Shown: in pieces, positions 1 through 40,336 of the stretch | How the letters are laid out: each line of letters begins with the position of its first letter | How positions within the stretch are numbered: the first letter of the stretch is position 1 | Notes under the pieces: model-generated | Told to the model about the DNA's origin: nothing | What the model saw: only the letters and a program-made list of their open reading frames with translations | Database searches by the model: none | Made by a program: the position numbers and the translations under genes | Source of the DNA: an uncultured Candidatus Saccharibacteria bacterium | GTDB taxonomy: Bacteria > Patescibacteriota > Minisyncoccia > Phycocordibacterales > UBA9973 | Length of the DNA stretch: 40,336 nucleotides | NCBI GenBank assembly: GCA_964418145.1 | Contig: CAYQKC010000002.1 | Location: 1 to 40,336, forward strand | Direction: 5' to 3'

Positions 1-118
1 GATGAAACAGGTAGAAAGGTTTTGCGGCAAATGCGGTAAAAGTTTCAAAACCCATTACACTGAAAAAGAAGCCCCTTTGGTTTATTGCAAAGAGTGCTAC
101 AACAAGGAAGTGTATTAA
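1..118 (+). CDS. 3' end of a zinc-ribbon (CxxC...CxxC) protein, cut by the window edge (or a complete 38-aa ORF from the ATG at 2)
   Basis: Frame 2 reads MKQVERFCGKCGKSFKTHYTEKEAPLVYCKECYNKEVY with stop TAA at 116-118. The tail YC.ECYNKEVY closely matches the C-terminus of the 570-aa Cys-rich ORF at 3619-5331. Confidence 0.5.
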   Translation, partial: MKQVERFCGKCGKSFKTHYTEKEAPLVYCKECYNKEVY

Positions 119-130
119 TTACAACACAAA

Positions 131-952
131 TTGCCAAAGGGCACCTTTGACACATGTAATACAATGGAGGATTTTTCTATAGAAATAAGAAAAAGCAGTT
201 TACAAAAAACTCCCGAAGAAAAAGAAGTAATTTTGTTTGCCAATAAGATAAGTAATTGTCTTTTAATTGAATGCGGTATAAGGCCCATTGACATAGGAGA
301 AGAAAAAATCTTTATTCTTCCAAAAGACTTTAAAAAAAGAATTACTGGTAGTAATGGTGCGGGTAGGGCGGATAAAACAACTGGATTTATTTTTCTTAAC
401 TCTGAAAAGGTTAGAGGAAAAGGAATGTTGAGATTCGGAAATATTGTGTTTCATGAAATGCTTCATTTAAAATCACTGAGCTCAGATAAATTTTTTGGCG
501 GACTGAATGAAGCAATAATTTCTCATTATGAAAGATATTTTGTTTCTAAAGCGCTTAAGGATAATTTTTTTTCAAAAGAGAAAATTTGGCTGGAATCTAA
601 AGAGGCAAAAAGTTTTAAGAGAGAAATTTCACGTTCAATGAATATACGTCAAAACGATTTATATACAGTAGATAAAAATAAGAATTTTGATGTTCATTGT
701 TATCCTTTGCACGAAATGGTATTAGAGAGAATAGTGAATAAAACCTATTTGGATAATATAAAAAGATTTGATTCAGTGGAGGATGTGATAAAAGAATTTT
801 TAAAATTGATGATTAATGGAAACTTAGCCGGAGTTCTAAAAATTTTAAATAAGTCATATAAACCAGAGTTTATTGAACTTTTAAAAAATATGAACGAAAA
901 GCCTGAATCTGCAGAAAAAATATTAGAATATCTGTCATTGAAAAACCAATAA
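131..952 (+). CDS. hypothetical protein with a zincin-like HExxH motif (HEMLH, then NEA about 19 residues downstream)
   Basis: 273-codon ORF. Motif FGNIVFHEMLHLKS....GGLNEAIISH. No other domain recognised. The start is uncertain (TTG at 131 or ATG at 164). Clearly more AT-rich than the next gene. Confidence 0.6.
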   Translation: MPKGTFDTCNTMEDFSIEIRKSSLQKTPEEKEVILFANKISNCLLIECGIRPIDIGEEKIFILPKDFKKRITGSNGAGRADKTTGFIFLNSEKVRGKGMLRFGNIVFHEMLHLKSLSSDKFFGGLNEAIISHYERYFVSKALKDNFFSKEKIWLESKEAKSFKREISRSMNIRQNDLYTVDKNKNFDVHCYPLHEMVLERIVNKTYLDNIKRFDSVEDVIKEFLKLMINGNLAGVLKILNKSYKPEFIELLKNMNEKPESAEKILEYLSLKNQ

Positions 953-977
953 AAAAGTAGTAAAATAAAGGAGATAT

Positions 978-2480
978 ATGCCAAAGCCGAACAGAGTCCA
1001 AATAATCAAATACGCTCCGCCTCCGCCGGAATTGCCGGTTTTTGGCAAGGTTGATCCTGAAGAAGTATCGTTCTTTGGGCGCACCAATTACGTGGCGGCC
1101 CTGGAAGAAAAGAAATTTATTTTCGGCATCAAGCGCATAGACCGCAGGCGCCATCTTTATATCATTGGCAAATCCGGCGTCGGCAAGACCAAGCTCTTGG
1201 AACTTCTTTTGCGCCAAGATGTCACTTATAATCATGGCATATGTTTAATTGACCCGCACGGCGATGTGATAGACGCAATACTTGATTATATACCGAAAGA
1301 GCGCATTGAAGATGTCTGTATTATTGACCCGCCGGATATAGATTTTCCCGCATCTTTTAATCCTTTAGCCAACGTGGATCCGGCTTTCAAATTCCAATTA
1401 ACCCAGGGCTTGATTGAAGTTTTTCAAAAGCAATTCGGTGCCAATTGGACGCCCCGCCTGGAGCACGTCTTCCGCTTTACCTGCCTTGCGCTCCTTGATT
1501 ACCCGCACGCCACGATGCGCGGGATGATCTCTATGCTGACGGACAGAAATTACCGCCAGAAAGTAGTGGAATACATTACCGACGACATGGTTAAAAGATT
1601 CTTCGCTATAGAATTCGCCGACTGGTCCGAAAAGTTCGATACAGACGCCATTATTCCGCTCGTAAACAAGCTCGGCCAATTCCTCTCAGATCCGCTCTTG
1701 CGCAATATTTTCGGACAGAAGCAAAATAAAATAGATATCAGCAAGCTGATGAACGAAGAGAAGATAATCTTGATTAACCTTTCCAAGGGCCGTCTCGGTG
1801 AAGAAAATTCCTCTTTCTTGGGATCCATATTTTTAACGAAGATTAAACAGGCCGGAATGGAGCGCGCGGCGATTCCGGAAAAAGACCGCAAAGATTTCTA
1901 TCTGTATGTGGACGAGTTCCAAAACGTCGTCACCCAGACCTTTGAAAACATTTTATCCGAGGCGCGCAAATACGGATTAAACCTTACTATGGCGCACCAA
2001 TATGTCGGCCAAATTATTACCCGGGTGCATCAGGCGGTGCTCGGCAACTGCGGAAGCATTATAACTTTCCGCATCGGCGGCGAAGACGCAGTGAAAATGA
2101 AACCGGAATTTGCGCCGGTCTTTGATATCAAAGATATGATCAACCTGGCAGTCGGAGAAATTTTCGTCAAAATGACAATTGACGGGGAATCTTACGATCC
2201 ATTTTCGGCGGAAACTTTGCGGGTACTTCCGCCGACTCATCCTTCTTATCGCAAGGAAATTATCGCCGCTTCGCGCAGGAAGTACACTATCTCTAAAGAT
2301 GATGCCGCCAAATTGATTGCCGAAGAAGAGGCTACAATCATAAGGAGCGCAGAAGAGAAAGCAATTATTGAGGGGAAGAAAGGCAATAATAACAACAATA
2401 ATAACAATAACGGAAATGATAGAGAAGGGAACAATATGGAAACAAATAATACTTCTCATGAGGCTGAACCTATGATATAA
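978..2480 (+). CDS. soluble P-loop NTPase of the TraD/VirD4/TrwB (type IV coupling protein, FtsK-HerA-like) type
   Basis: Walker A IIGKSGVGKTKL, Walker B FYLYVDEFQN, and a downstream LTMAHQYVGQI motif. No TM segments. SD AAGGAG at 968-973. The C-terminal tail has a 9-Asn run. Confidence 0.75.
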   Translation: MPKPNRVQIIKYAPPPPELPVFGKVDPEEVSFFGRTNYVAALEEKKFIFGIKRIDRRRHLYIIGKSGVGKTKLLELLLRQDVTYNHGICLIDPHGDVIDAILDYIPKERIEDVCIIDPPDIDFPASFNPLANVDPAFKFQLTQGLIEVFQKQFGANWTPRLEHVFRFTCLALLDYPHATMRGMISMLTDRNYRQKVVEYITDDMVKRFFAIEFADWSEKFDTDAIIPLVNKLGQFLSDPLLRNIFGQKQNKIDISKLMNEEKIILINLSKGRLGEENSSFLGSIFLTKIKQAGMERAAIPEKDRKDFYLYVDEFQNVVTQTFENILSEARKYGLNLTMAHQYVGQIITRVHQAVLGNCGSIITFRIGGEDAVKMKPEFAPVFDIKDMINLAVGEIFVKMTIDGESYDPFSAETLRVLPPTHPSYRKEIIAASRRKYTISKDDAAKLIAEEEATIIRSAEEKAIIEGKKGNNNNNNNNNGNDREGNNMETNNTSHEAEPMI

Positions 2481-2519
2481 TGCCCCTTCAGGATATGAAA
2501 TAAGTTTAATAAATACTTT

Positions 2520-3617
2520 ATGAGCAAAGACTATTACAAAATATTGGGCGTAGAAAAAAATGCCTCCAAAGATGAAATCAAGAAGGCTTTTTATAAATTG
2601 GCGCATAAATATCATCCAGATAAAAAGGAAGGGGACGAAAAGAAATTTAAAGAAGTCAACGAAGCTTACCAAGTGCTTTCGGATGAAGCAAAAAGGTCAA
2701 AATACGACCAATTTGGAGCCGGTTTTGAAAATATGAATCAAGGATATGGAGGACAAGGCCAGGGCTTTTCCGGTTTTGATGGAGGGTGGGATTTTTCAGG
2801 ATTTGGCGGGGAAGCTGGCTTTGATTTTGGCAACTTAAACGATATTTTCAGCGATTTCTTCGGCGGAGGCATGGGTTCTTCTAGAAGCGAACAAAGGCGC
2901 GGGCGCGATATCTCAACCGAGATCCAAATTTCTTTTTCCGAATCTGTTTTCGGCGTGACTCGAAAAATTTTGCTTACCAAGATATCAAAATGCGGTATTT
3001 GCGGAGGTTCAGGCGCTAAAGCAGGAACGAAAATGGAAACTTGCAAATACTGTAACGGCCAAGGGAAAATTCATGAAGCAAAAAGGACGATCTTAGGCAC
3101 GATTTCTAGCACCAAACTCTGCCAGGAATGCCTGGGTACCGGGCAAGTGCCGAAAGAAAAATGCGAAACTTGCAAGGGCAAGGGCGTTTTGCGCAAAGAA
3201 GAAGAAATCACTGTCGATGTACCTGTCGGTATCCGTGACGGCGAGATGATCCGCATGTCCGGCATGGGCGAGGCGATTTCCAAGGGCACCGCCGGAGATT
3301 TGTATATCAAAATAAATGTGTCTTCGCATCCGGTTTTCAAAAGGGAAGGCAATGATTTGACGATGAATCTTGATCTCAAATTGACCGACGCCCTGCTCGG
3401 CACAGAATATCCTATACATACTTTGGATGGAGATATAACGGTAAAAATCCCGGAAGGCGTGTCTATTAATGAAATTTTAAGAGTAAAAGGCAAAGGAGTG
3501 CCGGCCGGTAAATCAAAGCGCGGAGACCTTTTAATCAAGCTCAAAATTAAAATGCCTTCCAAAATTTCGCGCAAATCCCGCGAACTCATAGAAAAATTAA
3601 AAGAAGAGGGAATCTAG
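2520..3617 (+). CDS. dnaJ: molecular chaperone DnaJ
   Basis: J-domain DYYKILGV...KYHPDK, a G/F-rich linker, and CxxCxGxG zinc-finger repeats ([32 protein letters not shown]). Confidence 0.95.
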
Positions 3618-3618
3618 A

Positions 3619-5331
3619 ATGGAAGACAAAAAGAAAAATTGTCAAAATTGTGGAAAAAATTTTGAAATAACAAAAGATGATTTTTCTTTCTACGAAAAAA
3701 TCAGCGTTCCGCCGCCTACTTTTTGCCCGGAATGCAGGATTATAAGGCAATTTTCTCACAGAAATGAAAAGATTCTTTATAAGAGAGATTGCATGGTGCC
3801 CGGTCACACGGAAAAACTGATTTCAATGTATTCTCCGAATAGCGCCATGACGGTATACGATACAAATTATTGGTGGGGAGACCAATGGGACCCGATGAAT
3901 TTTGGAGAGGAATATGATTTCTCAAAAAATTTCCTTGAGCAATTTTACGCGCTTCAGGCTAAAGTACCGCGGCCGCCTTTGGTAAACAACAAGTCATTGA
4001 ATTCTGAATTTTGTAATTTCTCCGATGAAAATAAGAATTGCTACCTGATTACTTCAGCCAACAGAAACGAGAATAGTTTGTATGGCTTCGGCTTGGTGGA
4101 CAATAAGGATATTTCCGACTGCTTATGGTGTTCTGGATGCGAGCTCCTATATGAAAGCATAGATTGCGAAAAGTGTTATGACACTATGTACTCGCAACAA
4201 TGCGAAGGCTGCGTCAGCTCGGCTTTTCTTTTTGATTGCCGGGGTTGCAATAATTGTCTCTTTTGTGTTCATTTAAGAAATAAATCTTATTACATTTTCA
4301 ATAAACAAAGCACGAAGGAAGAATACGATAATTTTAAGAAAGAATTTGGCAAACTTGCCAGCTTGAAAGATTTGATACAGAAATTTGAGGATTTTAAGAA
4401 GAAAGAATCAATGCGGAAATATGCGAATATATTGAAATCGGTAAAGTCATTGGGAGAAAATATTTTTACTTCCAAAAATATAAATCGCGGTTTTGATGTT
4501 TATCAATCTGAAGATTCGTCCTATCTGGAAGAAGGATTGAATGCCAAAAACTGTTACGATTTATGTTTTTTTGACACCGTGGAGCTTTCTTACGAATCTA
4601 GTAGCGTGGGATTGCCGGCTTACGGCTGTTTTTTCACTATCTTTTGCCGGGATTCGCACAACTTGCAATATTGCGATAATTGCCGCGGATCCAAGGACCT
4701 TTTCGGCTGTGTTAGTTTGAGAAATAAACAGTATTGCATATTAAATAAACAATATACAAAAGAAGAATATGAAACCCTGGTCAGCAAAATAATTAAACAT
4801 ATGGGCAATATGCCATATTTAGACAAAAAAGGCAGGATTTATAAATATGGGGAGTTTTTACCCACAGAATTGTCTCCCTTTGCCTACAACGAGACGATTG
4901 CTCAAGAATATTTTTCGTTGAGTCGCGGAGAAATTTTAAAAAGAGGATATAAATGGAAAGAAAATTCTGAAAGGAATTATATTATTGACATCAAGAATGA
5001 GAAAATTCCGCAAGAAATTGCAAATATGCGGGAAGATATAGTGGGCAAGGTCTTGGAATGCAAGCATAAAGGCAAATGCAACGAACAATGTACAGAGGCT
5101 TTTAAAATAACTGAAGAAGAATTCAAATTTTACAAGAAGATGAATTTACCACCTCCCAGATTTTGTCCCAACTGTAGGCACTACAATAGATTAAAACAGC
5201 GTAATCCTTTGAAGCTCTGGCACAGGAAGTGCATGAAAGAAGGATGCACCAATGAATTTGAGACCTCCTATGCCCCAGAGAGGCCGGAGATTGTGTATTG
5301 CGAGGGGTGTTATAATAAAGAGGTTTATTAG
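3619..5331 (+). CDS. large Cys-rich protein with zinc-ribbon modules at both termini and an internally duplicated Cys-rich core
   Basis: N-terminus CQNCGKNFEITKDDFSFYEKISVPPPTFCPECR. C-terminal part FKITEEEFKFYKKMNLPPPRFCPNCR ... YCEGCYNKEVY. The core repeats (...CVHLRNKSYYIFNKQSTKEEYD / ...CVSLRNKQYCILNKQYTKEEYE). Starts 1 nt after the dnaJ stop. Confidence 0.8.
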   Translation: MEDKKKNCQNCGKNFEITKDDFSFYEKISVPPPTFCPECRIIRQFSHRNEKILYKRDCMVPGHTEKLISMYSPNSAMTVYDTNYWWGDQWDPMNFGEEYDFSKNFLEQFYALQAKVPRPPLVNNKSLNSEFCNFSDENKNCYLITSANRNENSLYGFGLVDNKDISDCLWCSGCELLYESIDCEKCYDTMYSQQCEGCVSSAFLFDCRGCNNCLFCVHLRNKSYYIFNKQSTKEEYDNFKKEFGKLASLKDLIQKFEDFKKKESMRKYANILKSVKSLGENIFTSKNINRGFDVYQSEDSSYLEEGLNAKNCYDLCFFDTVELSYESSSVGLPAYGCFFTIFCRDSHNLQYCDNCRGSKDLFGCVSLRNKQYCILNKQYTKEEYETLVSKIIKHMGNMPYLDKKGRIYKYGEFLPTELSPFAYNETIAQEYFSLSRGEILKRGYKWKENSERNYIIDIKNEKIPQEIANMREDIVGKVLECKHKGKCNEQCTEAFKITEEEFKFYKKMNLPPPRFCPNCRHYNRLKQRNPLKLWHRKCMKEGCTNEFETSYAPERPEIVYCEGCYNKEVY

Positions 5332-5383
5332 ATACATATATCTAGCGGTAGCAGGATATATGTATGAAAAAAATTAAAAAACG

Positions 5384-5419
5384 TTAGTATACAGTATATT
5401 GTATACTAAGAATTTTTTT
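5384..5419 (+). terminator. intrinsic terminator after the dnaJ/Cys-rich operon
   Basis: Stem TTAGTATAC (5384-5392) pairs with GTATACTAA (5401-5409) around an 8-nt loop, followed by GAATTTTTTT. Confidence 0.6.
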
Positions 5420-5427
5420 AAAAAGTA

Positions 5428-5997
5428 ATGTTGCCGGAAGAAATAATTTGGATAGGTGTCTTAATAAATTTGTTTTTCAGCCTCTGGTATATAAGAAGCA
5501 TTTTTAAAAGCGGAACAAGGCCGAATTTGGTCTCTTGGGTGATCTGGATGTTAGCGCCATTTATCGGAACTTTCTTGGCGCTTCAGGCCGGTGCCGGGTT
5601 TTCGGTGACGGACATATTTATGGCCGGTTTCGGTCCGCTTTTGGTGATCATTTTTTCTACTTGGAAGAAAAATGCTTTTTGGAGAATAGAAAAATTCGAC
5701 TTGCTCTGCGGAGCTTTTTCTGTAATTGCTCTTATTGTTTATATTTCTACTTACAATCTGAGCATTTCAATTATTTTTGCCATCTTAAGCGATGGCCTGG
5801 CAGCAGTGCCAACGATAAAAAAATCCTGGAATTTCCCGGAGACGGAAAGTTTTTCCGTATACTTTGGCGGAATAGTGAATAATGTTTTATCCTTGCTTAT
5901 CGTAAAAAGTTGGAGTTTTCCTATTTATTCTTTCAATGTTTATTTTGTTTTGATAAACATCGTAATAATTTTTGCAATTTACCGCAAAAAATTATAA
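5428..5997 (+). CDS. hypothetical polytopic membrane protein
   Basis: 189 aa with about six hydrophobic segments and no recognised catalytic motif. Its 3' end overlaps the convergent arginase-family gene by 19 nt. Confidence 0.65.
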   Translation: MLPEEIIWIGVLINLFFSLWYIRSIFKSGTRPNLVSWVIWMLAPFIGTFLALQAGAGFSVTDIFMAGFGPLLVIIFSTWKKNAFWRIEKFDLLCGAFSVIALIVYISTYNLSISIIFAILSDGLAAVPTIKKSWNFPETESFSVYFGGIVNNVLSLLIVKSWSFPIYSFNVYFVLINIVIIFAIYRKKL

Positions 5998-6854
5998 CTC
6001 ATTATTTTATAGCAGATGAGAGAGGCTCCGAATTCGGTAAGGGATGAGTCTTTAAGCGGAGCGACTTCCACGATATCCGCACCGATTAAATTTTTCTTTT
6101 CTATTATTTTTTTAAGCAAATCAATTCCATAATTCCAATCTAATCCGCCTTGTATTGGCGTTCCGGTCCCGGGCATAAAAGACGGATCAAAACCGTCTAC
6201 ATCTATAGATAAATAAACCTTCTCTGTTTTGATAGATTTTACAATGTCTTCTATTTTTGGAATCTTCCCACTCCAAGCAAAAACAGTTATATTTTTTTTA
6301 TTTTTCTGCCAATAATCATATTCGTATTTTGAGAATGTTCTTATGCCGACTTGGACCAGATTAAAGCCAAGCTCATGCGCTCGGCGCATCACGCAAGAAT
6401 GGGCATAGCGATCAACTTTTTCTTCATAATCGCTGTTGTCGTTGCGCAGATCTTGGTGCGCATCTATCTGCACGATGGTAATTTTTTTAGGGTCTTCAAT
6501 TCGAGCGATAGCCCTTAATGCGCCTAAAGAGACGGAATGTTCGCCGCCCAAAAGTATCCCGAGTTTTCCTTTTTGGACGTTCTCTTTGTATTCCTTTCCT
6601 ATTTTTTTTACGGCTTTTTCAGCGGCTAATTTTGACAGCCCTTTTATTTCCCGATAAGCGGTTTTTATTTTTTTTGCCGGCTCAGCGAGCAAGCCGATAT
6701 CAAAAAGCTCCAGATAGTTGTCCAGACAATCTATTATTTTCTTCGGAGCTTTGGCAGTACCGCCGCCAAAAGAAACGCTGCCTTCATAAGGAGCGCCTAA
6801 AATCACGACATCGGCGCTTCTTGTATTTTTTGTATTTATTATCCTGTCTATCAT
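5979..6854 (-). CDS. speB: arginase/agmatinase-family ureohydrolase (agmatinase-like)
   Basis: Family metal-binding motifs GGEHSVS, DAHQDLR and SIDVDGFDPSFMPGTGTP. Confidence 0.8.
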   Translation of the reverse strand: MIDRIINTKNTRSADVVILGAPYEGSVSFGGGTAKAPKKIIDCLDNYLELFDIGLLAEPAKKIKTAYREIKGLSKLAAEKAVKKIGKEYKENVQKGKLGILLGGEHSVSLGALRAIARIEDPKKITIVQIDAHQDLRNDNSDYEEKVDRYAHSCVMRRAHELGFNLVQVGIRTFSKYEYDYWQKNKKNITVFAWSGKIPKIEDIVKSIKTEKVYLSIDVDGFDPSFMPGTGTPIQGGLDWNYGIDLLKKIIEKKNLIGADIVEVAPLKDSSLTEFGASLICYKIMSYNFLR

Positions 6855-6860
6855 ATCAAG

Positions 6861-6866
6861 ATGTTA
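6861..6866 (-). promoter_or_regulatory. -10-like hexamer TAACAT 6 nt upstream of the speB-like ATG
   Basis: The minus strand reads TAACAT-cttgat-ATG. This is weaker than the other sites because there is no TG extension. Confidence 0.3.
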
Positions 6867-6895
6867 CTAAATTATTGATATTTTTGCAAAATTAT

Positions 6896-6904
6896 TGCTA
6901 TACT
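6896..6904 (+). promoter_or_regulatory. extended -10 promoter TGcTATACT, 7 nt upstream of the metK ATG
   Basis: TGcTATACT-tgatttt-ATG(6912). No Shine-Dalgarno sequence. Confidence 0.5.
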
Positions 6905-6911
6905 TGATTTT

Positions 6912-7853
6912 ATGTCAATAAAAACATGTGAATTCGTAAGTCCCAAGCATCCGGACAAAATTTGCGATTTTATCGCTGACTCTATTTTAGATGCGTATTT
7001 GGCGGAAGATAGGGAAAGCCGGGTGGCGGTGGAAGTGATGGGCGGGCATAATTTGATAACCATAAACGGCGAAGTGACGAGCCATGGTGCGCCTAATTTG
7101 CAAAAAATAGTGGAAGATATTGTCGGTCCGAGTTTCAAAGTGATAATCAATTTATCCAGACAAAGCCCGGAGATAGCGCATGGCGTGGATACCGGCGGAG
7201 CTGGCGATCAGGGAATAATGAAAGGTTATGCCACAAGCGAGACTGAAAATATGATGCCCTTGGAATACGATTTGGCGCGCGATTTATGTATGAAAGTTTA
7301 TGAGAAATATCCTTATGACGGCAAAGTGCAAGTGACTTTAAATGGCGATACTGTTGATATAGTAGTAGTTAGTTTTCAGAATACAAAAAATGAAGATCTT
7401 TTAGATTTGGTCAAAAGTGTTATCAAGGCGAGGGAGTATTTAATCAATCCAGCAGGCGAATGGTTGCAAGGCGGATTTGATGCGGACACCGGACTTTCCG
7501 GAAGAAAAATAATTATTGATAATTACGGTCCGGAAATCTCGGTCGGAGGCGGATCTTTTTCCGGCAAAGATTATACGAAAGTGGATAGAAGCGGAGCTTA
7601 TATGGCACGGGAAATTGCCGTTGATTATTTGAAAAAATATAGTGCTAAAAATGTTTTTGTAAAATTGGCTTATGCTATTGGCAAAGCGGAGCCGGTAATG
7701 GCCGTCGCTATCATTAATGGAAAGGAAATGCCGATAGAAGGTTATGATCTAACCCCGAAAGGAATTCGCCAAGCGCTCAAATTAGACGAAGTAAAATATA
7801 GAGAACTCGCAAAATGGGGCCACTTCGGTCGAAATTTTAATTGGGATAGATAA
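6912..7853 (+). CDS. metK: S-adenosylmethionine synthetase, compact 313-aa form
   Basis: Motifs KHPDKICDFIADSILDA, GAGDQGIMKGYA, GLSGRKIIIDNYG, GGSFSGKDYTKVDRSGAY and WGHFGR. Confidence 0.9.
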   Translation: MSIKTCEFVSPKHPDKICDFIADSILDAYLAEDRESRVAVEVMGGHNLITINGEVTSHGAPNLQKIVEDIVGPSFKVIINLSRQSPEIAHGVDTGGAGDQGIMKGYATSETENMMPLEYDLARDLCMKVYEKYPYDGKVQVTLNGDTVDIVVVSFQNTKNEDLLDLVKSVIKAREYLINPAGEWLQGGFDADTGLSGRKIIIDNYGPEISVGGGSFSGKDYTKVDRSGAYMAREIAVDYLKKYSAKNVFVKLAYAIGKAEPVMAVAIINGKEMPIEGYDLTPKGIRQALKLDEVKYRELAKWGHFGRNFNWDR

Positions 7854-7887
7854 CTACGGCGAGGTTAAACCTTGCCGTGAAGAGGAT

Positions 7888-9300
7888 TTAGATTTTTGCC
7901 TCACCCGTAGGTCTGTGGCCGAGGGAAATTTCCGAGCCTTCGGGGAGGTCTTTGATTTCGTAACCGAGTGAATTTATTTTTTGGCGAAGTTCGTCGGACT
8001 TTTGCCAATTTTTGTTTTTGCGTGCTTCTTCGCGTTCACGGGCGATATTTAAAATATCTTCCGGGATTTTTTCTTTTTTTATATTTTTAAAACCAAGCCC
8101 CAAAACTTTATCAAAGTCTAGGATAGTTGTTTTTTTATCAGCGTTCGAAATGCTTTCGTCTTTTAAGAGATCCCAGAGAGTGGATAAGGCCCTCGGAGTG
8201 TCTAAATCGTCTTCTAGATATTCTTTGAATTTAGCCTGGTATTTTGGCTCTATAACCCCTACTTCTTCCCCTAACTCCAAATAGAGCTTGTAGAGGCGTT
8301 TTAAGGCCGTTTCTGCGCCTTCCAAGGCTTCCCAATTGAAGTTTACTTTGGTGCGATAATTAGCCATTAATAGCCAAAAGCGATAGGCGAGAGGGTTCAT
8401 TTTTTCTTTGATTTTATCAAGTTTGAAAAAGTTATCGTCCGATTTTGCCATTTTGACCCCTCCGACATCCACGAACTCGCTGTGCATCCAAAATCTGACA
8501 AAAGGTTTTTTACCCGTTGCAGATTCTGATTGCACTATTTCATTTGTGTGATGAATAGAAATATGATCTATGCCTCCAGTATGAATATCAAATTGTTCTC
8601 CCAAAAATTTCATACTCATTGCTGAACATTCTATATGCCAGCCGGGAAAACCTTGTCCAAAAGAAGATTTAAAACCGATTTTATTATCAAATTTCCAAAG
8701 CACAAAATCTTCTGGGTTTTTCTTTTCAGAATTTTCGGCAATTCTGCTTTTTATATCTTCTCTGAACACAATACCTCCTCTTAGTATCCCATAATCATAT
8801 ACTTTGGAAGTATCAAAATAAATTCCATCATCGGTTTTGTAAGTGTATTTTTTTTCTTCCAGTTTTTTTATCAAATCTATATCCTCTTTTATATAGTCAC
8901 TAGCAAAATACATTCCATCTGGCATTTGAATATTTAATTTTTGAATATCTTCTTTAAATTTCTCTGCGTAAAATTCAGCTAGTTCTCGCATGTTTTTGAG
9001 CGTCAATTCTTTGCCTTCTCGTAAAAGTCCTTTAGTCATTTTATCTTCACCCGAATCTGCATCACTGACTAGATGCCCCACATCTGTAATATTCATTATT
9101 TGTTTTACTTTCAATCCATTATATTTTAAAACGCGACACAATGTATCAGCAAAAACATAAGCGCGCAAATTGCCTATATGAGCATAGTTGTAAACCGTCG
9201 GTCCGCAAGTATACATCCGAACTTCATTTTCATCAATCGGGGAAAAGATTTCTTTTTTGCGAGTGAGAGTATTATAAAATTGTAACTTGTTTGAATTCAT
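7888..9300 (-). CDS. cysS: cysteine--tRNA ligase
   Basis: N-terminus FYNTLTRKKEIF, MYTCGPTVYNYAHIGNLR (HIGH-type) and KMAKS (KMSKS-type). Confidence 0.95.
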   Translation of the reverse strand: MNSNKLQFYNTLTRKKEIFSPIDENEVRMYTCGPTVYNYAHIGNLRAYVFADTLCRVLKYNGLKVKQIMNITDVGHLVSDADSGEDKMTKGLLREGKELTLKNMRELAEFYAEKFKEDIQKLNIQMPDGMYFASDYIKEDIDLIKKLEEKKYTYKTDDGIYFDTSKVYDYGILRGGIVFREDIKSRIAENSEKKNPEDFVLWKFDNKIGFKSSFGQGFPGWHIECSAMSMKFLGEQFDIHTGGIDHISIHHTNEIVQSESATGKKPFVRFWMHSEFVDVGGVKMAKSDDNFFKLDKIKEKMNPLAYRFWLLMANYRTKVNFNWEALEGAETALKRLYKLYLELGEEVGVIEPKYQAKFKEYLEDDLDTPRALSTLWDLLKDESISNADKKTTILDFDKVLGLGFKNIKKEKIPEDILNIAREREEARKNKNWQKSDELRQKINSLGYEIKDLPEGSEISLGHRPTGEAKI

Positions 9301-10294
9301 TTCTATAAATTGAGATCAGGGCATAAAGCAAGCTCACAGTAAGCGGTCCGATCAAAATACCGATCGGCCCCAAGAGCGAGATACCTCCAAGTACGGCAAA
9401 GAGCACTACAAGCGGAGGCAATTTTATTTTTCTGCCCACTATCGTAGGGTTGATGAAATTATCCACCAGTCCGACGATAAATATCGCCCAAATTATAAGT
9501 CCGATAGCAACGAACCAATCGTTGGCAATCATAAAATAAATTATGATCGGAATTGACACAAGAGCAGTGCCGATCGTCGGTACAAAAGCGGTGAACATCG
9601 TTATTAATCCCCAAAAAGCCGGGTTAGATACGCCAAAGATGGCGAGGCCTATGCCCATAAGCGTGCCTTGGATGAGAGATACTAACACATAGCCTTTCAT
9701 AATGCCGTTTATTGAATCGGAAAGTTTACCCAATATTTTTTCGTCATCTTCGCGTGAAAGTGGAGAAAGTACCATTATGCCTTCTTTCCATCTGGCGCCG
9801 TCTTTTAAGAAATAGAACATGGAAAGGAGGATCATAAAGAAAGAGAAAATAGTTGAGAGAGTGTAGGAGAACACATTGGCGATATTGTCAGTGATGAGTG
9901 ATATGAAACTTGAGATTTTTTGGTTTAGGTCAAAAGTTACTCCACTCGGCAATATGTGCCTGATTAAATTATTTAATGAATCGGCAAAAGGAAAACCATA
10001 GACGTTTGTGGCAACTATGTTGTACAGATTTTGTGATTGATTAAAAATTATGATACCTATGCCAAAGATTGGACCGAAGAGTATTATCAGAAATAAAAGT
10101 ATGGTAACAAGCGAAGCAAGCCATTCCGGCAGATGCAGTTTACAGAACCATCTGTAGATTGGATAAAGCAAGACTGAAAAACAAGCACCAAGCACCAGCA
10201 CTATCCAAAAAGGCCTGAAAATAAAGAAAGAAAAAACGAAAGTTATGAATAATAGCGCAAAGAAGAAATATCTCTCAAATACTTTTGTCTGCAT
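9272..10294 (-). CDS. AI-2E family (PerM/UPF0118) transporter
   Basis: 340-aa polytopic membrane protein with the typical family layout and a C-terminal GGISLLGPIGILIGP segment. Overlaps the cysS start by 29 nt. Confidence 0.8.
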   Translation of the reverse strand: MQTKVFERYFFFALLFITFVFSFFIFRPFWIVLVLGACFSVLLYPIYRWFCKLHLPEWLASLVTILLFLIILFGPIFGIGIIIFNQSQNLYNIVATNVYGFPFADSLNNLIRHILPSGVTFDLNQKISSFISLITDNIANVFSYTLSTIFSFFMILLSMFYFLKDGARWKEGIMVLSPLSREDDEKILGKLSDSINGIMKGYVLVSLIQGTLMGIGLAIFGVSNPAFWGLITMFTAFVPTIGTALVSIPIIIYFMIANDWFVAIGLIIWAIFIVGLVDNFINPTIVGRKIKLPPLVVLFAVLGGISLLGPIGILIGPLTVSLLYALISIYRNEFKQVTIL

Positions 10295-10300
10295 TGTTTA

Positions 10301-10309
10301 ATTATATCA
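10301..10309 (-). promoter_or_regulatory. extended -10 promoter TGaTATAAT, 6 nt upstream of the AI-2E transporter ATG
   Basis: The minus strand reads TGaTATAAT-taaaca-ATG(10294). Confidence 0.55.
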
Positions 10310-10332
10310 AGTCCTTGCTTTTTTACAAAATT

Positions 10333-10341
10333 TGATATAAT
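10333..10341 (+). promoter_or_regulatory. extended -10 promoter TGaTATAAT upstream of rplU
   Basis: TGaTATAAT followed by 11 nt, then ATG(10353). It lies back to back with the minus-strand promoter at 10301-10309. Confidence 0.5.
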
Positions 10342-10352
10342 ATGGGCTTGTT

Positions 10353-10670
10353 ATGGAATTTGCAGTAATACAAACAGGCGGGAAACAGTATAAAGTCCAG
10401 AAGGACAGCGTTATTTCAATTGAGAAAATTATCGGAAAGTATAAAGTAGGCGATAAAGTGACTTTTGACAAAGTCCTTTTGGTGGATGACGACAAGGATG
10501 TGACTATCGGTACTCCTTATATAGACGGAGCAAAAGTTACTGCGGAAATTATAGAAATCGGCAAAGCGAAAACTGTTTTGGTAGTTAAATACAAGCAAAA
10601 ATCCCGCTATCTGAAACGCAACGGCCACCGCCAGCCATTCTTCAAAGTAAAAATTCTGGCTATCAAATAG
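10353..10670 (+). CDS. rplU: 50S ribosomal protein L21
   Basis: MEFAVIQTGGKQYKVQKDS... and ...KYKQKSRYLKRNGHRQPFFKVKI are typical L21 sequences. Confidence 0.95.
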   Translation: MEFAVIQTGGKQYKVQKDSVISIEKIIGKYKVGDKVTFDKVLLVDDDKDVTIGTPYIDGAKVTAEIIEIGKAKTVLVVKYKQKSRYLKRNGHRQPFFKVKILAIK

Positions 10671-10692
10671 AAAATCCCCGCAAGGGGATTTT
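10671..10692 (+). terminator. bidirectional intrinsic terminator between rplU and convergent recR
   Basis: AAAATCCCC-GCAA-GGGGATTTT hairpin with A/T tracts on both sides. Confidence 0.65.
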
Positions 10693-10752
10693 CTATTTCC
10701 AAAAATTTTCCCTATTTCAGCCATGGCGTAAATGAGGGAATAAAATTTGTAT

Positions 10753-11364
10753 TTATTGCCTATTCTTTAGGGCGTTTTTGAGGGTATCGTTGTCGGAATA
10801 TTCTAGTTCGGTGCCGGTGGAAAGACCTCGGCCTAAGGAAGAGATTTTTATACTCAGCGGTTCAACCGCTGAACTTATCTGATTGCGAATGTAAAAGTCC
10901 GTATGGTTGCCTTGCGGATTGAGCGAAAAAGCTAAAATTATCTCTTTTAAATTTTTTTCATTTTTTATTTTTTCCAAAAGTTCTTCGATTCTCACTTCAG
11001 AGTTGGTATTTTTTTTAACTATCGGTACCAATCCTCCCAAGACAAAATATTTTCCGGCATAAATCCTGCTTTTATGCATACTTTCCAGGTCGGAATCTTT
11101 TTCCACGATCATGAGCATCGAAGAATCGGTACTTGGATCAGAGCAAATCTGGCAGGTTTTTTCTTTTTTCAAATCAAAAATAAAAAATCTATGGCATTCC
11201 GTACATTGGCCGGTTTCTTTTTTCAGATCCTTGATAAGGAGAGCCAGATTTTCCGTATAAGTTCCGCTTTTTACCATTAAGAAATAAACAAAGCGTCTGG
11301 CCTGTCTTTCTCCGATCCCCGGGAATTCTTTAAAAATTTCTGTAAGCTTTTCTACTGCGTTCAT
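10753..11364 (-). CDS. recR: recombination protein RecR
   Basis: HhH FPGIGERQARRFVYFL, a C4 zinc finger (CTECHRF...CQICSD) and a Toprim region. Confidence 0.93.
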   Translation of the reverse strand: MNAVEKLTEIFKEFPGIGERQARRFVYFLMVKSGTYTENLALLIKDLKKETGQCTECHRFFIFDLKKEKTCQICSDPSTDSSMLMIVEKDSDLESMHKSRIYAGKYFVLGGLVPIVKKNTNSEVRIEELLEKIKNEKNLKEIILAFSLNPQGNHTDFYIRNQISSAVEPLSIKISSLGRGLSTGTELEYSDNDTLKNALKNRQ

Positions 11365-11373
11365 AATTTATCC

Positions 11374-12765
11374 TTAAAACTGGTCTAAATCTCCGCCGAT
11401 TTTTGATTCAGCAAATTCGCTTATGTTACTCTTTTCAAGATTCAGGAATGTGGTGGTCTTTTCGTCAAAGTAGAGCTCAATTTTACCGGTCGGGCCGTTA
11501 CGGTGTTTTTCAATTAGGATTTCCGCGATATTTGTTTTTTCAGATTCATCCTTACCTTTATCTTCCCGGTGAATAAACATTACTACGTCTGCATCCTGCT
11601 CAATAGATCCTGAATCTCTTAGATCCGAAAGACGAGGTTTTCCTCCGCGCGATTCCACTGCTCTCGAGAGCTGAGAAAGCGCCAGTACCGGTACTTCAAG
11701 CTCTTTTGCCAAGCTTTTTAAAGATCTAGAAATTTCGGTCACTTGGTTTACCATTGAGTCGTAATTTTTGGTAGTGGTCATGAGCTGGAGGTAGTCAACG
11801 ACAATGAGATCAAGACCTTTTTCGGCTTTTAGCCTGCGGGCTAGAGACTTCATTCGTACGATGGAATTCCCGGGCTGATCATCGATATATATTTTTGCCT
11901 TAGCTAATTTATCAAGTGAGTCACGCAAATGTGTGAAATCTCTGTCCGAGGAAAGGTGTCCGGTGCGCAGGTTCCAGGCGTTTACTCGTGATTGGGCGGA
12001 AAGCATTCTGTCCACCAACTGTTGTGAAGACATTTCCAAAGAGAATATCAAGGCAGATTTGTCGTGTTCAACCGAAGTCATACGGGCGATATCAAGCGCG
12101 AGGGTAGTCTTACCCATAGAAGGCCTAGCCGCCAGAATAACCAAGTCTGATTTTTGCAAACCTGAAAGCATATTATCCAAATCCCTAAAGCCGGTCGGGA
12201 GACCCCTTAGAGCGTCTTTATGCTCATGCAATCTCTCCAGACGTTCCCAAGCTTCCGGTAGAGCATCTTTCAAGTTCACGTATTTTTGGTTTTTAGGAGT
12301 TGAAATAACTCCGAATATTTTTTTCTCCGCCAGATCCAGAATCTCGCTCATATGATTGTCGCTTTCTTTAAAACCGAGTTCGGAAACATAGTCGGCGGCG
12401 TCTATCAGACTCCTTAAAATATATTTTTTCTGCACTATTTCCGCGTAGTGTTTTATGTTTACCGAAGAGGGAACTGAATTTACAATCTCGGCGAGATGTG
12501 AATTTCCACCCACTTTATCTAGCATTTTTTGTTCTTCTAGTTTTGTAGAGAGGGAAAGCATGTCGATGGGGTCGTTCTTGAGAGATAGATCAAGCATCGC
12601 CTTGAAAATAATTTTATGTTTTTCGGAATAAAAAGAGTCCGGCATAAGTATGTCCTCCACTTCATGAATGGCGTCCTTGCGAAGCATGATGGATCCGAGT
12701 ACTGCCTGCTCGGAAGGAATGCTTTGCGGAGGTATGCGAACGTCGTTTCTTTTTTCTTTCGGCAT
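11374..12765 (-). CDS. dnaB: replicative DNA helicase DnaB
   Basis: N-terminus PPQSIPSEQAVLGSIML, Walker A ARPSMGKTTLAL, LIVVDYLQLM and SLKSLAKELEVPVLALSQLSR. Confidence 0.95.
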   Translation of the reverse strand: MPKEKRNDVRIPPQSIPSEQAVLGSIMLRKDAIHEVEDILMPDSFYSEKHKIIFKAMLDLSLKNDPIDMLSLSTKLEEQKMLDKVGGNSHLAEIVNSVPSSVNIKHYAEIVQKKYILRSLIDAADYVSELGFKESDNHMSEILDLAEKKIFGVISTPKNQKYVNLKDALPEAWERLERLHEHKDALRGLPTGFRDLDNMLSGLQKSDLVILAARPSMGKTTLALDIARMTSVEHDKSALIFSLEMSSQQLVDRMLSAQSRVNAWNLRTGHLSSDRDFTHLRDSLDKLAKAKIYIDDQPGNSIVRMKSLARRLKAEKGLDLIVVDYLQLMTTTKNYDSMVNQVTEISRSLKSLAKELEVPVLALSQLSRAVESRGGKPRLSDLRDSGSIEQDADVVMFIHREDKGKDESEKTNIAEILIEKHRNGPTGKIELYFDEKTTTFLNLEKSNISEFAESKIGGDLDQF

Positions 12766-12771
12766 ACACCC

Positions 12772-12777
12772 ATTCTA
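12772..12777 (-). promoter_or_regulatory. -10 hexamer TAGAAT 6 nt upstream of the dnaB ATG
   Basis: The minus strand reads TAGAAT-gggtgt-ATG(12765). Confidence 0.4.
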
Positions 12778-12843
12778 GGAACTTACGGGACATTAGTAAA
12801 GTCCTGAAAGTTATTAAATATGTGTGTAAATTGGGGAAAAATA

Positions 12844-12852
12844 TGCTATTAT
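12844..12852 (+). promoter_or_regulatory. extended -10 promoter TGcTATTAT, 6 nt upstream of the trpS ATG at 12859
   Basis: TGcTATTAT-tttact-ATG. This supports 12859, not 12820, as the true start. Confidence 0.5.
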
Positions 12853-12858
12853 TTTACT

Positions 12859-13806
12859 ATGTCAAAAAAGGTATTATTATCTGGCGTAAAGCCGACCGGA
12901 GCGCCTCATATCGGGAACTATTTCGGGGCGATGAAGCAGTTTGTAGATCTCTCCAATGACCATGACGGTTTCGTTTTTATCGCTGATTATCATGCCCTTA
13001 ATTTTGTGCAGGACAAAGAGGAGATGAAAAAAAATATACTGAATATTCTTTTAGACTATCTTGCCTTAGGGCTCGATCCGAAGAAGATAACGATTTTCAA
13101 ACAATCTGATATTTCAGAACATACCGAGCTCGTTTGGATTTTCGATACTATTACCACAATGCCATATCTAATGCGCGCGCATGCCTATAAAGATGCAGAG
13201 GCAAAAAATAAAGAAATAAATGTCGGTACCTTCAATTACCCGATGCTTATGGCGGCCGATATTTTGCTTTATAGTCCAGACGTGGTACCGGTTGGGCAAG
13301 ATCAAAAACAGCATGTGGAATATGCACGCGAAACGGCCCTCAAATTCAACCGCATCTTCGGAGAGACTTTTAAATTACCTGAACCGCTTATCCTAAAAGA
13401 CGTGGCAATAGTTCCCGGGAGCGATGGGCGCAAAATGTCCAAAAGCTACGGCAATGCTCTGCCTTTATTTGCAGAGCCTGGCGAGATAAAAAAATTTGTG
13501 ATGAGCATAGTGACGGATTCCGCGGCAGGGGTTCCTAAAAATGTTTTTGCCATACACAAGCTTTTTAGGGACGAAAAAGAGTTGGACAGAATTTATAAAG
13601 AAAAAGAAGGGAAATACAAAGATTTAAAAGAATTATTAATTGAAGATATAGAAAAGTTTATTGCTCCACTTCGTACAAAAAGAAAAGAATTAGAAAAAAA
13701 TATACCGAAAGCTTTAAAAATACTTGAAGAGGGAAACATAAAGGCGAAAAAAATCGCCAGCGTTAAAATGAAAGAAGTGCGGGAGAAAATAGGGGTTAGA
13801 ATATAA
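12859..13806 (+). CDS. trpS: tryptophan--tRNA ligase
   Basis: LSGVKPTGAPHIGNYFGA (HIGH-type), GQDQKQHVE and KMSKS. I chose the start at the internal Met (MSKKVLLSG). Confidence 0.9.
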   Translation: MSKKVLLSGVKPTGAPHIGNYFGAMKQFVDLSNDHDGFVFIADYHALNFVQDKEEMKKNILNILLDYLALGLDPKKITIFKQSDISEHTELVWIFDTITTMPYLMRAHAYKDAEAKNKEINVGTFNYPMLMAADILLYSPDVVPVGQDQKQHVEYARETALKFNRIFGETFKLPEPLILKDVAIVPGSDGRKMSKSYGNALPLFAEPGEIKKFVMSIVTDSAAGVPKNVFAIHKLFRDEKELDRIYKEKEGKYKDLKELLIEDIEKFIAPLRTKRKELEKNIPKALKILEEGNIKAKKIASVKMKEVREKIGVRI

Positions 13807-13896
13807 GAGAGGCACTGAAAGTAGGGTTCAATAGAGTAATGTGGTGATGTAAAAAAGTTTTTTTGCCCAATTCCAAAAGAAGAGGGCAAGGTTATG

Positions 13897-13939
13897 CAGC
13901 GGTAAAAGACACAATCTTTTCCGCTGTTTTTATTTTTTG
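13897..13939 (+). terminator. intrinsic terminator of trpS
   Basis: CAGCGGTAAAAGA-cacaa-TCTTTTCCGCTG stem with one bulge, followed by TTTTTATTTTTT. Confidence 0.7.
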
Positions 13940-13943
13940 TTTA

Positions 13944-13952
13944 TGTTAAAAT
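13944..13952 (+). promoter_or_regulatory. extended -10 promoter TGtTAAAAT, 6 nt upstream of the aspS ATG
   Basis: TGtTAAAAT-aacaag-ATG(13959). The same 9-mer sits at the same spacing before parB. Confidence 0.5.
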
Positions 13953-13958
13953 AACAAG

Positions 13959-15353
13959 ATGAAAAATAGAACGTATATTAAAGATTTAAAGGACAACATA
14001 GGCAAAGAAGTTATTTTAGCCGGCTGGGTGGATATAAGGCGCGACCAAGGGAAAATGGTCTTTTTTGATGCGCGCGATATGACGGGTAAAATTCAGTGCG
14101 TTGTCTTGCCGAACCACATAGAGGCAATAGAGAAAGCGAAAAAAATTCGCCCGGAGTGGGTCATCAAAATAAAAGGTTTGATAAATAGGCGTCCGGACAA
14201 GAATATTAAAACCGGGGTATTAAACGGCGACGTGGAGCTCGAAGTTTTGGATATTGAAATATTAAACAAGGCGGAAACACCGCCTTTCCAAGTCAACGAA
14301 GATACCGTCAATATAAACGAAGATATCAGGATGAAATATAAATATTTAGATTTGCGTACGGAAAGAATGCAAAAAAATATCCGCATGCGCGATAAAATAA
14401 TTTCTTTTTTCCGCGATTATATGCATAAAAATGGTTTTATTGAAATTGAGACCCCTATGCTTATGAAGGGTACTCCGGAAGGTTCTAGAGAATATGTGGT
14501 CCCGTCTAGACTTTTTAATGGAAAGTTTTATGTCTTGCCACAATCTCCTCAACAATTCAAACAGCTTTGTATGGTGGCCGGTTTTGAAAAATATTTTCAG
14601 GTAGCGAGATGTATGCGCGATGAAGATACCAGGGGCGATAGGCAGCCGGAATTTACTCAATTGGATTTTGAAATGTCCTTTGTTACCCAAGAGGAAGTTT
14701 TGGAATATACCGAAGCCATGTTTATTGAACTTATAAAAAAACTTTATCCGGAGAAGAAAATAACTAAAATTCCTTTTCCGCGCATCACTTATGCCAAATC
14801 TATGGAAAAATATAAATCGGATAAGCCGGATATGCGTGAAAATAAGAGAGATCCAAACGAGCTCGCTTTTTGCTGGATACTGGACTTTCCTATGTTTGAA
14901 AAAAATGAAGAAGGAAATATTCAAGCAGTGCACCATCCTTTTTGTTCGGTGAAACCCGAAGATAAAGATAAATTTATGAACAATAAAGATGTGTTTTCTA
15001 TCCGGGCAAATGCTTACGATTTGGTTTTAAACGGCTATGAACTTTCTTCCGGTTCTATTCGTATTCATGATCAAAAAGAGCAAAAACGAGTTTTTGATTT
15101 ATTAAATATGAAAGAGGAAGAACAGCAAAAGAGGTTTGGGCATATGCTTGAAGCTTTTACCTATGGGGCTCCTCCGCACGGAGGCTTTGCTCCCGGGATA
15201 GATCGCATCGTCATGCTTTTACAAAATGAGCAAAATATACGAGAGGTTATCGCTTTTCCGAAGACGGGCGAAGGAAGAGATTTAATGATGGGTTCCCCTT
15301 CGGAAATATCAGAGAAACAGCTTAAAGAGTTTGGTATAAAGCTAATTAAATAA
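13959..15353 (+). CDS. aspS: aspartate--tRNA ligase, bacterial-type core without the GAD insertion domain
   Basis: FQVARCMRDEDTRGDRQPEFTQLDFEMSF, HHPFCSV and GAPPHGGFAPGIDR. Only 464 aa. Confidence 0.9.
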   Translation: MKNRTYIKDLKDNIGKEVILAGWVDIRRDQGKMVFFDARDMTGKIQCVVLPNHIEAIEKAKKIRPEWVIKIKGLINRRPDKNIKTGVLNGDVELEVLDIEILNKAETPPFQVNEDTVNINEDIRMKYKYLDLRTERMQKNIRMRDKIISFFRDYMHKNGFIEIETPMLMKGTPEGSREYVVPSRLFNGKFYVLPQSPQQFKQLCMVAGFEKYFQVARCMRDEDTRGDRQPEFTQLDFEMSFVTQEEVLEYTEAMFIELIKKLYPEKKITKIPFPRITYAKSMEKYKSDKPDMRENKRDPNELAFCWILDFPMFEKNEEGNIQAVHHPFCSVKPEDKDKFMNNKDVFSIRANAYDLVLNGYELSSGSIRIHDQKEQKRVFDLLNMKEEEQQKRFGHMLEAFTYGAPPHGGFAPGIDRIVMLLQNEQNIREVIAFPKTGEGRDLMMGSPSEISEKQLKEFGIKLIK

Positions 15354-15355
15354 TT

Positions 15356-16732
15356 ATGAAAATAACATTTAAGAATAAAAAAATAACGAAGCCGAAAGAT
15401 ACGCTTTTTGTTTCCGTAAATCCTCAAAATGAAGATGAGATAGTCAAAGAAAACGGCACCAAAACCCTTTATCTCAAGTGTGAAGAGAAGATGACCTTGC
15501 GGAAGCTTTTCTTGCTTTTGAGGAAAGTCGTAGCACTCGCAAAGGGCGTGAAAGCGGAAAAAATATCCATTGATTTCAATGATTTTAAATTCAAAAATGT
15601 AAAAATTACGAACGAAGAATTGGCTCAAATCATGGCTACGGAATTCAGCTTGGCCAACTATGAATTTATCGAATATAAATCAGAAAACAAAAGCGCATTT
15701 ATAAAAGAAGTTTACGTAGAAAATGCCGGCGCGAAAATTTATAAAAGTTTTGAAAAAGGAAATGTCATTGCCGAAGAGGTAAATAAGACCAGAACCTTGG
15801 CCAATATCCCCGGCGGAGATATGACACCTAAAATTTTGGCGGGGAAAGCGAAAGAAGCGGTAAAAGGTTTGCCGGTGAAAGTAAGAGTACTCGGAGAAAA
15901 AGAAATGGAACGGGAAAAAATGCGGGCGATACTTTCTGTCGGTCGCGGATCAGACGAAGAATCTAAATTTATTATCTTGGAATACTGGGGAAATAAAAAA
16001 GATAAAAAGCCGATAGTGCTAGTCGGTAAAGGAGTGACTTTTGATACCGGCGGAATAAACTTGAAACCATCTAACGGCTTGCTTGGTATGAATATGGACA
16101 TGTCTGGAGGAGCGTCGGTTATACACGTAGTAGCGCTGGTGGCAAAAATGAAATTAAAGGTAAATGTAATCGGGCTCGTTCCTTCAGTAGAAAATATGGC
16201 TTCCGGCAAAAGTTATCGCCCAGGGGACGTGATCCGTTCAATGTCCGGCAATACTATAGAAATTTTGAATACCGATGCCGAGGGTAGAGTTATTTTAGCC
16301 GACGCCCTTGCCTATGCCAAAAAATACAATCCGGAAACGGTGATAGATGTAGCCACTTTGACCGGCGCAGCCGTGGTCGCCCTGGGAGAAAGGATTTCCG
16401 CATTATTTACCGACAACGACAAACTTTCCGAAGAATTGGAAAAATCAGGGGAAGAAACAGGGGATTATGTCTGGCGCCTGCCTCTTTGGGAAGAGTATGA
16501 AAGCGACATAAAAGGATCGCTCGGAGACTGGACGAATATACACAACAAAGATTCCCGCTATGGGGGTGCAATTTACGGAGCTATATTCCTATATCAATTT
16601 ATAAAAGGCATTCGGTGGGCGCACATAGACATAGCTCCGCGCATGGCTTCCATCCCTGGCGAATACCTTTCCTCCGGCGCCTTGGGCGCTCCGGTTAAAT
16701 TGCTGTTTAAATTTTTAGAAAAATCGGTATAG
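15356..16732 (+). CDS. pepA: leucyl aminopeptidase (M17 family)
   Basis: VGKGVTFDTGGINLKP, NTDAEGRVILADAL and ATLTGA. Confidence 0.9.
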   Translation: MKITFKNKKITKPKDTLFVSVNPQNEDEIVKENGTKTLYLKCEEKMTLRKLFLLLRKVVALAKGVKAEKISIDFNDFKFKNVKITNEELAQIMATEFSLANYEFIEYKSENKSAFIKEVYVENAGAKIYKSFEKGNVIAEEVNKTRTLANIPGGDMTPKILAGKAKEAVKGLPVKVRVLGEKEMEREKMRAILSVGRGSDEESKFIILEYWGNKKDKKPIVLVGKGVTFDTGGINLKPSNGLLGMNMDMSGGASVIHVVALVAKMKLKVNVIGLVPSVENMASGKSYRPGDVIRSMSGNTIEILNTDAEGRVILADALAYAKKYNPETVIDVATLTGAAVVALGERISALFTDNDKLSEELEKSGEETGDYVWRLPLWEEYESDIKGSLGDWTNIHNKDSRYGGAIYGAIFLYQFIKGIRWAHIDIAPRMASIPGEYLSSGALGAPVKLLFKFLEKSV

Positions 16733-17461
16733 ATGGAAAAGGAAACTTATAAAATAAAAACGGGAAATTTTGAAGGACCTTTCCATCTGCTCCTTTCATT
16801 GATCGAAGAAAAAAAATTTTTCATCAATGATCTTTCTTTAGCTCAAGTCACAGAAGATTATCTGAATTATGTAAACAGTCTCGAGAAATCAAATCATGCG
16901 CAAATCTCGAGTTTTATCATAGTGGCTGCGACCCTTATCCTCATCAAATCAAAATCGCTCTTGCCGAACCTGAATCTCACTTCCGAAGAGGAAGGGAATA
17001 TAAAAAATCTGGAAGAGCGCCTGAAACTTTACGAGCTTTATACCAAATTGTCCGGGAATATAAAGGAACTCTTCGGGGATAAAATAATTTTTGCTCCGGA
17101 AGAAAGAAAGCATGATTTTTTGGTTTTTCTGCCCGATGAGCAAATTACCAAAGAAAGCATGATGGCTTTTGCCCATCTCGCGCTTGATAAAGTCCCCTCC
17201 AAAACATTTCTCCCGAAAGTAGAAGTGAAGAAAGTTATAAGTATTGAAGAAATGATATCAAAATTAACCGAGAGGATAGAAAAATCCATACAGATGAATT
17301 TCAAAGATTTTGCCGGTTCTGCTAAAACAAAAGAAGAAAAAATCTTTGTAATTATCGGTTTTCTTGCTATGCTAGAGCTAGTGCGGCAGGGAATTTTAGA
17401 AGCGATACAAGAAGATAATTTCAAGGACATTTTAATAGAAAAGAACAATGGAGATAGATAA
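16733..17461 (+). CDS. scpA: segregation and condensation protein A
   Basis: FEGPFHLLLSLIEEKK at the N-terminus and a kleisin-like C-terminus. Followed by scpB. Confidence 0.88.
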   Translation: MEKETYKIKTGNFEGPFHLLLSLIEEKKFFINDLSLAQVTEDYLNYVNSLEKSNHAQISSFIIVAATLILIKSKSLLPNLNLTSEEEGNIKNLEERLKLYELYTKLSGNIKELFGDKIIFAPEERKHDFLVFLPDEQITKESMMAFAHLALDKVPSKTFLPKVEVKKVISIEEMISKLTERIEKSIQMNFKDFAGSAKTKEEKIFVIIGFLAMLELVRQGILEAIQEDNFKDILIEKNNGDR

Positions 17462-18014
17462 AAAAATAGAAACAATATTATTCTTTAAAGGAGAGCCCAT
17501 TTCCAGAAAGAGACTTTCTGAATTTTTGGGTGTGGGACAAATAGAAATAAATGAGAGCATAGAAAAATTGAAAGAAAATTTAAATACACGAGGTATAGTA
17601 TTGCTCGAGAAAGAAAATGATATTGCTCTAGGAACTGCGCCAGAACTTTCTGCTATTATAGAAAGATTACAAAAAGAAGAATTAAACAAAGAACTTTCCA
17701 AGGCAAGCCTGGAAACGCTTTCCATTGTTTTGTATAAAAACGGTGTTACTCGGGCGGAAATAGATTATATAAGGGGAGTCAACTCCAGCTTTACCCTGCG
17801 GGCGCTTTCTATCCGAGGATTAGTCGAAAAAACGATTGATCCAAAAGACAACCGGCGCTATATTTACCGCCCGACTTTTGAATTGCTCTCTTATATGGGA
17901 GTAAAGAGCGTGGAAGAATTGCCTGATTATGAGAATGTAAACAAGTCTATAGAATCGACAGCTAAAGACTTGGAGGAACAGTTGAGAAACGGAGAAAAAG
18001 AAAATTTGGAATAA
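17448..18014 (+). CDS. scpB: segregation and condensation protein B
   Basis: ETILFFKGEPIS...LSKASLETLSIVLYKNGVTRAEIDYIRGV. Overlaps scpA by 14 nt. Confidence 0.88.
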   Translation: MEIDKKIETILFFKGEPISRKRLSEFLGVGQIEINESIEKLKENLNTRGIVLLEKENDIALGTAPELSAIIERLQKEELNKELSKASLETLSIVLYKNGVTRAEIDYIRGVNSSFTLRALSIRGLVEKTIDPKDNRRYIYRPTFELLSYMGVKSVEELPDYENVNKSIESTAKDLEEQLRNGEKENLE

Positions 18015-18015
18015 T

Positions 18016-18906
18016 ATGAAGAAAATTTTACAGGAAAACGCCCTTTTATTTTTTATTTTGATTTTCCTTTCTATAGAGTCGGTTTTGTTTTCTATTGGGA
18101 ACAATAAACTAAACAAAGAATATCTTTCAGAAAAAAACAGGGTCAGAATTTTGAGCGAAGAAATATCAAATCTGTCTCTCCAGGCAAAAGCCGTATCGGT
18201 TTATGATGATACTGATTCGGAAAAAATTTACAGGAAAAATGATACAAAAAAACTGCCTATCGCTTCGCTCACCAAGATTATGACTGCCATAGTTACGCTC
18301 AATACAAAAGAAAAAGAGACGACTATTACGCCCCTAGCTTTGAAACAAGAAACCGATTACGGTTTTTTAATAGGGGAAAAATTTAAGACGGAAGATTTAA
18401 TCAAGTTTACTCTGATAGGCTCAGTAAACGACAGCGCCTACGCTTTTTCGGAAGGCATTCCCGATTTTTTGCAAAAAATGAATGAAAAAGCGAAAAAGAT
18501 CGGGATGGAGAACGCTGAATTTTTCAATCCTACCGGTCTTGACATAAATAGTACTCTTTCTGGCGGGTATGCTTCAGCAAAAGATATAAATACTATGGCG
18601 CTTTATGGTTTTAAATATTACCCTGAAATTTTTGGCGCAACAATAAAAAAAGAGATGGAAATAAAATCAAAAAACGATTTTGTGCACAAAATAAAAAATA
18701 CCAATGAAATGCTGGAAAAGATCCCAAACGTTCTTTTTTCTAAAACAGGCTATACTCCGCTTGCCGGCGGGAATTTGAGCGTCATTTTTAAGGATCAAGG
18801 CGGGCACACTATCGCCGTGGCGGTTTTGGGCTCTTCCATGGACGGCCGTTTTTCCGATATGGAGAAAATAATAGAAGTATTATATAATTTTAACTATGGA
18901 AAATAA
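18016..18906 (+). CDS. serine-type D-Ala-D-Ala carboxypeptidase (PBP5/S11-like)
   Basis: N-terminal membrane anchor, SxxK (ASLTK), SxN (GSVND) and KTG (SKTGYT). Confidence 0.8.
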   Translation: MKKILQENALLFFILIFLSIESVLFSIGNNKLNKEYLSEKNRVRILSEEISNLSLQAKAVSVYDDTDSEKIYRKNDTKKLPIASLTKIMTAIVTLNTKEKETTITPLALKQETDYGFLIGEKFKTEDLIKFTLIGSVNDSAYAFSEGIPDFLQKMNEKAKKIGMENAEFFNPTGLDINSTLSGGYASAKDINTMALYGFKYYPEIFGATIKKEMEIKSKNDFVHKIKNTNEMLEKIPNVLFSKTGYTPLAGGNLSVIFKDQGGHTIAVAVLGSSMDGRFSDMEKIIEVLYNFNYGK

Positions 18907-19864
18907 GCTTAAAATCGGGGTTTTGTTTGGGGGTAAATCCGCGGAGCATGAGGTCTCGGTGATTTCGGCTGGAAACGTGATAAAAGGGCTGGATAAAAAA
19001 AAGTACGAAATTCATAAAATAAAGATAGACAAAAAAGGAAAATTCAATATTGCCTTCTTTCAAAAAATGGATGTAATATTTCCTATGCTCCATGGGCCAT
19101 ATGGCGAAGACGGGAGTATGCAGGGATTTCTTAAAATTCTTTGCGTGCCTTTTGTGGGGCCTGGCGTTTTAAGCTCCGCAGCCGGGATGGATAAGGATGT
19201 GATGAAGAGACTCTTTAAAGAAGCGGGAATTCCGATCGGCAAATTCATAACTTTGCGCAAAGGAGAAAAATTTTCTTTTCAAAAAATAAAAAAAGAGCTT
19301 GGTTTGCCGATCTTCATCAAACCGGCCAATATGGGTTCGTCCGTCGGCATCCATAAGGCGGAAAACGAGAAGGAATTTTTGAGCGGAGTGAAAGACGCTT
19401 TTAAATATGATACGAAATTGGTGCTCGAAGAATTCATCGACGGGCAGGAGATAGAGTGTGCTGTACTCGGCAACGGGAATCCCAAAGCTTCTATCCCCGG
19501 CGAGATAGTGCCGATCAATGACTTTTATTCATATAAGGCAAAATACGTGCGCAAAAACGGCGCGGATCTTTTAATTCCAGCCAGACTCTCGAAAGATTTG
19601 CAGAAAAAAGTGCAGAAGCTCGCCATAGAAGTTTTTAAGGCTCTGTGTTGCGAAGGCATGGGGCGGGTAGATTTTTTTGTAAAGAAAAACGGAAAAATTT
19701 GCGTAAACGAGATAAATACCATCCCGGGTTTCACCGTTATCAGCATGTATCCGAAGCTTTGGGAAGCTTCCGGATTGCCGCTACCGGAACTTTTAGATGA
19801 GCTTGTCAGGCTTGCCGTAGAGAGGCACGATCGAGACAGCAAATTAAAAACAACTTTTGATTAA
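18896..19864 (+). CDS. ddl: D-alanine--D-alanine ligase
   Basis: KIGVLFGGKSAEHEVSVISA, HGPYGEDGSMQGFL and an ATP-grasp C-terminus ending EINTIPGFT. Confidence 0.95.
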   Translation: MENKLKIGVLFGGKSAEHEVSVISAGNVIKGLDKKKYEIHKIKIDKKGKFNIAFFQKMDVIFPMLHGPYGEDGSMQGFLKILCVPFVGPGVLSSAAGMDKDVMKRLFKEAGIPIGKFITLRKGEKFSFQKIKKELGLPIFIKPANMGSSVGIHKAENEKEFLSGVKDAFKYDTKLVLEEFIDGQEIECAVLGNGNPKASIPGEIVPINDFYSYKAKYVRKNGADLLIPARLSKDLQKKVQKLAIEVFKALCCEGMGRVDFFVKKNGKICVNEINTIPGFTVISMYPKLWEASGLPLPELLDELVRLAVERHDRDSKLKTTFD

Positions 19865-19866
19865 AT

Positions 19867-20997
19867 ATGCCAAAACCGCTTTCATATATAGAATTATCAA
19901 AAGATAATTTAGTCCATAATTTTAAAGAACTAAAAAAACTCGCCAAAAAGGGCACAAAATTTTCGGTCGCCATAAAAGGCAATGCCTACGGGCATGGTTT
20001 GCCGGAGATAGCAAAAATTTTGGATCCTTATGTTGATTATTTCCAGGTAAACAGCATAGAAGAGCTGGAAGCGCTTCGTAAAATAAGCAAAAAGAAAGTT
20101 TTGCTTTTGGGTTATGTGGCGGAAACAGATTTAGCCAAGGTTGTAAAACTCGGCGCTATCTTATCTGTTTTTTCCAAAGAACAATTATTAAAACTAGAAG
20201 AAATTGCAAAAAAACTTAGCAAGGTCGAGGAGATTCACTTGCCGATAGACGCGCACTTGGGCCGAGAAGGTTTTATGATTGACAACTTGCCTGAATTTTT
20301 CTTGGCGCTAGAGAATTGCAAAAAAATAAAATTGACCGGTATTTATGCGCATTTTGCAAATATTGAAGATACGAATAATTTTACGCATGCCAAGCGCCAG
20401 ATAGACAGGTATTTAAAGGCGATTAAAATCAGTTCAAAATTCGGGTACAAAAAATTGCAAACCCATATCTCCGCCACTTCCGGGCTTTTGGTTTATGAAA
20501 AAGAAAAAGGCATCAATCCGCTCGTACGCCTCGGTATCGGCGTTTACGGCATGTGGCCGTCGAGCCATATCAAGTATATGTATAAAAATAAAATGTCCCT
20601 AAAGCCGGTACTTTCCTGGAAAACAAAAGTCGCGCAGGTAAAAACTTTGCCCCCGGGGAGCACTGTCGGCTACGGGCTCACTTTTATGACGCATGAAGAA
20701 ACGAAAATCGCTGTCGTCCCGCAAGGTTATGCCGATGGTTTTGACAGGGGCTTTTCCAACAAGGCGGAAGTTTTGATCAGAGGGCATAGATGCAAAATTT
20801 TAGGCAGGGTTGCTATGAATATGTTTGTGGTAAACGTGGGCCATTTGCCGGAAATTTACGCTGAAGACGAAGTAGTAATTTTAGGCAGGCAGGGAAGTGA
20901 GGAAATAACCGCCGAAGAGCTTGCCGAAAAAATAGATACCATCAATTACGAAATCACGACCCGCCTAAGCCCGTTTTTGAAAAGGATTATAAAATAA
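19867..20997 (+). CDS. alr: alanine racemase
   Basis: PLP-lysine motif VAIKGNAYGHG and a C-terminal GYADGF...RV.MN motif. Confidence 0.92.
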   Translation: MPKPLSYIELSKDNLVHNFKELKKLAKKGTKFSVAIKGNAYGHGLPEIAKILDPYVDYFQVNSIEELEALRKISKKKVLLLGYVAETDLAKVVKLGAILSVFSKEQLLKLEEIAKKLSKVEEIHLPIDAHLGREGFMIDNLPEFFLALENCKKIKLTGIYAHFANIEDTNNFTHAKRQIDRYLKAIKISSKFGYKKLQTHISATSGLLVYEKEKGINPLVRLGIGVYGMWPSSHIKYMYKNKMSLKPVLSWKTKVAQVKTLPPGSTVGYGLTFMTHEETKIAVVPQGYADGFDRGFSNKAEVLIRGHRCKILGRVAMNMFVVNVGHLPEIYAEDEVVILGRQGSEEITAEELAEKIDTINYEITTRLSPFLKRIIK

Positions 20998-21110
20998 ACA
21001 GCGAGCAAGTTTAGTACTCTTCTATTGAATTCGGGATTGAGATATTGACGATTTTCTTTACTTTTTTCATCAAAAGGTATATTTTTAAGATAAAATAGGA
21101 GGAAATTAAA

Positions 21111-21461
21111 TTGAGAGTAAGTCAATTAATGATTGTTCTTAATGCCATACTGAGAAACCCCGGCTTGAATTGTGAAGGGGTAGCTCAAAAAATAACGGAA
21201 ATGTATGGCGATAAACATGATGCAATAAGGTTTATGTTTCTTGAAGACATAAGTAAAGGTAGCTACTTATATAGTAGCTTAATAAAATGTCTCTATTGTG
21301 TAGAGGAAAGGGAAGGCCATTTCTATTATAATGGAAAATTATTGCCAGATAACAATAGAACGGATGACCTTTTTGTATCAGTTTTTCTAAAAGATCTCTT
21401 GCAGTTAAAAATAGAAAGAGATATTCAAGAACATGGAGAAAATATAAAACCCACTGGATAA
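21111..21461 (+). CDS. hypothetical protein (orphan, TTG start)
   Basis: 116-codon ORF preceded by a strong SD, AGGAGG (21097-21102), 8 nt upstream. AT-rich with no recognisable motif. Convergent on tRNA-Trp. Confidence 0.5.
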   Translation: MRVSQLMIVLNAILRNPGLNCEGVAQKITEMYGDKHDAIRFMFLEDISKGSYLYSSLIKCLYCVEEREGHFYYNGKLLPDNNRTDDLFVSVFLKDLLQLKIERDIQEHGENIKPTG

Positions 21462-21480
21462 AAACAGGGGTTTTATTTTA
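21446..21480 (+). terminator. possible intrinsic terminator of the 116-aa ORF
   Basis: AAAACCC (21446-21452) pairs with GGGTTTT (21468-21474), followed by ATTTTATGTTTATTTT. The loop is large (15 nt). Confidence 0.35.
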
Positions 21481-21494
21481 TGTTTATTTTAATG

Positions 21495-21565
21495 CGGGTC
21501 CACGAGGATTCGAACCTCGGTCAATCGTTTTGGAGACGATTATTCTACCACTGAACTATAGACCC
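21495..21565 (-). tRNA. trnW: tRNA-Trp (anticodon CCA), intact
   Basis: Minus strand GGGTCTA-TA-GTTC-AGTGGTA-GAAT-A-ATCGT-CTCCAAA-ACGAT-TGAC-CGAGG-TTCGAAT-CCTCG-TGGACCC-G. All four stems pair. CCA is not encoded. Confidence 0.9.
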
Positions 21566-21816
21566 GTTATACTTTTTTTTATTCTTTTTACTAATCCATT
21601 ATATACTGAACCGCTTTTTTTGAAACTTTTTTCTCTTTCTTTTGCATCTTCTTCGTTCTTGTAAGATTCATAATATATCAATTCTATGGGCAGTCTATGA
21701 CTGGTATTTTCCACTTTCCCTTTTTTGTGTTCAGATAGCCTCCTCCTTAAATCACTGGAATATCCTATGTAAAGTTTATTGTCTTTTTTACTTTTTAATA
21801 TATAAACATAATACAT
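21556..21816 (-). CDS. GIY-YIG nuclease family protein (small URI-domain / UPF0213-like)
   Basis: MYYVYILKSKKDNKLYIGYSSDLRRRLSEHKKGK...YYESYKNEEDAKEREKSFK. The last codons and the TAG stop lie inside the first 10 nt of tRNA-Trp. Confidence 0.85.
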   Translation of the reverse strand: MYYVYILKSKKDNKLYIGYSSDLRRRLSEHKKGKVENTSHRLPIELIYYESYKNEEDAKEREKSFKKSGSVYNGLVKRIKKSITGL

Positions 21817-21819
21817 AAA

Positions 21820-21887
21820 GGTTTTGGACCCCGTCGTTCGCGAACGACGGGGTGGAGACCGCAGTTATGCCACTTAACTAACCGCCC
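21820..21887 (-). pseudogene. truncated second tRNA-Trp (CCA): 5' part only, with a palindrome inserted in the anticodon loop
   Basis: Minus strand GGGCGGT-TA-GTTA-AGTGGCA-TAAC-T-GCGGT-CTCCA, then the palindrome, then TCCAAAACC. No T-arm or matching 3' acceptor strand exists downstream. Confidence 0.7.
21829..21852. repeat. perfect 24-nt palindrome CCCCGTCGTTCGCGAACGACGGGG flanked by direct TCCA repeats
   Basis: The sequence is self-complementary. TCCA occurs at 21853-21856 and 21825-21828 (minus-strand reading). Confidence 0.85.
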
Positions 21888-21922
21888 TAAACAAAAAACA
21901 TGCAACTTGCGTTACAGGCTTT

Positions 21923-21931
21923 AGTATAACA
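21923..21931 (-). promoter_or_regulatory. extended -10 promoter TGtTATACT upstream of the tRNA-Trp locus
   Basis: The minus strand reads TGtTATACT about 35 nt upstream of the remnant's 5' end, just after the rpmG stop. Confidence 0.4.
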
Positions 21932-21951
21932 AAACAAAAAGGAAATTGGAA

Positions 21952-22110
21952 TTACTTCTTTAATTCCTTGTGTTTTGTCTGTTTCTTGCACCACTTGCAG
22001 TATTTTTTAAGTTCAACTTTTTGAGTCACAGTTTTCTTGTTTTTTCTTGACCAATAATTGATCCTTTTACAGCTTCCGCAGGCTAATTTTATAAGTTTAT
22101 CTTGCGACAT
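21952..22110 (-). CDS. rpmG: 50S ribosomal protein L33 (below the ORF-track length cutoff)
   Basis: Hand translation gives MSQDKLIKLACGSCKRINYWSRKNKKTVTQKVELKKYCKWCKKQTKHKELKK (52 aa), the CxxC...CxxC zinc-binding L33 type. Confidence 0.88.
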   Translation of the reverse strand: MSQDKLIKLACGSCKRINYWSRKNKKTVTQKVELKKYCKWCKKQTKHKELKK

Positions 22111-22114
22111 TCCC

Positions 22115-23065
22115 TTAGAATAATACAAAATCCTTTAAAATGCAACTCAATAATGATTTTTTTGAGGCATCGTGCCAAACTACCTCTTTATCGCGCTTAA
22201 ACCAAGTCATTTGGCGCTTGGCGTATTTTAAAGTGTCGGAAACTACTTTTTCATAAATCGGGTTGTAGTATTCAAAACCGAATTCTTTAAGGCGTTTGCT
22301 TGAAATTCCAGATCTTTTTATTTTTTTAATTTCTTTCAACAGTCCATCGTCAAACATTTTTTGAACCCTTTTCTCTATTTTCTTTTTTAGCTTCGGATAG
22401 AGTAGATAAAGGCCTATCTTAATAAATTTATATTTTCCGAGTGATACATTTTCTGCATATGCAGAGTTTGTATCACTTCTTAATTTGGGGACTTTGCCTA
22501 AATATTTTGCGATTTCTATGGCGCGGATCAAACGGACTTTGTTATTTATTTCATTCTTTTCTTTTATTTCTTGCGCCCTTCTTTTGTCCAATTTTTGGAG
22601 AATTTTAAAAAGTTCGATTGCGGATTTTTTCTCCAGTTCTTTTCTCTGTTTTTTGTCGGGCAGGACTTCCGGGAAAACCGTCCCTTTAGTAACTGCATCA
22701 ATATAAAAGCCGGTACCTCCGCAGATAATCGGAATTTTGCCTTTCTTTGCAATCTCCGCTATAGCGTAGATTGCTTTTTTTTGGTATTCTGCGACAGTAA
22801 ATTTGTGTTTTGGATTAGCGATGTTTATCATGTAATGACGTACGCCTTTATATATGAAAAGATCTTCTTTTTTTGCTTGCCCCGTACCAAAATTTGAAAA
22901 ATTTTTGGTATCCGGGGTGATTTTACCGGTGCCGATATCGAGCCCTTTGTAGACTTGTCTGGAATCAGCCGATATAATTTCACCGTTTAGTTTTTTGGCA
23001 AGTTTTACCGCCAAGTCGCTTTTACCAGTAGCCGTTTGCCCAAGGATTACGATAATTTTTTGCAT
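22115..23065 (-). CDS. miaA: tRNA dimethylallyltransferase
   Basis: P-loop ILGQTATGKSDLA and ISADSRQVYKGLDIGTGK. Its ATG overlaps the murA stop (TAATG). Confidence 0.92.
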   Translation of the reverse strand: MQKIIVILGQTATGKSDLAVKLAKKLNGEIISADSRQVYKGLDIGTGKITPDTKNFSNFGTGQAKKEDLFIYKGVRHYMINIANPKHKFTVAEYQKKAIYAIAEIAKKGKIPIICGGTGFYIDAVTKGTVFPEVLPDKKQRKELEKKSAIELFKILQKLDKRRAQEIKEKNEINNKVRLIRAIEIAKYLGKVPKLRSDTNSAYAENVSLGKYKFIKIGLYLLYPKLKKKIEKRVQKMFDDGLLKEIKKIKRSGISSKRLKEFGFEYYNPIYEKVVSDTLKYAKRQMTWFKRDKEVVWHDASKKSLLSCILKDFVLF

Positions 23066-24396
23066 TATTTTAGAATTTTTATATCTGCCCCTATAGAGTT
23101 TAAACGCTTGGCGATTTCTTCATATCCGCGGTTGATCATGTAAACATTTCGAAGGATTGATTGACCTTGTGCACAGAGCATTGCGATCAAGATAACCATA
23201 GCTGGGCGAAGAGCCGGCGGACAGACGACTTGCGCAGGCTTGAGCGGGGTTCCTCCTTGGATATAGACTCGGTGCGGGTCGGCCAGAGTTATATTTGCGC
23301 CAAGACGGTTTAATTCAGTGAAATAAATAGCGCGATTTTCATAACTCCAATCATGGATCATTGTTTGCCCTTTTGCCCTGACGGCGATTGGGACGAAAAA
23401 CGGTAGATTGTCCATATTTATGCCCGGGTAAGGATTGGCATGAATTTTATCTTCCGGCGCAGAAAGCTTGGAAGGCATGATTTTTAAATCTATCAATTTT
23501 GTTTTTTTATTAAAAGAAAAGTATCTTTTAAGAATTTTGTACTTGAGCCCCATTCTTCTTAATTTCTCAAGTTCTAAAGAAAGAAAATCTATAGGGATTC
23601 TGTTTATAGTTAGTTCCGAGTCTGTAATTATTGCAGCGGAAATAAACATCATAGATTCTATCGGGTCTTCGCTATTCCAGTATTCAATATCTTTTTCAAT
23701 ATCTTTTATCCCGTGAACGGTCAAGGTCGTAGTGCCGATTCCGCCTATTTTTACGCCGAGGGTTTCCAAGAAAAAGCATATTTCTTGAACCATATAATTT
23801 GCGCTGGCAAAACTTATAGTCGTCTCCCCCGGAATCTTTGCGGCGGCAGTCAAGATATTTTCAGTAGCCGTATCTCCGGATTCATACATCACTATATCGG
23901 CCGGCTTGAGTTTCAAGGCAGATATGTCATAACTCGAATTAGTCGTTTTTATCTTAACGCCTATTTCCGCCAAAGCATATATATGGGCGGAAATGGTTCT
24001 TTTGCCGAGTTTGCATCCGGAAGCGTGAGGCAAGGAAAAATTTTTAATCAGATGAATAAGCGGACCAATCAGCATTATTACCGAACGGGTCTTGATGGCA
24101 GAATCAGCGTTAATCCCACTCATTTTGAATTTTTTAGGCGGAATTATCTGCACGGAATTTTTATCTATCCATCTTATAGAGGTGCCCATGCTCTCCAGTA
24201 TTTCTATAACCCTATAAACTTCTTCAATGCGGGCGATCCCATGCAGGGTGGTTTTCCCTTTATTGAGCAGGGAAGCGCAAAGCAGGCCGACAGAACCGTT
24301 TTTGGAGAAATTTGTATTAATTGATCCATGGAGCTTCCTCCCGCCGTTTACTTCAAAATCAATCAAGGCGCTGTCAGTTTTCTTTTTTTTATTCAT
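23065..24396 (-). CDS. murA: UDP-N-acetylglucosamine 1-carboxyvinyltransferase
   Basis: FEVNGGRKLHGSI...SKNGSVGLLCASLL and an active-site loop HASGCKLGKRTISAH with the Cys retained. Start set at the Met after tRNA-Leu (MNKKKK). Confidence 0.9.
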   Translation of the reverse strand: MNKKKKTDSALIDFEVNGGRKLHGSINTNFSKNGSVGLLCASLLNKGKTTLHGIARIEEVYRVIEILESMGTSIRWIDKNSVQIIPPKKFKMSGINADSAIKTRSVIMLIGPLIHLIKNFSLPHASGCKLGKRTISAHIYALAEIGVKIKTTNSSYDISALKLKPADIVMYESGDTATENILTAAAKIPGETTISFASANYMVQEICFFLETLGVKIGGIGTTTLTVHGIKDIEKDIEYWNSEDPIESMMFISAAIITDSELTINRIPIDFLSLELEKLRRMGLKYKILKRYFSFNKKTKLIDLKIMPSKLSAPEDKIHANPYPGINMDNLPFFVPIAVRAKGQTMIHDWSYENRAIYFTELNRLGANITLADPHRVYIQGGTPLKPAQVVCPPALRPAMVILIAMLCAQGQSILRNVYMINRGYEEIAKRLNSIGADIKILK

Positions 24397-24403
24397 ATGT
24401 TTG

Positions 24404-24485
24404 TGCCGGGGGGGAGAATCGAACTCCCATGAGTTGCCTCGCACGATTTTGAGTCGTGTACGTCTACCAATTCCGTCACCCCGGC
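24404..24485 (-). tRNA. trnL: tRNA-Leu (anticodon CAA), long variable arm
   Basis: Minus strand GCCGGGG-TG-ACGGAATTGGTAGACGT-A-CACGA-CTCAAAA-TCGTG-CGAGGCAACTCATG-GGGAG-TTCGATT-CTCCC-CCCCGGC-A. Confidence 0.9.
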
Positions 24486-24492
24486 AAAATCC

Positions 24493-24501
24493 ATATTTAC
24501 A
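24493..24501 (-). promoter_or_regulatory. -10-like element TGtAAATAT 7 nt upstream of the mature 5' end of tRNA-Leu
   Basis: The minus strand reads TGtAAATAT-ggatttt-G(+1 of the tRNA). Confidence 0.35.
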
Positions 24502-24517
24502 CTTTACTAAAATTTTA

Positions 24518-24526
24518 TGTTAAAAT
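24518..24526 (+). promoter_or_regulatory. extended -10 promoter TGtTAAAAT, 6 nt upstream of the parB ATG
   Basis: TGtTAAAAT-caactt-ATG(24533). Confidence 0.5.
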
Positions 24527-24532
24527 CAACTT

Positions 24533-25510
24533 ATGTCTAATTTATATTCCAATTCAATTTTTTGGGTAGACACCGATAAAATTAAGCCGAATCCTTATCA
24601 GCCGAGGCGCGATTTCGACGAAACCAGGCTTGTCGATTTAGCTGAATCAATCAAGCAGTACGGCGTGCTTCAGCCTCTCACAGTTTCCCGGATAGAAATA
24701 GAAAAAGAAGGCGGTGGGTTCACTACCGAGTATGAGCTCATCGCCGGAGAGCGCCGGCTCCGCGCGGCTGTTATGGCATGCGTTTCCCAGGTGCCTGTCA
24801 TCATTAGGACAGGGGATACCTCTATGATGAAGCTTGAGCTTGCGATTATAGAAAACTTGCAGAGAGAAGACTTAAACGTCGTTGATCGCGCCCGCGCTTT
24901 TATACGCCTTGCCAATGAATTTAAATTTACCCATGTTGAGATTGCCAAGAAAATGGGCAAGAGCAGGGAATATGTCTCAAACACTATCCGCATACTTTCT
25001 TTGCCCGAAGAAGTCCTAAATGCCTTGTCTGAAGGCAAAATTACCGAAGGCCATACCAGACCGATCCTCATGCTCGCCGATCATCCGGAAGAGCAGATTG
25101 TCCTTCTTAAAGAGATTATGTATAAAAGAATAACGGTGCGCGAAGCGGAAAGTTTTGCTAGGCGCATCGCTACCGATCGTATCAGGAAACGCGAATATGC
25201 TCCTGATCCGGAAATACTTGAAATGGAGGAAGAATTACAGAGTAAGCTAGGCACTCGGGTACAGATAGACCGGAGGGAAGTAGGTGGGCAGATCAAGATA
25301 GATTTCTTTTCCAAAGAAGACTTGAAAACTATTTTGGATTCCATAAATAAAACTATCGGCGATAAAAATCCGAATGAAATGCTTGAGAATTATGCAAGCA
25401 AGAATAATTTAGTAGTGGTGGAAAAATTCCAAGAAGAAAAATCAAAAGAAAAAGAAGGAGAGAGCAAAAATGACGCAGAACTTTACGACGTCTCTAATTT
25501 CAGTATTTAA
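24533..25510 (+). CDS. parB: ParB/Spo0J-family partition protein
   Basis: KPNPYQPRRDFDE...LAESIKQYGVLQPLTV, GERRLRAA and an HTH (THVEIAKKMGKSREYVSNTIRIL). No adjacent parA. Confidence 0.88.
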   Translation: MSNLYSNSIFWVDTDKIKPNPYQPRRDFDETRLVDLAESIKQYGVLQPLTVSRIEIEKEGGGFTTEYELIAGERRLRAAVMACVSQVPVIIRTGDTSMMKLELAIIENLQREDLNVVDRARAFIRLANEFKFTHVEIAKKMGKSREYVSNTIRILSLPEEVLNALSEGKITEGHTRPILMLADHPEEQIVLLKEIMYKRITVREAESFARRIATDRIRKREYAPDPEILEMEEELQSKLGTRVQIDRREVGGQIKIDFFSKEDLKTILDSINKTIGDKNPNEMLENYASKNNLVVVEKFQEEKSKEKEGESKNDAELYDVSNFSI

Positions 25511-25514
25511 AAAA

Positions 25515-26987
25515 TTAAGAACGGCCGAAACTCTTTAGCTTGGAAAGTAGGCTATTTTTTTCCAAATAAGAGCGGATATTCTTCTTGGCTAAATTAGTTT
25601 TTGAATGATCCAGCCATTTGCCGGAGGGATGTGCGTCTTTTTTCGTGATTATTTCCACTATATCGCTGTTCTTAAGAGCCGAGAATATAGGAGCAATTTT
25701 CCTGTTAATCTTTACTCCGGAGACGTGCTCTCCGATGTCGGAGTGGATGTTATAAGCAAAATCTATCGGACTGGAGCCATCCGGCAAGTCGATAACATCG
25801 CCTTTCGGGGTGAAAACGAAAATCCTATCGTTAAAAAAATCCATTTTAAGGTGTTCCAAGTATTTTTGAGGATTTTCCAGATCATAATTAAAATCTTTCA
25901 ATTCTTCTATCCACTTGAACTTTGACTGCTCTTCTTCTTTATTTTTTTTCTTCTCTTTTTCGGTTTTATAGGCAAAATGGGCGGCGATACCATAAGCCGC
26001 TTCTTCATGCATTTCTTCAGTTCTAATTTGAATCTCTACCGCTCCGCCGGAGCCGGTAAAAATGGTGGTGTGTATTGATCGATAGCCGTTCGGTTTCGGT
26101 ATGGCGATATAATCTTTGATTCTGCCCGGCATTGGGCGCCAGATTGAATGCACAATACCTAAAACCTTATAGCAATCTTCTATGGTTTTTACCACTACCC
26201 GCAAGGCGACTATGTCGTAGATTTTGTCTATATCCATATCATAACGCAGAAGTTTCCTCCAAAGACTGTATTTGTGCTTTACCCTGTAGTTTACTTCATA
26301 AATATTTACTTTATTCTTAATTAAGGCATTTTCGAGCTCCGTTGAGACTTCTTCCAGATTTTTTTTATAGGTTTCTTCGCGACCTTCCAGAATTTTTTCT
26401 ATTTGTTCGTATTCTTTGGGGTAGGCATAAGGAAAAGCTTCATCTTCCAATTCGCCCTTTAATTTCCCCATGCCGAGACGATTAGCAAGCGGAGCATAAA
26501 CCTCGATAGACTCAATTGCGATCCTTTTTCTTTTATCTTCGCGCAGGTATTGCAAAGTACGAAGGTTGTGCAACCTATCCGCGAACTTTATTATGACCAC
26601 TCGGAGATCGTTTGTAATAGCTACGAAAAATTTGCGCAGGCTTTCCACATGGCGCTCATGCCCGTGATATTTCAAAGTTCCAAGCTTTGTAACTCCATTT
26701 ACTAAAAAAAGAATGTTTTCTCCGAACTCATTCCTTAATTTTTCTTCGGTAGTGTTTGAATCTTCAAGCACATCATGCAAAAGTCCGGCCGCAACAGTTT
26801 GTGCATCCATACCAAACTTGGCGAGAATTTTTGCAGTTTCCGAGACGTGGTTAAAATACGGCTCCCCGCTGGCTCTTTTTTGGCCGTCATGCGCATGCAA
26901 AGCAAAACTATAAGCCCTTTCTATAAGTTTTTTTTCTTTATCGGCTATATCTGTAGTTAGATCTAAAATTTCTTTTAGTTCTGTCAT
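25515..26987 (-). CDS. RelA/SpoT homolog, (p)ppGpp synthetase/hydrolase (HD + synthetase + TGS only)
   Basis: HD domain HAHDGQKRASGEPYFNHV...HDVLEDS, synthetase region YRSIHTTI...EIQIRT and TGS VFTPKGDVIDLPDGSSPIDFAY. The protein ends soon after TGS. Confidence 0.88.
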   Translation of the reverse strand: MTELKEILDLTTDIADKEKKLIERAYSFALHAHDGQKRASGEPYFNHVSETAKILAKFGMDAQTVAAGLLHDVLEDSNTTEEKLRNEFGENILFLVNGVTKLGTLKYHGHERHVESLRKFFVAITNDLRVVIIKFADRLHNLRTLQYLREDKRKRIAIESIEVYAPLANRLGMGKLKGELEDEAFPYAYPKEYEQIEKILEGREETYKKNLEEVSTELENALIKNKVNIYEVNYRVKHKYSLWRKLLRYDMDIDKIYDIVALRVVVKTIEDCYKVLGIVHSIWRPMPGRIKDYIAIPKPNGYRSIHTTIFTGSGGAVEIQIRTEEMHEEAAYGIAAHFAYKTEKEKKKNKEEEQSKFKWIEELKDFNYDLENPQKYLEHLKMDFFNDRIFVFTPKGDVIDLPDGSSPIDFAYNIHSDIGEHVSGVKINRKIAPIFSALKNSDIVEIITKKDAHPSGKWLDHSKTNLAKKNIRSYLEKNSLLSKLKSFGRS

Positions 26988-26994
26988 GCCCTAT

Positions 26995-27003
26995 ATTATA
27001 GCA
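26995..27003 (-). promoter_or_regulatory. extended -10 promoter TGcTATAAT, 7 nt upstream of the RelA/SpoT ATG
   Basis: The minus strand reads TGcTATAAT-atagggc-ATG(26987). It overlaps the topA stop codon. Confidence 0.5.
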
Positions 27004-29287
27004 CTTTTTTGAGTTTGTGAGGGTTGTGATTTTCGCAGTTTTTATTTGAACATCTTTCAGGAATAGTTTTTGTGCCTTCCATCATCAAGTTTCCGCATTT
27101 GGGACAGATATTCCCGGTCGGTTTTGCTTTAATGGCAAACTGACAGTTTGGATAATTGGAGCAGGAATAAAATGTGCCGAACCTTCCGCGCCTTTCTGAG
27201 ATCTCTCCGTTTTTGCACTCCGGGCATTTTACACCGGTCTTTTTTCTGGCTTCTTCGACTTCATCTTTTTTTATAAATTTGCATTTCGGATAGCGCGAAC
27301 AAGAGATAAAAGTTCCGGACCCATCGCGCCTCTCGCGGATTATCAGTTTTCCGCTCTTGGAAGATCCGCATTTCGGGCATATCTCGCCAGTTTCTTTCGG
27401 ACCTTCTACTTCTGTCCCATCAAGGCGCAATGCCCCGCTACAATCAGGGTATTTTGAACATGAATAAAATTTGCCTTTACGAGAGAGTTTGATAATCATT
27501 TCACCCCCGCATTTAGGGCATTTGATATCCTTCGGCGCCTTGCCTAAATTAGTCGCTTTTTCAAGATTTTCCTTGCTTTTCACTTCTTCGGAAAAAGGAC
27601 CGTAGAAATTTTCCAAGGTTTCCCTATAATCTCGCTCTCCGCGCGAAATCTCATCCAATTCATCTTCCATTTCAGCCGTAAAAGTATCGGAAATATACTT
27701 GGCAAAATATTTTTCCAAAAAATCGGAAACTACTTCGCCCACATCGGTTGGGTAGAGAGTTCGCCCTTCTTTTTTTACATAACCGCGGTCTTCCAAAGTT
27801 TTCATTATTGAGGCATATGTCGAAGGCCGGCCGATATCTCGCCATTCAAGCTCTTTCACTAGTCCTGCTTCGGTATATCTGTCTGGAGGTTCGGTAAATT
27901 TTTTATTGCTTACAAGTTTGAGCAGTTTTAATTCTTCTTCGATTTCCACTTTCGGCAATTCTATATTTTCTCCTCGGGCGCCGGTATCGCAAATGAGCCA
28001 GCCCGCAAAGAGGATTCTAGAACTGGTGGCGGAAAAATCCGGAATTTTCAACTTGGCGACCTGGCCGCCAAGTACACTTGGCGGCCAGGTCGCCAAGTTA
28101 GCTATTACTTTTGTTTTCAGGAGTTTGGCATCAGCCATCTGGGAAGCGACAGCTCTTTCCCAGATAAGCCTATAAAGTTTTTTCTGTTCTTCATTTATCC
28201 CGGCGGAAGTTTCTTCTATGTGCGAAGGGCGAATAGCTTCATGCGCTTCCTGGGCATTTTTTGATTTAGCTTTATAGAATTTCTTTTCGGCATATTCTTT
28301 GCCGTATTTTTTTTCTATCACTTTCAAAATTTGTTCTTGGGCTTGGAGAGATAAATTTACACTGTCCGTCCTCATATAAGTGATATGGCCCGCTTCATAG
28401 AGTTTTTGTGCGATCTGCATCGTACGAGAAGGGGAAAAGCCCAGGCGGGTGCTGGCAGTTTGTTGGAGGGTAGAAGTGGTAAAAGGCGGACGAGAAGACC
28501 GCTTTTGTTCGCTTTCTTTCAAATCTTTTACGAACCACTTATTCTTTTCTCCGAGTTCCAGTATCCTTTTCGCTTCTTTCTCGTCCTTAGGTTGCTCGGA
28601 ACAAAAAAGCTTCAATTTTTCTTTTTTAATGGTCTGAAAGAGCCCTTCCAAGATAAAATATTGCTCTGGGACAAAAGCTCTAATTTCTCGTTCGCGCTCC
28701 ATGATAATCCGGAGCGCTGGAGACTGCACTCGCCCGGCAGAAAGGCCGTAACGGACTTTTTTCCAAATAAGCCCGGAAAGATCGTAGCCCACTAATCTAT
28801 CAAGCACGCGCCTGGCTTCCTGAGCCTTGACCAGTTTTTGATCTATTTCATCCGGTTTTTTTATGGCTTCTCCCACTGCCTCTTTGGTGATCTCAAAAAA
28901 GCGGACTCTCTTGATAGGAATATTTACTTCACCGAGAGTTCTTCTCCTTGATAAGGAGAGGGCGGCCGAAGGCCGAGTGAGGTTCTCTTTTTTCTTGAGA
29001 ATTTCAGAAACATGCCAGGCTATTGCTTCTCCTTCGCGGTCGGGGTCCGTGGCGAGTAATATTTCGTCGGATTTTTTTGCCAAGTTTTGCAATTCATGCA
29101 CTATTTTTTCTTTGCCTTTGGAAATTTCATAATGCGGAATAAACCCACCTTCTATGTCGATGGCTTCTTTGTTTGATTTCGGCAAGTCACGGATATGCCC
29201 TACCGAAGCGCGCACAGTATAAACACCCTCCAGATATTTTTCTATTGTTTTTGCTTTTGAAGGTGATTCAACTATTAAAAGTTTCAT
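26996..29287 (-). CDS. topA: DNA topoisomerase I with C-terminal zinc-ribbon repeats
   Basis: Toprim MKLLIVESPSKAKTI, LATDPDREGEAIAWH, ITYMRTDS (catalytic Tyr) and four CxxC...CxxC fingers at the C-terminus. Confidence 0.95.
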   Translation of the reverse strand: MKLLIVESPSKAKTIEKYLEGVYTVRASVGHIRDLPKSNKEAIDIEGGFIPHYEISKGKEKIVHELQNLAKKSDEILLATDPDREGEAIAWHVSEILKKKENLTRPSAALSLSRRRTLGEVNIPIKRVRFFEITKEAVGEAIKKPDEIDQKLVKAQEARRVLDRLVGYDLSGLIWKKVRYGLSAGRVQSPALRIIMEREREIRAFVPEQYFILEGLFQTIKKEKLKLFCSEQPKDEKEAKRILELGEKNKWFVKDLKESEQKRSSRPPFTTSTLQQTASTRLGFSPSRTMQIAQKLYEAGHITYMRTDSVNLSLQAQEQILKVIEKKYGKEYAEKKFYKAKSKNAQEAHEAIRPSHIEETSAGINEEQKKLYRLIWERAVASQMADAKLLKTKVIANLATWPPSVLGGQVAKLKIPDFSATSSRILFAGWLICDTGARGENIELPKVEIEEELKLLKLVSNKKFTEPPDRYTEAGLVKELEWRDIGRPSTYASIMKTLEDRGYVKKEGRTLYPTDVGEVVSDFLEKYFAKYISDTFTAEMEDELDEISRGERDYRETLENFYGPFSEEVKSKENLEKATNLGKAPKDIKCPKCGGEMIIKLSRKGKFYSCSKYPDCSGALRLDGTEVEGPKETGEICPKCGSSKSGKLIIRERRDGSGTFISCSRYPKCKFIKKDEVEEARKKTGVKCPECKNGEISERRGRFGTFYSCSNYPNCQFAIKAKPTGNICPKCGNLMMEGTKTIPERCSNKNCENHNPHKLKKVL
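28050..28099. repeat. perfect 24+24-nt GC-rich inverted repeat inside topA, translated in frame
   Basis: AACTTGGCGACCTGGCCGCCAAGT-AC-ACTTGGCGGCCAGGTCGCCAAGTT. It encodes NLATWPPSVLGGQVAKL in topA and NLATWPPSTLGGQVAKL on the opposite strand. Confidence 0.9.
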
Positions 29288-29293
29288 TTTGAA

Positions 29294-29302
29294 AGTATTA
29301 CA
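29294..29302 (-). promoter_or_regulatory. -10-like element TGtAATACT 6 nt upstream of the topA ATG
   Basis: The minus strand reads TGtAATACT-ttcaaa-ATG(29287). Confidence 0.4.
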
Positions 29303-29333
29303 CCAAAGCGCTTAATTTGGCAAATTTACCTAT

Positions 29334-30212
29334 TTAGATCCTATGCAGTTCTCCCAGCTCCTCCGTGATCAGCCCCTTGATTTCCATTACCGAGAGCAGG
29401 GAATTAGCCTCGGGTGTCCCCATATTGAGAGCCCGAATTAAATCATCTCGTGGGAGAGGTTCTCGTAAAATATTAAGGACTTTTTTCTCTTTAGGTGAAA
29501 GGTCTGCGAAAAGCTGGGCTTGTTTTTCTTCATTTACTTCTTTTTCAAAACCGAGTGCTTCGAGCACATCTTCGGCGGAAGTGACCGGCGTGGCGCCCTG
29601 GTGGATCAATTTATTTGTGCCTTTTGAAGTTGGTAAAAATATTGATCCGGGAACCGCCAGCACATCTTTATTGTATTCCGTGGCAAGTCTCGCGGTAATA
29701 AGAGTACCGGATTTTTCTTCAGCTTCAATGATAAGCACCGCCTTGGAAATTCCGGCCATCAGGCGGTTTCGCATCGGGAAACCCCATTGCTGCGCCTTGA
29801 AATCCGGTTCAAATTCCGATATAAGGCACCCGTTTTTTTCTATCACTTCGCGGATGAGGCCGACATTTGTTTTCGGGTAAATAGCTTCATCGGAAAGTCC
29901 GGAACCTGGGAAGGCTATGGTTCTGAGCCCGACCTGCATCGCTTTTTTGTGCGCAATGGTATCTATCCCCATAGCGAAACCGGAAACGATTACAATGGGA
30001 TAACCCCTCAAGCCTTCAATGATTTTCTCGCAAGCTTCTTTACCGTAAGAAGTAAATTTGCGAGAGCCGACTACGGAAAGATAAACCAGGTCTTTTGTTT
30101 CTGGCAAATCAGGATCTGGCAAATTGCCGATAATCCAGAGATCTTCCGGCGGCTCCGGAATTTCAAAGAGAGCTTTGGGAAACTCCGTCTTGTCTAATTT
30201 TCTGATTTGCAT
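29334..30212 (-). CDS. dprA: DNA-processing protein DprA (Smf)
   Basis: Rossmann-like core VVSGFAMGIDTIAHKKAM...GTLITARLATEYNKDVLAVPG and a C-terminal winged-helix. The dprA-topA order is conserved in many bacteria. Confidence 0.88.
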   Translation of the reverse strand: MQIRKLDKTEFPKALFEIPEPPEDLWIIGNLPDPDLPETKDLVYLSVVGSRKFTSYGKEACEKIIEGLRGYPIVIVSGFAMGIDTIAHKKAMQVGLRTIAFPGSGLSDEAIYPKTNVGLIREVIEKNGCLISEFEPDFKAQQWGFPMRNRLMAGISKAVLIIEAEEKSGTLITARLATEYNKDVLAVPGSIFLPTSKGTNKLIHQGATPVTSAEDVLEALGFEKEVNEEKQAQLFADLSPKEKKVLNILREPLPRDDLIRALNMGTPEANSLLSVMEIKGLITEELGELHRI

Positions 30213-30218
30213 TTTGTA

Positions 30219-30227
30219 ATTATATCA
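30219..30227 (-). promoter_or_regulatory. extended -10 promoter TGaTATAAT, 6 nt upstream of the dprA ATG
   Basis: The minus strand reads TGaTATAAT-tacaaa-ATG(30212). Confidence 0.55.
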
Positions 30228-30236
30228 ATTTTCATA

Positions 30237-30242
30237 TATAAT
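30237..30242 (+). promoter_or_regulatory. -10 hexamer TATAAT 8 nt upstream of the serS ATG
   Basis: TATAAT-acataaat-ATG(30251). No SD. Confidence 0.45.
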
Positions 30243-30250
30243 ACATAAAT

Positions 30251-31516
30251 ATGCTAGATATAAAATTCATCCGTGAAAATAAAGACATAGTGAAAGAAGG
30301 CGCAAAGAAGAAATTCGTCGATGTTGATATAGATAAATTATTGGAGCTTGACGATGAAAGGCTAAAACAACTTAAGGAAGTGGAAGACTTGCGAAGTGAG
30401 ATAAACAAAGTCTCAAATGATATCGCCGTTTCCAAAGATCAAATAAAGCGCACTCAACTCATTGAAGAAATGCGCGCCGTTAAAGAAGATATCAAGCAAA
30501 AAGAAGAAAAACTCAAAAAAATAATGGAGGATTGGCAGAAGATAATGCTCCAAGTGCCGAACGTGCCGGATGTAACCGTTCCTGAAGGTAAGAACGAAGA
30601 AGAAAATAAAGAAGTCAGAGTCTGGGGCGAAAAACCGAGATTTGATTTTGCTCCCAAAGATCACGTGGCTATCTTGGAATTCCTTGACTTGGCGGATTTT
30701 GAAAGAGGCGCAAAAGTTTCTGGCTTCAGGGGATATTTTATGAAAAACGACGGAGCAAGGCTGTTCTTTGCCCTTTGGCAATATTTTTTGGATTATTTTA
30801 TTTCGCAAGGATACACACCGATGATCGTGCCGTCGCTTGTCAGAAAAGAGACTTTGATGGGTACTGGCTATTTGCCGATAGGCGAAGAAGATTTATATAA
30901 AACTCAAGACGGAGAATATTTGGCCGGTACGGCAGAGGTAGCTACGATGTCTTATCATTCCGGAGAAATTTTGGATAAAAAATCTTTGCCTCATAGGTTT
31001 ATCGCTTTTTCTCCTTGCTTCAGGCGTGAAGTCGGAGCGCACGGCAAGGATATCAAGGGCATTATCCGCGTGCATGAATTTTTCAAATTAGAGCAAGTCA
31101 TCTTGTGCGAAGCAAACCACCAAGAATCCGTAAAACTTCACGAGGAGATCACCGCTCATGTAGAACATCTAATGCGAGAGCTTGGGCTCCCTTATAGGGT
31201 AGTGGCCAATTGTGGCGGGGACTTGGGCTTGGGGCAGGTCAAAAAATATGATATTGAAGCCTGGATGCCTTCGCAGGAAAAATATCGGGAAACGCATTCG
31301 TCTTCTTATTTTCATGATTTTCAAGCTCGCCGTTTAAATATCAAATATAGGGACGATGACGGAAAATTAAAATACGTGCATTCTCTCAACAACACGGCCT
31401 GCGCCACTTCTAGACTACCGGCGGCGCTACTCGAAAACTATCAGCAAGCAGACGGCAGCATTAAAATTCCGGAAGTTTTAAAGAAATACATGGGGGGCAA
31501 AGAATTCATTAAATAG
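30251..31516 (+). CDS. serS: serine--tRNA ligase
   Basis: MLDIKFIRENKD, an N-terminal coiled-coil arm, and class II motifs FRRE.G..G.D..G..RVHEF and GLPYRVV. Confidence 0.95.
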   Translation: MLDIKFIRENKDIVKEGAKKKFVDVDIDKLLELDDERLKQLKEVEDLRSEINKVSNDIAVSKDQIKRTQLIEEMRAVKEDIKQKEEKLKKIMEDWQKIMLQVPNVPDVTVPEGKNEEENKEVRVWGEKPRFDFAPKDHVAILEFLDLADFERGAKVSGFRGYFMKNDGARLFFALWQYFLDYFISQGYTPMIVPSLVRKETLMGTGYLPIGEEDLYKTQDGEYLAGTAEVATMSYHSGEILDKKSLPHRFIAFSPCFRREVGAHGKDIKGIIRVHEFFKLEQVILCEANHQESVKLHEEITAHVEHLMRELGLPYRVVANCGGDLGLGQVKKYDIEAWMPSQEKYRETHSSSYFHDFQARRLNIKYRDDDGKLKYVHSLNNTACATSRLPAALLENYQQADGSIKIPEVLKKYMGGKEFIK

Positions 31517-31519
31517 ACG

Positions 31520-32395
31520 ATGAAGAGGAAAAAAAGAGTTCTGCATTCAGAACGCCTTACAAAGATAAAAAAAAACAGGCGCAAAGTTTTTGCCAAAAGA
31601 TTTTTTACCTGGTTTTTCTTGGTTGCCATTCTCCTCGTGGGGCTCGTTTATTTGTCTAGGTGGCAAGAGATGAATATCGGTGACATAAAAATATTCGGCA
31701 ACAAGGCAATAGATACCCGGTCAATTGAAAAAAAGGTGCGCGAAGACTTGTCCGGATATTATTTATGGGTTCTGCCTAAAACGAATTTTATTTTTTATCC
31801 GGCCGGAAAAATCAAGTCCGATATAATGGAAAAATGGAAGAGGATTAAAAATATCTCCGTCTCCGTAGAAAATATCAGAACCTTGAAGATAAATTTATCT
31901 GAACGCTCTCCGCTTTATACTTATTGTGGAGAAATTCTTCCTGTCACAATAGATAGCGGGCAAGAAAAATGCTATTTTATGGATGAGAGCGGCTATATTT
32001 TTGACGAAGCGCCTTATTTTTCAGGCAATGTCTATTTGAAATTTTATGGGAAGACAGACAGAAATGGAGCGGATCTTTTAGGCGCTTATTACTTTGATTC
32101 AAATTTCGGTAAGCTAGTTATGTTTAAGGATAATCTCATAAAACTTGGCCTAAACCCTGTGATTTTCAGCCCTTTGGACGACGGGGATATGGAAATTTAT
32201 TTTGCCTCCAATCTGAAATCGCAATTGGGGCCGAAGCTTGTCTTTAAATCCGATGCGGATTTGGGGCAAATGACAGAAAACCTGCAGTCAGTCCTCGGCA
32301 CGGATCCGTTTCAAACGGATTTCAAGAAAAAATACGATTCGCTCCAATATATAGATTTGAGATTCGGCAACAAAGTGTATTATAAATTTCAATAA
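31520..32395 (+). CDS. FtsQ/DivIB-like cell-division protein (N-terminal TM anchor + POTRA-like region)
   Basis: Basic N-terminus, one TM segment (FFTWFFLVAILLVGLVYL), then IGDIKIFGNKAIDTRSIEKKV, as in FtsQ POTRA. The assignment rests on architecture only. Confidence 0.55.
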   Translation: MKRKKRVLHSERLTKIKKNRRKVFAKRFFTWFFLVAILLVGLVYLSRWQEMNIGDIKIFGNKAIDTRSIEKKVREDLSGYYLWVLPKTNFIFYPAGKIKSDIMEKWKRIKNISVSVENIRTLKINLSERSPLYTYCGEILPVTIDSGQEKCYFMDESGYIFDEAPYFSGNVYLKFYGKTDRNGADLLGAYYFDSNFGKLVMFKDNLIKLGLNPVIFSPLDDGDMEIYFASNLKSQLGPKLVFKSDADLGQMTENLQSVLGTDPFQTDFKKKYDSLQYIDLRFGNKVYYKFQ

Positions 32396-33355
32396 ATGAA
32401 AGCAAAAAATTTTTGGAAAAAATTAAACAGGCCTTTTTTCTGTTTGGCACCAATGGCGGATGTCACCGACTGCGCCTTCAGGCAGATAATAGCTAAGTGC
32501 GAACCTCCTGATGTCTTTTGGACTGAGTTTGTATCGGCGGACGGATTGGCACATAAAGAAGCAAGAAAAAAATTATTAATAGATCTTAAATTTAGTAAAA
32601 ACGAACACCCTATTGTTGCCCAATTATTCGGATCAAATCCTGAAAATATAGAAAGTGCCACCAGACTTTGCAAGAAATTAGGCTTTGACGGAATTGACAT
32701 AAATATGGGTTGTCCTGATAGGGCGATAGAAAAACAAAATTCCGGGGCGTCAATGATAAAAGATTTGAAAAAGGCCCGTGAAATTATAGAGTCTGCTCGC
32801 AAAGGCTCGGGCGGGCTTCCAGTTTCAGTCAAAACCCGTATCGGCTATGCGAAAAACGAGACGGAGACCTGGCTTCGCGGACTTTTGGAAGAAAACCTAC
32901 CGGCGCTTACCGTGCATTTGCGCACCCGCAAGGAAATGTCTAAAGTTCCAGCGCATTGGGAGCTTATGAAAAGGATTGTAGAGTTGCGAAACGAAATAAG
33001 CCCGGAGACTTTGATAATAGGAAACGGAGATGTAAAAGATTTAGAAGAGGGGAGAAAAAAAGTAAAAAAATATAAATGCGACGGCATTATGATTGGTAGA
33101 GGTATTTTTGGCAGCCCATGGTTATTTAGTGAAAGAGAAGTTAATTTAGAAGAAAAATTAGAAATTTTAATTAGGCACGCAAAACTCTTTGAAAAACTTA
33201 TCGGTAAATATAAAAGTTTCGCTGTGATGAAAAAGCATTTCAAGGCCTATGTGAATGATTTTCCGGGTGCCAAAGAATTGCGTACAGAACTGATGAAAAC
33301 CAAAAATGCCAAGGGGGTGGGAAGAGTAGTGAAAAATTTTTTAAAAAGTTTATAA
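32396..33355 (+). CDS. dus: tRNA-dihydrouridine synthase
   Basis: LAPMADVTDCAFRQI, GIDINMGCP and VSVKTRIG, with a TIM-barrel Dus layout. Confidence 0.9.
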   Translation: MKAKNFWKKLNRPFFCLAPMADVTDCAFRQIIAKCEPPDVFWTEFVSADGLAHKEARKKLLIDLKFSKNEHPIVAQLFGSNPENIESATRLCKKLGFDGIDINMGCPDRAIEKQNSGASMIKDLKKAREIIESARKGSGGLPVSVKTRIGYAKNETETWLRGLLEENLPALTVHLRTRKEMSKVPAHWELMKRIVELRNEISPETLIIGNGDVKDLEEGRKKVKKYKCDGIMIGRGIFGSPWLFSEREVNLEEKLEILIRHAKLFEKLIGKYKSFAVMKKHFKAYVNDFPGAKELRTELMKTKNAKGVGRVVKNFLKSL

Positions 33356-33362
33356 TAGACGC

Positions 33363-34409
33363 ATGGAACATTTGGTTTTATATAGGAAATACAGGCCTAA
33401 AAGCTTTGAAGAGGTATTGGGGCAAGACCATATTGTGAAAGTTCTGGAAAGCTCCATAAAGGCGGGCAAGGTCTCTCATGCATACCTTTTTGTAGGTTCT
33501 CGGGGCACGGGCAAGACCTCAGTAGCTCGTATTTTTGCCCGCGAGATCGGGGTTTCCGAAAACGACCTCTATGAGATAGATGCCGCTTCAAACCGCGGGA
33601 TTGAAGATATCAGGGCCCTTCGCGACGGCGTACGAGTGCTTCCTTTTGATTCCAAATACAAGATTTACATCATAGATGAAGTACATATGCTCTCCAAAGA
33701 CGCTTGGGGCGCCCTCTTAAAGACCTTGGAAGAGCCTCCGAAGCACGTGATATTCATCTTGGCAACGACGGAGGTTCATAAAGTTCCAGATACGATCATT
33801 TCCCGATGCCAAGTTTTCACTTTTAAAAAGCCTTCCGATCTTTTGCTTAAAAATATGGTCACGAATATCGCCAAGAGCGAGGGCTACGAGCTCGACCAAG
33901 GTTCCGCCGAGCTTATCTCTATAATGGGAGACGGTTCGTATCGCGATGCGCAAGGAACGCTTCAGAAAATTTTAAATTTCAGCAAGAGTAAAAAAATCAA
34001 AAGGGAAGAGATTGAAAAAATAACCGGCGCGCCGAAGACCGCCTTGGTGAATGAATACATCTCCGCCATTGCGGAGAAAAATTTGGAAAAGGGAATTACT
34101 GCCGTCCGCACTGCTTCTCTGGAAAATCTGGATATGAAATTATTCTTAAAGCTGATCGTTGAAAAATTCCGCATGGCCATTGTCCTGAAATATGCGCCTA
34201 AGCTAGAAGGAGAAATGACAGGGGATTTATCCGAGGATGACTTAAAGTTTTTGAGAGATTTGATAAAAGAAAAAAAGGAGGCAAAGTTTGACTCTCAAAG
34301 CCTCTCCGCTCTCCTTTCCGCCTATGCGGATATAGACAACGCCTTCGTCTCCGAACTGCCCCTCGAGCTTGCGATAATCAAAATATTAGGGCAAGATAAA
34401 GAAGTTTAA
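33363..34409 (+). CDS. dnaX: DNA polymerase III subunit gamma/tau, short form
   Basis: YRKYRPKSFEEVLGQDHIV, HAYLFVGSRGTGKTS, IYIIDEVHML and SRCQVF. Confidence 0.9.
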   Translation: MEHLVLYRKYRPKSFEEVLGQDHIVKVLESSIKAGKVSHAYLFVGSRGTGKTSVARIFAREIGVSENDLYEIDAASNRGIEDIRALRDGVRVLPFDSKYKIYIIDEVHMLSKDAWGALLKTLEEPPKHVIFILATTEVHKVPDTIISRCQVFTFKKPSDLLLKNMVTNIAKSEGYELDQGSAELISIMGDGSYRDAQGTLQKILNFSKSKKIKREEIEKITGAPKTALVNEYISAIAEKNLEKGITAVRTASLENLDMKLFLKLIVEKFRMAIVLKYAPKLEGEMTGDLSEDDLKFLRDLIKEKKEAKFDSQSLSALLSAYADIDNAFVSELPLELAIIKILGQDKEV

Positions 34410-34414
34410 TAAAT

Positions 34415-34485
34415 TGGGAGATCGTCTAACGGTAGGACAGAGGCCTTTGAAGCCTTTAATCTAGGTCCGATTCCTAGTCTCCCAG
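34415..34485 (+). tRNA. trnQ: tRNA-Gln (anticodon TTG)
   Basis: TGGGAGA-TC-GTCT-AACGGTA-GGAC-A-GAGGC-CTTTGAA-GCCTT-TAAT-CTAGG-TCCGATT-CCTAG-TCTCCCA-G. It has the U1-A72 pair typical of Gln. The T-loop is atypical (TCCGATT). Confidence 0.82.
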
Positions 34486-34556
34486 CTTTGAGGAGAAGTT
34501 AGGTAGTTAAAGAGAAATAATATAATTGAATTGATGAAGATTTTTATGTTTCAAAT

Positions 34557-34955
34557 ATGAAAAATGGTAGCAAAATAAATAGTAATCCTGTTTATGGAAA
34601 TAAGGAAAATGAAGTCGTCTCATATCGTTATATAAAAACACCAACAAATCCTAGTGTCGAACAAATCCGTGTTGCCAATGAAATAAACACAAAATACGAA
34701 GAGGAAAACCATAAATCTTTTGCTAATTCTTGGAAAATAAAAGAAGAATTATTTAATGAAAAAATTAAAAATGGTGAAATGGTTTTCTTGGGCGAAATGC
34801 CTTGGGATGAATATATAAAATTGAGAACAACTAATCAGCCAGATGCTCACCAAATAAAATATGAATTAACTCCAGTTTTTGATGAAAATCAAATCACATG
34901 GAATAAAGACAAAGAAAGAGTTTACGCTTATACTGGAATTGAAAAGTCTGAATGA
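34557..34955 (+). CDS. hypothetical protein (orphan)
   Basis: 132-codon ORF with a TGA stop. Very AT-rich and no recognisable motif. Confidence 0.55.
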   Translation: MKNGSKINSNPVYGNKENEVVSYRYIKTPTNPSVEQIRVANEINTKYEEENHKSFANSWKIKEELFNEKIKNGEMVFLGEMPWDEYIKLRTTNQPDAHQIKYELTPVFDENQITWNKDKERVYAYTGIEKSE

Positions 34956-34967
34956 AAGAAAAATTCT

Positions 34968-35738
34968 ATGGTAGAAAATTTGCCAAAAAATCTTAATAAT
35001 CAAAATGAAATTAAATCAGTTGAAGAAAAAATTGAGACTATTGAAATTGGTAAGGAATCTTTGGAAAATAAGAATCAAAACGAAAATTTACCCGATAAAG
35101 ATAATACAATAAATAAGGAACAGGAAATATCTATTCTTAAAGATAGAATTGAAGCAGATACAAATAAATTAAATGCCATTCGAGCAGAACTTGGTCTTCA
35201 GCCAAATAATGAGGATATACCATCATTGGAAATTTCAAAAACGAAATTAAAAAATATGGAGGAAGAATGGAAAAAACATCTTCAAGAAGTTTCTGGAACA
35301 GGAATGGGGCATGATGACATATTTAAAACTTTTCTAAATAAACAAGAAGACGGTTTACCAAAAAGCTATGAAGTAATGCCAAATTATCTAAACTATAAAA
35401 AATCACAAGAAGAAAATCAAAAAATGTACCCGGGTATTCCGTCAGAAGTTTTTGATGAAATTAAATCTGACTTAGATAATTTACCTGAAAGTAACGAAGT
35501 TTTGAAATTTAATAAAGGACAAATTTTGGAACTTGCAATAAATTCAAATAACACTGTCCGTTATCAAATTTTTGAAGCAACAAAAGGACATTATTTTATT
35601 GGAAAATTTGATCCAGTTAATCCAAACACTGCTTCTAAAATGGGTGAGTATTTTACATCAAAAGAAAGAAAGACTGGTGAAAATCCAGACTTAATTGTTT
35701 GTAGCTCTAAAGAATTAGAGCAGTGGTTGAAAAAATAA
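34968..35738 (+). CDS. hypothetical protein (orphan; low-complexity/coiled N-terminal half, globular C-terminal half)
   Basis: 256-codon ORF 12 nt after the previous one. N/E/K-rich N-terminus and no recognisable motif. Confidence 0.6.
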   Translation: MVENLPKNLNNQNEIKSVEEKIETIEIGKESLENKNQNENLPDKDNTINKEQEISILKDRIEADTNKLNAIRAELGLQPNNEDIPSLEISKTKLKNMEEEWKKHLQEVSGTGMGHDDIFKTFLNKQEDGLPKSYEVMPNYLNYKKSQEENQKMYPGIPSEVFDEIKSDLDNLPESNEVLKFNKGQILELAINSNNTVRYQIFEATKGHYFIGKFDPVNPNTASKMGEYFTSKERKTGENPDLIVCSSKELEQWLKK

Positions 35739-35758
35739 ACTACCAAAATAATTTTTGC

Positions 35759-35777
35759 ATCTCGGCTTTGCCGAGAT
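35759..35777 (+). terminator. hairpin after the orphan pair (possible terminator)
   Basis: ATCTCGGC-TTT-GCCGAGAT, followed by TTCAATG...TTTTCTTTTTTG. The U-tract is not immediately adjacent. Confidence 0.35.
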
Positions 35778-35799
35778 TTCAATGTTAGGTATTTTCTTT

Positions 35800-36035
35800 T
35801 TTGTTGCCAGCTCGCAAAAAAATTCGCCCCGTATTCCCCCCGCATCCTCCGGCACGGCGGGAACCCCCGCCAGCATTTCAAAAATCAGTCTCGGTTTTGC
35901 GAACCATTCCTCCCGCAAAATAGTTTCATAAAACCGAGCCCATTTTATATTTAGAACACTCCGTACTTTTCCTTTGGAAAAGAGGCACATCATTGTGCCT
36001 GTCTGCCTTTGGCAGGCGCGGAGTGTTCTTTTCGC
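35800..36035. other. GC-rich, hairpin-dense non-coding element (candidate structured RNA or DNA element); strand undetermined
   Basis: Local hairpins are GGCGGG-AACC-CCCGCC and CTCGG/TTTTGCG...CGCAAAA/CCGAG. An 11-bp outer stem (35953-63 with 36019-29) encloses three perfect hairpins. Confidence 0.4.
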
Positions 36036-36039
36036 TTTG

Positions 36040-36113
36040 TGACCTTATCGGGATTCGAACCCGAGTTCCAAGCTTGAGAAGCTTGTGTCCTAACCAGGCT
36101 AGACGATAAGGCC
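36040..36113 (-). tRNA. trnE: tRNA-Glu (anticodon CTC)
   Basis: Minus strand GGCCTTA-TC-GTCTAGCCTGGTTAGGAC-A-CAAGC-TTCTCAA-GCTTG-GAAC-TCGGG-TTCGAAT-CCCGA-TAAGGTC-A. Confidence 0.9.
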
Positions 36114-36120
36114 CACATAA

Positions 36121-36129
36121 AATATAACA
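36121..36129 (-). promoter_or_regulatory. extended -10 promoter TGtTATATT 7 nt upstream of the mature 5' end of tRNA-Glu
   Basis: The minus strand reads TGtTATATT-ttatgtg-G(+1 of the tRNA). Confidence 0.45.
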
Positions 36130-36135
36130 TTTTTA

Positions 36136-36180
36136 AATAAAATTAAAAGCAAAACAACGTAACCTTACGGGGTTACGTTG
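36136..36180 (-). terminator. intrinsic terminator of the Gre-like gene
   Basis: The minus strand reads CAACGTAACC-CCGTAA-GGTTACGTTG, followed by TTTTGCTTTTAATTTT. Confidence 0.7.
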
Positions 36181-36195
36181 CCTGTTTAAAATTTA

Positions 36196-36657
36196 TTATT
36201 CACTAATGGCTAGATTATCAAAACGGAATAGCCATTTTGCTTTTGAGGGTATTTTAATTTCTTCTACAACAAAAGGTCTTTCTTTTTTACCTTCTATTAT
36301 TGAAGCCGTATCGCCTTTCTTCTTCCCGAGGATAGTTTTTCCAAGATCAGAAGAAGCTAGAATTATAGCAGTATTATGTGGCAAATCATGTCTCTTTACA
36401 TTTAACGTTCCGTCAAGAACACCGAATAATCCTTCACTGCTATCCAAGAAACGTAGTTTGAATCCATTCCCAGGTAGAATTATTTCATTTTGTTCGGTTG
36501 TTTTTACAATTGGAATTTCAGATAAAATAATTTTAATTTCTTTTGCTCTTTTTGTTCTCTTTGAAAGAGTTTCCAACTCTTTTTCTAGAGCTTTCCTTCC
36601 ATTAGGAAGGATAAAATTATCTGGATACACTGGTACGGAAGAAATTTTTCCACACAT
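36196..36657 (-). CDS. GreA/GreB-family C-terminal-domain protein with a truncated N-terminal coiled coil
   Basis: The C-terminal half (ILASSDLGKTILGKKKGDTASIIEGKKERPFVVEEI) matches the Gre C-terminal domain pattern S.SP.G.AL.GKK.GD. The N-terminus has only about 25 helical residues. SD GAGG lies upstream. Confidence 0.7.
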   Translation of the reverse strand: MCGKISSVPVYPDNFILPNGRKALEKELETLSKRTKRAKEIKIILSEIPIVKTTEQNEIILPGNGFKLRFLDSSEGLFGVLDGTLNVKRHDLPHNTAIILASSDLGKTILGKKKGDTASIIEGKKERPFVVEEIKIPSKAKWLFRFDNLAISE

Positions 36658-36736
36658 AAAACCCTCGCAAATTTTTTTGATGTACTAGTTGTTTAGTTGA
36701 ATTCGCTTGCAATTTTATACTTTTATTTTTTAAAAG

Positions 36737-37723
36737 TCAATCTTCTAGATGAGGTCTTTCCAGAGACAAGGAAGAAAGTTCTGGAGAAGAACCAGAGATT
36801 TTAAGGACGTCTTTGTCTATCTTTTTGAGTTCTTTGCCGGAAGCGTTGTAGTGATTTACTACAGTACTTAAAGAATTGCCGAGCTTTTCATGATACTCGT
36901 CGTAAGTTTTTAAATGTTTGCCCAAATCTTCCACCTTTTTTATTATTTCTTTGGCAGATTCCTCTATCTTTAAAGCTTTGAGTCCCTGCAAGACTGTCTG
37001 CAGGTAGGCGAGGAATGATGTCGGGGAAGTAATGATCACTTTGTATTTTCCCGCCGAGCGCTGGATCAAATTCTCTTCGCTTCCTCCGACCTTACCGGTC
37101 AAAAGGTCGTAATAGATCGCTTCATGAGGGATAAACATAAAGGCGAAATCAGTGGTGCCTTCTTTGGGCTGGATATATTTAACAGTTTCCAGAATTCTAT
37201 TTTTTAAATCATTCTCAAAGATTTTACTCAATCTTTCTTTTTCCAATCCATCTTTCGCTTCCGCCATTTTATTGTAATTTTCCAGCGAGAATTTTGAATC
37301 TATCGGTATTACTTTGTCTTTTACAAAAACAGCCGCATCCACTATAGTTCCGTCCGGGAATTCGTATTGCATCTGGTAGCTCCCGGGAGGCAGAACATTT
37401 TTCAAGACGGTTTCCAAATAATATTCGCCCAAGACCCCGCGCTGTTTTGGATTTTTTAAAATATCTTGCAAGTTTTGAAGCTGATCAGCGAAAGAAATGA
37501 CTTGTTTATTAGTCTCGTCAAGGCGAGTTAATCTCTCTGTCACATCACGGATGATTTTGTTTGATTCGGATGAGTGAAATTTTAAATTTTCATTCATCTG
37601 TCGATTTGATTCGCCTAATTTATTGTCAACCGCTTTTATGAGAGTGCTCACTTGTTGTAAAAGGTAGATCAGAAAGCCTCCAATCAAAAGCGCTATAGCA
37701 ATTAAAATGGTTTCCAAATTCAT
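36737..37723 (-). CDS. rmuC: DNA recombination protein RmuC
   Basis: N-terminal TM, a coiled coil, then QRGVLGEYYLETVL...VDAAVFVKDKVIPIDSKF...FMFIPHEAIY, typical of RmuC. Confidence 0.88.
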   Translation of the reverse strand: MNLETILIAIALLIGGFLIYLLQQVSTLIKAVDNKLGESNRQMNENLKFHSSESNKIIRDVTERLTRLDETNKQVISFADQLQNLQDILKNPKQRGVLGEYYLETVLKNVLPPGSYQMQYEFPDGTIVDAAVFVKDKVIPIDSKFSLENYNKMAEAKDGLEKERLSKIFENDLKNRILETVKYIQPKEGTTDFAFMFIPHEAIYYDLLTGKVGGSEENLIQRSAGKYKVIITSPTSFLAYLQTVLQGLKALKIEESAKEIIKKVEDLGKHLKTYDEYHEKLGNSLSTVVNHYNASGKELKKIDKDVLKISGSSPELSSLSLERPHLED

Positions 37724-37730
37724 ACTTAAT

Positions 37731-37736
37731 ATTATA
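37731..37736 (-). promoter_or_regulatory. -10 hexamer TATAAT 7 nt upstream of the rmuC ATG
   Basis: The minus strand reads TATAAT-attaagt-ATG(37723). Confidence 0.4.
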
Positions 37737-38489
37737 TTATAACAATTTCCTTAAATAATGTTTCAACGTGTAAATCCAATCTTCATCCAGCTGGTCGCTT
37801 TCGACTTTCTGGGCCAGAAGCCATTCGAGGTAGCCGGGGTCGATTTTGGCTATCTCAGCCACTTCTTTGCCGTTATATTTACCGAAGTTTATATATTTAA
37901 ACAAAGAAGGGTGCGAAGATATTTCTATCATTTTTTTTACAGCTTCTTCTTCGTTTAAGTTTTCTTCGCTCATTAATTTTTTCTTGAGACTTTCATATAG
38001 CTTTTCAAGAACCAAGACGTCACCTAGGGCATCATGCGCGGCGGCATCTACCTCAATTTCTAAGAGGTAGCGCAGGTATTGTAGGTTATACCTTATGATT
38101 TTTACTTCGGGATCCAAGTATCTCGCCAAGCGCAAAGTGCAGATGAATTTTTTGGGTTCGATGCCTTCTTTTTTGATTATAGCAAGGTCAAAAGGGGCAT
38201 TATGGGCGACCAATACCGAGTTTTCGTCCTCAAAAAGTTTCTTTATTTTTACAAAATCGGCGCTTTTTTTGAAAACAGGTTTTTTTTCAACCATTTTGTT
38301 TGAGATATGATGTATAGCGGAAGCTTCGGGCGGAATTTTAACGGGCGGTTTATAAAGACCGACAAAGTTTTCTTTGCTGTCCTCGTCTCCTTCGGGGTAA
38401 ATTTTATAAGCAAGTTGGCACAGAAAATCTTTTTCCGTATTACCGGTGGTTTCGGTATCAAAGAAAATTATATTTGGCATATGCTTCAT
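37737..38489 (-). CDS. DEDDh 3'-5' exonuclease (DnaQ/epsilon-like) with a C-terminal DUF3820-like tail
   Basis: ExoI IIFFDTETTGN, ExoII LVAHNAPFDL, ExoIII AAHDALGDV and a C-terminal FGKYNGKEVAEIAKIDPGYLEWLL. Confidence 0.85.
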   Translation of the reverse strand: MKHMPNIIFFDTETTGNTEKDFLCQLAYKIYPEGDEDSKENFVGLYKPPVKIPPEASAIHHISNKMVEKKPVFKKSADFVKIKKLFEDENSVLVAHNAPFDLAIIKKEGIEPKKFICTLRLARYLDPEVKIIRYNLQYLRYLLEIEVDAAAHDALGDVLVLEKLYESLKKKLMSEENLNEEEAVKKMIEISSHPSLFKYINFGKYNGKEVAEIAKIDPGYLEWLLAQKVESDQLDEDWIYTLKHYLRKLL

Positions 38490-38496
38490 TTTAACA

Positions 38497-38502
38497 TATA
38501 AT
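38497..38502 (+). promoter_or_regulatory. -10 hexamer TATAAT 6 nt upstream of the yqeY-like ATG
   Basis: TATAAT-taggtt-ATG(38509). Confidence 0.45.
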
Positions 38503-38508
38503 TAGGTT

Positions 38509-38958
38509 ATGCTCCACGAACAAATTAAAAATAAGATAAAAGAAGCGATACTCGCTAAAAATGCGGTTCTATTGGAGACCTTGCGTTTTACTTTGGCGGC
38601 CTTTACTAATGAACTGGTCGCCAAAGGCAAGAGGCCGACAGATATGCTCGCTGACGAAGAGGCATTGGCGGTGATTGTGCGTTTGTCCAGACAGAGAAAA
38701 GACTCCATAGAACAATTTAAGAAAGGAGGTAGAGAAGATCTGGTTAAAGCTGAAGAGGCACAGCTCGCTATCCTTGATGCATATCTACCAAAGATGATGG
38801 ATAGAAACGAGATAGAAAAAACAGTTAAAGAAAAAAGAAGAGAATTAGGAATTACTGACACGTCTAAAAAGGGAATGCTGATGCAGATCATTATGAAAGA
38901 TTTAAAAGGGAAAGCTGATGGAAAAGAAGTGAAAGAAGTCGTGGATTCTTTATTTTAG
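38509..38958 (+). CDS. yqeY: GatB/YqeY domain-containing protein
   Basis: IKEAILAKN...LETLR...AFTNE...EEAQLAILDAYLPKMM is the typical YqeY pattern, in 149 aa. Confidence 0.82.
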   Translation: MLHEQIKNKIKEAILAKNAVLLETLRFTLAAFTNELVAKGKRPTDMLADEEALAVIVRLSRQRKDSIEQFKKGGREDLVKAEEAQLAILDAYLPKMMDRNEIEKTVKEKRRELGITDTSKKGMLMQIIMKDLKGKADGKEVKEVVDSLF

Positions 38959-38964
38959 TAAGGT

Positions 38965-39600
38965 ATGCAAACTGTAACATTTTTAACCCTTTTGGTTGAG
39001 CGTCATCAAATCTGGGCTTATGCAGTTATATTTTTAGGGCTCATTTTTGAAGGAGAAGTAGTAGTTATAACAACTGGCGTTTTGGCATATTTAGGCGCAC
39101 TCGATTTTTGGCTATCCCTCACTCTTATATTTTCCGGGAGTTTTGTAAAGACCTTTGTCTTATATTACATAGGTGAAAGAGTGAATGAACGATACGGCCA
39201 AAGCAAATTTTTCAAATATATAGAGAAAAGAATTTCTTATCTTGCACCAAGTTTTAAAAAAAAGCCGTTTTGGACCATTTTCTTTTCAAAATTCATAATG
39301 GGGACGAATTATCTGGTGATTCTTTTTTCCGGCTATCACAAAGTGAAGTTCAAAACTTACTGCAAAGCGGAGATTATTTCAACTTTTATCTGGGCGCCGG
39401 CCTTGCTTTCTTTGGGATTTTTCTTCAGCGAGACGGCTATATCGGTAAGCAGAGAGATAAGCAAATTTTCAGTGGTGATATTCATTATGATAGCGATATT
39501 CCTGCTTTTTGATAAAATAGCTTCATCCGTCTTTACTTTTTATGAATATTTGAAGAACGGAATTAACGGCATAAATGGCAATGGTTATAATAAAGAATAA
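38965..39600 (+). CDS. DedA/SNARE-associated family membrane protein
   Basis: VIFLGLIFEGEVVVITTG at the N-terminus and about 5 TM segments, in 211 aa. Confidence 0.72.
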   Translation: MQTVTFLTLLVERHQIWAYAVIFLGLIFEGEVVVITTGVLAYLGALDFWLSLTLIFSGSFVKTFVLYYIGERVNERYGQSKFFKYIEKRISYLAPSFKKKPFWTIFFSKFIMGTNYLVILFSGYHKVKFKTYCKAEIISTFIWAPALLSLGFFFSETAISVSREISKFSVVIFIMIAIFLLFDKIASSVFTFYEYLKNGINGINGNGYNKE

Positions 39601-40336
39601 AAAAATAAAATTAGTGACGCACGACGGGTCCTTCCATGCGGATGACATTTTTGCCGCTGCCACTCTTTCCATATATCTGGAGAGTAAGGGCAAGAAATTT
39701 GAGATCATCCGAACCCGCGAGATGGAGAGGATAAAAGAAGGAGACTACATTTTTGATGTGGGCGGGATCTATGATGAGAAAAAAAACAGATTCGATCATC
39801 ATCAGAAAAGTTTTAAAAGCAAGAGGAAAAACGGGATCAAATATTCTTCATTCGGATTGGTTTGGAAAAAATTCGGCAAAGAGATCGCCGGGAATAAAAA
39901 AGTGGCAACGGAAATAGATAAAATACTTGCGCAACAGATAGATGCCGTAGATAACGGCATGGATATGATAAAGCCAACGGTCAAAGATGTTTTTCCGCTT
40001 GATATCTCGGATTTTTTCTTAGTTAATTTACCTACTTGGAAAGAAAATAAATCGGATTTGAATAAAATTTTTTATGAACAAGTCAGAATGACTGTGACTT
40101 TTTTAAAAAGGCAGATTAAGGTTGTCAAAGATGACATGAATGGGAAAGAAATAATTATAAAAGCTTATAAAAAATCGAAAGATAAAAGAGTCATTAAACT
40201 CGGTAAAAATTTTCCTAGATATTTAATCCAAAAAACCTTGTCAAGTTTTAAGGAACCGCTTTATGCGGTTTATCCGAGCCAATATGGGAAAAATTGGAAA
40301 GTGGAAGCTGTAATTAAAAATCCCTATACTATGCAG
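39581..40336 (+). CDS. MYG1/UPF0160-family metal-dependent hydrolase, 3' end beyond the window
   Basis: Hand translation gives ...KLVTHDGSFHADDIFAAATL...FDVGGIYDEKKNRFDHHQKSF.... The frame is open to the window end. The start is uncertain (ATG 39581 or GTG 39614). Confidence 0.78.
   Translation, partial: MVIIKNKKIKLVTHDGSFHADDIFAAATLSIYLESKGKKFEIIRTREMERIKEGDYIFDVGGIYDEKKNRFDHHQKSFKSKRKNGIKYSSFGLVWKKFGKEIAGNKKVATEIDKILAQQIDAVDNGMDMIKPTVKDVFPLDISDFFLVNLPTWKENKSDLNKIFYEQVRMTVTFLKRQIKVVKDDMNGKEIIIKAYKKSKDKRVIKLGKNFPRYLIQKTLSSFKEPLYAVYPSQYGKNWKVEAVIKNPYTMQ

Follow-up and report, generated by a model that had tools for sequence, protein, structure and literature searches.

A tRNA-Trp gene truncated by a hairpin, a minimal GIY-YIG nuclease gene and a substitute tRNA-Trp: a design recurring at CPR tRNA genes

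The resident tRNA-Trp gene 3' of rpmG in the 40,336-nt stretch of CPR DNA analysed here (the window) persists as a 5' remnant beside a unit of ~400 bp, and comparison with relatives supports the conclusion that it was truncated by a cassette whose own tRNA-Trp gene now supplies its function. The locus probably holds one member of a family of tiny selfish cassettes that is widespread in CPR/Patescibacteria; here, entry through the anticodon loop would have led to the replacement of the resident tRNA (type A) by a cassette-borne one (type B), and the family would spread in a homing-like manner. The design recurs at many CPR tRNA genes and, as far as we found, is apparently undescribed: the literature yielded no account of GIY-YIG/hairpin/tRNA cassettes in CPR, an absence that is not in itself proof.

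Anatomy of the locus and its counterparts in relatives

On the minus strand 3' of rpmG lie, in order, a 35-nt 5' piece of a tRNA-Trp gene, a palindrome, a GIY-YIG ORF and an intact tRNA-Trp gene (Table 1), an arrangement that the original prediction had read correctly, including the TCCA repeats beside the palindrome and the overlap of ORF and tRNA. The remnant comprises the acceptor 5' strand, the D arm, the 5' strand of the anticodon stem and CTCCA; neither ARAGORN nor Rfam calls it as a tRNA, and the hairpin is the only structure shown by RNA folding of the remnant region. The direct repeats flanking the palindrome lie at 21853–21856 and 21825–21828. A single ORF separates the remnant from the intact tRNA and runs into the latter, its TAG stop (21558–21556) forming nt 8–10 of that gene. 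The type-B gene is the sole tRNA-Trp gene within the window and its stems pair with each other and not with the remnant, which eliminated a restored chimeric tRNA made of an element-derived 5' part and a host-derived 3' part. As had been predicted, the 40-kb window holds no 3' half that could pair with GGGCGGT (ACCGCCC plus a T arm). The leader contains an extended −10-like motif (TGTTATACT), the position of which is kept in relatives with and without the cassette (alignment; L088); since a consensus promoter scan made no call there, it is regarded as a probable promoter of the resident tRNA. The hairpin and T-run 3' of the intact tRNA received no call in a terminator scan, and this region contains no 3' remnant of the resident gene.

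Table 1 Features of the rpmG/tRNA-Trp locus, with positions in the window
Feature	Position	Strand	Remarks
Leader and probable promoter of the resident tRNA-Trp	21888..21951	-	Between the rpmG stop and the remnant; has TGTTATACT
5' remnant of the resident type-A tRNA-Trp, nt 1-35 through anticodon CCA	21853..21887	-	GGGCGGTTAGTTAAGTGGCATAACTGCGGTCTCCA
Perfect 24-nt GC-rich palindrome at the remnant/cassette junction	21829..21852	.	CCCCGTCGTTCGCGAACGACGGGG
tRNA-derived piece from hairpin to ATG	21817..21828	-	TCCAAAACCTTT; anticodon-loop 3' part and stem start
Predicted GIY-YIG nuclease ORF, 86 aa, Slx1/UPF0213 type	21556..21816	-	Pfam PF01541; ATG at 21816
Complete type-B tRNA-Trp(CCA), cassette-borne	21494..21565	-	ARAGORN; Rfam tRNA 69.9 bits
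Possible terminator-like hairpin and T-run directly 3' of the tRNA	21441..21474	-	AAAACCCCTG...CAGTGGGTTTTATATTTT; read from the sequence

The empty sites that the original prediction had called for exist among related loci (L numbers): in L083 (77% MiaA identity) and L085/L086 (72%), rpmG is followed by a single GGGCGAT-type tRNA-Trp with neither ORF nor hairpin. The remnant is identical to the 5' part of the intact gene of L083/L085 at 32 of 35 positions, and BLAST homology between the window and L083 ends at 21853, the last base of the remnant at the hairpin junction. The rpmG/tRNA-Trp site is occupied in the window, L087–L091, L094, L111, L118 and L127, degenerate in L084 and empty in L083 and L085/L086, a presence/absence polymorphism of the kind that characterises free-standing homing endonuclease genes. 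L084 (72% MiaA identity) is a deletion derivative of the window insertion that lacks the part equivalent to window 21880–21607, such that GGGCGGT is joined to ~41 nt from the 3' end of the ORF and to a type-B tRNA identical to that of the window. L087 retains both halves of the resident gene around the ORF and foreign tRNA, in the order 5' remnant A, hairpin, TCCAAAACCTT, ORF, type-B tRNA, identical hairpin and 3' remnant A. Empty sites, the L084 derivative and L087 together bear out the proposal that a cassette with its own tRNA-Trp truncated the resident gene. A locus ancestrally fixed among relatives had been named as evidence against an invasion; the insertion is indeed old enough in the clade to be common to L084, but the same clade also has empty sites.

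Homology of the window to all cassette-bearing relatives ends at 21494–21489, and the rpmG–tRNA block of the window is inverted relative to L083/L085; together with the missing 3' remnant, this inversion indicates that the right-hand junction was rearranged. The top protein matches (81–86% identical) are syntenic relatives at one site. Recent horizontal transfer, as might be read from such high identity, was therefore rejected, and much of the identity reflects vertical descent of an old cassette that occupies one syntenic site in the clade. Exact-sequence look-ups of the GIY-YIG and L33 proteins returned no record.

The nuclease, the hairpins and the recurrence of the cassette

The 86-aa protein matches Pfam GIY-YIG (PF01541) over residues 1–68 (E = 1.6e-17; 64 bits against a cut-off of 22.6), and Y5, Y16, G18, R26, H30 and E50 are invariant in 35 homologues (56–84% identical to the window protein). 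An AlphaFold2 model (pLDDT 93.2) places strands at residues 2–9, 15–20 and 44–52 and helices at 23–31 and 55–67, a predicted beta-beta-alpha-beta-alpha fold for which the Foldseek matches are GIY-YIG structures. Both comparisons point away from I-TevI: phmmer gave E-values of 5.3e-6 for 1zg2 and 7.5e-6 for 1ywl vs 0.26 for UvrC and 0.33 for I-TevI, and TM-scores were 0.57–0.67 for 1zg2, HIGLE (7wme) and Slx1 (6sei) vs 0.42 for I-TevI. The UvrC/I-TevI lineage is marked by a conserved C-terminal Asn (PMC1564403); the homologue alignment of this single-domain protein has no invariant or near-invariant Asn. By sequence and predicted structure, the protein is thus a minimal Slx1/UPF0213-type domain. 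No domain besides the 86-aa catalytic core was found, neither a DNA-binding domain for long targets as in homing endonucleases nor the T4 Seg-type architecture of an N-terminal GIY-YIG domain, a linker and a C-terminal DNA-binding domain (~200–250 aa). The NCBIfam 'group I intron endonuclease' model scored 23 bits against a cut-off of 56, matches to PHROG homing endonucleases were weak (E ~2e-4), and phage carriage is not supported, since a collection of 2.9 million viral contigs gave only 2 weak relatives. The protein is thus a predicted nuclease, whose constant association with hairpins suggests a preference for branched or hairpin DNA.

Homologues of this gene show the association with tRNA genes that had been anticipated, and a very strong one. 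Among 80 loci picked only by the presence of a GIY-YIG homologue, 32 have a same-strand tRNA start between −36 and +30 nt of the stop codon and ~40 have a tRNA at ≤130 nt from it, where fewer than one would be expected by chance on our own estimate. Most of these 32 loci also have a hairpin-interrupted partial tRNA copy upstream, and in 23 of 41 tRNA-adjoining loci the 180 nt upstream resemble the downstream tRNA more closely than does any of 200 shuffles. The 5' part of the remnant is unlike that of the working tRNA in 31 of 41 tRNA-Trp cassettes, and the combinations are reciprocal, with remnant A and tRNA B in the window, L094 and L087, remnant B and tRNA A in L001/L002, and reversed combinations also in L092 and L128. 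Because the types often differ and reverse combinations exist, the cassette can be said to carry the tRNA of its previous host, flanking donor sequence thus being carried along as in co-conversion. Between L108 and L129, the flanks are 75–100% and the cassettes 95–100% identical, but the remnants only 72%. The tRNA of L002 may be a chimera of element-derived 5' and host-derived 3' parts, given a C4–A69 mismatch.

The same order of parts is found in >40 contigs from unrelated samples and assemblers, including near relatives at rpmG (L094, L087, L111, L118 and L127), and sequence clusters of the ORF track the type of the neighbouring RNA. Members of the same ORF family also lie within 16S (L018), 23S (L044) and RNase P RNA genes. 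Decayed copies, expected of a selfish gene, were observed at L042, L055, L077, L084 and L095; multiple nested remnants occur at L002, L049 and L009, and many remnants lack whole arms.

The palindrome occurs once in the 40-kb window even when 3 mismatches are allowed (0 expected; 100 shuffles) and has a folding energy of −13.1 kcal/mol as single-stranded DNA (z = −3.6); only two GC-rich hairpins in the 40 kb, the palindrome included, have stems of ≥8 bp. A second, unrelated GC-rich palindrome of the window lies in frame within topA. A metagenome scan recovered the same hairpin class at the same place in 56 anticodon-loop sites on 52 contigs; ~36 are followed by the ORF and, 283–335 nt on, an intact tRNA-Trp, and 11 stand directly after an intact tRNA-Trp and run on as a 3' remnant, although counts of 3' remnants are approximate (0 by an automatic rule, ~12 of 33 by eye). 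Compensatory changes affect 7 of the 10 stem pairs around a constant T-C-R-Y-G-A centre. Nearly all tRNA-Trp cassettes have a hairpin of this family where remnant and cassette meet, those of L087, L117, L127 and L136 are flanked by it on both sides, and the hairpin-TCCAAAACCnnn-ATG layout recurs in L001–L003, L063, L087 and L094, among others, even where TCCAAAACCnnn mismatches the local tRNA. Strong GC-rich hairpins are ~19 times denser in the 150 nt 5' of the ORF than elsewhere (2.53 vs 0.13 per kb), and 28 of 31 matches to the class in 533 kb are at tRNA-Trp junctions, the class also being found apart from tRNA pieces at L028, L069 and L138. At the equivalent junctions in D, anticodon or T loops, further cassette lineages bear hairpin types of their own.

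These data show that the palindrome marks cassette junctions and is part of the cassette rather than unrelated to it. The original prediction had regarded it as a separate, MITE-like hit; its position at the junction, the two-sided copies and the covariation argue against a separate event, but the MITE-like form stands, in that the palindrome consists of two 12-nt arms with TCCA on both sides. The many dispersed copies and recognised transposase of MITE/TIR elements were not found (one copy in 40 kb). At other loci, TAAA or TCA takes the place of TCCA, hairpins of the Ser and T-loop types are not flanked by any repeat, and the paired TCCA could be either a 4-nt duplication or microhomology. 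In sister lineages, a conserved inverted repeat, CCCC(G/A)CACCTTT...AAAGGTG(C/T)GGGG, encloses the ORF whatever the host gene (16S, rnpB or unknown). Direct repeats of 3–7 nt lie outside these inverted repeats in ~12 of 19 cases by eye and 4 of 20 by an automatic rule, both counts of target duplications being approximate and the latter too low because the inverted repeat runs into A/T flanks. The hairpin could act as a disruptor of the target site, as a structured substrate of the Slx1-like nuclease or as an RNA stem.

Homing-like spread and competing readings

The reading that best accommodates these observations is homing-like spread of a unit consisting of one or more GC-rich hairpins, an ~85-codon minimal Slx1/UPF0213-type GIY-YIG gene and a complete tRNA gene abutting it. 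Here the unit would have entered the anticodon loop of the resident tRNA-Trp, leaving type A as hairpin-capped nt 1–35, with type-B tRNA-Trp, from an earlier host, taking over the function. The ORF continues into the tRNA and has no obvious promoter of its own, so the resident tRNA promoter most likely drives both, in which case the nuclease gene could not be silenced without losing tRNA-Trp. Most likely, the nuclease would cut within or close to a loop of a tRNA gene that lacks the cassette, and repair would then copy hairpin, ORF and tRNA from a cassette-bearing copy. Short loop sequences next to the hairpins (GGTCTCCA / TCCAAAACC), conserved universally, would provide all the homology required, which would account for the location of junctions in loops and for transfer between hosts with different tRNA stems; with every new invasion, the currently working tRNA would become the next remnant. 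Some features count against homing. The 86-aa domain is without a DNA-binding module of the kind by which known homing endonucleases read long targets, and in many cassettes the working tRNA has the anticodon stem-loop of the presumed target and would itself be expected to be cut. The 4-nt repeats beside the hairpin, and those beside the ORF-enclosing inverted repeats of sister lineages, suggest insertion at a staggered cut, since homologous repair would not yield them. The age of the cassette in this clade, its place there at one syntenic site and the rearranged right-hand junction lacking a 3' remnant also weigh against this reading. In addition, the Slx1 branch of the GIY-YIG superfamily is regarded as non-selfish (PMC1564403), which counts against a selfish reading.

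Staggered insertion would fit a tentative alternative, to which we give clearly less weight, that the cassettes form a new class of mobile element in which an ~85-residue Slx1-type nuclease that has no DNA-binding domain is guided by DNA structure instead of sequence and inserts with a 4-nt stagger, the tRNA lineages carrying a spare tRNA. The nuclease would recognise hairpins or cruciforms that arise from its own inverted-repeat ends and from DNA specifying RNA stem-loops, namely the D, anticodon and T loops of tRNAs and the helices of rRNA and RNase P RNA. The spare tRNA would solve the lethality of hitting a single-copy tRNA gene, and spare tRNAs would drive serial horizontal tRNA gene replacement across CPR bacteria.

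A miniature transposon is somewhat less likely again. Its inverted-repeat ends, here collapsed to a palindrome, would be recognised by the Slx1-like nuclease as a hairpin or cruciform, insertion would take place at a 4-nt staggered cut, with a preference for DNA encoding RNA loops, and the ORF-less palindrome would be its MITE form. This is consistent with TCCA on both sides of the palindrome and TAAA or TCA at others, with the conserved, host-gene-independent inverted repeats and outside direct repeats of the sister-lineage ORFs, and with a protein that has no DNA-binding domain and whose closest folds are the structure-specific nucleases Slx1 and HIGLE. However, we know of no strand-joining activity in GIY-YIG nucleases, nor of their being a transposase, and Ser-type and T-loop-type hairpins have no flanking repeat, while short repeats can also be made by microhomology-mediated repair. 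The near-restriction of the hairpin class to tRNA-Trp junctions, together with its single copy in 40 kb, argues against MITE-like dispersal, and a miniature transposon alone leaves the long duplicated tRNA pieces and the accompanying tRNA gene unaccounted for.

It is improbable that two independent events coincided, an unrelated MITE-like palindrome having entered the anticodon loop and a GIY-YIG and tRNA cassette having separately truncated the gene. The clean 4-nt repeat around the palindrome, the few hairpins of the class that lie apart from tRNA pieces and the topA palindrome, which implies that palindromic insertions occur in this genome, would be compatible with such a coincidence, but hairpin and ORF occur together at constant spacing in dozens of independent loci, four loci bear the hairpin at both cassette ends, and other lineages have their own hairpin types at equivalent loops.

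The view that no mobile element is involved is already contradicted and very unlikely. It would see an old tandem duplication of tRNA-Trp that decayed beside a housekeeping UPF0213-type nuclease gene in a tRNA operon, the nuclease acting, for example, on RNA or in repair. UPF0213/Slx1-type proteins are indeed widespread and thought to be vertically inherited repair proteins (PMC1564403), and the arrangement is syntenic in several relatives. Against this stand the empty sites in close relatives, the reciprocal exchange of remnant and working tRNA types, the occurrence of the ORF family in 16S, 23S and RNase P RNA genes, and the nested remnants and decayed ORFs.

The remnant is most unlikely to be half of a functional tRNA, whether interrupted by a group I intron with a homing endonuclease or trans-spliced as in Nanoarchaeum. 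Bacterial tRNA group I introns and archaeal introns also sit in the anticodon loop, and here too the interruption is beside the anticodon, with a GC-rich helix after the 5' half as in split tRNAs. Nevertheless, no group I intron with its ribozyme core or other Rfam family was found from remnant to tRNA at E-values up to 10 (21300–22200); a 3' half with a T arm and ACCGCCC that would complete the tRNA is missing from the window, the GC-rich element pairs with itself, whole arms are absent from many remnants, and an intact tRNA-Trp stands beside each hairpin-bearing copy examined where the flank suffices. Chimeric joining of the tRNA-Trp loci of two strains is very improbable: the contig is metagenome-assembled and assemblers can make false joins at repeats such as tRNA genes, but misassembly is unlikely because dozens of independent assemblies, including near relatives at rpmG, repeat the same architecture.

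Significance and relation to known systems

If the preferred reading of a homing-like cassette holds, a selfish element would invade single-copy essential tRNA genes and be tolerable because it brings a substitute, and CPR tRNA genes would have been replaced horizontally and repeatedly, with consequences for tRNA-based phylogeny and the evolution of identity elements. Genome annotation would also be affected, as remnants, hairpins and tRNA-overlapping ORFs are easily misannotated. The bacterial UPF0213/Slx1-type mini-nucleases, a lineage thought free of selfish members, would gain a biological context, and the GIY-YIG ORFs of CPR rRNA insertions would belong, together with those of tRNA, tmRNA and RNase P RNA genes, to a single family that invades RNA genes. 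A nuclease and hairpin system of this very small size could also make its targeting rule accessible to in vitro study.

Genomic islands and prophages inserted in tRNA genes rely on tyrosine or serine integrases and extend over kilobases; they leave the 5' part of the host gene in place and duplicate its 3' part. The cassette resembles them in targeting a tRNA gene and in having a partial copy at one end and an intact gene at the other, but it is ~400 bp long, leaves the 5' part behind and bears a wholly foreign working tRNA. Integrase-type integration was accordingly rejected: no integrase gene is present, the far junction does not repeat the tRNA 3' end, and the duplicated part is the 5' one, the wrong end for such an element. 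RAYTs are HUH tyrosine transposases, and the associated REPs are dispersed in hundreds of copies. As in REP/RAYT and MITE systems, short GC-rich palindromes flank a small nuclease-type gene, with 4-nt repeats and ORF-less copies; unlike in REP/RAYT systems, the enzyme is of the GIY-YIG type and the hairpins are nearly restricted to the cognate RNA gene.

The minimal single domain without a C-terminal Asn resembles Slx1, HIGLE and UPF0213 (YhbQ-like) proteins, among which 1zg2 and 1ywl are closest in sequence (E ~5e-6). Slx1 and HIGLE cut branched DNA in repair and are not mobile, and bacterial UPF0213 members have no known function and were thought to be vertically inherited, whereas the gene described here appears to act as part of a selfish cassette. 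A further comparison is with the 'fractured genes', essential genes reported to be split by free-standing endonuclease genes that lie between split inteins (Dassa et al. 2009, PMC2677866). There too a small endonuclease gene sits in an essential gene and host function is preserved by built-in means, but the rescue reported there is by protein trans-splicing of the halves, and the cassette rescues by a whole replacement gene.

The original prediction knew of no GIY-YIG and tRNA units described as mobile, a statement that needs amending in view of two precedents. SegB, a GIY-YIG homing endonuclease of phages T4 and T6, cuts in and is co-inherited or co-amplified with the phage tRNA region, where the 3' end of its gene reportedly recombines with the 5' end of a tRNA gene (Brok-Volchanskaya et al. 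2008, as cited in PMC13096335). Both systems thus have a GIY-YIG gene amid tRNA genes and joint inheritance of the nuclease with a neighbouring tRNA. However, SegB belongs to the I-TevI-like branch, has a C-terminal DNA-binding part and resides in phages, and neither hairpin-capped tRNA remnants nor replacement of the sole tRNA gene of a host is described for it; the cassette encodes an 86-aa Slx1/UPF0213-type protein in cellular CPR genomes.

The second precedent is the GIY-YIG ORFs of insertion sequences in CPR rRNA genes (Tsurumaki et al. 2024, PMC11270868; Brown et al. 2015 as cited). These share with the cassette the host group, the location of GIY-YIG ORFs in structured-RNA genes and inserts that are not group I or II introns, and members of the present family lie within 16S and 23S genes. 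Tsurumaki et al. (PMC11270868) make no mention of tRNA genes, hairpins or accompanying tRNA copies. A further difference lies in the fate of the host gene: inserts in rRNA and RNase P RNA are tolerated in place, whereas the tRNA genes hit by the cassette are destroyed and replaced.

Layout and variation of the tRNA-Trp locus

The original prediction described a 5′ tRNA-Trp remnant, a palindrome, a GIY-YIG ORF and an overlapping intact tRNA-Trp, and this description proved accurate, as all four elements lie at the predicted positions, the palindrome occurs as a single copy in the window (0 expected by chance), no candidate 3′ half for the remnant was found anywhere in the window and no Rfam family, intron or other, matches between the remnant and the tRNA-Trp. 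The remnant differs from the complete tRNA-Trp in all stems, and the latter is self-pairing. The TAG stop of the ORF forms nt 8–10 of the complete tRNA (overlap 21556–21565); the same conserved tRNA bases, U8-A9-G10, provide the stop in four comparison loci from other genomes (L001, L003, L087 and L088), so that the mRNA would lose its stop codon if RNase P cleaved at the 5′ end of the tRNA. A 116-aa ORF (21111–21461, plus strand), convergent with tRNA-Trp, has no Pfam match and no counterpart in the syntenic relatives that were compared.

Features of the tRNA-Trp locus and its upstream neighbours in the window
Feature	Position	Strand	Remarks
miaA	22115-23065	minus	upstream of rpmG and tRNA-Trp locus
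rpmG	21952-22110	minus	Pfam L33
Leader, 64 nt	21888-21951	minus	between rpmG and remnant
Remnant GGGCGGTTAGTTAAGTGGCATAACTGCGGTCTCCA	21887-21853	minus	form of tRNA nt 1-35, Trp anticodon at end
Perfect palindrome CCCCGTCGTTCGCGAACGACGGGG	21852-21829		directly after remnant
Short piece TCCAAAACCTTT	21828-21817	minus	between palindrome and ORF
ORF, 86 codons	21816-21556	minus	GIY-YIG
Complete tRNA-Trp(CCA)	21565-21494	minus	ARAGORN; Rfam 69.9 bits

The window is a metagenome contig (NCBI) of the Nomurabacteria/Paceibacterota branch within the Patescibacteria (CPR). Syntenic loci were retrieved via MiaA homologs. In L083 (MiaA 77% identical) and L085/L086 (72%), rpmG is followed by a spacer of 70–110 nt and a lone tRNA-Trp (GGGCGATTAGTTAAGTGGTATAAC..., the resident type, here type A), which matches the window remnant at 32 of 35 nt; neither ORF nor hairpin is present at the rpmG/tRNA-Trp locus of these relatives. 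Homology between the window and L083 (BLAST) spans rpmG to 21853, ending at the last base before the palindrome. L084 (MiaA 72%) retains the same leader, GGGCGGT, the final ~41 nt of the ORF and a tRNA identical to that of the window (the cassette-borne type, type B), and is the same insertion minus window positions 21880–21607, by deletion. The full layout is kept in L087, with the same neighbourhood and an ORF 81% identical to that of the window: it begins with a type-A 5′ remnant, the window hairpin in identical sequence, TCCAAAACCTT and the ORF, and continues with a type-B tRNA, ...ACGGTCTCCA, a second copy of this hairpin and TCCAAAACCGCTGGCGGGAGTTCGATTCTCTCGCCGCCCGCA, a type-A tRNA 3′ part. 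In L088–L091, the ORF is accompanied by a type-A tRNA. One locus in this clade thus exhibits empty, occupied, rearranged and decayed states.

Window homology to every occupied relative ends at 21494–21489, the tRNA 3′ end, and the window has lost the right-hand remnant. The rpmG–tRNA block is inverted relative to miaA and alr between the window and L083/L085/L088, and this in-place inversion may account for the absent 3′ remnant. In the window (~21490–22130) and L084, the block has the same direction as miaA and converges with alr; in L083, L085 and L088, it has the direction of alr and converges with miaA.

Recurrence at tRNA and other RNA genes

A protein scan covering a single genome for each GTDB species recovered at least 358 relatives of the nuclease, of which 80 loci were retained for analysis. 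Relative to the ORF stop, a same-strand tRNA (ARAGORN) starts at −36 to +30 nt in 32 of these 80 loci and within 130 nt in ~40, compared with a chance expectation of <1 case by our own estimate (~45 tRNA genes per megabase). The adjacent tRNAs comprise Trp, Ser, Ala, Cys, Tyr, Thr, Leu, His, Lys, Gln, Glu and Val, and ORF sequence clusters track the type of the neighbouring RNA gene (two clusters all Trp, two Ser and one Leu). The 160 nt before the ORF contain, in nearly all cases, a partial tRNA copy beginning at nt 1, which is split by a single or double GC-rich hairpin in one of its loops (D, anticodon or T) and ends a few bases later; its match to the downstream tRNA exceeds all 200 shuffles in 23 of 41 cases. 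The intact tRNA is often trailed by 3′ pieces with the same hairpin (L009, L016, L030, L032, L069), and mirror-image layouts occur in L041 and L080. A metagenome scan for a hairpin in the tRNA-Trp anticodon loop yielded 56 sites on 52 contigs: at ~36 the ORF comes next, with an intact tRNA-Trp 283–335 nt on, and 11 lie 79–113 nt past an intact tRNA-Trp and run on as a 3′ remnant, with L117, L127 and L136 having sites on both sides, as in L087. In L021 (~3560–3830) and L047 (~3560–3850), a second, different GIY-YIG ORF (MYYVYILKS... / MFFTYILYSE...) lies a few hundred nt past tRNA-Trp, preceded by hairpins of another type.

When the 5′ parts of remnant and working tRNA are compared across 41 tRNA-Trp cassettes, they are equal in 10 and different in 31. 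A type-A remnant is combined with a type-B tRNA in the window, L094, L087, L118 and L127; the reverse is found in L001 and L002, with a type-B remnant preceded by its own leader and a type-A tRNA right behind the ORF, and L092 and L128 reciprocally carry one another's tRNA types. L108 and L129 share flanks (75–100% identical) and the hairpin–ORF–tRNA unit (95–100%), but their remnants are merely 72% identical, with differences resembling those between two working tRNAs. Several nested remnants are present in L002, L049 and L009. The simplest reading of these sequence comparisons is that hairpin, ORF and tRNA move as a unit, each arrival truncating the tRNA gene then in use. In the acceptor stem of the intact L002 tRNA-Trp (3349–3421), C4 and A69 are mismatched, but the 3′ strand of this working tRNA would be fully complementary to GGGTCTA, the 5′ strand of the upstream remnant; the L002 gene in use may thus be chimeric, with a 5′ part brought by the cassette and a 3′ part from the host.

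Members of the protein family also reside inside a 16S gene (L018, 3001–3261) and a 23S gene (L044, 3001–3270), in the 5′ portion of RNase P RNA in two cases (L008 and L011, ~3001–3260) and 86 nt ahead of a tmRNA gene (L072, 3001–3246). In the relatives L081 (145–805) and L085/L086 (66–726), an ORF of 210 aa that weakly matches LAGLIDADG_3 starts within or just past tRNA-Leu(CAA), upstream of murA; in the window, murA directly follows tRNA-Leu(CAA) (24403–24485) and this ORF is absent. It is a further endonuclease-like gene by a tRNA with presence/absence variation.

Hairpins, inverted repeats and the nuclease

Just before the ORF, strong GC-rich hairpins reach 19 times their density in the rest of the loci, and the window palindrome, one of only two such hairpins in 40 kb, would form a stable hairpin as DNA (−13.1 kcal/mol, z = −3.6). 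The 22 distinct tRNA-Trp-type hairpins share the pattern CCCnGnnnnT-C-R-Y-G-A-nnnnCnGGG, with compensatory changes in 7 of 10 stem pairs, 95% of cells paired and a covariation score reached by no shuffle, for sequences pre-selected as largely palindromic; the symmetry could stem from the copying mechanism rather than selection. In Ser and Cys tRNAs the D loop carries double 6-bp hairpins, and in Ser and Gln tRNAs the T loop carries two hairpins. Because other lineages also have their own hairpins at the junctions, the palindrome is a constant part of the cassette junction and not, as originally proposed, an unrelated hit.

At the rRNA, RNase P and tmRNA loci, and in many loci without a recognised RNA gene, the ORF is enclosed by a conserved inverted repeat, CCCC(G/A)CACCTTT...AAAGGTG(C/T)GGGG; direct repeats of 3–7 nt often lie outside. 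In the rRNA and RNase P cases the inverted repeat is long and perfect, with the ORF as its loop. Such bracketed ORFs (~3001) with no RNA gene recognised nearby are found in L004, L012, L014, L017, L019, L022, L024, L028, L031, L033, L038 and L053, often with 4-nt direct repeats (ATAA, TTAT, TAAA, TAGA, TATA, TTGA). The ORF-less window palindrome looks like the two arms of such a repeat joined, and 'MITE-like' is for this reason a fair description of its form, though not of a separate origin. Elsewhere in the window, topA (26996–29287, minus strand) contains an in-frame 50-nt perfect GC-rich palindrome (28050–28099; AACTTGGCGACCTGGCCGCCAAGT gt ACTTGGCGGCCAGGTCGCCAAGTT), coding for ..NLATWPPSVLGGQVAKL... 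in a region with ~15 extra residues relative to E. coli TopA, similar to the in-frame palindromic insertions of Rickettsia.

The 86-aa product matches Pfam GIY-YIG (E = 1.6e-17), has no second domain and is invariant at Y5, Y16, G18, R26, H30 and E50 among 35 homologs; ~7000 clusters at 50% identity, mostly of 80–130 aa, match it at E up to 0.001. Its closest solved relatives by sequence are the UPF0213 proteins 1zg2 and 1ywl, and its AlphaFold2 model (pLDDT 93) is closest in fold to 1zg2, the plant Holliday-junction nuclease HIGLE and Slx1 (TM 0.57–0.67), with a lower match to I-TevI (TM 0.42). Dunin-Horkawicz et al. assigned 1zg2 and 1ywl to the Slx1 family, whose prokaryotic members are minimal, and derived selfish GIY-YIG enzymes from another, UvrC-like lineage (PMC1564403), a picture with which the cassette nuclease family is at odds.

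Possible mechanism and known systems

Alongside the observed anatomy of the cassette, its polymorphism at one site, its foreign tRNA, its family-wide recurrence and its conserved catalytic residues, we infer a cycle in which the nuclease would break a cassette-free tRNA gene, repair would copy the cassette from a donor and the accompanying tRNA would rescue the cell. The conserved loop sequences by the hairpins would offer sufficient homology even between hosts with unlike tRNA stems, which would explain the position of the junctions in loops. As an alternative to homologous repair, the 4-nt repeats may reflect transposon-like insertion at a staggered cut. Since no promoter is evident for the ORF itself and it overlaps the tRNA, the ORF would probably be expressed from the putative resident tRNA promoter, whose motif TGnTATACT is conserved in relatives, without the possibility of separate silencing.

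SegB of T-even phages, a homing endonuclease of the GIY-YIG type, makes its cuts within the tRNA region of the phage and is co-inherited, and can be co-amplified, with a tRNA gene (PMC13096335). GIY-YIG ORFs have been reported in CPR rRNA insertion sequences and were considered not to spread by homing, in a paper that makes no mention of tRNA (PMC11270868). In the literature searched, no description was found of a hairpin/GIY-YIG/tRNA cassette, tRNA remnants or tRNA gene replacement in CPR. We therefore class the cassette with these precedents as a homing-type selfish nuclease element, with a real chance that its mechanism is itself new.

Follow-up and report, generated by a model that had tools for sequence, protein, structure and literature searches.

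A covarying four-way junction beside tRNA-Glu, very probably an optional arm module of serine-recombinase islands at tRNA ends

The junction and its setting next to tRNA-Glu

The analysed DNA, referred to as the window, is a stretch of 40,336 nucleotides from an uncultured Candidatus Saccharibacteria bacterium (contig CAYQKC010000002.1). Within it, the convergent genes of tRNA-Gln(UUG) and tRNA-Glu(CUC) enclose two orphan open reading frames, a small hairpin and, close to the 3' end of tRNA-Glu, the structure studied here (Table 1). The latter is situated between two convergent units, namely the 256-aa ORF and the tRNA-Glu gene, from whose 3' end it is separated by a gap of 9-10 nt. The initial annotation, which had been made from the sequence alone, described it as a 77-nt four-way junction comprising three perfect hairpins, located 10 nt from an opposite-strand tRNA-Glu and followed on the plus strand by TTTTCGCTTT. 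The sequence as well as RNAfold calculations for both strands bear out the junction, its coordinates and its hairpins. The neighbouring gene is tRNA-Glu(CUC) on the minus strand, and TTTTCGCTTT is present directly 3' of the junction, where the plus strand carries a U-rich tail (TTCT-TTTCGCTTT).

All 32 base pairs of the window junction are standard pairs (32/32). Its plus strand (35953-36029) folds into the four-way junction with an energy of -47.4 kcal/mol compared to -19.7 ± 3.1 kcal/mol for shuffled sequences, none of 200 of which folds as well (z = -8.93). The minus strand adopts the mirror structure with -39.8 kcal/mol (z = -8.07). The stability of the junction is thus far beyond chance. 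A terminator scan flags its 3' part. Neither ARAGORN applied to 35953-36029 nor a search of both strands of this segment against Rfam 15, done at the gathering threshold and with E <= 10, yields a match, and when the window and five intact island loci are searched against Rfam the tRNAs are the only matches. With its loops of 3-4 nt the junction displays no features of a D-, T- or anticodon loop. It is therefore not a tRNA-like gene; that it is not a tRNA had already been stated in the initial annotation. Being present as a single copy in its own genome (507 kb, 35 contigs, 99% complete), it is not a dispersed palindromic repeat of the REP/REPIN or MITE-like kind either. We would like to add that a 13-bp hairpin with a U-tail is found on the minus strand at 36152-36183, between a Gre-like gene and tRNA-Glu; it is a candidate for the ordinary terminator of the Gre-like gene.

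Table 1. Positions of the features at the tRNA-Glu locus of the window and, in the last two lines, of variant arm modules in related genomes
Feature	Position	Strand	Remarks
tRNA-Gln(UUG)	34415..34486	+	convergent with tRNA-Glu; left limit of the putative 1.55-kb remnant
Two orphan AT-rich ORFs, 132 and 256 aa	34557..35738	+	GC 0.33-0.36
Small hairpin TCTCGGCTTTGCCGAGA	35759..35777	+	3' of the 256-aa ORF
Inner arm modules	35825..35951	+	81% identity to arm consensus; align with intact arms
Hairpin A remnant, broken	35825-35862	+	no longer folds
Hairpin B	35890-35938	+	one mismatch and one wobble; CU-rich loop
Four-way junction	35953..36029	+	folds; match to covariance model R1 with 39.3 bits, E = 1.5e-6
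Outer stem, 11-12 bp	35953-63 with 36019-29	+	AGAACACTCCG with CGGAGTGTTCT; sequence and fold
Three 7-bp hairpins inside the outer stem	35966-82, 35983-36000, 36001-17	+	loops 3-4 nt, almost no linkers
Spacer, 9 nt	36030..36038		TTTCGCTTT; on the tRNA strand CAC followed by AAAGCGAAA
tRNA-Glu(CUC)	36039/40-36113	-	ARAGORN and Rfam; the island family inserts at its 3' end (attB-type site)
Flipped helix-2 loops	G085:C4:58513-58588 (one arm of a pair), G080:C25:6446-6521, G061:C5:68689-68764, G058:C5:160-232
Arms with an extra hairpin	L015 about 3210-3260; L019, both arms; L042, L043, L045, L049, L051, L055

A covarying fold within the arms of tRNA-end islands

When the intergenic region is compared with sister genomes by BLAST, positions ~35815-36020 match several places per genome with 73-84% identity, often as an inverted pair separated by 2-5 kb. 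The four-helix design is kept throughout in ten copies compared in register, while the sequences of the helices differ. The outer stem, for instance, reads AGAACACTCCG/CGGAGTGTTCT in the window, GCGTGCCTCG/CGAGGCACGC in locus L010 and AGCGTTTCCCGC/GCGGGGAACGCT in locus L012. Of 151 sampled family genomes, 42 contain the junction according to a covariance model (R1), with about 90 copies distributed over 22 of 45 genera; outside the family, the model detects copies in 11 of 150 genomes of the same order. Within the family the window copy is the weakest match (39.3 bits) and the most divergent member.

Covariation was evaluated in an Infernal alignment of 61 matches, 42 of them distinct; MAFFT misaligned the divergent variants. 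In this alignment, which is fitted to the model and thereby favours the structure, although independent single-sequence folds agree with it, standard pairs occupy 97.3% of the cells, compared to 85.3% upon shuffling of columns and 30-64% upon sliding of the partners. Changes on both sides are observed in 26 of the 32 base pairs, and the covariation score amounts to 0.374 versus 0.157, a value reached by none of 500 shuffles. Looking for compensatory changes in relatives, as proposed along with the original description, thus reveals covarying homologues for all four helices. Unpaired bases are nowhere conserved in the alignment. Some divergent copies contain broken pairs, from which it follows that pairing is not kept automatically; this points to selection. 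Judged from these comparisons, the junction is a structure under selection and kept by evolution. It is a widespread, uncatalogued and strongly covarying fold.

Nearly all junction copies reside in inverted-repeat arms of about 0.3 kb which belong to islands at the 3' ends of tRNA genes. From the outside in, such an arm is composed of the tip, the junction, hairpin B and hairpin A. The part beside the junction, which is conserved in sequence, comprises two hairpins whose loops are rich in C and U, and is present in 55 of 201 sampled family genomes and 23 of 45 genera. Paired copies are always ordered (-,+) with the junction ends pointing outward. Self-comparison of 27 fetched loci (L010-L036) reveals inverted repeats of 180-420 bp (IR1) which are 90-100%, mostly 95-100%, identical. 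In many loci a second, perfect pair of 115-240 bp (IR2) abuts IR1 with an overlap of about 3 nt. The junction itself is optional, as it behaves as a clean presence/absence indel of about 75 nt and is missing from the arms of L020, L028, L029, L030 and L032. Since a helix 2 was nowhere seen apart from the junction, the latter constitutes a unit. Dispersed copies across genomes were not found; in other genomes the copies sit in island arms, where inverted pairs prevail.

In their make-up the arms are mosaics, the hairpin modules being optional. Their inner modules are of at least two types, and in some arms hairpin B and the junction are separated by an additional long hairpin (e.g. CTGCACACCAC...GTGGTGTGCAG). 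No correlation between the presence of the junction and the orientation of the cargo is seen across 11 loci. Two further details of the arms may be mentioned. The two arms of L019 (3112-3188 and 5738-5814) differ in helix 2 of the junction, which reads CACCACGC in one and CTCTGTGC in the other, each being fully paired; this looks like the replacement of a whole helix and not like a point change. Furthermore, a small hairpin of the TCTCGGCTTTGCCGAGA type followed by TTTCAAT(A/G)TT..GTATTT is located just inside the arms of L049, L051 and L064 as well as in the window (35759-35795). It may represent a further conserved module at the boundary of arm and cargo; alternatively, with TACAAT on the opposite strand, it may be a promoter directed inward.

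The placement within arms bears on the idea that the junction is a stable small RNA in its own right or a tRNA mimic, e.g. a processing signal or decoy for RNase P/Z. Such an RNA would be in keeping with the cloverleaf-like size and four-helix shape, with the adjoining tRNA and with a helix-2 loop which, on the outward strand, frequently reads C(UUCG)G. Matches to tRNAs or Rfam families and D-, T- or anticodon-loop features are absent, however, the loops are variable and flippable, and no conserved promoter of its own is seen. Moreover, the junction is optional and always embedded in an arm, while its proximity to a tRNA is explained by the att site described below. The stable RNA module or tRNA mimic initially considered, against which the want of conserved unpaired bases also speaks, is thus not sustained, and we regard it as very unlikely. 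In contrast, we hold it to be highly probable that the junction is an optional, structure-conserved arm module of islands which are integrated by a large serine recombinase into the last bases of tRNA genes in small genomes of the CPR/Patescibacteria type. A published description of these tRNA-end 'twin-attP' islands was not found in the literature.

Recombinase, crossover and the island relic in the window

IR2 brackets a protein of about 520 aa whose domains (Resolvase, Recombinase, Zn_ribbon_recom) identify it as a large serine recombinase (LSR). Its gene adjoins the arms in 17 of the 27 fetched loci and is convergent into the tRNA 3' end in all of the fully mapped islands (9/9). One IR2 arm, made up of the last 40-80 codons, is the real 3' end of the LSR gene, the other an inverted duplicate upstream of the LSR start. 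Starting from the tRNA 3' end, which overlaps IR2 by about 4 nt, the order is LSR, inverted IR2, IR1 arm with its tip first, cargo and inverted IR1, and the chromosome continues after the distal inverted IR1 arm. This layout is shared by L010 and L015, in which IR2 and LSR were located separately, and by the mapped loci L017, L021, L025, L026, L027, L030, L031 and L033. The tRNAs at the mapped islands are those for Glu, Tyr, Val, Ser, Thr and Phe. The cargo is different each time and largely defence-like, examples being a PemK/MazF-like toxin, a Schlafen AlbA_2 protein, a metallophosphoesterase and a type IIG restriction-modification enzyme with a PD-(D/E)XK nuclease. The junction is always located between the recombinase stop codon and the cargo.

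Two other kinds of mobile DNA were also considered. Against a terminal repeat of a DDE-type IS or MITE, neither a transposase nor target duplications are present, structure and not sequence is conserved, and the sole conserved protein is a serine recombinase. An invertible segment of the Gin/Cin type finds no support in the assemblies, as the LSR is convergent with the tRNA in all nine mapped loci.

Contig 10 of the genome from which the window derives contains LSR genes at G000:C10:677-2257 (L090) and G000:C10 about 16300-17100 (L091). They overlap the 3' ends of tRNA-Ala(UGC) and tRNA-Thr(UGU), respectively, and their products share 27-32% identity with the L010 enzyme; both loci represent additional islands of this general type. 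At L021 (2570-2660) the sequence TTAAACGA follows a tRNA-Arg at the distal end of the island, and the same bases open IR2 after tRNA-Val at the other end. The tRNA-Arg site is possibly a second att site or a scar.

The arm tip ends in the same bases as the tRNA, and an identical IR2 sequence follows both. In L027, the tip ...AGTTCAC and the tRNA end ...GGGGTCAC are each continued by ATTTCGAAAC. The shared end bases together with the shared IR2 sequence imply that the internal tip/IR2 boundary is an intact inverted attP-like site, that the tRNA/IR2 boundary is attL-like and that the distal tip/flank boundary is attR-like. In the arm tip, GTTC(G/T)A is positioned 23-24 nt from the boundary, while GTTCGA of the tRNA T-arm is positioned 18-19 nt from it in seven of the eight loci in which the spacing was read (L017, L021, L025, L026, L027, L030, L031, L033), tRNA-Phe of L033 being without GTTC. 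According to the structures reported for the LI integrase in complex with DNA, the outer motif recognized by serine integrases is displaced by about 5 bp between attP and attB half-sites, and the offset of about 5 nt between tip and tRNA supports an assignment of the attP/attB type. Apparently, the half-site of the recombinase thus imitates the universal T-arm motif, displaced by about 5 nt in the manner of attP, which may be the reason why one recombinase family uses many tRNAs.

The junction starts 43-57 nt from the crossover, i.e. the repeat boundary, and thus beyond the half-site of about 25-30 bp. Hence, it is not the recombination site itself: the att core of a serine integrase extends within about 25-30 bp of the crossover and contains the binding motifs, and these motifs sit in the arm tip. 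Of the recombination site suggested initially, the tie to a recombination system is retained, while the position outside the crossover does away with the site as such. The same distance weighs against an integron-attC-like folded single-strand site for the exchange of cargo cassettes. Although such a site would likewise combine a conserved structure with a variable sequence and bracket swappable defence-type cargo, the sole conserved recombinase is a serine enzyme acting on duplex att sites, the crossover takes place at the arm tip, the copies are inverted instead of direct, and the junction is optional. Like the free-standing tRNA-like RNA, a site of this kind is unlikely, and we give it even less credence.

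If IR2 is read across the crossover into the IR1 tip, which corresponds to the gene of the excised circle, the frame remains open for 14-19 codons and yields conserved tails such as ...FARTFFQ..., ...KIRTYFESNPDDTEY or ...QVRTYFQN(K/R). The RT[FY]F motif is present in 45 of 50 distinct arm contexts. In 45 of the 50 contexts the stop of this frame precedes the junction by 0-17 nt, and it is never inside the latter; the TAG opening the outer stem (TAGCG...CGCTA) provides it in 24 cases. In arms devoid of the junction, hairpin B directly follows the stop. The open frame and the position of its stop imply that the IR1 arm represents the tail of the recombinase gene plus a 3' untranslated region in which the junction comes first after the stop codon. 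The 14-19 tail codons (...RT[FY]F...) would then double as P half-site. An outward-directed TTGAAA-17-TACAAT, regarded as a candidate promoter of the recombinase, was downgraded since, on the opposite strand, this stretch encodes RT[FY]F and serves as the half-site.

Compared with this architecture, the window combines homology to the arm modules in sequence and structure with a location at a tRNA 3' end. Its arm is collinear with intact arms from the inner end through the junction, whereupon the tip of about 50 nt is absent. No RT[FY]F tail and no GTTCGA half-site were found at the window locus, nor were a recombinase, IR2 or a second inverted arm, and the search of its own genome revealed one arm only. 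Lacking recombinase, second arm and tip, the window holds an island relic and not an intact member of the family; we infer that the 1.55-kb stretch remained after deletion of the recombinase module along with the arm tip. While the junction is perfect, the neighbouring arm modules are decayed and fold weakly (z = -2.55). The 132- and 256-aa ORFs, for which Pfam gives no match and the larger of which has no homologues among 200 family genomes, are presumed to be leftover cargo. The proximity to tRNA-Glu is explained by the end of this tRNA being the insertion site of the island. Judged by its bases, the 9-nt spacer is similar to what follows tRNA-Glu in sister genomes, be it native or att flank, with CAC followed by AAAGCGAAAA in the window and by AAAACGATT or AAAACGCGC in the latter.

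In the sister genome G011 (L083, G011:C2) a serine recombinase of 515 aa is encoded at 3996-5577, overlapping the orthologous tRNA-Glu(CUC) beside rmuC. The identity of this enzyme amounts to 24%, and the presence of a distantly related enzyme at the same tRNA indicates that different recombinase lineages use one tRNA end.

Possible roles of the junction and comparison with known systems

Both strands of the junction fold almost equally well, the mean energy being -46.2 kcal/mol in outward and -43.9 kcal/mol in inward direction. G·U pairs number 41 outward and 15 inward of about 1280 (~3%). As this bias is weak and 17 of the 41 fall into one column, the wobble test does not settle the strand. 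Scarce G·U pairs are expected if both strands must pair. In four copies the helix-2 loop TTCG is flipped relative to the rest of the junction (Table 1), and between the two arms of L012 (1706-2007 and 4492-4794) the 17-nt loop of hairpin A is reverse-complemented. These flips look like small stem-mediated DNA inversions; they indicate that hairpin inversions happen at the DNA level and that the orientation of the loops is unconstrained. They also undermine the cUUCGg tetraloop as a hallmark of RNA, the more so as its complement is the stable DNA mini-hairpin GCGAAGC.

The favoured reading of the function is the one closest to the 'complex terminator' among the options of the initial annotation, with its 'DNA cruciform' as the main rival. 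As a combined explanation, an island-arm module which stops or insulates transcription is the best overall and, in our judgement, probable. For the function taken by itself, we tentatively propose that the junction acts alike on both strands, as a transcription stop, insulator or 3'-end cap placed between convergent units. Being a hairpin cluster of great stability, it would stop or insulate transcription on either strand and cap the 3' ends of RNAs; in intact islands it would separate the convergent recombinase and cargo, and in the window the 256-aa ORF and tRNA-Glu. This proposal draws on the constant place of the junction after the recombinase stop, on pairing in both strands, on the setting within the window along with the U-tail and the flagged 3' part, and on the perfect state of the window junction next to decayed modules. 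In most relatives, however, a U-run does not abut the outer stem on either strand, which argues against a canonical intrinsic terminator. The constant position could also reflect one ancestral insertion instead of a function, and the junction-less arms show that the junction is dispensable, which counts against a stop function.

The few wobbles and the flipped loops fit a palindrome at the DNA level equally well. In this case the junction would be a cruciform or single-stranded fold beside the P half-site. It could be an accessory element with an influence on recombinase action, on synapsis or on how the excised circle replicates; alternatively, the palindrome would be a neutral or selfish insertion tolerated immediately behind the coding tail. 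Besides the near-equal folding of both strands, the rarity of G·U pairs and the inverted loops of helix 2 and hairpin A, the shortness of the loops (only 3-4 nt), the want of conserved unpaired bases, the clean indel of about 75 nt and the insertion of extra hairpins at the same spot in L015, L019 and L042 speak in its favour. Yet serine integrases need no accessory sites, and the junction is outside the half-site. Furthermore, it never occurs as a free dispersed palindrome, the broken copies reveal that pairing is not automatic and thus suggest selection, and one strand exhibits a modest excess of G·U pairs. We therefore consider a DNA-level element somewhat unlikely, although it has to be taken seriously beside the transcription stop.

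A more specific reading, which we deem doubtful, is a cis-regulatory structure of the recombinase, acting as a 'tRNA-antisense stand-in' that would couple expression or stability to the integration state. The recombinase mRNA of the excised form would end in the junction, and that of the integrated form in the antisense of a tRNA gene, likewise a cloverleaf-shaped four-way fold, so that the same kind of transcript 3' end, or the same DNA cruciform, would be present in both states. If true, this would amount to a new kind of control for serine integrases.

With these results, an unexplained "cloverleaf" becomes a defined part of a mobile element, a fold which starts at the stop codon of the recombinase gene in its excised form. 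The host islands are a main carrier of defence-type cargo in ultra-small bacteria. Their recombinases are of practical interest for genome insertion, for which coding, att and accessory parts of the arm first need to be told apart. For annotation, the junction model is useful as it flags arms and relics from which the recombinase is gone.

Known elements with large serine recombinases (phiC31, Bxb1, A118/LI and SPbeta SprA, CcrAB of SCCmec, TnpX of Tn4451) resemble the islands in the combination of Resolvase, Recombinase and Zn-ribbon domains, in site-specific insertion and in the outer motif of the two half-site types being about 5 nt apart. The islands differ from them in that they target a wide range of tRNA genes at the extreme 3' end, in that the recombinase gene spans the crossover, in a second, inverted attP-like copy giving rise to two abutting inverted-repeat pairs, and in an arm with structured modules including the four-way junction. 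With rho-independent or bidirectional terminators the junction shares a GC-rich stable fold after a stop codon and between convergent genes and, in the window, the U-rich tail on the plus strand. In contrast to these, it has four helices instead of one hairpin, and most relatives are without an abutting U-run. Integron attC sites likewise are folded sites of conserved structure and variable sequence which flank exchangeable cassettes, whereas the junction comes with no tyrosine integrase, R/L boxes and extrahelical bases were not recognized in it, its copies are inverted, and the crossover takes place elsewhere. Finally, the inverted terminal repeats of parvoviruses/AAV contain terminal palindromes, T-shaped hairpins with flip and flop forms. 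Like these, the junction is a branched palindrome with small hairpins inside an outer stem, either end of a mobile unit carries a copy in opposite orientation, and loops or hairpins are occasionally flipped. The junction is associated neither with a physical DNA end nor with a Rep/HUH protein but with a duplex island moved by a serine recombinase; its resemblance to the AAV repeats is one of shape only.
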